Positions 1 to 32,000 of a stretch of DNA of 32,000 bases are shown here, in pieces. A program made the position numbers and the translations under genes. The stretch is from the NCBI GenBank assembly GCA_965220785.1, contig CBDCQW010000003.1, positions 2,826,583 through 2,858,582 on the forward strand. The letters are read 5' to 3'. Each line of letters begins with the position of its first letter. Positions within the stretch are counted from its first letter, which is position 1. The notes beneath the pieces were generated by a model. That model saw only the letters and a list, made by a program, of their open reading frames with translations. It did no database searches and was not told the DNA's origin. This DNA is from Dehalococcoidia bacterium. GTDB taxonomy: Bacteria; Chloroflexota; Dehalococcoidia; Lucifugimonadales; CAZENU01.

Positions 1-16
1 TTCGTCGATGCCGCGT

Positions 17-439
17 TCACTGCTGACTCAGGATGAGCGTCATGCCGCCGACGATAGACACACTGCCCACCAGCAGCGGAAGGGTCACCGACTCGCCGGC
101 AAAGGCCACGGCGGTGGCGGTCGCAAAGAGCGGCGCCGTGCCGACTATCGTGCTCGATCTGGAAACGCCGACGAGCCTGACGCCGGTGAAGCTGAGCAGC
201 CGGCCCGTCGGGTAGCTCAGCAGCCCGACTACGAAGGCGAGGAGGAGTCCCGTCCCGCCGATACGCACCAGGTCTACGGGTTGGAATGCCATGGTGATCG
301 CCAGCGTCACGACGGTGCTGACCGTGAGCGAGACGAGGGTGCCGGGCCCGACCGCGACATACTGGATGCCGATTCTGGCGAAGACCGCGGTGCCGGCGAA
401 GCCGACGGCCGCGATCAGCGCGAGGGCGACGCCGATCAC
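17..439 (-). CDS. Small single-EamA-domain (DMT superfamily) membrane protein, ~140 aa
   Basis: The C-terminal ~140 aa of ORF 17..943 are hydrophobic with 4-5 TM-like segments in an EamA-like pattern. The Arg/Pro-rich N-terminal part of that ORF is read-through antisense to radC. The GTG at 439-437 overlaps the radC stop (438-436) as GTGA. Confidence 0.6.
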   Translation of the reverse strand: MIGVALALIAAVGFAGTAVFARIGIQYVAVGPGTLVSLTVSTVVTLAITMAFQPVDLVRIGGTGLLLAFVVGLLSYPTGRLLSFTGVRLVGVSRSSTIVGTAPLFATATAVAFAGESVTLPLLVGSVSIVGGMTLILSQQ

Positions 440-1209
440 CGGTGCGTGTCCGATGCGTCCGCGGTGTTCAGCCAAGTATGGCGTCCGCCGTCGCCCGCGG
501 CGGGGAAGCCGAGCCCCTTGCTCTTCAGGCTGACGTGCGACCGGCCGCCGATGACTATATGGTCGAGCACCTCGATGTCCAACATCTCGCCGCCTGCCAC
601 GATCTGCCGCGTGATCATCACGTCCTCCGGGCTGGGCGTCGGGTCGCCCGACGGGTGGTTGTGCACGATGATAACCGACGGGCAGTTTTCGCGTACGGCC
701 GGTCTGAGCACCTCGGACACGCGCACGATGGAGGCGTTCACGTTGCCAACGTAAACCTCGTGCACCCCCCGGACTTCGCCCTTGGTGGACATCAGCATGA
801 CCCTGAGGTGCTCCTGGACGAGCAGGCCCATCTCCGCCGATACCAGGTTGGCGACGTCCTGGGGAGATCGCACTACGGCCCGGTCCTCGGGGCTGAGGGA
901 GACCATTCGCCTTCCGAGCTCGAACGCGGACAGGAGCTGGCACGCCTTGGCGTCACTGACACCGTGGTAGCCGCACAGCTCGCCGTAGGAGACCCGCGCG
1001 AGGCCCGAGAGGCCGCCCATGTTGGCAATCAGGCGGTTGGACAGCTCCAGGACGGACTGGCCCTGCGCCCCGGTCCGCATGAGTATGGCGACGAGCTCGG
1101 CGTTGCTGAGGGCTCCGGGGCCGAGATTCTTCAGCCGCTCCCGGGGCCGGTCCATCTGCGGCAGGTCGCGGATCAACGTCGTGTAGCGCGGCGTGTCCTC
1201 ACCGGCCAT
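436..1209 (-). CDS. radC: RadC-like JAMM/MPN+ domain protein
   Basis: Has the HNHPSGDPTPSPEDV JAMM motif and an N-terminal HhH-like region (LSNAELVAILMRTG). Start chosen at MAGEDTP (ATG 1209); the ORF extends to 1254. Confidence 0.85.
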   Translation of the reverse strand: MAGEDTPRYTTLIRDLPQMDRPRERLKNLGPGALSNAELVAILMRTGAQGQSVLELSNRLIANMGGLSGLARVSYGELCGYHGVSDAKACQLLSAFELGRRMVSLSPEDRAVVRSPQDVANLVSAEMGLLVQEHLRVMLMSTKGEVRGVHEVYVGNVNASIVRVSEVLRPAVRENCPSVIIVHNHPSGDPTPSPEDVMITRQIVAGGEMLDIEVLDHIVIGGRSHVSLKSKGLGFPAAGDGGRHTWLNTADASDTHR

Positions 1210-1399
1210 TCCTGCCTCCAGCGCAATTGGCCATCCGATCGCGCACGAAGTCATCTACCCGTCTATACATGATAGCGCTGCCATGCAGGTAACTTCACTA
1301 CTACGATGCCCGGATCATGGTACGCCGTTTTCCGGAGGGCCGCAAAGCCTACAACCCGCCCACTCCCAACTATTCACTATCCACATCCACTACGCCCTG

Positions 1400-1428
1400 T
1401 TGACACCTTTCCGGGCCGTCCATAGAAT
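1400..1428 (+). promoter_or_regulatory. Sigma70-type promoter candidate for ruvB
   Basis: TTGACA (1400-1405), 17-nt spacer, TAGAAT (1423-1428), about 45 nt upstream of the ruvB GTG. Confidence 0.55.
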
Positions 1429-1472
1429 GAACACCGGTTCTAATGCCGTTCCCCACGTAGAGAAAGTCGAGC

Positions 1473-2507
1473 GTGCAGTTGAACGAGCGCATCGTCTCGG
1501 GCAAGCCACATGAAGACGACACCGCACTGGACCGGAGCCTGAGGCCCCGCCGCCTCGAGGACTACATCGGCCAGGAGCGGCTGAAGGCCAATCTCAACAT
1601 AGGCATCGTCGCCGCCAAACAGCGGGGCGACGCGCTCGACCACACTCTCCTCTACGGCCCGCCCGGCTTGGGCAAGACTACGCTGGCCAACATCATGGCC
1701 ACCGAGATGGGCGTCAGGATCAAGACCACCTCAGGCCCGGCCATCGAGCGTCCGGGCGACATGGTGGCGATCCTGACCCAGCTCCAGAAGGACGACATCC
1801 TCTTCGTCGACGAAATCCACCGCCTGAGCCGCGTCGTCGAGGAGGTCCTCTATCCCGCCATGGAGGACTTCTTCGTCTCGTGGGTTATCGACAAGGGTCT
1901 GAAGGCCAGGAGCATGAACCTGGCCATCAAGCCGTTCACCTTCATAGGAGCGACCACCCGCTATGGCATGGTCAGCGCGCCTCTGCGGGACCGTTTCGGA
2001 GTCGTCCATCGGCTCGAGTTCTACACTACGGCGGACATGTACAAGATCGTCAACCGGTCGGCGCGGATTCTCGCCATCGACTCGGAGGACGAGGGACTGA
2101 GGGAGATCGCCAACCGCGCCCGCGGCACGCCGAGGGTCGCCAACCGGCTGCTGAAGCGGGTGCGCGACTACGCCCAGGTGATGGCGGACAACGTGATAAC
2201 CGGCGAGGTCGCCAGGGACGCGCTCGCCCGCCTGGAGGTCGACGCCCTGGGACTGGACGACTCGGACCATCTCGTGCTCCACACCATCATCGAGAAGTTT
2301 GACGGCGGGCCGGTCGGCATCGACACGCTGGCGGCCTCGCTCAGCGAAGAGGCCGAGACGATCGAGGAAGTTTACGAGCCGTACCTGCTGCAGATGGGGT
2401 TTCTCGACCGCACCAGGTCCGGCCGCGTCGCGACCCGCCGCGCCTACGAGCACCTGGGAGTCGACTACCCGGAGAACGCCGCAACCCCCCAGAACCGGCT
2501 GTTCTAG
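1473..2507 (+). CDS. ruvB: Holliday junction branch migration DNA helicase RuvB
   Basis: Full-length match to the RuvB pattern: [12 protein letters not shown], Walker [30 protein letters not shown] start. Confidence 0.97.
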
Positions 2508-2576
2508 TCAGCCCTCCGGAACGGCCCCGACCTCTCCCGCGGATTCGAGCCGCGTTGGGGGGCGTCAGCGGCCGGG

Positions 2577-3902
2577 CTAGACTAGGACCTGGACTGTCTC
2601 GTCTTTGACTACTATGCGCGCTACGTGGGAGGCGAGGAAGTCGCGCTGGGCTTCCATGTCGAGGTCTTCCCAGCGGGACAGGGTCTGGTCGACGTTGGCC
2701 TGGCTGTGGTCGCCCGACGCGGCTTTTCTAGCCGTGTCCAGGGCCGCCAGGTAGTCGGCGAGCAGGTACGTCTTTCGCTCGCCGCGTGCGATGCGCCTCA
2801 TCGCGTCGAGCAGCCTGCGCTCCGCGTGCTCCACGCGCTCGTCCCGAAGGGCCTGGGCGCGTTTGGCGTCGCCGTCGGGCGCGCCGGCTGCCCTCGCGCG
2901 GAGCGCCGGGCCGAGCTGACCGAATACCGTCCCTTCGAGCAGCGGCGCGCGCCAGGTGTGGTATCCGCACACGCTCTGGTTGTTCTTGGACTGGCACTGG
3001 TAGTAGCGGTAGACGCCGCGCTGTCTGCGGCCGTCCTGCCGTCTCCACGACTGTCGTCGGGTGACGCCCATCATCCTGTTGCCGCAGTAGCCGCACTCGA
3101 TCAGCCCCGATAGCAGGAACGGCTCCGACTTCGACACGCGTCCGAGCGGTCTGCGCGACTCTGTGACCTCGCGCGCGGCGCGAAACAGTTCGTGCGGAAC
3201 TATCGCGTCGTGCGTCCGGGGACGGCGCATGCCAAGCCGGGTGTAGGTCCCGGTGTATACCGGATTGCGTAGGACGTCCCGGATTCCGATGACGTTCCAG
3301 TTGGAGCCGCGTCGGGTCGGTATGCCGCGCTCGTTCAGGTGCTGCGCGATCAGACGAAAGCCCATCTCGTCCCGCGTGTACAGCCGGAAGATCAGCTCGA
3401 CTACCCTGGCCTCCTCGGACACTATTTCGAGCTTCCCCTCGGCGCCGATGCGGTAGCCGTAGGGCGGCTTGCCGAGGGCCTGGCCCTGGAGCGCCCGCTC
3501 CCGCATCGACTCCTTTATCCTCCGGCTGCGCGTCCGCGAGACACCCTTCACGCCCAGCGTCTGGAACGCGTTCTGCAGCGGGTCCGGGAACTCCTCGTCG
3601 AAGCACCGGACGACGGCGCCCGTCTGTTCGAGGTCGACGAAAGCCCTGGCCACCGACTCCAGATCGCCGCCCAGGTGCGTCGCGTCCGGGACCGCAACCA
3701 GGAACTCGCTGCCCGAGTCGCGCATGAACTCGATCATTTGGCGGTACTCGGGCGTCTCCCTGGGGGCCGCCTCTCCGCCGCCGGCGAAGCTGTTCACCGA
3801 CTGGTGGAAGTTGAGGTCGCAGAAGTCTTGGAACTGTCGCCGGAGCTCCGGCAGGGAGACCTCGTTTCCAGTGCCCAGGTAGAAGAAGCCGATGGCGCGC
3901 AT
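2577..3902 (-). CDS. Large serine recombinase family protein with degenerate (probably inactive) catalytic domain
   Basis: Collinear with resolvase N-domain, recombinase domain (PPYGYR, NPVYTG) and Zn-ribbon (CGYCG...YYQCQ...C). The catalytic Arg/Ser/DRLxR positions are substituted (see finding). Confidence 0.85.
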   Translation of the reverse strand: MRAIGFFYLGTGNEVSLPELRRQFQDFCDLNFHQSVNSFAGGGEAAPRETPEYRQMIEFMRDSGSEFLVAVPDATHLGGDLESVARAFVDLEQTGAVVRCFDEEFPDPLQNAFQTLGVKGVSRTRSRRIKESMRERALQGQALGKPPYGYRIGAEGKLEIVSEEARVVELIFRLYTRDEMGFRLIAQHLNERGIPTRRGSNWNVIGIRDVLRNPVYTGTYTRLGMRRPRTHDAIVPHELFRAAREVTESRRPLGRVSKSEPFLLSGLIECGYCGNRMMGVTRRQSWRRQDGRRQRGVYRYYQCQSKNNQSVCGYHTWRAPLLEGTVFGQLGPALRARAAGAPDGDAKRAQALRDERVEHAERRLLDAMRRIARGERKTYLLADYLAALDTARKAASGDHSQANVDQTLSRWEDLDMEAQRDFLASHVARIVVKDETVQVLV

Positions 3903-3909
3903 CGCTCGA

Positions 3910-4611
3910 TCAGGGCAGGTAGAGTATGCGCTTACAGCTGCTGCATCTCACCGGGGTGGGCGCCGTGCGGGCGCGCTGGAGCTCCATCGTCGACAGCGTC
4001 AGCCTGCATCCCTGGCACATGCCGCGCTCGATCCTGGCGACGGGGCTGCCGTTGGTGCTCTTGCGCAACGACTCGTAGAGGGCGATGAGGTCGGCCGATA
4101 CCCTTGGGGCCGCGTCGTCTCGCTGCCGGCGGCATTCGTCCAGCTCGGCGGCTGTCCGCCGTTCCGACTCCTGGAGCCGGGCCTGCTCGGCCGGCCGGCC
4201 CGACTTCAGCTCCGACAGCGCTTCCCGCGCCTCGCTCTGAGCGCTCTCGCCGTCCTCCGTCTGGACCATCAGCTCGAGGAGGTTGTCCTCCTGCTCCCTG
4301 AGCTGCTGGACGACGAACTTGCGCTCCTCCTCGGCGGCGGTCATCTCGTCCAGGCTGGTGATCGCGCCGCCGTAGAGCTTCTTCTCGATGCTCTCCAGCC
4401 GCTCCTGCGTCTCCCCGATCGCTCGTTCGGCCGCCCGGCGCCTGACGCCGACCTCGGCGAGCACCTCCGATATGGCGGTCAGCGTCGCGGCAGCCGCGGT
4501 GATGGAGGAGTCATCTTGCAGCCGGGCGCGCACGTCGACAAGGGTGTCCTCGAGCTCGTCGACCCTCAGGTCGATCCGTTGCAGATCGTGTAGGCGCTTG
4601 ACAGTCTGCAT
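3910..4611 (-). CDS. Coiled-coil / C4 zinc-ribbon protein (COG1579/DUF164-like)
   Basis: Long coiled-coil followed by C-terminal CQGC...CSSC zinc ribbon. Start uncertain: ATG 4611 preferred, and the ORF extends to GTG 4644. Its stop lies 8 nt upstream of the recombinase-like gene. Confidence 0.7.
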   Translation of the reverse strand: MQTVKRLHDLQRIDLRVDELEDTLVDVRARLQDDSSITAAAATLTAISEVLAEVGVRRRAAERAIGETQERLESIEKKLYGGAITSLDEMTAAEEERKFVVQQLREQEDNLLELMVQTEDGESAQSEAREALSELKSGRPAEQARLQESERRTAAELDECRRQRDDAAPRVSADLIALYESLRKSTNGSPVARIERGMCQGCRLTLSTMELQRARTAPTPVRCSSCKRILYLP

Positions 4612-4710
4612 TGCACCAGTGGCGTAGGTCGTGACGTCGACCACATTGTATCGGAACGGCGCGGCCGAGGGGCAGCGTGCGGTCTGCGGACGAGCAACGG
4701 GCGAGACCGG

Positions 4711-5010
4711 CTACTTCGTCTGGACGGAGGGTTCGGAGGTCAGGGCGGCGAGCAGGTTGGAGACGAGGATGTCCTTCTTCGTGTGGTGGCGCAGCGGAAG
4801 CTCGCGATCGACATCGTAGAGGTTCCGCCTGCCGCTCTTGCGCCGATTGATGTATCCGGCGGCTTCCAGGTCGGAGATCATCTTGTGGGCGGTCCGCTCC
4901 GTGATCCCGACGTGGGCAGCTATCTCCCGCGCGGTGTGGCTTGGGTTGTGGAAGATGTAGCTGAGGACCAGCCCGTGATTCGTGATGAAGGTCCAGTTGC
5001 CGCCTGTCAT
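4711..5010 (-). CDS. Winged helix-turn-helix transcriptional regulator (MarR/ArsR-like)
   Basis: HTH pattern HTAREIAAHVGITERTAHKMISDLEAAGYINRRKSGRRNLY. GAGG lies 6 nt upstream of the ATG. Confidence 0.75.
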   Translation of the reverse strand: MTGGNWTFITNHGLVLSYIFHNPSHTAREIAAHVGITERTAHKMISDLEAAGYINRRKSGRRNLYDVDRELPLRHHTKKDILVSNLLAALTSEPSVQTK

Positions 5011-5162
5011 CGAACCCTCAGGAGTGAAGTGGTGCGGCCAAATCTTATCACAGACGGCCCTCTGGATACAAACGACGAGGGCGGCCTGGATTCGCCACCT
5101 GATTGGGCCGGCCGGCGTGACGGACTGCTTGCGGTATCATAGTGACGCACCTCGGCAGGGAT

Positions 5163-5337
5163 GGATTCCCGCGTTCACGGACCCTTGCATAACCGTCATT
5201 CCCGCGCAGAGCCTGCCCTCGCGTAGGCGGGGGCGGGAATCCAGGGGTGGGGTTCCCAGACAAGAAGTCTGCGCATCTCCACCACGTCTGTTTCCCGAAA
5301 GGAGCGTTACGCAAGGGTCTCCGGTCGCGGGAATGAC
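5163..5337. repeat. Cluster of REP-like palindromic units with ATTCCCGCG core
   Basis: GTCATTCCCGCG (5195-5206) and its exact reverse complement CGCGGGAATGAC (5326-5337). GGATTCCCG (5163-5171) and CGGGAATCC (5234-5242). No credible CDS here. Confidence 0.7.
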
Positions 5338-5432
5338 GGACATGGGGAATCTGGGCCTGCGGATCGGGTTGCCCGGCCGAGTCTGTCGGGGTATTCTTAA
5401 CGCCCGGCCTGCTGGGGGAGCGGAGGTTATCC

Positions 5433-5663
5433 GTGGTTCGCGCGTACGTACTGATCGAGATGGCTGCCGGCCAGTCCAGGAGTCTCGTGGACACCATGAC
5501 CGCAGCGCGGGGCGTCAGGGACGCCGTCCGGGTCACCGGCCCCTACGACGTCGTCGTCGTGGTGGAGCGCAACGATCTGGAACAGATAAGCAACTTCGTG
5601 ACCGACTCGATTCACGCCCAGAAAGGCGTCGTCAGGACGACTACCTGCGTCTCCCTGGACTAG
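5433..5663 (+). CDS. Stand-alone Lrp/AsnC ligand-binding (RAM) domain protein
   Basis: 76 aa. The pattern VRAYVLIEM...V..V..V.GPYDVVVVVE is typical of the AsnC_trans_reg domain. GTG start preceded by GGAGCGGAGG. Confidence 0.75.
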   Translation: MVRAYVLIEMAAGQSRSLVDTMTAARGVRDAVRVTGPYDVVVVVERNDLEQISNFVTDSIHAQKGVVRTTTCVSLD

Positions 5664-5683
5664 CGCCCGATGCGGGCCCGGGG

Positions 5684-6349
5684 CTAACGCGGGTCCTCTG
5701 AGGTGCCTGCCGGGTCGTCGAGCACTTCCGGGTCGCCGGAGTCGCGTCTCCTGATGTGGCCGCGGACGGCCCGCGCGAGCACCAGCCCGGTGAATCCGCC
5801 GATTCCGACGGTCAGCGCCATGTCGCCGTCCTGGGCCAGGTCCAGCTCCGGGGTGAGGTTCAGCACCGCCAGCGTCCCGTAGCCGAAGACGACGCCGAGT
5901 AGTGAAGGGTAGGGCATTCGCTGCCCGCCCAGGGACACCAGCATGCCGACGACCACGGCCAGGATGCCGGTGACCGGGAACAACGCGATCACGCAGCCCC
6001 CGAGGGTACCCAGCCCGTCTCCGCCCCGGAAGCCGCTGAAGACGGAGACCCAGTGCCCCATCAGCACTGCCCCAACCGGGAACAGTACCTGCGCACCATC
6101 CGCGCCAATCCACCAGCCGACCAGGACGGCGAGCCCGCCCTTGGTCAGGTCCCATATCAGCACGAGGGCGCCCTGGAGGCGGCCCACCGATCTCATCACG
6201 TTCGCCGCGCCGGCCAGCCCCGTGCCGGCTGCGTAGATGTCGACCCCCCGGCGGCGGCCGAGCCATCCCGCCATGGGGAACGCGCCGAGCACATAGGCGA
6301 CCGCCATGGACGCAACGATCGCCGCGATGGACCCGAGAAACTCGCTCAA
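5684..6349 (-). CDS. plsY: Glycerol-3-phosphate acyltransferase PlsY
   Basis: PlsY-like motifs (YVLGAFP, GTGLAGAANV, KGGLAVLVG, GHWVSVF..F.GG.G) on a multi-TM protein. Start set at TTG 6349, preceded by GAGGGAGGG; the ORF extends to 6457. Confidence 0.8.
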   Translation of the reverse strand: MSEFLGSIAAIVASMAVAYVLGAFPMAGWLGRRRGVDIYAAGTGLAGAANVMRSVGRLQGALVLIWDLTKGGLAVLVGWWIGADGAQVLFPVGAVLMGHWVSVFSGFRGGDGLGTLGGCVIALFPVTGILAVVVGMLVSLGGQRMPYPSLLGVVFGYGTLAVLNLTPELDLAQDGDMALTVGIGGFTGLVLARAVRGHIRRRDSGDPEVLDDPAGTSEDPR

Positions 6350-6386
6350 CCCGTCCGCCCTCCCTCGATTCTCCCCCCGCGCCGCG

Positions 6387-6415
6387 ATTATAACCGCAAC
6401 CCGCGCTCCCGTCAC
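6387..6415 (-). promoter_or_regulatory. Promoter candidate for plsY
   Basis: On the minus strand: GTGACG (6415-6410), 17 nt, TATAAT (6392-6387), about 40 nt upstream of the TTG start. Confidence 0.35.
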
Positions 6416-6686
6416 GACCCCGGCGGGTCCGCATCTGTTCGGAGTCGAGCGGCCCACACACGCGATGACCCTGAGCAGTGCGTGTCCTTCGATACATCTC
6501 GACGAAGCGTCGGGGCACTCAGGACGAACGGGTCGTGTTGCGACAGCCCCACTTCCGGACGGCGGCCAACGACGGCATCCCCCCTACCAGGACTTCGATC
6601 ATCCGTCATGACTGCTGGAGCGGGAGTCGACGGGTGCGCGCCGGGTACCAGTACTCGCTCTCGTGGGCGCCGGCGCGACGCGCTCC

Positions 6687-7460
6687 CTAGCTTCGTGGCG
6701 GCGGGGCCTCGGCGTCGCCTTCGGTGTAGATGTGGGGCATGTCGGTGGGCGTCACCGCGAGGCGGACAGTCGTCTCGTCTCCGACGCTGGTGATCCCGTG
6801 CTTCAGGCCCTCGGGCACGAAGACGACGTCCCCCTGCCGGGCGTCTATCGGCGGGCGCCCCGTGCCGGTCCGCCATCGAAGCTCTCCCTTGAGGGCGACC
6901 CACCACTCGTCGAGGCCGGGATGCCAGTGCGGATTGCTGCTCATGCCGGGGCCGTAGTGTATGAAGCCGGCCCTGTTGCGCTCGTCGAGTATCACGGGCT
7001 CGGTCCACATCGGCGGGCCGAAACGGGCCAGCATGGACTCGACACTCGTGTGGAGCATGTTCGGCGGGCCGTCCTGCTCGTCGTCGGTGCTCCGGGGTCT
7101 GCCTGCGGTCGTCGATGCCGGACGGGGGACGACCGCGATCCTGAGCGACGGTCCGTCTCCAAGCGTCTCTATCGAGTGGACGACGCCGGCAGGGCAGAAG
7201 ACGATGTCCCCGGACGTGGCGTGGAACGGCGAGCGCTCACCGATCTGCCATCTCAGCTTCCCGGCGACCACGACCCACCACTCGTTGTAGCCCTCGTGGC
7301 TGTGCGCCTCGGTGCGGCGCCCGGGCGGATCGCCGCTGAGCACCGCCCAATTCCGGCCGTCGTCCAGCAGGGCCTCGCTCCACGGGGGCGGGCCCATGCG
7401 CTGGGCGACGTCGGACGGACGGATGCGCGTCGGCTCGGTGATCGGCTGTGGGGGCTGCAT
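6687..7460 (-). CDS. Bicupin (two cupin barrels) protein
   Basis: Two cupin motifs (HSHEGYNEWWVVVAG...GD..F.P.G..H and HWHPGLDEWWVALKG...GD.VFVPEG..H). Start at ATG 7460, preceded by AGGAGA with a 5-nt spacer. Alternative ATG 7565 forms an ATGA overlap with the GNAT stop. Confidence 0.75.
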   Translation of the reverse strand: MQPPQPITEPTRIRPSDVAQRMGPPPWSEALLDDGRNWAVLSGDPPGRRTEAHSHEGYNEWWVVVAGKLRWQIGERSPFHATSGDIVFCPAGVVHSIETLGDGPSLRIAVVPRPASTTAGRPRSTDDEQDGPPNMLHTSVESMLARFGPPMWTEPVILDERNRAGFIHYGPGMSSNPHWHPGLDEWWVALKGELRWRTGTGRPPIDARQGDVVFVPEGLKHGITSVGDETTVRLAVTPTDMPHIYTEGDAEAPPPRS

Positions 7461-7561
7461 GGCGTTCTCCTGCGTCGTCATCCCGGCGGTAGCTTCGCCG
7501 GCTCGGGCCGTCGGCCTGCGGGCTATGCTACCCCATCTCGAGCGCGGCCGGCCGCCTGGCG

Positions 7562-8095
7562 TCATGCCCCGGGGGCGCGTCTGTTGATGAGCGATTCCTC
7601 GTCGACCAGGAGTTTTTCATAGCCTATGTGGTACTTGCGGAAGCCGTGTTTGGCGTGCAGCGCCCGCGACGCGGTGTTCTCGATGCCCGCCTCGGAGCGG
7701 AGCCAGCTTGCCCCGCGCTCCTTCGCCAGCGTCTCGACCCGTTGGAGCATGGCGAGCCCGACGCCGCGCCTCCTGTACCGGGGGAAGATGCTGACGTCGT
7801 CGATCTCGGCGAAGGTCAGGCCGTACCCCTCGACGTCGTGGAAGCTGGCACGGACGTGGCCGACGACGTCGCCGTCGTCCTCCCACATCTCGGCGATTGT
7901 GCGCGGGTCGTCCAGCGAACGCGCGAGGCCGGCCAGGTACGTCTCAGGCTGGCCCGAGGCCCGCCACGCGGCGCGATACGCCTCGTACGGCGCCTGTCGG
8001 GCCCACCGCGTCTCGCTCCCGTAGTTCGAGGCGCAGTGGAGCTCCAGGAGGGCGTCCCTGTCCCTGTCCAGGTCGACCGGACGCTGCGTGAGCAT
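7562..8095 (-). CDS. GNAT family N-acetyltransferase
   Basis: Acetyl-CoA binding motif RRRGVGLAML...A. Start at ATG 8095, preceded by GGAGG with a 7-nt spacer. Confidence 0.8.
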   Translation of the reverse strand: MLTQRPVDLDRDRDALLELHCASNYGSETRWARQAPYEAYRAAWRASGQPETYLAGLARSLDDPRTIAEMWEDDGDVVGHVRASFHDVEGYGLTFAEIDDVSIFPRYRRRGVGLAMLQRVETLAKERGASWLRSEAGIENTASRALHAKHGFRKYHIGYEKLLVDEESLINRRAPGA

Positions 8096-8222
8096 GGTAC
8101 GCCTCCAGGACGGCGCTGTTGGCCCGCTGAGGCCGCACTGAGACCGGCGGCCGGCCCGGTTGAGTCCGGTCTGCACAAAGCTCGGCGGAGTCGAAACCGG
8201 GGCGGCCCGGCGTTGGCTACGG

Positions 8223-9305
8223 CTACAGGTCTTCGACGGCGGGCAGGACCTCGGTCGCCAGGAGCTCCATGGAGCGGTAGAACTGCTCGTTGCCGTTGCC
8301 CCAATCGTCGGTCTGGACGAGCAGGGTGCCGAAGCCGCCCGACCGGTCGTGCATCTCCCGGACCTTCTCCACGCAGTAGTCGGGGTCGCCGACGATCCAG
8401 TAGTTGTCGAGCATGTACTCCGGCGTCACGTCCTCGTCCGGGATGTCGGGATCGTACTTGAAGGTGCCGACGCCGCGCGGGCTGTTGCCGATCAGCTTCA
8501 TCCAGTAGTCGGTGAAGTCGCGGGCGAGCGCGCCCTCGAGCGCCTCCCTGCGGGCCTGCTCGGTCGTGTCGGCGACGTATACCTGCTTGGCGATGCGCCA
8601 CTCGGCCCTGGACGGCGTGCGGCCGCCGCGCTCGGCGCCGGCCGAGATCGACTCCCAGTTGGCCCCGAGCTGCGACGCGTGGACGAGGCTCGCGCTCAGC
8701 GGAATCCAGCCACGCTCGCCCGCCATCTCGAGCGTCGACGAACGGACGCTGGCCCCGGCGACCGCTATCGGCGGGTGCGGCTGCTGGTAGGGTCGGAGGT
8801 GGAAACTGACCTCCATCTCCGGGCGGTCCTGTGGCGTGCGCGTGCTGTAGAACTGGCCGTCGAAGTCGGTCGGGCCGTTCTCCCAGATGCTCAGGACCAG
8901 GTCGATGCCCTCCATCATGCGGTCGCGCTGGGCGCCGGGATCGGGGTCGATGCGCAGCATCTCGGCGTCGCTGGGCGTGCCGCCGGAGCCGATGCCGAAC
9001 ATGAACCGCCCCTTCGCCATGTGGTCGAGCATCGCGATGCGGTGCGCTACCTGCACAGGGTCGTGGAAGTGGAGCAGCACGACGCCGGTCCCGAAGGCGA
9101 TCTGCTCGGTCTCGCCCAGCGCGCGGGCGATGAACAGCTCCGGGGTCGGCATGTTCTCCCACGGGAGCATCATGTGCTCGCCGACCCAGATCTCGGAGAA
9201 GCCGAGCCGGTCGGCCCTTCGAACGAGCTCCAGGTCCTCGTCGTAGGTCTCGGCCGGGGGTCTCCCGGGCGGGTGCAGCGGCATCATGAACAGGCCGAAC
9301 TTCAT
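8223..9305 (-). CDS. LLM-class (luciferase-like) flavin-dependent oxidoreductase
   Basis: MKFGLFMMPLHPPG..., GFSEIWVGEH and GIGSGG are typical of the bacterial luciferase-like family. Paralogue of 12469..13551. Confidence 0.9.
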   Translation of the reverse strand: MKFGLFMMPLHPPGRPPAETYDEDLELVRRADRLGFSEIWVGEHMMLPWENMPTPELFIARALGETEQIAFGTGVVLLHFHDPVQVAHRIAMLDHMAKGRFMFGIGSGGTPSDAEMLRIDPDPGAQRDRMMEGIDLVLSIWENGPTDFDGQFYSTRTPQDRPEMEVSFHLRPYQQPHPPIAVAGASVRSSTLEMAGERGWIPLSASLVHASQLGANWESISAGAERGGRTPSRAEWRIAKQVYVADTTEQARREALEGALARDFTDYWMKLIGNSPRGVGTFKYDPDIPDEDVTPEYMLDNYWIVGDPDYCVEKVREMHDRSGGFGTLLVQTDDWGNGNEQFYRSMELLATEVLPAVEDL

Positions 9306-9431
9306 TGATATCTCCTCTTGGGCGTGTTCGCCCTATTCTCTCGGCATCGGCGCCGTCGGGGGACGGCGGGCTCGCCGACGGCCGTATTTGAACACGGGCC
9401 GGCCCTCCGTGTCCACGGTCGGCCTCCTCGG

Positions 9432-9720
9432 GTGACCGTTCAGACTTGCTGAGGCGAACGGCCACGAGAGTGCGTCGAGGCGGCCGGCCGTCTTTTTCGC
9501 TCAAAACTGTGCCATTCTGTTCCGTTCGTATCTGGCGGATGAAACACTTGGTCCGTAGATGAAACACCCGGTGTAACGCTCGCGTTATCTGAGTGGGAAC
9601 ACCGTGGCACGAAATCACAAGCCGTGTTCCGAGCCGGGCCTGCCGGGAAGGGGATGGGGAATGAACATGGATGCTGTTTCCACGCGGGCCTGGTAGCACA
9701 CATCTGCTGTATTCGCAACC
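9432..9720. repeat. Copy 1 of a ~290-nt non-coding element, starting with terminus GTGACCGTTCAGA
   Basis: Collinear with 30851-31140, with perfectly conserved blocks CCGGCCGTCTTTTTCGCT, AAAACTGTGCCATTCTGT, CCGTTCGTATCTGGCGG and TCCGAGCCGGGCCTGCCG. Similarity shows in all reading frames and substitutions are not 3-periodic, so it is non-coding. Confidence 0.8.
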
Positions 9721-9799
9721 CGGCTGGCGGCCGGGGGGCCCCCGAGCGGGTTGCGGCAGCCAGAACACCCGTGCTACCCTGTTCCCCGTGCCCCCGCTA

Positions 9800-9827
9800 T
9801 CCACTTCCCACTGCCCACTATCCACTA
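9800..9827 (+). repeat. Tandem heptamer array YCCACTN x4
   Basis: TCCACTT CCCACTG CCCACTA TCCACTA. It includes the 9-bp direct repeat CTATCCACT at 9797-9805 and 9818-9826. Confidence 0.7.
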
Positions 9828-9963
9828 TGGAACACCCCTGTTCCACTTTGTCCCGCCCTGTTCCACGCCAGATACGAAGCGTGGAACACCTACTGTTCCA
9901 TTTTCCGGCAAAGTGTTCCATCGCCCAGATAGGAATGGAACACTTTGGAACACAATGGAACAG
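9828..9963. repeat. Dense array of TGGAACA / TGTTCCA half-sites
   Basis: Perfect palindrome TGGAACA-CCCC-TGTTCCA (9828-9845). 10-bp inverted repeat TGTTCCACGC/GCGTGGAACA (9859-9888). TGTTCCAT/ATGGAACA (9914-9942). Further TGGAACA at 9946 and 9956. Confidence 0.8.
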
Positions 9964-10021
9964 CTCGTAGGAAATCGACCGCTCCAACTCCGCCCCACGG
10001 CGCCCCCACGTCTGAGGTCTC

Positions 10022-10046
10022 TGCATAACCGCCATTTCCCGCGCAG
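10022..10046 (+). repeat. REP-like unit related to 5186-5209
   Basis: TGCATAACCGCCATTTCCCGCGCAG compared with TGCATAACCGTCATTCCCGCGCAG at 5186-5209: one substitution and one indel. Confidence 0.65.
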
Positions 10047-10210
10047 GCAAACTTTCGCGTGTGCGATCGGGCACCTGTGTAACACTTCGGTAGGGGGATG
10101 CGGCGCCCGACCGGTATCGTCGTCCAACAGCCCGATGCTCAGAGGAACGTTACGGGATCGTCCGGTACCTGGAGCCCTTTTCCTCCAGACGGAGCAGCCC
10201 GCCGGTTGAC

Positions 10211-11254
10211 GTGCCCGACTCTGGTGCTAGAATTGCGCCCGTGGTGAAGACGGTGTCCTCACAGACTATTCGGATGGCGCAGTACGGGACCAAGCACGGC
10301 CACGCGGCCGGGGTTCTGAGCGTCATGCTGGCGAACCCGGACGTGGAGGTGGTCGGCCTCTACGAGCCCGACGCCTCCCGGCGCCGCGAGCTCGAGTCGT
10401 CCGGCGAGGCCCCCTGGTCGCAGGTGCGCTGGCTGGACGACAAGGCGGAGATGCTCGAGGACGACACGGTCGTCGCCATCTCGTCGGAGGGCTCCAACGT
10501 GGAGAGCCTCGACCACACAGAGGAGATCGTCGCCGCCGGAAAGCACGTCTTCCACGACAAGCCGGCCGGGGACGACTACCCGCGGTTCGAGGCGATAGTC
10601 GCGAGCGCGCGGGAGCAGGGCCTGCTCGTCCAGCTCGGCTACATGTTCCGCCACCACGACGGGTTCGTCCGGATCGCGGACTGGGCCAGATCGGGCTTCC
10701 TGGGCGACGTGTTCGCGGTGCGCTGTCACATGTCGACGAACATCCCGGCCGAGCGCCAGGACCCGGGCCGGGTGCCCGACGGCGGCATCTTCTACGACCT
10801 GGCGTCGCACATGCTCGACCAGGTCGTCTGGATACTCGGCCGGCCCACCAGGGTGACGAGCTTCCTGCGCGAGGACGTGATCGAGACCGGAGGCTTCGCA
10901 AACAACACTCTAGGCGTCTTCGAGTACGACGGCGCGATGGCGATCATAGATATCGCCGCCATGGAGCCGGCGCCGACGGCCAGGCGGTTCGAGGTGTACG
11001 GCTCGATGGGCTCAGCCATCATGGAGCCGATGGAGCCGGCCGACACGCTACGACTCGCCCTTATGGAGCCGCGCGGCGGCTACCCGGCCGGCGTGTCGAT
11101 CGTCGATCTCGAGGCCCGACCGAGGTATGTCGCCTCGCTGGAGGCATTCGTGCAGGACATCCGGGGCGAGAAGGAGCCCGACCGGTCGCTCGACCACGAG
11201 CTGCTGGTGCAGGAGACGCTGCTGCGGGCCACCGGACACATTCCCGGCGGATAG
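10211..11254 (+). CDS. Gfo/Idh/MocA family oxidoreductase
   Basis: N-terminal Rossmann region plus EKP-like HDKPAG and the C-terminal dimerisation domain pattern. Start uncertain (GTG 10211/10241/10244 or ATG 10274), with no clear SD. Confidence 0.8.
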   Translation: MPDSGARIAPVVKTVSSQTIRMAQYGTKHGHAAGVLSVMLANPDVEVVGLYEPDASRRRELESSGEAPWSQVRWLDDKAEMLEDDTVVAISSEGSNVESLDHTEEIVAAGKHVFHDKPAGDDYPRFEAIVASAREQGLLVQLGYMFRHHDGFVRIADWARSGFLGDVFAVRCHMSTNIPAERQDPGRVPDGGIFYDLASHMLDQVVWILGRPTRVTSFLREDVIETGGFANNTLGVFEYDGAMAIIDIAAMEPAPTARRFEVYGSMGSAIMEPMEPADTLRLALMEPRGGYPAGVSIVDLEARPRYVASLEAFVQDIRGEKEPDRSLDHELLVQETLLRATGHIPGG

Positions 11255-11313
11255 CTTCCGACACCGCAGGTTTCTTCTCTTACCGGTCGGACGCACTGCG
11301 ACAGGAGGGCGCA

Positions 11314-12450
11314 ATGGGCTCGAAACTTAGAGCGGGGATCATAGGCTGCGGCGGAATAGGGCGGAACCACGTCAACGGCTATCTGCGGTCCGGCCGCTAC
11401 GAGGTCGTTGCCATATCCGACCTGAGCAAGGCGGCGATGGACCAGTACGACGAAGTCTTCGGCGACCACGACGACTACCACCCGAAGCACTACGCCAACG
11501 GCCGCAAGATGCTCGACAAGGCGCGCCTCGACATCGTCTCGATTGCCACCTGGCACGCGGGACACTCGACGTGGACGATCGCCGCCGCGTCGCGCAAGCC
11601 GCGGGCCATCCTGTGCGAAAAGCCGATGGCCGTCGACCTGAACAGCGCGGCCGAGATGCTGGTGGCCTGCGAACGCAACGGCGTGAAGCTCAGCATCGCC
11701 CACCAGCGCCGCTTCCTGCCGTCCTACACCGAGGCTCGAGACCTGGTCGCGGCGGGCGCGATAGGCGACGTGGAGCTCATCACGAGCGTTTCAGGGTCGG
11801 GCCTGCCCAACGACGCGTCCCACCACACCGACATGTACCGCTACGTGCTCGGCGACGTCGACTGCGAGTGGGTGATGGGCCAGGTCGAGCGCGGCACGGA
11901 CCGCTACGAACGCAACACGCGGATCGAGGACAGGGCCGAGGCCGTCTTCGGCTTCGAGGGCGGCGCCCGCGCGCAGATCGTCAGCGACCTGACGCCAACC
12001 TACCAGCAGGGGTGCACGATATTCGGGTCGGAGGGCATGATCGAGCTGCGGCCGAGCTATCTTAGGCTCTTCAACGCCGACACTCGGGGGCGCTGGGAGC
12101 GCAGGGCGCCCGACGGCCGTTTCTTCAAGATCGACGACGAGGGTATCGGCTTCGAGGGCGACGAGGGCGGCGCCGCGCAGGCCGCCGATCTGGCCGACTG
12201 GATCGAGGACGACTCGGCCGGGTTCAGGGGCGAGGCGACCCACGGCTACAAGGCGTTGGAGATGATCCACGCCGTCTACGAGTCGGCCCGCCTGCACGAG
12301 CGCGTGGCGCTGCCGCTACAGACTCGCGTCAATCCGCTCGACGTGATGGTCGAGTCGGGCGACCTTCCCGTGAAGTACCCTGGGCGCTACGACATCCGCA
12401 CCGCGTCGCTGCGGGGCGAGAACATGTCCTCCGACGAGGAGAACGCGTAG
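11314..12450 (+). CDS. Gfo/Idh/MocA family oxidoreductase
   Basis: LRAGIIGCGGIGRNH Rossmann motif and the CEKPMA motif. AGGAGGG lies 4 nt upstream of the ATG. Confidence 0.9.
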   Translation: MGSKLRAGIIGCGGIGRNHVNGYLRSGRYEVVAISDLSKAAMDQYDEVFGDHDDYHPKHYANGRKMLDKARLDIVSIATWHAGHSTWTIAAASRKPRAILCEKPMAVDLNSAAEMLVACERNGVKLSIAHQRRFLPSYTEARDLVAAGAIGDVELITSVSGSGLPNDASHHTDMYRYVLGDVDCEWVMGQVERGTDRYERNTRIEDRAEAVFGFEGGARAQIVSDLTPTYQQGCTIFGSEGMIELRPSYLRLFNADTRGRWERRAPDGRFFKIDDEGIGFEGDEGGAAQAADLADWIEDDSAGFRGEATHGYKALEMIHAVYESARLHERVALPLQTRVNPLDVMVESGDLPVKYPGRYDIRTASLRGENMSSDEENA

Positions 12451-12468
12451 CGCCGGACGCCGCTCTCG

Positions 12469-13551
12469 TCAATCGAGGTCGGACAGGCCGGGCATGACCT
12501 CTTCGGCCAACAGCGTCATGGAGCGCACCCATGCCTCCTTGGGCTGCCACTCGTGCCCCATGGTCAGCAGCACGCCGAAGCCACCGACCTCCTCATGCAG
12601 CGCGCGCAGCTTGTCGGCGACCTCGTCCGGGCTGCCTACGATCCAGATGTTGTCTATCAGGTAGTCGATGGTCACGTCGGAGTCCGGCATGTCCGGATCG
12701 GTCTTGAACAGGTCGATCATCTTCATGGTGGTCAGCACCTTCAGGAAGTAGCCGTTAAAGTCGCGGGCAAGGACGCCCTCACGCGCCTCCCGGCGCGCCT
12801 CTTCCGTCGTCTCGGCCACGAAGACGTTCCTTGCTATTCGCCAGAGCGAGCGGTCGGCGGTGCGGCCGGCGCTGGCGGCACCCTCGGTCACCATGTCCCA
12901 GTGGGTCTGTAGCGTGGCGGTGGGCACGAGGTTGATGCTCATCGGGATGTAGCCGCGCTCCCCGGCCAGGACGAGCGTGTCCGACCGCTTCGAGACGCCG
13001 GCGACGCCGATGGGCGGATGGGGCTTCTGGTAGGGCTTGTAGTGGAACGACAGCCCGATCTGCGGGTTGGGCTCGGGTACCGTGAAGCGCCAGAACTTGT
13101 GCTCGTAGACGCCGGGCTTGGGGTCGTCCCACAGCTTCAGCACGAGGTCGACGGCGTCGCGGGTCATCTGGCGCTGCTCGCCCGACTCCGGGTCGAAGCC
13201 GAAGACCTCGAAGTCGCCCGGAAAGCCGCCCGATCCGACGCCCCAGTAGAAGCGGCCGTGCGCGAGGTGGTCGAGCTGCGCGATGCGGTGGGCGATCATG
13301 AAAGGGTCGTGGTTGGGCATGCACGTGACGCCGGTGCCCAGGATGATATTCTCCGTGGCGCCCAAGGCCCTGGCGATGAACAGATCGGGGCAGGGCACGT
13401 TCTCCCACTCGGAGGTGAAGTGCTCGCCGATCCACGCCTCCTTGTAGCCGAGGCGGTCCAGGGTTACGAACTGCTCCAGGTCGTCGTCGAGGGCCTGCGT
13501 GATGTCGACGCCCGGCGGGTGCAGTGGCATGGTGAAGAAGCCGATTTCCAT
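12469..13551 (-). CDS. LLM-class (luciferase-like) flavin-dependent oxidoreductase
   Basis: MEIGFFTMPLHPPG..., GYKEAWIGEH, GVGSGG. Start at ATG 13551, preceded by GGAGG with a 6-nt spacer; the ORF extends to 13620. Paralogue of 8223..9305. Confidence 0.9.
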   Translation of the reverse strand: MEIGFFTMPLHPPGVDITQALDDDLEQFVTLDRLGYKEAWIGEHFTSEWENVPCPDLFIARALGATENIILGTGVTCMPNHDPFMIAHRIAQLDHLAHGRFYWGVGSGGFPGDFEVFGFDPESGEQRQMTRDAVDLVLKLWDDPKPGVYEHKFWRFTVPEPNPQIGLSFHYKPYQKPHPPIGVAGVSKRSDTLVLAGERGYIPMSINLVPTATLQTHWDMVTEGAASAGRTADRSLWRIARNVFVAETTEEARREAREGVLARDFNGYFLKVLTTMKMIDLFKTDPDMPDSDVTIDYLIDNIWIVGSPDEVADKLRALHEEVGGFGVLLTMGHEWQPKEAWVRSMTLLAEEVMPGLSDLD

Positions 13552-13690
13552 TGGTGACCTCCATCGGTGGGGTCTTGTACGCGCACCGGGCGAGCCCGAA
13601 CTGGGCGCGATTTCCGTCATCCAGTTGTCGCGCCACGACCTGCGACAGTCTACAACAGATTGGGAAACGGCTGTCGCCAGCGTACGGCGG

Positions 13691-13719
13691 TTGACATTTG
13701 GCGGCTTTCGTGGTTAATT
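13691..13719 (+). promoter_or_regulatory. Promoter candidate upstream of 13754 CDS
   Basis: TTGACA (13691-13696), 17 nt, TTAATT (13714-13719). A second TTGACA lies at 13725-13730. Confidence 0.35.
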
Positions 13720-13753
13720 TCGCCTTGACAACTCTGGCCCGGCATAGTGATGC

Positions 13754-14074
13754 ATGATTAGACGACAGCCAGCCGTCGAAGATTTGCGGCCCTACGTGCG
13801 GCGACAGATGGACCTCTGGCCCGGCATTGCGCAGATGACAAGAGCGTTGTCTGAGGCGATTGCGGCGTTCGTCGACCCTCTTCCGCCTTACAAGTGGATC
13901 GAGGGGCGTCTAGACGCCAAAGAGCATCGCTTCGGCCGGCACTTTCTGCTCGTGGATCGGGAGATCGTCGAGGTCGACTGGCTCACCTTCGACACGCTCG
14001 CCGAGGGCGAGGCGCTGAAGGTCCGCAGCACCCGGAGCAACAAGGCGATAAGCATCGACCGGCTGGTGCCCTAG
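13754..14074 (+). CDS. Hypothetical protein (106 aa)
   Basis: ATG-initiated ORF in an otherwise uncovered interval, with non-repetitive composition. No family recognised. Confidence 0.5.
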   Translation: MIRRQPAVEDLRPYVRRQMDLWPGIAQMTRALSEAIAAFVDPLPPYKWIEGRLDAKEHRFGRHFLLVDREIVEVDWLTFDTLAEGEALKVRSTRSNKAISIDRLVP

Positions 14075-14152
14075 CCGCAGTCGCCGGCGAGGCCGCCGAG
14101 GGCACTCGCGACGCCGGACTACCGGCGCCCGTGGGGAGACTCCCCCTCCTGC

Positions 14153-17059
14153 CTAACCCGGGGGGCCGATTGCGTCGGCCAGTATTTCGACCAGGTGCCT
14201 TGCTCGAACGCCGGTGCCGTCGCGGACCTGCTGGCGGCAGGAGACCCCCTCGCTCACGACTTGGAAGTCGCCCGCGGTCGATCTGATCTGTTCGAAGAGG
14301 CCCAGCTCTCCGATCTTGAGCGAGGTCTCGTAGTGCTCCTTCTCGAAGCCGAACGAGCCGGCCATGCCGCAGCAGCCGGCCTGTATCTCCTCGACTTCAC
14401 CGCCCCAGACGGACCGCAGCACGTCCATGGCCGGCCCTGCGCCCACGAGCGCCTTCTGGTGGCAATGGCCGTGGAACAGCAGCTTTCCAGGCGTGGCCCC
14501 GGCGGGCTCCAGCGTCGCGCCCTGATCGGCGGCGTGCTTCACGAACTCCTCGACGAGCATCGTGCCGGCGGCGACCTCCCGCGCCCGGCGGTCCCCGGGC
14601 AGAAGGTCCAGGTAGTCGTCGCGGAAGCTGAGGATGCAGCTCGGCTCCAGGCCGACGACCTTCGCGCCCCGCTCGACCAGCGGGTGGACGGCGTCGACGT
14701 TGAACCGGGCGTTGTCGCGCGCCCTGTCGATCATCCCGTTGGATAGCATGGGCCTCCCGCAGCACCGCGACTCCGGAACGACGACCCTGTAGCCCAGGCG
14801 CTCGAGCACGGCGACGGCCGCGCGGCCCAGCTCCGGGTGGTTGTAGTCCGTGAAGGTGTCCGCGAACAGCACGACGGGCCCGAGGGGCGCGTCGGCGGAA
14901 GCGTCGGCCGACCGCGCTCGGAACCACTGCCTGAAGGTCTGGCTCGCGAAGGGAGGCAGGTCGCGCCTGCCGTCGATGCCGGCGACCTGCTCCAGCATCG
15001 CCTTGAAGGCGGGCGAGCCCAGGCTCCAGTTGGACAGCGGCGCGAAGAATGACCCCAGTCTGCTCAGGGTCGATATGTTGGCGAAGATGCGATTGCGAAG
15101 CGGGTACCCGTTTGCCCTGTGGTAGCGGTCGAGGAATTCGTACTTGAGCTTGGCTACGTCGACGTTGGACGGGCACTCGGCCTTGCAGCCCTTGCACCCG
15201 AGACACAGGTCCATCACCCGGTAGAGCCGGTCGCCGGTCAGGCTGTCCACCGGCAGGGCGCCGGTCATGGCGGCGCGCAGGGCGTTGGCGCGTCCTCGGG
15301 TAGAGTGCTCCTCGTCCCGGGTGACCATGTAGGAAGGACACATGGTGCCGGAGAGCTTGCGGCAGGCGGCCTGGCCGTTGCACATCTGGGCCGCGCCGCC
15401 CAGGCCGCCTTCCGGGGCGAAGTCCAGCCCGGTCTCGACCTGCACACGCGGCGTCGACGGCGTGGTCCTCAGGTTCTCCGCCATCGACTGCGCGTCGACT
15501 ATCTTGCCGGGGTTCATGACCCCCTCGGGATCGAAGGCCCGCTTGACCTCCTGGAAGGCGCCGTAGATGCGGCTTCCGAACATCTTCTCGTTCCAGGCGC
15601 TGCGCGCGAGGCCGTCGCCGTGCTCGCCGCTCATCGCGCCGCCGTACTCGAGCACCAGGTCGCTCACGTGCGCGGAGATGGAGACCATGCGCTCGACGTC
15701 CTCGGCGGCGGTCAGGTCGATCAGGGGCCTGATGTGCAGGCAGCCGACGCTGGCGTGGCCGTAGTACCCGGCGGACGTGCCGTGCTCCCGCACGATCTCG
15801 TCGAAGCGCCGGACGTACTCCGGCAGCGCCTCTGGCGGGACAGCCGTGTCCTCCACGAACGGCAGCGGCTTGGCCGGCCCCTGTACGTTCATCATCAGGC
15901 CGAGGCCGGCCTTTCGGACGGCCCACACCCGGGCCTGGTCGGCGGCGTCGACGAAGCGGCGGTTGGAGTACGACAGGCCGCTCCTTCCCATGCGCTCATC
16001 GAGATCGTCGAGCCTGGCTTCCAGCTCGGCGGCGGAGTCGCCCGCGAACTCCACCAGCAGGATGGCCTTCGGATCGCCGTCGATAAAGTCCGCCATGCGG
16101 GAGTACTCCAGGTTCTCCCGCGCCTGTCGGATGATCATGTCGTCGACCAACTCGATCGACGCAGGCCCGAGCTCCAGGGCGAGCACGGTGGCCTCCATCG
16201 ACTCGATCAGCTCCCGGAAGTGGAGTACGGCCAACGCCGTTGCCTTTGGGATGGGGACGACCTTGACCTTGGCCTCGGTTACGGTCAGCAGCGTGCCCTC
16301 GGAGCCGACGACGAAGCGCGCCGCGTCGATGGCGTCGGGAGAGGCCAGCTCGTCGAGGTTGTACCCGGACACGCGCCGCTGAATCTTGGGGAACCGGGTC
16401 GCCACCTCGTCGCGGTAGACATCGCCTATCTCGACCAGCCTTCGGTATACTCGCGCCTCCAACGAGTCGCCGCGCGTCCTGGCCTCCAGCGCCCCGCCGT
16501 CGACCGGACCTAGTGTCGCCAGGTCGCCGTTCGAGAGCACGACGCGCAGCTCGCGGACGTTGTCCACCGTCTTGCCGTAGACGATCGAATGGGCTCCGCA
16601 CGAGTTGTTTCCGATGGCCCCGCCGACGTTGCCCCGGTTGCTCGTGGATGGGTCGGGCGCGAACTGGACGCCGTTCGGCCGGAGCAGCGTATTGAGCTCG
16701 TCGAGCACGATGCCGGGCTGTGTGCGGGCCCACCCCTCCTCCACGTTGACTTCGAGCAGGTTGCGCATGTGCTTGGAGAAGTCCATGACGACCGCGCGGC
16801 CGACCGCCTGGCCCGCGAGGCTCGTGCCGCCGCCGCGCGGAAGCACGGGCACGCCGTGGCTGTTCGCGGTCTCTACGACGGCGACGACGTCCTCTTCGCT
16901 CCGGGGCAGGACGACGCCAATGGGCTCGATCTGGTACATGCTCGCGTCCGTGCTGTAGAGGACGCGGCTCATCTTGTCGAAGCGCACCTCGCCGGCGACG
17001 CGTCTTCGCAGCTCCTGGACCAGCTCTTGGGTGTCGGCCTCGGCCACGCCGATTGTCAT
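14153..17059 (-). CDS. FAD-binding and (Fe-S)-binding oxidoreductase (GlcD-like FAD domain fused to 4Fe-4S and CCG domains; YdiJ-like)
   Basis: FAD_binding_4 pattern (VLPRGGGTSLAGQAVG), Cys clusters CxxCxxC...CP, and C-terminal CCG motifs (CCG twice). True start ATG 17059 (MTIGVAEAD). The upstream 380 aa of the 1348-aa ORF is out-of-frame read-through over the antiporter gene. Confidence 0.9.
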   Translation of the reverse strand: MTIGVAEADTQELVQELRRRVAGEVRFDKMSRVLYSTDASMYQIEPIGVVLPRSEEDVVAVVETANSHGVPVLPRGGGTSLAGQAVGRAVVMDFSKHMRNLLEVNVEEGWARTQPGIVLDELNTLLRPNGVQFAPDPSTSNRGNVGGAIGNNSCGAHSIVYGKTVDNVRELRVVLSNGDLATLGPVDGGALEARTRGDSLEARVYRRLVEIGDVYRDEVATRFPKIQRRVSGYNLDELASPDAIDAARFVVGSEGTLLTVTEAKVKVVPIPKATALAVLHFRELIESMEATVLALELGPASIELVDDMIIRQARENLEYSRMADFIDGDPKAILLVEFAGDSAAELEARLDDLDERMGRSGLSYSNRRFVDAADQARVWAVRKAGLGLMMNVQGPAKPLPFVEDTAVPPEALPEYVRRFDEIVREHGTSAGYYGHASVGCLHIRPLIDLTAAEDVERMVSISAHVSDLVLEYGGAMSGEHGDGLARSAWNEKMFGSRIYGAFQEVKRAFDPEGVMNPGKIVDAQSMAENLRTTPSTPRVQVETGLDFAPEGGLGGAAQMCNGQAACRKLSGTMCPSYMVTRDEEHSTRGRANALRAAMTGALPVDSLTGDRLYRVMDLCLGCKGCKAECPSNVDVAKLKYEFLDRYHRANGYPLRNRIFANISTLSRLGSFFAPLSNWSLGSPAFKAMLEQVAGIDGRRDLPPFASQTFRQWFRARSADASADAPLGPVVLFADTFTDYNHPELGRAAVAVLERLGYRVVVPESRCCGRPMLSNGMIDRARDNARFNVDAVHPLVERGAKVVGLEPSCILSFRDDYLDLLPGDRRAREVAAGTMLVEEFVKHAADQGATLEPAGATPGKLLFHGHCHQKALVGAGPAMDVLRSVWGGEVEEIQAGCCGMAGSFGFEKEHYETSLKIGELGLFEQIRSTAGDFQVVSEGVSCRQQVRDGTGVRARHLVEILADAIGPPG

Positions 17060-18438
17060 CCGGCGTCCTCGGCTCTTCGCAGCCCGGAAGCGTTGTTGCG
17101 GAAGAGCAGGGCGAGTATCGGCGGCGCGGCTGCCGTGGTGATGATCGTCATGATGATGGCGATCCCGTACAGGTCCTGACCGATGATCCCCTTGCTGATG
17201 CCCACGCCGGCCATGATGAGCGCGACCTCGCCGCGGGGCAGCATACCCACGCCGACCCGCGCCGCCCCACGGCTGTTGAAGCCGGCGAACAGGGCCGGGA
17301 CACCCGATCCGGCCACCTTGCCAAAGACGGCCGCCACTGTGACGACCAGGCCGAAGGCCCATATACCGCTGTCGAGGGACGATACGTCGACCAGCATGCC
17401 CATGACGACGAAGAAGATCGGGACCACTGCCGCGTAGACGCCGTTGAGCGGCTCTTCCAGCGCGTGTGCGAGATCGGTGCCGGACAGTGCCAGTCCGATG
17501 GAGAACGCGCCGATGATCATCGCGAGGCCGAAGCTCTCCGCTAGACCCGCCGCCAGCAGGGCCAGGCCCAGCGCGAGAGCGACGGCGGCGCCGCTCACCT
17601 GGAACCAGCCGAACAGGGCCGACACGCGCTTCGCCAGCAGTATTCCGATGCCCGTCAGCGCTATCCAGAAGCCAAGGGTCTTGAGCGCAACGAGGCCGAC
17701 CGACGACGCGGAGAAGTCCGTCGTGACCTCCGTGATCGTAGTCGTCGTGATCTCTGTGATTGTGGTCGTCGTTATCTCCGCAGTCGTGGTCGTCATGGTC
17801 GCCGTGATCGCCGTGATCGCGTCTGTCGCGGCCGCCGTCCCGTGCAGGCCCACGACTATGGTCAGCGCCAGGATGCCGAGGACGTCGTCGAGCACCGCCG
17901 CGCCGAGTATGGTCACCCCCTCCGGCGTGGCCAGGCTGTGGAGGTCTCCCAGCACCCGGACCGAGATGCCGATGGACGTCGCGGTGAGCACGGCGCCGAT
18001 GAACAGCGCCCTGGCGTCCGTGAGATGGTCTGCATAGCCGAACCAGACGGTCAGGACTACTCCCAGGACGAATGGGATGACGACCCCGCCGACGGCCACG
18101 ATAGAGGCCGGCCGGGCGTAGCGCAGGAACTGGCGCAGGTCGGTCTCTATGCCGGCCGCGAAGAGCAGGACAATCGAACCGAACTGGGCTATTGACCACA
18201 GGCCCTCGGACACCGGTATCGAGGCGCCCTCGTGCGGGTGCTCGAACGCCGGTCCTATCCCGGGGATGTCCAATCCGCCCAGGGCGAACGGGCCGATCAG
18301 TATTCCCGCCGCCAGCTCGCCGAGCACGGCTGGCATCTTCAGGTACCGCTCGCAGACCTCGCCTCCCAGCTTGGCCGCGATCAGGATCGCGCCGAGCTGG
18401 AAGACGAGTCGCGTTATTGCGTGGGTTGCTTCTTCCAT
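17056..18438 (-). CDS. Cation:proton antiporter (CPA2 / Na+/H+ exchanger family)
   Basis: Multi-TM protein with the pattern QLGAILIAAKLGGEV...PAVLGELAAGILIGP...LLFAAGIETD. Start ATG 18438, preceded by GGAGGG. Its stop overlaps the downstream ATG as ATGA (17056-17059). Confidence 0.85.
   Translation of the reverse strand: MEEATHAITRLVFQLGAILIAAKLGGEVCERYLKMPAVLGELAAGILIGPFALGGLDIPGIGPAFEHPHEGASIPVSEGLWSIAQFGSIVLLFAAGIETDLRQFLRYARPASIVAVGGVVIPFVLGVVLTVWFGYADHLTDARALFIGAVLTATSIGISVRVLGDLHSLATPEGVTILGAAVLDDVLGILALTIVVGLHGTAAATDAITAITATMTTTTAEITTTTITEITTTTITEVTTDFSASSVGLVALKTLGFWIALTGIGILLAKRVSALFGWFQVSGAAVALALGLALLAAGLAESFGLAMIIGAFSIGLALSGTDLAHALEEPLNGVYAAVVPIFFVVMGMLVDVSSLDSGIWAFGLVVTVAAVFGKVAGSGVPALFAGFNSRGAARVGVGMLPRGEVALIMAGVGISKGIIGQDLYGIAIIMTIITTAAAPPILALLFRNNASGLRRAEDAG
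17713..17838 (-). repeat. In-frame Thr/Ile-rich tandem repeat inside the antiporter gene
   Basis: Encodes TAAATDAITAITATMTTTTAEITTTTITEITTTTITEVTTDF. A nucleotide-level repeat is visible (gtgatcgtagtcgtcgtgatctctgtgattgtggtcgtcgttatctcc). Confidence 0.8.
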
Positions 18439-18460
18439 TTCCCTCCGGTAGCTGCTCCCT

Positions 18461-18841
18461 CTATACGGCTGGGTTCCTCGGGAAGGCGTCCCGCAGGGCA
18501 CTGGACAGCGAGAGCATCTTTTCCCTCTCCTCACCAACGCTCAGGGCGTCCCCGAATACCTGCAGCGAGTCGGCAAGCCCCTCAGTCAGGACATCGACGA
18601 CGAGCGACTCTACCGGAACGGTATCGGACTCGACCGCAATGCGGCAGTCTCGGTGACCCTCGGGAACGATCGAAAGCGCGACGAACTCGTCGCCTCGACG
18701 GAACTCGTGGGAAGTCTGGCCGCCGGCCCAATCGCCGGCTCTCATGTGGTGGTAGCCGATGCCTTCGAGATATCGGACGAAAGCGAGCTCGAACACGGCC
18801 CGGCCGAGCATCGGCGTGTTCACCTCGTACATGTGGGCCAT
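18461..18841 (-). CDS. Hypothetical protein (126 aa)
   Basis: Start ATG 18841 (MAHMYEV), preceded by GGAGG with a 6-nt spacer. Its stop lies 22 nt upstream of the antiporter gene. No family recognised. Confidence 0.55.
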   Translation of the reverse strand: MAHMYEVNTPMLGRAVFELAFVRYLEGIGYHHMRAGDWAGGQTSHEFRRGDEFVALSIVPEGHRDCRIAVESDTVPVESLVVDVLTEGLADSLQVFGDALSVGEEREKMLSLSSALRDAFPRNPAV

Positions 18842-19012
18842 CGGGAACCTCCACGCCGGATCAAGTATATGTGGCGCCGTTAGGGCGTTCAAGCAACGCC
18901 GGTCCCATGGTATCGGCGTTTATGCCACACGGGATCCGGCAGTTGGGCGCGGCGCGGCAGGCACCGTGGAGGCGATATCGAGCGGCCCGGTGCGGGTCGG
19001 CGTCGCGGAAGA

Positions 19013-19825
19013 CTACGAGGCGACGCGCTTTATCAGGTACTTGACGAGGCCGCGGGGTGTGGTGACGCTGACCTCTCGGCCAACCGCCTGGTTCATCAGC
19101 GCCTTGCCGACGGGCGACATGTCGGAGATTTTGCCCCCGAGCGGGTCGGCCTCGAGGGCGCCGACGATCGTGTAGGCCGTCTCGCGGCCTGAGTCTACTT
19201 CCCTCAGCACCACCTTGGAGCCTAGCCTGACGGTCTTGCTGGGCCCCGAGCGCTCGACCGTGACGGCGGACTCGAGCGCCTTCTCGAGCTCCCCGATCCG
19301 GGATTCGAGCTGTCCGAGCTGCTCCCTGGCCGCTTCGAGAGGGGCGTTCTCGCGCACGTCCTTGTCGGCCGCCGCGCGGCGGATTTCGGCGGCGATCGGG
19401 CCGCGTTTCGAGCGCAGGGCCTCGAGCTCGCTCTCGATCTGCGCTTGACCTTCGGCCGTGATCTCTATCGTCGCCGGCCCGTTCCGAGACCTGGCCGCCG
19501 CGGCCGGCAACTTGGCCTTGGGGACGCGTAGATATCTCGCGAGGTTCTGCTGGATCAAGCCCTTCTTGTGGGCGAACGTGAGGAACTGGCGGACCTCCCG
19601 CAACCGCTCCGGGGCGTCGCGCCGGGCGGCCGATCCGGCCGCCTGTGTGCCATACTCCTCGATGTCGGGAGGCCGAATATCGCCAATGATCCTGTCGGAG
19701 CCGCACCACTGGGCGAAGCGCAGGAGCTCCTGGCGAGAGGGGGGGCCGGCCGCTTTTGTCTTGAGGCTGCTGACGTATAGTCCGACGGCGTCTAGAAGAG
19801 TTACTGCCCGGGAGGGTTCCGCCAA
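19013..19825 (-). CDS. greA: GreA-family transcript cleavage factor with ~115-aa N-terminal integrase-SAM-like extension
   Basis: The C-terminal ~155 aa match GreA: coiled coil with DKDVRENAPLEAAREQ, and globular domain GSKVVL...Y.IVG..EADP..GKIS..SPVGKAL. TTG start preceded by AGGAG with a 7-nt spacer. Confidence 0.85.
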   Translation of the reverse strand: MAEPSRAVTLLDAVGLYVSSLKTKAAGPPSRQELLRFAQWCGSDRIIGDIRPPDIEEYGTQAAGSAARRDAPERLREVRQFLTFAHKKGLIQQNLARYLRVPKAKLPAAAARSRNGPATIEITAEGQAQIESELEALRSKRGPIAAEIRRAAADKDVRENAPLEAAREQLGQLESRIGELEKALESAVTVERSGPSKTVRLGSKVVLREVDSGRETAYTIVGALEADPLGGKISDMSPVGKALMNQAVGREVSVTTPRGLVKYLIKRVAS

Positions 19826-19857
19826 GTTGATGCTCCTGTCGGCGTGAGCCTCGGCTC

Positions 19858-19887
19858 ATGGTAAAGAACGTCTGACTACCGTGTCAA
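19858..19887 (-). promoter_or_regulatory. Promoter candidate for the greA-like gene
   Basis: On the minus strand: TTGACA (19887-19882), 18 nt, TACCAT (19863-19858). Confidence 0.45.
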
Positions 19888-20020
19888 CGCGGCACCGCCC
19901 ATGTCTGCTGAGTGCTGTATGTTCGTCGACGGGCCCGACCAGGCGTGGGCGCCGCTTGTGGTTGTTCGTCCGGGCGTGACGGACGGACGAACTCGGCCAA
20001 CCGCGAGTGTGTTCCGTAGC

Positions 20021-20155
20021 TGTTCAGACTTCGTGGGATCTGCTAGACCGGGCGGCGTCGCTTATGGGGCAATTTGGCTTTGAGCAAGGCTGTATCCCCG
20101 CCCTCCGCGGGCATTCGTCCCATCACCTCTGAACAGTTGCACGGAATCCCAGGTT
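20021..20155. mobile_element. MITE-like 135-bp unit bounded by inverted TTCCGT..CTGTTCAGA termini
   Basis: The left end TTCCGTAGCTGTTCAGA (20021-20037) is inverted with TCTGAACAGTTGCACGGAA (20137-20155). The right end shares an exact 18-mer with the left end of the 30851 element. No TSD detected. Confidence 0.45.
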
Positions 20156-20370
20156 CTCCACCTAAACCGTAGGTTCTTTGCCCGTCGACGCCGTGGGCGC
20201 GGCGCTAAGGCGAGATTGACGATGACAATAACTGTCACCATCCAGGTGCATTGTCACGACCCGGGAAGCAGTCCGTCACGCCGCTCGTCCAAATTAGGTG
20301 GGGGAATTTTTGGGAATCACGAGGGGTTGACGAAGCGCCGCAGAGATGCTAACTCGGTCTTCAGTTCTTC

Positions 20371-20422
20371 CCCGCCCGCTGGACCTTGGTCTCGGCCATA
20401 GTCCCTGGGCGGGTGTTTTTTT
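20371..20422 (+). terminator. Intrinsic terminator with no upstream plus-strand CDS
   Basis: CCCGCCC (20371-20377) pairs with GGGCGGG (20407-20413). There is an inner GGAC/GUCC helix, followed by TG and T7 (20416-20422). Confidence 0.6.
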
Positions 20423-20515
20423 GCGCACTCTCGTACTCATCGACGGCCAAAACCTCTATCACCTGGCCCGAAGGGCTTGGGCCTCCGGGGCGGCGTCGCC
20501 GTATGCATAGCCGAG

Positions 20516-20896
20516 CTACGGAGGCGGCGAATAGGCGAACGTGCTGTCGCTCGCCGGCATATCGAACGGGGGCGACGTAGCCGATACGAATACCAGGCGC
20601 TCATCTCCAACGCAGCGTATCGAATGGGCAGTATCCGGCGGCACGAGAATCGCTGTGCCCGGTCCGACCTTCTGCGTCTCCTCGCCCACGGTCATCGCGC
20701 CCCGGCCGCGTACGATCACGTAGACCTGCTCGCTGGCGGGATGAGAGTGGAGCGGCTGCTCGCTTCCGGGCTCACCCTCCACCCACGTGACGGCGAGGTT
20801 CTCGGAGCCGAACTGCCCCGGCGCCAGCAGCAGGTGGGATACCTGGCCGTCTCCGCGGCGGTTTGTGGGGCTGTGCTCCAGGGTCTGCACGTGCAT
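20516..20896 (-). CDS. Cupin domain protein
   Basis: Cupin motifs PLHSHPASEQVYVIVRG...G....VP....H. GAGGAG lies 7 nt upstream of the ATG. Confidence 0.75.
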   Translation of the reverse strand: MHVQTLEHSPTNRRGDGQVSHLLLAPGQFGSENLAVTWVEGEPGSEQPLHSHPASEQVYVIVRGRGAMTVGEETQKVGPGTAILVPPDTAHSIRCVGDERLVFVSATSPPFDMPASDSTFAYSPPP

Positions 20897-20910
20897 GGCC
20901 GCGCTCCTCG

Positions 20911-22377
20911 TCAGTTGGGCAGCTTCAGCGGGCCGCTGAGGTAGTGGCCGAGGCGGTCCTCGGTGTCGGCCGGGAAGAGGTGCCCGATCTGGCCGTCGTC
21001 GGTGCGTCTCCCCTGCTCCTCCAGAATCTCGATGTACCGGTCGCGCACCGCTCTGCGGGAGGGGTCGTAGAACAGGTTCCTCAGCTCGTGCGGGTCCTCC
21101 GCGAGATCGTACAGCTCAGACAGGTCGGTCAGGTTCCACACCAGCTTCCACCGGCCGTCGGTCACCATGCGAGACGAGTAGTGGCCGTACCAGTCGCCGT
21201 GGTACTCGCTGTAGTTGACCGACTTGTACCAGTCGGTCCCGCCCTGGGCCAGCGGCAGGAACGACCGGCCGTCCATCTCGCCGGAGCCGATGTCGCGCAC
21301 CTGTTCGCCGGCCATCAGGTGCGCCATGGTCGCGGTGACGTCCATGAGATTGACGGGCTGGGAGACGCGGTCGACGCTGCCGCCGCCGGGCGGCTTGAAC
21401 AGCATGGGGACGCGGTATATCTCGTCGTACATGTAGGCGCCCTTGTTCCACAGGCCGTGCGAGCCCGCCATGTCGCCGTGGTCGGCCGTCAGGAAGATGG
21501 CGGTGTCGTCGTACAGCCCCAACTCCCGAAGCGTGGCGACCACCTCGCCGACCATCGTGTCGATCAGCTCGATGTAGGAGAAGCAGTACGCCAGCAGCTC
21601 CTGCAGGCTGGCGCCCTTGCCGTCACCCCTGCGTTCCCCGATCAGCCGCAGCTTCTTCTGGTTGATCGGCTTGCCGTCGAAGTCGTCGTGCATGTTCGGC
21701 CAGTCCGGGATATCCTTCGGGTCGTAACGGACGCCGAACTCCTCGGGGATCAGCCACTTGGGGTGCGGCCCCGGGAAGGCGCAGAACAGCGTGAAGGGCC
21801 TGCCCGCGCTGCGCTCCTCCAGGAAGCGCTGCGAGTACCGGGCGGCGACGACGTCCGGGAAGCCCTCCATCGGCACGTCAAGGGTCCCCGCGTCGCCATC
21901 GGCGACGCTCTTGACCAGCGGCCCCAGCCTCGTATTCGGGTGCCAGTGGGAGCCGTCCAGGAACGGCGGTCCGCCAGGGTAGGGGCGGTCCTGCTTGCGC
22001 TCGAACCGCGAGTCGTCCAGATCGTCCGTCGTGCCGATGTGCCACTTGCCGAAGTAGGCCGACTCGTGGTGCGTGTTGTCGGCCATCCAGTCCTGCAGCA
22101 TCGCCAGGTCCGGCCGTGCGTGCTGGTTGTAGGAATACCGGGGCGTCGAGTTGTTGTACATGTGGTGCTTGTGGGCGTACAGGCCGGTCATCAGGCTGGT
22201 GCGCGCGGGGGTGCAGATCGCGCTCGGCGTGTAGCCGTTCTCGAACAGCGTCCCGTCCGCCGCGAGGGCGTCGATGTTGGGCGTGCGGACCATCCCGCCG
22301 TAGCAGCCCAGCAGGTCGGGGCGTAGCTGGTCGCAGAAGAAGACGAGGATGTTCGGCCTGCCGCGGTCGGGTCTCAC
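20911..22377 (-). CDS. Sulfatase (Cys-type, formylglycine-dependent)
   Basis: NILVFFCDQLR and the CTPARTSLMTG (C-x-P-x-R) signature. GTG start preceded by AGGAGA. No signal peptide is evident. Confidence 0.9.
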   Translation of the reverse strand: MRPDRGRPNILVFFCDQLRPDLLGCYGGMVRTPNIDALAADGTLFENGYTPSAICTPARTSLMTGLYAHKHHMYNNSTPRYSYNQHARPDLAMLQDWMADNTHHESAYFGKWHIGTTDDLDDSRFERKQDRPYPGGPPFLDGSHWHPNTRLGPLVKSVADGDAGTLDVPMEGFPDVVAARYSQRFLEERSAGRPFTLFCAFPGPHPKWLIPEEFGVRYDPKDIPDWPNMHDDFDGKPINQKKLRLIGERRGDGKGASLQELLAYCFSYIELIDTMVGEVVATLRELGLYDDTAIFLTADHGDMAGSHGLWNKGAYMYDEIYRVPMLFKPPGGGSVDRVSQPVNLMDVTATMAHLMAGEQVRDIGSGEMDGRSFLPLAQGGTDWYKSVNYSEYHGDWYGHYSSRMVTDGRWKLVWNLTDLSELYDLAEDPHELRNLFYDPSRRAVRDRYIEILEEQGRRTDDGQIGHLFPADTEDRLGHYLSGPLKLPN

Positions 22378-22387
22378 TTGCGTTCTC

Positions 22388-23656
22388 CTACAGACCGATA
22401 TGGTCGTTGGCCGGGCACTGGTAGTCGTTCAGGCGGTCTTCGACGATCTCGGCGAAGCTGACCGGCCGGCGGGCGAGGCCCGACTCCAGGATCGCGTAGA
22501 CCAGTGCGACGGCGTCCAGGCCGGTCTGGCCGGTGACCTCCGGAGACCGTCGGTCCAGTATCGAGCGGGCGAAGTCCTCCAGCTCGATGGCGATGTTCTT
22601 GGCGTCGGTCTGCCGGGAGTCCAGATCGTAGGACGCGAGCCGACGCCGGTCGTCGAACAGCGGCGCCGTCTGGTCGTCGAGCCGGAAGTCGGGAACCATC
22701 TCCAGCGCCGCCTCGGGAGGCAGCGGCCCGTCTCCGTCGGCCCTCGTGACGATGACGGGCCGTCCGGAGCGTGCTCCGGGCAGCCTGATCGAGCCCTCGG
22801 CGCAGTAGATGACGTCTGCCGCGGTGCCCTCGCCGGGCGCGGCGATCGTCTGAGTCATCTGCCCGATGGCCCCGGACTTGAAGCGCGTCACCACGACCGC
22901 CATGTCCTCGGAGTCCACCTCCACCGAGCCCGCGCGCTCGATATCCTCCCGCACGCGGTGGCGGTACATCGGGGCGAGCGACCTCAACTCGGGCCCGTCG
23001 ACCTGTCGCACCTTCTCCCACAGGGCCGTCTCGGCGTATACCGTCTCGATCTCGCCCATGAAGTACATGTGCAGGTCGGCGTTGTGGACGGCATAGTCCA
23101 GCAGATAGCCTCCCCGGTGCTTCAGATGGCGCCACGCGGTCGTGTGGGGCATGCTCCGGGTACCCCTCGTCGAGACGTCCAGCATCAGCCGGGGTTCGCC
23201 GAGCGCGCCGGATTCCAGGATCGCCTTCACCAGCCTCATCATCGGATCGCGGCGGTAGTTCTCGTGCACGGAGAGCACGCGGCCCGACCGCTCGGCGGCG
23301 GCGATGATCTCGTGTCCGGCGCGGACCGTCAGTGCGATCGGCTTCTCGACCCCCACGTGGACGCCCGCGTCGAACGCCTGGACCGCCAGCGTGTGGTGAG
23401 TGCCCGCGTCGGTCACGATGTCGACCGCGTCGGGCCGCTCCCGCTCGAGCAGCTCCCCGAAGTCGGTGTAGACGGCGGGGCGGGCGGCGAACGCCTTCTC
23501 CGCCTCGTCCGCGACGTGCTCCGCGGCGGCGCGGTTGGCGTCGCAGAGCGCGATGAGATCGAACGACCCGAAGACGCGGCGGTGCTCGACCTCACCGTAC
23601 AGGTGACGCAGTCCCATGCCGCCGCAACCGACCTGCGCTATGCGAATGCCGGACAT
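22388..23656 (-). CDS. Gfo/Idh/MocA family oxidoreductase
   Basis: IRIAQVGCGGMG Rossmann motif and the VEKPIA motif. AGGAGG lies 5 nt upstream of the ATG. Confidence 0.9.
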   Translation of the reverse strand: MSGIRIAQVGCGGMGLRHLYGEVEHRRVFGSFDLIALCDANRAAAEHVADEAEKAFAARPAVYTDFGELLERERPDAVDIVTDAGTHHTLAVQAFDAGVHVGVEKPIALTVRAGHEIIAAAERSGRVLSVHENYRRDPMMRLVKAILESGALGEPRLMLDVSTRGTRSMPHTTAWRHLKHRGGYLLDYAVHNADLHMYFMGEIETVYAETALWEKVRQVDGPELRSLAPMYRHRVREDIERAGSVEVDSEDMAVVVTRFKSGAIGQMTQTIAAPGEGTAADVIYCAEGSIRLPGARSGRPVIVTRADGDGPLPPEAALEMVPDFRLDDQTAPLFDDRRRLASYDLDSRQTDAKNIAIELEDFARSILDRRSPEVTGQTGLDAVALVYAILESGLARRPVSFAEIVEDRLNDYQCPANDHIGL

Positions 23657-23741
23657 TTGGTCCTCCTGGAGTCTCGCTGGTCGTGTCGTGTCAGGGCGAA
23701 CCCCGGCCTCGTGGCAACAGTTCAGCGGTTAACCCGCCAAG

Positions 23742-24017
23742 CTAGGTGAGCAAGTCTCTGCTCGACTCCCGCACGGTCTGCTCAGCCTTGGCTCCCCAGA
23801 CAGTTCGGGAGACTTCGTCGAAGTCTTCGGGTTTCCTGGACGGCTTGACGGACCCATAGGCCGACTCCAGACTGAGGGCAGCCGGCGCCAGACGCACCTC
23901 ACCGCCTTCGATGGTGAAAGTTACCTTGTCCGCTTGCTTGACGCCCAGCACGCGCCGCACCTCGGCGGGAATGGTCACTTGGCCTCCCTGCCTAATGGTT
24001 GTGGTGATCTCTTTCAT
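23742..24017 (-). CDS. AbrB/MazE/SpoVT-family antitoxin-like protein
   Basis: MKEITTTIRQGGQVTIPAEVRRVLGVKQADKVTF matches the SpoVT-AbrB swapped-hairpin pattern. GGAGGG lies 4 nt upstream of ATG 24017. No cognate toxin ORF is adjacent. Confidence 0.7.
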   Translation of the reverse strand: MKEITTTIRQGGQVTIPAEVRRVLGVKQADKVTFTIEGGEVRLAPAALSLESAYGSVKPSRKPEDFDEVSRTVWGAKAEQTVRESSRDLLT

Positions 24018-24131
24018 TTCGCCCTCCAATGATATACGGCTTGTGCAATATAGGGATAGCACAGCATTGTTTCCCATCAGGGGCGGTACGAGACGCGAAG
24101 GATGGCATCGGCGCATTTACCCGCGCGGTGT

Positions 24132-25244
24132 CTACACGAAGCCGACCGAGCCGTCGGCCCGACGCGGCGTATCAAGATCGCGCGCGGCGTACGGGTACTT
24201 CGCGACGGCCGCGTCGTCGAGCTCGATACCCAGGCCGGGGGCGTCGGGCACCGGGAGGTACCCGTCCTTCACGGCGAACGCCGGCGACGCGATGTCGTAC
24301 CGGTCGTCCATGCGGTACTCCAGGACAAGGAAGTTGGGTATCGCCGCGCAGAGCTGCACGTGCGCCGCCAGCAGAACCGGGCCGCGCGCGTTGTGGGGCG
24401 ACACGGTGGCGTGGTACGCCTCCGCGATGCCGGCCGCCTTCTTGCACTGCGTGAAGCCGCCGTGCAGGCCGACGTCGAGCTTGATGTCCCGGGCGGCCCG
24501 CAGCTCCAGCACCTCGCGGAACTCGAACAGCGAGTTGAAGCGCTCGCCCGTCGCGATGGGTACGCGGACACGGGACGCGACGTCAGCCATCGACAGCACG
24601 CTGTCGGGCTGAATGGGGTCTTCGAAGAACAGGATGTCGAAGGGCTCCAGCTTCTCCGCCAGCATCACGGCCTGCGCCGGAGACATGTTCCTGTGTATCT
24701 CCACGCCGATGTCGACGTCCGGCCCCACGGCGTCCCTGACCGCGGCAACTCTCGCCACCGACTCTCGAATCAGCCGCGCCTGGCTGAGCCTGGAGAAGGC
24801 CGGGGGCGTCGGCGAGATCTTTACGGCCGTGTGCCCCGAGGCAACGGCCGCGGCGGTCGACCGCGCCGCGTTCTCCACCGTGTCCGCCGAACACAGGGCG
24901 CAGAGCCTGATCCTGTCGCGGTGGCGGCCGCCCAGCAGGCTATGGATCGGGGCTCCGTAGTGTTTGCCGGCGATGTCCCAGAGCGCCGTGTCGACGGCGC
25001 TCAGTGCGGACGAGATCGAGGCGCTGCGGAAGCTCGAGTAGCGGTACAGGTACTGCCAGTGAAGGTCGATCGTCAGCGGATCCCTGCCGACCAGGTACTG
25101 CGCGAAGCTCTCCACGACGGCGGCCGTCGCGGGAGGATGCGCCCAGAACGTGCCCTCCCCGACCCCACTCAGGCCGGTGTCGGTGCGTATCCGGACCAGC
25201 GGCCACTCGCCCACCAGAAGGGCCTCGACGCTCTCTATCTTCAC
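24132..25244 (-). CDS. Enolase-superfamily enzyme (mandelate racemase/muconate lactonizing family; acid-sugar dehydratase-like)
   Basis: N-terminal capping domain plus a barrel with metal-ligand pattern (D...E.P...ATGE). GTG start overlaps the upstream stop as GTGA. Confidence 0.9.
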   Translation of the reverse strand: MKIESVEALLVGEWPLVRIRTDTGLSGVGEGTFWAHPPATAAVVESFAQYLVGRDPLTIDLHWQYLYRYSSFRSASISSALSAVDTALWDIAGKHYGAPIHSLLGGRHRDRIRLCALCSADTVENAARSTAAAVASGHTAVKISPTPPAFSRLSQARLIRESVARVAAVRDAVGPDVDIGVEIHRNMSPAQAVMLAEKLEPFDILFFEDPIQPDSVLSMADVASRVRVPIATGERFNSLFEFREVLELRAARDIKLDVGLHGGFTQCKKAAGIAEAYHATVSPHNARGPVLLAAHVQLCAAIPNFLVLEYRMDDRYDIASPAFAVKDGYLPVPDAPGLGIELDDAAVAKYPYAARDLDTPRRADGSVGFV

Positions 25245-26407
25245 GATGCCTCCTCGTTCGTCTCCATCGGCGGTTTTTCCGACTGGTCGGCCTCAAAGGA
25301 CTCGCCGTCTTCGGGGCTGATCGGGTCCTGCGGCTGGGGCGGCTCGCTCCACTCCGCGTGGAAGTAGTTGAAGATATCCCGTCCGACCGCCGTAACCGGC
25401 ACCGCGAGGAAGACTCCCCACAGCCCGGCGGCCTCGCTGCCGACCATCAGCGCGACCATTATGATAGCCGGGTTCACGCCAACCGCATGGCCCTGGATTC
25501 TCGGAACGAGCACGACGTTCTCCACGGCCTGGACTCCGGCGTAGAGCAGGACGACCCACAGCACCTTCTCGGGCGCCGTTGCCAGGGTCACGAAGACGCC
25601 GGGAATCGCGCCGAGAAGCGGCCCGATGATCGGTATCAGCTCCGTCACGCCCGCCACGATCCCGAGCAGCATGGAGAACTTGATGCCGAGCAGGAAGAGT
25701 CCGAGAGACACGACTACGCCCACGATCACGCCCAGGGTGAGCTGCGCCCGGATGTACGCGCCGACGACTCTATTGACGATCGCCACTACGTTGACGGCGT
25801 GGCGGCGCGCCTCCGGGGGCATCAGGGAGTAGATGCCCGACACCGCGGTCTCCCGGTCCTTGAGCAGGTAGAAGAGCAAGAACGGGACGACCGCCACGCC
25901 GATCACCATCGAGACGACGTTCGTGACCGCGCCAAGTGTGCGCAGCACCACGGTGCGGGCCGCCGAGATCAGGATCGAGCCGCTGCTCGCGGCGTACTCC
26001 TCGATCTGCATCCTGACGTCTTCGGGGACCCGTTCAACATACTCGGCGTTCCAGTCCTCGATCGCCGCGCGGGCGCGACCGTAATAGTCGGGGACCTCGT
26101 CGATAAAGTCGGCGGCCTGGCCCAACGTCGGTGGAACGACCAGTGCCAAAATGCCCGCGAGGACGGCCAGCCCGAGCAGGAATATCAGCCAGATGGCCAC
26201 AATGCGGCTGAGGTCGGGCCAGCGGCGCCGCCCGGGCATACGCGATTCGACCGCGCTCACGATCGGGTAGAGGATGTAGGCGAGGATGCCGGTTAGGATG
26301 AACGGGAACAGCGCGCCCCTGGCGAGCACCAGAAGGGCGGCGACGATCGCGACGCCCACGGCGACCAGCACGAGCCGATTGCGTCTGGCCTGCGTGCTCA
26401 TGGTCAT
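25241..26407 (-). CDS. AI-2E family transporter (PerM/UPF0118)
   Basis: Multi-TM protein with the characteristic ELIPIIGPLLGAIP motif and an acidic C-terminal tail. Confidence 0.85.
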   Translation of the reverse strand: MTMSTQARRNRLVLVAVGVAIVAALLVLARGALFPFILTGILAYILYPIVSAVESRMPGRRRWPDLSRIVAIWLIFLLGLAVLAGILALVVPPTLGQAADFIDEVPDYYGRARAAIEDWNAEYVERVPEDVRMQIEEYAASSGSILISAARTVVLRTLGAVTNVVSMVIGVAVVPFLLFYLLKDRETAVSGIYSLMPPEARRHAVNVVAIVNRVVGAYIRAQLTLGVIVGVVVSLGLFLLGIKFSMLLGIVAGVTELIPIIGPLLGAIPGVFVTLATAPEKVLWVVLLYAGVQAVENVVLVPRIQGHAVGVNPAIIMVALMVGSEAAGLWGVFLAVPVTAVGRDIFNYFHAEWSEPPQPQDPISPEDGESFEADQSEKPPMETNEEAS

Positions 26408-26657
26408 CGGTCACGAGCCTCCAGAGGCGCTGTCTACGAAGGCAGTCTAAGCGTCCGGCGCGACGGTCGCATTCTACCCTGTCCATCCGCCGGACGGTAG
26501 CCGCGGGGCAAGCTCGCGACACCGGACATCCCCGCTTGTCGGAGCGCATTCTCCCCGGCGCAGCGTCTTCGGAATCGAATGTCCCGGCTGTGATAGACTG
26601 TGTCGGACTTTCGCCCCGCCCAGAGGGGCGGCCGAGGGGGCTCCGGGGAGCGGAATC

Positions 26658-27266
26658 GTGGGCTGGCTCGATATCGTCCTGTTGGCCATAGTCGTGGTGG
26701 CCGGTCTCGGCGCAATGCGTCTTGGCCTGATCAGGGCCGCATTCGTCGTCGTCGGTGTCCTGGTAGGCTGGCTCATCGCCGGACAGTTCAGCGACGACAT
26801 CGGCGCGGCGCTCGGCGGCTCGACGTCCAACGACACGCTAATCACCACGGTCAGCTACGCGGCGATCATGGCGGCGTCGGCTCTCGTGGCGGCATACGCG
26901 ATAAAGATCGTCCGGCCGATGCTGTCGGTGCTGACCATGGGGCTCTCCGGCCTCGTGGACAGGCTCGGAGGGCTGGCCCTGGGGCTGCTGCTCGGGATAG
27001 CCGTCGCGGCCGCGATCGTGATCGCGGGCGCTCGGCTTACTTACGACTTCGACGCCGGCGGCCTGGCGGACAGGGTCCCCGGCCAGGCCGCCAACCGTCT
27101 GCCCGAGGTCGAGGGCGTCCGGGACGGTCTGGAAGAGTCGCTGGCCGCGTCCAGGCTGGCGGGCATCGTCGTCGACGTTGCCGACGCGCTGCCTGCCGGG
27201 GCCCTTGGGTTGGCTCCGTCCGACTTCGAAGTGGCGCTCGATCTCCTCAGGGAGGAGATCGAGTAG
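26658..27266 (+). CDS. CvpA family membrane protein
   Basis: WLDIVLLAIVVVAGLGAMRLGLIR N-terminus and a 4-TM layout typical of colicin V production protein CvpA. GTG start preceded by GGGGAG. Confidence 0.7.
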   Translation: MGWLDIVLLAIVVVAGLGAMRLGLIRAAFVVVGVLVGWLIAGQFSDDIGAALGGSTSNDTLITTVSYAAIMAASALVAAYAIKIVRPMLSVLTMGLSGLVDRLGGLALGLLLGIAVAAAIVIAGARLTYDFDAGGLADRVPGQAANRLPEVEGVRDGLEESLAASRLAGIVVDVADALPAGALGLAPSDFEVALDLLREEIE

Positions 27267-27281
27267 CGTGCGAGCCCAACG

Positions 27282-27788
27282 ATGATAGACTCCCCGGTAC
27301 TCGTCCTGAACCAGAACTACCAGCCGCTGAACGTCTGCAACGCGAAGCGCGCCCTGGTGCTGCTCGGCCTCGGCAAGGCCGAGCTGATGGCCAACGGCCG
27401 CGGCGAGATACACACCGTCTCGCGGTCCTTCCTGGTGCCGTCCGTCATTCGGCTCTTCCACATGGTCAGCCGCCCGCTGATGCACCGCCGTCTCTCGCGC
27501 AGGTCGATCTTTCACCGCGACGGGTACAAGTGCCAGTATTGCGGCCTCGCGACGCGCACCCTGACGCTGGACCACATCATCCCGCGGTCGAGGGGCGGGG
27601 CCCACTCGTGGGAGAACGTGGTCAGCGCATGCATACCCTGCAACCATCGCAAGGCCGGCCTGCTGCCGTCGGATGCGAAGATGAAGCTCGCACGGAAGCC
27701 CGGAGTCCCGCGCCCCGACCCGTACGCCCTTTTCCACCACAGGACGATCCTGGACGAGTGGCGTCAGTTCATACCCTGGGTCGGCTAG
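27282..27788 (+). CDS. HNH endonuclease
   Basis: CQYCG...LDHIIPRSRGG..SWENVVSACIPCNHRK is a canonical HNH/McrA-type motif with two CxxC pairs. Confidence 0.85.
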   Translation: MIDSPVLVLNQNYQPLNVCNAKRALVLLGLGKAELMANGRGEIHTVSRSFLVPSVIRLFHMVSRPLMHRRLSRRSIFHRDGYKCQYCGLATRTLTLDHIIPRSRGGAHSWENVVSACIPCNHRKAGLLPSDAKMKLARKPGVPRPDPYALFHHRTILDEWRQFIPWVG

Positions 27789-27792
27789 CCGT

Positions 27793-28029
27793 TCAACGGT
27801 CCGGCCGGTCGTCCACGACGACGAGAGGCTCCGGGGCGCCCCTGAGGTCCGAGTAGAGCACCTGAGACGGCGCGATCGCCACCTCCGCCTCGTGCAGCCC
27901 CTCGGCCGTGTCTACGACGATCCGTTCTCCGACCTCCAGGTCGCGTTCGCCCGCGTCGAAGTACCGGATACGGCCCAGTGGGGCGAACCTGAGCCCGACC
28001 AGACGTGCGTTGCTGTCTCGGTAGTTCAT
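27793..28029 (-). pseudogene. RicT/YaaT (PSP1-family) N-terminal fragment, 78 aa
   Basis: LVGLRFAPLGRIRYFDAGE..LEVGERIVVDTAEGLHEAEV is collinear with the B. subtilis YaaT N-terminus (VIGVRFKKAGKIYYFDP...VIVETVRGVEYGQV). It lies immediately downstream of holB, as in Firmicutes. The PSP1 domain is absent. Confidence 0.55.
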
Positions 28030-28062
28030 GGCGGTGATCTCGTCTACGGGCGGCGCTGAGGG

Positions 28063-29070
28063 TCAGCGGCGCGGCAGCGCCAGCATCATCGATTCCAGGG
28101 CGAGCCGGGCGTTCACGTTGCGCTCGATCAGGTCGGCGGTATCGCGTACGGCGCCGAGCGCCCGCGACAGGTCGATGGGGCTCATCCCGTCGGCTACGCC
28201 CGCGGCAGTCTCCAGCCTGGAACGGTGGGTGGCGAACTGGGGCACTCCGTGCTTCACCAGGAACACGTCGCGCAGCCACGCCTGCCACGCGGCGAGGGCC
28301 CGGCGGCCGGACTCCCTGTCCCGTGTGAAGGCGGCCGCCGTCTTCTGAGCGTACGCGAACCGTTCCTCCAGGCTCGCGTCCAGGACTGACTGGATCGTGT
28401 CCAGCTCTTCCATGAGATCGCCGATGCTCTCCTCTCCTCCGGCCACCAGGAACGCCCAGCCGGGCCGGCCCTGGGACAGCCTCGCGGTCTCGTCGGCCGT
28501 GTCGTCGTCGACGTTGAAGCGGACCTTCAGCTCCCGCGCGATGAGCGCCGACGCCACGCGCCGGAGCTCCAGGCGCCGGCAGCGGGAGACCACGGTCGGC
28601 GGCAACGCCTCCGAGTCGGGCGCCAGCAGGACGATGACCACCTGGTCCGGCGGCTCCTCCAGCGTCTTGAGCAGGCTGTTGGCGGCCTCGGCCGTCACCT
28701 TCTCGGCGCCATCGAAGATGAAAACACGGTAGCGGCCCTCGTAGGGCTTGAGGCTGGCCTCCCGCTGCACGTCGCGCACCTGGTCGATGCCGATCGCGGT
28801 GCGGCTGCCGCCGGTCCGGTTCGGCCCCGATCCCACGTCGACCACGCGAACGTCGGCGTGGAGCCCGCGGGATATGCGGCCGCACGGGGCGCAGTCGCCG
28901 CAGGGCCGGCCGTCGCCCAAGCAGTTGAGCGCGCGGGCGAGGTCCATGGCCAGCGACATCTTGCCGACCTGGGCCGGGCCGGTGAACAGGTACGCGTGCG
29001 AGAGCCGCCCCTGCTCCAGGGACCGCGACAGGTGTTTGACGGCCTTCTCGTGGCCGACGGTGCGCCACAT
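28063..29070 (-). CDS. holB: DNA polymerase III subunit delta prime
   Basis: SHAYLFTGPAQVGKMSLA, the zinc module C..C..C, and FIFDGAEKV (the DExx box equivalent). Confidence 0.9.
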   Translation of the reverse strand: MWRTVGHEKAVKHLSRSLEQGRLSHAYLFTGPAQVGKMSLAMDLARALNCLGDGRPCGDCAPCGRISRGLHADVRVVDVGSGPNRTGGSRTAIGIDQVRDVQREASLKPYEGRYRVFIFDGAEKVTAEAANSLLKTLEEPPDQVVIVLLAPDSEALPPTVVSRCRRLELRRVASALIARELKVRFNVDDDTADETARLSQGRPGWAFLVAGGEESIGDLMEELDTIQSVLDASLEERFAYAQKTAAAFTRDRESGRRALAAWQAWLRDVFLVKHGVPQFATHRSRLETAAGVADGMSPIDLSRALGAVRDTADLIERNVNARLALESMMLALPRR

Positions 29071-29077
29071 CGTGCGG

Positions 29078-30391
29078 CTAGTCGACCACGTCGCAGAGCA
29101 TCATGTCCTGGTACGTCTCGCGGCGGCGGATCAGCCGAGCCTCGCCGTTGGCGACCATGACGACGGCTGGTCTGGGGTTCAGGTTGTAGTTGCTCGCCAT
29201 CGACGGGGCGTAGGCGCCCGAGGCCGGTATCGCTACCAGGTCGCCTCGCTCCAGCACCGGCATCTCGATGTCGCGGATCAGCACGTCGCCCGACTCGCAG
29301 AACTTGCCGGCCAGCGTGACCGTCTCCGCGGCCGGGTCGGACATGCGGTTGGCGACGACCGCCTCGTACGCCGCGTCGTAGAGAGCCGGGCGGATGTTGT
29401 CGCCCATGCCGCCGTCGACCGACACGTACTTGCGGACGCCGGGGATATGCTTAACGCTGCCGACGGAGTAGAGCGCGACGCCGGCGCGTCCCACGATCGC
29501 GCGCCCCGGCTCTACCACCAGCTTCGGCGAGCCCAGGCCCAGGTCGCCGCACCGACGCTCGACCGCCGAGGCGATGACCTCGGCGTACGCGCCGATCGGC
29601 GGCGGCGGGCTGCTCCGGAGATAGCCGATGGCAAACCCGCCTCCCGGGCTGAACTCTCGCATCGTGAAGCCGTCGAGGTCGAGAGAGGCGACGAACGTCA
29701 GCACCGCGTCGATCCCGATCGCGTACGGCTCCAGCTCGAATATCGGAGAGCCCAGGTGCATGTGCACGCCGACCAGGTCCAGGCCGTCGGCCTCCAGGGC
29801 GAGGCGCATCGCCTCCCCGGCGTCCCCGGTCTCGATGGCGAAGCCGAACTTGCTGTCCAGCGTGCCGGTCGTCGTGTGGACGTGAGTGTGGGGATCGACG
29901 CCGGGAGAGAGCCGAAGCATGACGTCCTGCACTACGCCGCGGGAGCGGGCGATGCCGTCGAGCAGCTCCAGCTCGCCGAAGTTGTCGACGACTATCCGGC
30001 CGACGCCGTAGTCGAGGGCCATCTCCAGCTCTTCCGGCCCCTTGTTGTTGCCGTGGAAGTAGATGTCCGCGGGTGGTATCTCCGCCGCCTGGGCGACCGC
30101 CAGCTCGCCGCCCGACACCACGTCGAGCCCCAGCCCCTCCTCGCTCACCATTCGCGCCAGCGCCGGGTTGATGAACGCCTTGGAGGCGTAGAGGACCTGG
30201 CTGTCGGCGTACCGGCTGCCGAACTCTCCGACGAACTCCCGGCAGACCTGCCGCAGGGTCGCCTCGTCGAACACGTACAGAGGCGTCCCGAACTCGGCCG
30301 CGAGGTCGTCCGCGGCGCAGCCTCCCAGCGTCAGCCGGTCATCGGAGACGCCGGTCGTTATCGGAAACAGGGCGGAATTCGCGAATGGCAT
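29078..30391 (-). CDS. lysA: Diaminopimelate decarboxylase
   Basis: GTPLYVFDE, YASKA (PLP lysine), HGNNK, and C-terminal CESGD, in a full-length fold-III PLP decarboxylase pattern. Confidence 0.95.
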   Translation of the reverse strand: MPFANSALFPITTGVSDDRLTLGGCAADDLAAEFGTPLYVFDEATLRQVCREFVGEFGSRYADSQVLYASKAFINPALARMVSEEGLGLDVVSGGELAVAQAAEIPPADIYFHGNNKGPEELEMALDYGVGRIVVDNFGELELLDGIARSRGVVQDVMLRLSPGVDPHTHVHTTTGTLDSKFGFAIETGDAGEAMRLALEADGLDLVGVHMHLGSPIFELEPYAIGIDAVLTFVASLDLDGFTMREFSPGGGFAIGYLRSSPPPPIGAYAEVIASAVERRCGDLGLGSPKLVVEPGRAIVGRAGVALYSVGSVKHIPGVRKYVSVDGGMGDNIRPALYDAAYEAVVANRMSDPAAETVTLAGKFCESGDVLIRDIEMPVLERGDLVAIPASGAYAPSMASNYNLNPRPAVVMVANGEARLIRRRETYQDMMLCDVVD

Positions 30392-30476
30392 GAGCAGGCC
30401 TCGACGTGCTGCCGGACGGGCTTGCGCGGCGGGTAGGAGAACGGCCGACCACCGCCGTCACGGGCGAAGTCCGGGT

Positions 30477-30485
30477 ATTCTAGCA
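30477..30485 (-). promoter_or_regulatory. Extended -10 promoter candidate for lysA
   Basis: On the minus strand, TGCTAGAAT lies about 85 nt upstream of the lysA ATG. No good -35 element. Confidence 0.4.
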
Positions 30486-30556
30486 CGCGGCGAGCGCGCG
30501 GCCTTCGCGGCCGTGGAGCGGCCGACGCTCCTTCCGCGGCTCGGATGGGAGGGGAG

Positions 30557-30589
30557 TCACCGCACGTGGATGTCGAGCAGAAGGCGCAA
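30557..30589 (-). pseudogene. Remnant of a PIN/VapC toxin gene (10 codons then stop)
   Basis: Three nt after the antitoxin stop, TTG CGC CTT CTG CTC GAC ATC CAC GTG CGG TGA encodes (M)RLLLDIHVR*. This matches the canonical VapC N-terminus (LLLDTHV, with the first catalytic Asp). No continuation in any frame. Confidence 0.35.
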
Positions 30590-30592
30590 CGG

Positions 30593-30829
30593 CTACTTCC
30601 TTCCCTCCCACAAGGCCAGCTCTTCCTCCGGCAGCGGGTCGAAGAAGCTGTCGTCGAGCTCGATCTTTCCCTTCATGGAGCCGAATTGGCGCTTGCCCGG
30701 CTTTTGAAACTGCACTAGCCGCGCCACCGGCTTGCCGCCGCGGGCGATAACCACATCCTCGCCCGCCTCTACCCGCGCCAGCAGGCGCGACAGGTGCGTT
30801 TTCGCCTCGTGCACGTTCACTGTTACCAT
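30593..30829 (-). CDS. Phd/YefM-family type II antitoxin
   Basis: VTVNVHEAKTHLSRLLARVEAGEDVVIARGGKPVARL and C-terminal DDSFFDPLPEEELALWEG are typical of VapB/Phd antitoxins paired with PIN toxins. Confidence 0.85.
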   Translation of the reverse strand: MVTVNVHEAKTHLSRLLARVEAGEDVVIARGGKPVARLVQFQKPGKRQFGSMKGKIELDDSFFDPLPEEELALWEGRK

Positions 30830-30850
30830 CGCCGTCTCCTCAAGTGTGAC

Positions 30851-31140
30851 TTAACTGTTCAGAGGTGATGAGGCGAACGGCCAGGCGAGTGCGTCGAGAC
30901 CGCCGGCCGTCTTTTTCGCTGAAAACTGTGCCATTCTGTGCCGTTCGTATCTGGCGGGTGGCACACCTGGCCGGTAGATGACACACCCTGTTCCGGATTC
31001 GCCCTATCTGTGTCGGCACACCGCGACGCGGAATGACGCACCGTGATCCGAGCCGGGCCTGCCGAAAAAAGGGGATGGGGTATGAGCGTGCGAACCGTTT
31101 CCACGGAGGGAGAATAGCACGTATGTACTTGCCTTGCAAC
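30851..31140. repeat. Copy 2 of the ~290-nt non-coding element, starting with terminus TTAACTGTTCAGA
   Basis: Collinear with 9432-9720. It begins 22 nt upstream of the antitoxin ATG. Together with the inverted terminus at 31338-31350 it forms a ~500-bp composite. Confidence 0.8.
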
Positions 31141-31154
31141 TCACTGTGATCGGG

Positions 31155-31311
31155 GTGACTGTTCAGACTCGAGGAGATGGACTCAGCGGGGGACTTTCAT
31201 CGACGATGAAAATGAGGCTGCACCGGGAGGGCGGGTTTCAAACGGGTTTCAAACCCGCCCCTACGTCAGGTCGGGCCAAGGGTTATTCTCAGAGAAACTC
31301 TGAACAGTTAC
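31155..31311. mobile_element. 157-bp MITE-like insertion with 13-bp terminal inverted repeats and 8-bp target-site duplication
   Basis: GTGACTGTTCAGA (31155-31167) is inverted with TCTGAACAGTTAC (31299-31311), 12/13 matching. It is flanked by the perfect direct repeat TGATCGGG (31147-31154 and 31312-31319). Internal palindromes: TTTCATCGACGATGAAA, and GGGCGGGTTT...AAACCCGCCC. Confidence 0.65.
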
Positions 31312-31337
31312 TGATCGGGATGTCTCGGCCCTTAAGT

Positions 31338-31350
31338 CTGAACAGTTGGG
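31338..31350 (-). repeat. Solo inverted terminus CCAACTGTTCAGA (probable right end of the 30851 element)
   Basis: TCTGAACAGTTGG on the plus strand, followed by the hairpin GGGCCGTC-N8-GACGGCCC (31348-31371). Confidence 0.5.
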
Positions 31351-31431
31351 GCCGTCTCATCGTTGACGGCCCGGCGCGGCGCGGACTACACTCCCTTCGC
31401 TTTGACTTACTCCCTGCCCGCTTGGAGATCT

Positions 31432-32000
31432 ATGGCGATGCGACACGATACGCCGGCGCGCCGGCCGGCCGCCGATGGAGCCCCACGACGGCTGGCCGCC
31501 CTGATGGGCGCTGCGCTACTCGTCGCGGCCGCCGCCGCGGCGACCGGGTGCTCCGAGCCGCTGCCGACCAGCCTGCTGGCCGCCAGCCCGACCGCCACGG
31601 CCATCGCGGGAGCACCGGAGACCGCCGAGACGGCCGTCCCGGAGACCGACGCTCAGCCGGCGCCCGAGGCGCCCCCCACCCCAACGGCCGTCCCGGTCGA
31701 GATCGGGTCCAAGCGCCAGCTCTTCGTCGACGACTGGCTCGTGGCCGTCGCGACCAGCACCTCGCTGGTGCTGCACCCACCACGCGCGGCCGAGGTCGTG
31801 TTGCGGCTCGAAGAGCCCTGGGAAGACACGACCGCCGCCTACTTCACCGTGTTCAAGGACGGCGACCTGTACCGAATGTACTACAGGTGCCACAACGACG
31901 CGAACGAGACGACCTGCTACGCGGAGAGCGTCGACGGCGTACACTGGGAGAAGCCGTCGCTCGGCCTGTTCCCGTTCGAGGGCTCCACGGAGAACAACAT
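31432..32000 (+). CDS. Putative lipoprotein, 3'-truncated by the window end (possible beta-propeller glycosidase-like domain)
   Basis: Open frame from ATG 31432 to the window end; it is absent from the track because no stop is reached. Signal peptide with lipobox LLVAAAAAATGC, a Pro/Ala/Thr linker, then KRQLFVDDWLV...PWE...YFTVFKDGDLYRMYY. GGAGA lies upstream of the ATG. Confidence 0.65.
   Translation, partial: MAMRHDTPARRPAADGAPRRLAALMGAALLVAAAAAATGCSEPLPTSLLAASPTATAIAGAPETAETAVPETDAQPAPEAPPTPTAVPVEIGSKRQLFVDDWLVAVATSTSLVLHPPRAAEVVLRLEEPWEDTTAAYFTVFKDGDLYRMYYRCHNDANETTCYAESVDGVHWEKPSLGLFPFEGSTENN

Follow-up and report, generated by a model that had tools for sequence, protein, structure and literature searches.

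Two intergenic regions within a 32,000-nt stretch of a Dehalococcoidia genome (the window) raise the question of what element they share, and why its short repeated heptamers change together from one copy to the other. The initial annotation had judged the regions to be collinear and about three quarters identical by eye, and the alignments bear this out: a blastn alignment of 289 nt pairs positions 9435-9719 with 30854-31140 (77.2% identity, E 2.5e-59), and in a MAFFT alignment the two copies, here W1 and W2, are collinear with several long blocks unchanged, among them the 36-nt block AAAACTGTGCCATTCTGT[T/G]CCGTTCGTATCTGGCGG with a single difference. W1 and W2 belong to a family of intergenic repeats dispersed in SAR202-like Dehalococcoidia. 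We lean, tentatively and without regarding it as more likely than not, toward reading the element as a formerly mobile, portable cassette composed of a promoter and a structured leader. SAR202-type Dehalococcoidia are abundant and uncultured, and to our knowledge almost nothing is known about the control of their large paralogous sets of oxidative enzymes.

A dispersed repeat of two modules

A family profile sets the element limits at 9431-9727 for W1 (nhmmer 309 bits, E 5.7e-94) and 30851-31146 for W2 (305 bits), both full elements on the minus strand. It also detects a third, diverged, core-only copy on the plus strand at 9744-9979 (W3; E 8.5e-16, profile positions 59-297). W3 adjoins W1 in inverted, head-to-head orientation with the promoter ends 18 nt apart, a relationship that blastn returns as a self-match of the window (9508-9778 against 9952-9692). 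It carries approximately 11 TGGAACA/TGTTCCA boxes, and W3-like copies are present at loci L019 and L020. Together with ten copies in related Dehalococcoidia assemblies, W3 answers the call of the initial annotation for further copies elsewhere. Counting part-copies, the family now numbers 13 members from about 10 independent loci: three in the window, six in the MAG sequence CBDHDR010000002.1 and four in other ENA assemblies, with at least six in one 3.7-Mb contig. Pairwise identity between copies is only 71-79%, and they differ by indels of 1, 2 and 4 nt; between W1 and W2 alone there are 69 differences, with no single type prevailing (12 G>A, 10 A>G, 9 C>G, 7 A>C, the rest of other types). 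Blocks of the CCGCCAGATACGAACGG type are invariant or nearly so, including in copies that were found without using that pattern.

No previous description matched, and the repeat family is, on these comparisons, apparently new. The element had been left outside all known noncoding RNA families, and Rfam gave no match over the whole window at the gathering thresholds; at E<=10 there were chance miRNA and CRISPR-DR matches far below threshold, none of them inside W1 or W2. Scans of the window for tRNA and tmRNA returned nothing, the element was unmatched by blastn against plasmids and phages, and the three matches of a viral scan were all due to chance, as were the four matches of a metagenome scan with TCTGTNCCGTTCGTATCTGGC, which lie inside one coding gene. 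A literature search on SAR202 and Dehalococcoidia turned up no such repeats, and an exact-match look-up of the LLM protein encoded in the window found no record.

Several other identities were tried and rejected. Open reading frames across the copies (minus strand, 9440-9718 and 30840-31139) have no Pfam match and are frameshifted by the 1-, 2- and 4-nt indels, and a 10-codon plus-strand frame (MxTETVSTRxE) is frameshifted in L005 and exhibits no codon-like substitution pattern. The template and variable repeats of a diversity-generating retroelement do not fit, as the substitutions are not adenine-specific and the scanned ORFs of the window yielded no RT domain. A TATCCAC together with TGTTCCAC/GTGGAACA near 9790-9960 prompted consideration of oriC, DnaA boxes, plasmid iterons, archaeal ORB and parS. 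These readings were set aside: a chromosome carries many copies, the genome is bacterial by its RuvB, GreA, PlsY and HolB, the neighbors are metabolic genes, and although TGTTCCAC and GTGGAACA resemble parS halves, they are split by 10-17 nt where parS is a contiguous 16-bp palindrome. Likenesses to sigma-54 sites (TGGCAC-N5-TTGC), the LexA/Cheo box, CIRCE, ANTAR and PyrR misfit in spacing or sequence.

The element is composed of two modules, a left module of about 60 nt and a core of about 235 nt. The W1 left module (9432-9497) consists of a MITE-type end, GTGACCGTTCAGAC, at 9432-9445, followed at 9457-9497 by a hairpin, AACGGCC..GGCCGT, and CTTTTT; that of W2 (30851-30916) consists of TTAACTGTTCAGAG and then the hairpin and T-run (30876-30916). 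The GC-rich plus-strand hairpin with a T-run noted initially in both copies is therefore present as described. The first 33 nt or so of the module are homologous to the ends of a MITE family with TGTTCAGA inverted repeats, and the MITE-type ends follow GT(A/G)ACTGTTCAGA. The TGTTCAGA-type end is intact in five of the nine full copies, whereas the AACGGCC..GGCCGU stem followed by U5-8 is found in all nine and is terminator-like on the plus strand; a terminator scanner misses it because the loop is approximately 22 nt. The hairpin and T-run constitute a terminator only for the strand opposite to the promoter-driven one, and no plus-strand transcription unit ending at the hairpin was found. The left module stands alone in L018 (9807-9866) and is absent from W3, L002, L019c and L020c. 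The core blocks stay invariant or nearly so while the MITE-type end decays, and this argues for selection on the core and not on the end. The suspicion that the copies are fragments of an IS end applies to the left module only, with its MITE-like first 33 nt or so, and not to the core.

The repeated boxes as proposed hairpin arms

The heptamers are as first listed: W1 has GAAACAC at 9541 and 9561 and GGAACAC at 9596, W2 has GGCACAC at 30960 and 31015 and GACACAC at 30980, and the MAFFT alignment places them at homologous positions. Their concerted change recurs across the family, in which all-A, all-C and all-G versions occur, but it is not strict, the copies at L001, L006, L011 and L016 being mixed. 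Inverted boxes of the form TGTNCC are the complement of the heptamers (GRNACAC), and each copy possesses 6-11 boxes, in both orientations and with fixed spacing.

Read on the minus strand, the boxes of W1 and W2 would form the arms of a series of hairpins. In W1, HP1 (9517-9547) pairs box B, CTGTTCC (9517-9523), with box C, GAAACAC (9541-9547), which is the first of the heptamers, around an invariant loop that reads GTTCGTATCTGGCGGA on the plus strand; in W2 (30936-30966), box B is CTGTGCC, box C is GGCACAC and the loop is the same. Across the family 98.5% of HP1 cells are paired, with the variable pair being UA in five copies, GC in four and CG in one. An outer pairing, D-A (9507-9567 in W1), encloses HP1 and joins box A, CTGTGCC (9507-9513), to box D, GAAACAC (9561-9567), the second heptamer; 90.9% of its cells are paired family-wide, with W1 itself mismatched at the variable base. 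The HP2 region (9570-9602 in W1) contains GGTGT, the mini-hairpin AACG-CTCG-CGTT, TATCTGA and box E, GGAACAC (9596-9602), the third heptamer. Its mini-hairpin covaries (AACG/CGTT, AGCG/CGCT, GGG/CCC), its register varies between subfamilies, and the loops of HP1 and HP2 share CAGAUACGAAC. P3 (9606-9623), a GGCGCG-N6-CGCGCC hairpin, is followed by box F, GTGTTCC (9624-9630); the W2 equivalents lie at 31025-31049. A central mini-palindrome had been thought to covary between the copies (CGTGgCACG against CGCGaCGCG). The two versions are indeed in the sequence, but the stretch is not palindromic in other members (for example CGTGGCGCG, CGTGGGGCG, CGTAGTGCG) and corresponds to one arm of P3.

Pairing over the structure as a whole reaches 87.5%; shuffles give 83.7+-1.1 (0/500) and slid controls 35-48%. 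The covariation score of 0.218, compared with 0.168, was reached by one of 500 shuffles, statistics that are weak given 11-13 related sequences and a structure derived from these same sequences. Alignment shuffling with alifold gave z -3.4 for the core and, for the whole transcribed region, -2.0 on the promoter-driven strand versus -0.05 on the other. Single-sequence folding of the whole element found no extra stability (z about 0 on both strands), so the element is not a compact, highly stable RNA. The non-Watson-Crick cells of HP1, D-A and P3 comprise 18 G-U pairs and 17 mismatches on the promoter-driven strand against two and 33 on the other, which as a strand test on rough counts reaches only about p 0.03-0.06; two further tallies show the same trend, and P3 alone has 12 cells that are G-U on the minus strand and A-C mismatches on the opposite one. 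Helix columns show an excess of C>U changes (13/19) that is not seen outside them (18/64), and G>A changes are not enriched (8/21 in helix columns, 18/51 outside). The wobble pairs of the left-module stem slightly favor the plus strand, by three to two. An F-E pairing and a fixed HP2 register were dropped since their support was inconsistent, and a mini-hairpin at the right end was dropped as RNA evidence because it lies in the promoter spacer, where a TGn constraint explains its asymmetry.

The initial annotation took the concerted change to suggest a specificity code read by a protein or by RNA pairing. Pairing is the better supported of the two, with three different Watson-Crick pairs at the variable position. 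We propose that the third base of the heptamers moves in concert because hairpin arms must stay complementary, which would be compensatory evolution rather than a protein code. On its own, pairing fails to account for one variable base being common to several helices, because boxes A and F, as well as B2, a second inverted box that would pair with E within HP2, mostly show no covariation, and D and E sometimes differ from B and C (L006, L011, L016 and L001).

A different reading of the same boxes, which we consider unlikely, is that they are recognized as double-stranded DNA. The TGRNACA boxes, with TATCTG and CGAAC subsites about 10 nt away, would form an array bound by a transposase or recombinase, as with the subterminal repeats of Mu, Tn7 and Tn402 ends, or by a transcription factor that works on the adjacent promoter, and the variable base would either be uncontacted or track paralogous proteins. 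The number, the two orientations and the fixed spacing of the 6-11 boxes per copy are what such an array would look like; W3 contains perfect inverted repeats of 10 and 13 bp, the promoter spacer holds an operator-typical palindrome, AGCACA-N2-TGTGCT, and the presence or absence of the element between relatives indicates that it is or was mobile. A further lead is the GTTTCAT-N10-CGAAC unit, which may resemble the MuA-site consensus, YGTTTCAYT-N-CGAAA. If the protein ignored the variable base, however, nothing would account for the identity of that base across the 4-11 boxes of a copy, nor for its complementarity in the inverted boxes. At position 2, A is frequent in the forward boxes but its counterpart T is almost absent from the inverted ones, and this orientation asymmetry, like the wobble bias to one strand, would not be expected of duplex recognition. 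Neither a transposase, a recombinase nor a regulator gene is linked to any copy in the loci examined, and the core has no inverted ends and no target duplication.

A promoter-like end and the history of the loci

The far end of the core resembles a sigma-70 promoter (TTGCGA, 17-18 nt, TGCTATTCT), and the element seems to carry its own promoter. The W1 site (9690-9718, minus strand) has a -35 hexamer, TTGCGA, at 9713-9718, a 17-nt spacer ending in TGC and, at 9690-9695, a -10 hexamer, TACCAG, without the usual final T; its orthologs in L011 and L016 read TGCTATTTT. Pattern matches place the W2 site at 31111-31139 on the minus strand (TTGCAA, 17 nt, TGCTATTCT, an extended -10) and the W3 site at 9751-9780 on the plus strand (TTGCGG, 18 nt, TGCTACCCT). 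Sequence conservation in the element sets in 2-3 nt before the -35. The pattern TTGC-N16/17-TGNTANNNT has two matches in the window, those of W2 and W3, versus 0.06 expected, and of its ten matches in the approximately 290 kb of fetched loci, eight fall on element ends, all oriented alike; W1 (TACCAG) and L004 (TAC instead of TGC) deviate. A simple promoter scanner, with a rule of nine matches out of 12, did not call the element sites, which have eight.

The orientation of the promoter agrees with that of the gene past the far end of the element in eight of the nine clear independent loci, with the exception being L019c/L020c, where it faces a convergent gene. As the initial annotation had it, W1 and W2 both precede minus-strand gene starts: the W1 transcript would run on the minus strand toward an LLM gene whose ATG (9305) is 126 nt away, and W2 sits 22 nt from the ATG (30829) of a Phd antitoxin gene. 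The W3 transcript would run on the plus strand toward a GFO/IDH/MocA gene. The downstream genes are unrelated and have no common function (LLM, Phd, GFO, DapF, PepX, LLM, SSF and DUF418). Some of them, GFO and LLM, have their own promoter or a conserved upstream region; in two copies, W2 and L006, only about 20 nt separate the element from the start codon that follows, with no other promoter.

Comparison with relatives indicates that the element comes and goes at both of the window loci. At the LLM locus it is present in the window and, as orthologous copies 5' of the LLM orthologs, in L011 and L016, and absent from L012-L015 and L017. At the Phd locus it is present in the window and absent from L018-L020, where the intergenic region is 149 nt long and holds a canonical TTGACG-17-TATAAT promoter. 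The window has lost this native promoter through a deletion of approximately 47 nt, retaining the native 25-nt UTR and SD, and W2 provides the sole promoter-like site now at the locus. The element has in this way replaced the native promoter. The window Phd gene is an orphan that has lost its PIN toxin, and such promoter donation may therefore be irrelevant there. No target duplication was found for the element at W2 (AGTGTGAC versus GGCCGTCT) or at the W1/L011/L016 locus.

This history also fits a bleaker account, which we regard as distinctly improbable: the core would be the interior of a TGTTCAGA-family MITE, a decaying mobile-element cargo with no host function, and the A-, C- and G-type heptamers would mark old subfamilies, their concerted change being ancestry plus chance. 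Beyond the homology of the left end to MITE ends, the surroundings of W2 lend themselves to it. A MITE is nested 14 nt past the W2 promoter end (31155-31311, or 31147-31319 including duplications), with 14-bp inverted repeats, GTGACTGTTCAGAC and GTAACTGTTCAGAG, and an 8-bp target duplication, TGATCGGG, at 31147-31154 and 31312-31319. Past it, at 31334-31349, is a lone inverted TGTTCAGA repeat (AAGTCTGAACAGTTGG) without a target duplication, and once the nested MITE is removed, W2 becomes a unit of approximately 333 nt bounded by inverted repeats, with the partner 37 nt past the core. The inverted partner end is seen at W2 only; the same-orientation repeats of other copies belong to neighboring MITEs, and a similar MITE is found 14-20 nt past the promoter end in L003, L016, L011, L019c and L020c. 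MITEs and REP-like repeats are clustered around every copy, the element is absent at both window loci in close relatives, part-copies of either module exist, and the C-type copies form a single similarity group. Against this, copies that are only 71-79% identical keep their internal blocks while the inverted-repeat end decays, the opposite of selection for mobility alone; the all-A, all-C and all-G states need at least four parallel same-base changes on single branches, with orthologous flanks; and the eight-of-nine orientation bias toward downstream genes is unexplained. The linkage to a transposase or recombinase gene that the initial annotation raised was not borne out at any copy in the approximately 290 kb examined. 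The DDE transposases of L013 and L017 have unrelated ends, and the parent IS of the MITE ends was not found in the fetched loci.

Very unlikely in our view is a single-stranded DNA hairpin element, derived from REP/REPIN or IS200/IS605 sequences and read by an HUH-type transposase or RAYT. Such reading would also yield covariation and strand-specific G-T wobbles, so the strand-specific wobbles and the covarying stems around conserved loops are equally at home here; the lack of inverted ends or target duplication in the core and the plentiful REP-like hairpin repeats beside the copies are also consistent with it. Yet no conserved target tetranucleotide was seen flanking the copies, no Y1 or RAYT gene is present in any fetched locus, the promoter motif and gene-facing orientation are unexplained, and both orientations occur within 32 kb (W1 and W2 versus W3).

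We give as little credence to a stand-alone, trans-acting sRNA of approximately 190 nt that would end at D-A/HP1 followed by GUUUU, its nearness to genes being incidental: the promoter motif, the unrelated downstream genes, the L019c/L020c copy without a codirectional downstream gene and a short U-run (UUUU, UUUC or AUUU) directly past box A in full copies speak for it, but the U-run, just 3-4 nt long, comes after a structure that is large and irregular, and W3, L002 and the W3-like copies do not have it, the close start codons at W2 and L006 have no other promoter, and at least ten diverged paralogous sRNA genes with differing "seed" boxes would be unusual.

A proposed promoter-leader cassette and its closest relatives

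In the promoter and structured-leader reading that we tentatively prefer, the element would open with the sigma-70-type promoter (TTGCGA, 17-18 nt, TGCTATTCT) on the gene-facing strand, which for W1 and W2 is the minus strand of the window. The promoter would fire to produce a leader of approximately 250 nt predicted to form P3, which is small, and a pair of related hairpins that both display the conserved loop CAGAUA..CGAAC, and the leader would close with the module derived from a MITE end, directly before the ribosome-binding site. The heptamers (UGUNYC in RNA) would form the 5' arms and the inverted boxes (GGNACA in RNA) the 3' arms. The selected entity would be RNA structure rather than DNA, and the invariant loops may be the recognition sites of a trans-acting factor that adjusts how strongly the downstream gene, whichever it is, is expressed. 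A bolder extension, to which we attach a low probability, is that the core is a mobile riboregulator, carrying a promoter and a leader RNA to any gene beside which it inserts, in which one factor reads both CAGAUA..CGAAC loops and so wires unrelated genes into a regulon, with alternative pairings among the self-matching 7-nt boxes acting as an on/off switch and the variable base preventing cross-pairing between sister copies.

If true, the promoter-leader reading would provide a concrete case of a mobile noncoding cassette rewiring regulation in SAR202-type Dehalococcoidia. It offers two practical leads, a defined promoter motif and a candidate RNA element with invariant loops; even if the element is only a decaying MITE, it would still be a useful marker of recent rearrangement between close populations.

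The element can be set beside four kinds of known system. With REPINs and REP sequences and their RAYTs it shares hairpin repeats, compensatory evolution of the arms and strand-specific wobbles, and REP-like repeats adjoin its copies. It is about ten times longer than these, has an internal promoter motif and multiple hairpins, and no RAYT gene or conserved flanking tetranucleotide was seen in the fetched loci. With the TGTTCAGA MITEs it shares homology over its first 33 nt or so and insertion polymorphism; unlike them it has only one MITE-like end, in decay beside a conserved interior, no target duplication was seen, core-only and end-only copies exist, and a parent transposase was not found in the fetched loci.

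Cis-regulatory leader RNAs, such as attenuators and protein-binding leaders, are similar in their position between promoter and start codon and in their tandem hairpins with conserved loops, covarying stems, alternative pairings and a U-run past the last helix. Known leaders are tied to one gene family or pathway, whereas this element precedes unrelated genes and moves; it has no Rfam match, and no clear terminator/antiterminator pair, ligand or protein was identified for it. Correia, ERIC, BOX and RUP-type repeats are small, noncoding, intergenic and often modular sequences upstream of unrelated genes that may hold outward promoters and transcript hairpins and are polymorphic between close strains. 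Like these repeats, of which Correia is found in Neisseria, the element is dispersed, varies in presence and absence, and has a promoter-like end and hairpins on the transcript strand. It differs in phylum and has no sequence similarity to them, its core is without terminal inverted repeats or target duplication, its copies are much more diverged (71-79%) yet keep invariant loops, and it contains several 7-nt boxes that complement one another, with a variable base that changes from copy to copy.

Copies of the element and their setting

The initial annotation described two diverged noncoding copies of one element, and both their homology and their collinearity are borne out. The regions 9435-9719 and 30854-31140 are 77.2% identical over 289 nt (blastn, E 2.5e-59), and MAFFT aligns the two copies (W1, 9431-9727, and W2, 30851-31146, both with the proposed transcript on the minus strand) collinearly with long identical blocks. 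The heptamers that it singled out are found as GAAACAC at 9541 and 9561 and GGAACAC at 9596 in W1, and as GGCACAC at 30960 and 31015 and GACACAC at 30980 in W2; both copies carry a plus-strand hairpin, AACGGCC..GGCCGT, followed by a T-run. Each lies, as reported, upstream of a minus-strand gene, encoding a luciferase-like monooxygenase (LLM, ATG at 9305) and a Phd/YefM antitoxin (ATG at 30829), respectively. The elements have a G+C content of 56-59% against 67% for the window, which encodes bacterial chromosomal proteins (RuvB, GreA, PlsY, HolB, LysA, and RadC) and paralogue-rich metabolism of the SAR202-like Chloroflexi type (two LLMs, three GFO/IDH/MocA oxidoreductases, a sulfatase, and an enolase-superfamily enzyme), and whose nearest named relatives are Dehalococcoidia, Chloroflexi, and SAR202 MAGs. 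Judged by several collinear matches between their DNA, all offset by 4243-4246 nt, the two LLM genes (8223-9305 and 12469-13620) would be an old tandem-type duplication.

The two copies belong to a larger family of 13 copies, some of them partial, spread over about 10 independent loci. An exact-pattern scan of the genome collection gave six matches, all on one 3.7-Mb Dehalococcoidia MAG contig (L001-L006) and none of them the window. With a profile of these copies, a diverged third copy, W3, was located at 9979-9744 on the minus strand (E 8.5e-16), inverted relative to W1 and head-to-head with it; its presence accounts for the dense TGGAACA/TGTTCCA boxes at 9760-9965. Loci in relatives were those surrounding graded orthologues of two flanking proteins, LLM and LysA. 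Orthologous copies of W1 occur in two assemblies (L011 and L016), whose LLMs are 94-95% identical to that of the window; L019 and L020 have W3-like copies at a different locus, consisting of the core only, and L018 has the left module alone. Paralogous copies are 71-79% identical, and orthologous copies 87% (W1/L016) and 78% (W1/L011). Rfam, the plasmid and phage databases, and the literature contained nothing matching the family, and viral contigs and the metagenome collection gave chance matches only; as far as these tools can tell, the family is undescribed.

Boxes, hairpins, and strand

On the plus strand, each copy carries three forward boxes (C, D, and E; GRNACAC), which are the heptamers of the initial annotation, inverted boxes A, B, and F (TGTNCC), and a degenerate box B2. 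Boxes B and C are complementary and flank a 17-nt segment, GTTCGTATCTGGCGG(G/A)T, invariant across the family; in this hairpin, HP1, 98.5% of cells are paired, and the variable pair is U-A in five copies, G-C in four, C-G in one, and mismatched in one. Boxes A and D can pair as an outer helix (90.9% paired, three pair types), and a second related hairpin joins E with B2 around TATCTGA..CGAAC and is perfectly paired over 10 bp (W3) or 7 bp (L011). Covariation is also seen in a mini-hairpin (AACG/CGTT, AGCG/CGCT, and GGG/CCC). The central mini-palindrome reported earlier is present as sequence but is not palindromic in the other copies, and it is contained in a hairpin, P3 (GGCGCG-N6-CGCGCC). 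The named structure has 87.5% of cells paired compared with 83.7 ± 1.1 in shuffles (0/500) and 35-48% when slid as a control; the covariation score is 0.218 against 0.168 in shuffles (1/500), and the consensus fold of the core has a z-score of -3.4 against column shuffles.

The concerted change of the heptamers holds across the family but is not strict. The variable base of boxes B, C, D, and E reads AAAA in W1, CCCC in W2, L003, L004, and L005, and GGGG in L002, which has two further G boxes; W3 and the W3-like copies have A in all of their 9-11 boxes. L001 (CGCC), L016 (AAAG), and L011 and L006 (both AAGG) are mixed. Box B matches C and A matches D because of pairing, but the same base across different helices is by itself beyond what pairing alone accounts for; the alternative pairings C-A, D-B, E-B, and B2-D are possible, and either these or a common reader would explain it. 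The boxes might instead be an array of binding sites in double-stranded DNA, for a transposase, recombinase, or regulator; we regard this as unlikely.

In HP1, the A-D helix, and P3, non-Watson-Crick cells comprise 18 G-U and 17 mismatches on the promoter-driven strand, and 2 G-U and 33 mismatches on the other. P3 has 12 G-U cells, and repeat analyses show the same strand trend. At position 2, A is frequent in forward boxes and the matching T is almost never found in inverted boxes. On the promoter-driven strand, C>U affects 13 of 19 C-majority helix columns versus 18 of 64 outside helices; helices are not enriched in G>A (8/21 versus 18/51), so that a general mutational skew does not account for the pattern. 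Over the transcribed region as a whole, the consensus fold has a z-score of -2.0 on this strand, compared with -0.05 on its complement. These figures are modest and non-independent (p roughly 0.03-0.06), and they agree with promoter and gene orientation. The left-module stem is an exception: its wobble pairs slightly favor the plus strand (3 versus 2), on which it is terminator-like. No transcription unit for it was found, and it may be a relic of the MITE module or an insulator.

Modular build and the promoter-like end

At the LLM locus, the element is absent from L012-L015 and L017 (LLM 79-91% identical); L012 has in common with the window the LLM-proximal ~130 nt, and divergence starts exactly at the element's left edge. 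The divergent intergenic region at the Phd locus is 149 nt long in three relatives and contains a canonical TTGACG-17-TA(C/T)AAT promoter, whereas in the window ~47 nt including that promoter are swapped for ~480 nt consisting of W2, a nested MITE (31155-31311, with flanks 31147-31319; 14-bp inverted repeats GTGACTGTTCAGAC / GTAACTGTTCAGAG, 8-bp target duplication TGATCGGG), and a lone inverted repeat of the TGTTCAGA MITE family (31334-31349). Repeats of this family also bound a second unit of ~120 nt at 20018-20140, and related MITEs adjoin most copies in the other genomes. The MITE ends starting GTAA/GTGA and the 8-bp duplication are reminiscent of IS66-type ends. Phd retains its native 25-nt UTR and Shine-Dalgarno sequence. 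It is an orphan antitoxin in the window (30391-30829): a PIN-domain toxin and a Usp-like gene separate it from lysA in L018-L020, and only a 200-nt gap does so here; the locus therefore underwent deletion as well as promoter replacement.

The first ~33 nt of the element are homologous to the ends of the TGTTCAGA MITEs, which in most copies also lie 14-20 nt past the other end, and the left module (MITE-type end, hairpin, and T-run) is missing from W3, L002, and the L019 and L020 copies. With the module-only copies and the presence/absence pattern, it follows that the element is a composite that moved or has been moved. A decaying MITE cargo without function would suit this homology, but the MITE-type end is decaying (intact in 5/9 copies) while internal blocks are invariant, and selection is therefore on the core and not on mobility signals; we consider functionless cargo quite unlikely. 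The 441-aa protein encoded at 2577-3902 (minus strand) contains two domains typical of large serine recombinases ('Recombinase' and zinc-ribbon), with no N-terminal resolvase domain detected. Its gene, flanked by a CT398-like gene and ruvB, keeps this position in L011, L012, and L016 and appears to be fixed in the chromosome and not to belong to a mobile element.

Every copy with a right end starts, on the strand opposite to that of the initial annotation, with GTTGCGA, 17-18 nt, and TGCTATTCT, by sequence a -35-like hexamer and a putative extended -10. TTGC-N16/17-TGNTANNNT occurs in the window only in W2 and W3 (0.06 matches expected); in the other loci, 8 of 10 matches are at element ends, all eight in identical orientation. 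The -10 of W1 is TACCAG, and TATTTT in its orthologues. Sequence conservation begins 2-3 nt upstream of the -35. The gene past the other end is co-directional with the promoter in eight of nine clear independent loci, L006 being ambiguous and the L019 and L020 copies the exception, and these genes are unrelated (LLM, Phd, GFO/IDH/MocA, DapF, X-Pro peptidase, a further LLM, solute symporter, and DUF418).

Between W1 and the LLM gene is a short upstream ORF (9333-9416, minus strand; VDTEGRPVFKYGRRRARRPPTAPMPRE) with a GTG start after GAGGAGG. Its first ~11 codons are kept in L011, L016, and the element-less L012, and its stop codon and the LLM start overlap as ATGA in L011 and L016, an arrangement suggestive of translational coupling or of a leader peptide. 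A strong promoter-like site at 10206-10233 (plus strand; TTGACG-16-(TG)TAGAAT) overlaps position 10211, the mechanical start of a GFO/IDH/MocA ORF; translation probably begins instead at the ATG near 10275, giving this gene a promoter-like site of its own downstream of W3.

A REP-like second repeat family, ..CCTGATTGGGCCGG..GTGACGGACTGCTT..GGGATGGATTCCCGCGTTCGCGGGAATG.., is present at 5095-5230, 20244-20301 (inverted), and 10026-10050 (fragment). It has hairpin-forming GGGAATCC/GGATTCCC ends, often abuts the element's promoter end, and also adjoins the element in L001, L003, L005, and L006. At 20327-20422 (plus strand) is a candidate small RNA of ~65 nt, in which a promoter-like TTGACG-17-TGCTAACTC is followed ~20 nt on by a strong hairpin, CCCGCCCGCTGG..CCCTGGGCGGG, and T7; it has no Rfam match.

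A proposed promoter and leader cassette

Our preferred reading, plausible but tentative, is a once-mobile cassette that would equip the neighboring gene with a promoter and a structured leader of ~250 nt. The concerted heptamers would be compensating arms of hairpins, and a putative factor would probably recognize the invariant CAGAUA..CGAAC loops. A REP/IS200-type element, acting as single-stranded-DNA hairpins, would leave the promoter-like end unexplained and is improbable; a stand-alone sRNA, for which proximity to gene starts would be incidental, is just as improbable. Coding, DGR, replication-origin, parS, and known-RNA readings are ruled out. The DnaA-box-like strings at 9790-9830 (CTATCCAC twice, TTCCCAC, and TGCCCAC) align with the G-rich GGGGATGGGG of other copies and so are a diverged part of the W3 repeat, not an origin. 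The plus-strand ORF of 10-11 codons at 9661-9696 and 31081-31116 (MNMDAVSTRAW / MSVRTVSTEGE, after AAGGGGATGGGG) recurs in most copies (MxTETVSTRxE) and overlaps the opposite-strand -10 region; it is frameshifted in L005, its conservation is at the nucleotide and not the codon level, and it is probably not translated.

Closest in kind to the family are the promoter-bearing dispersed repeats (Correia, ERIC, and BOX) and MITEs. In contrast to these, the element lacks inverted ends of its own, its old and diverged copies still keep invariant loops, and its boxes are self-matching.
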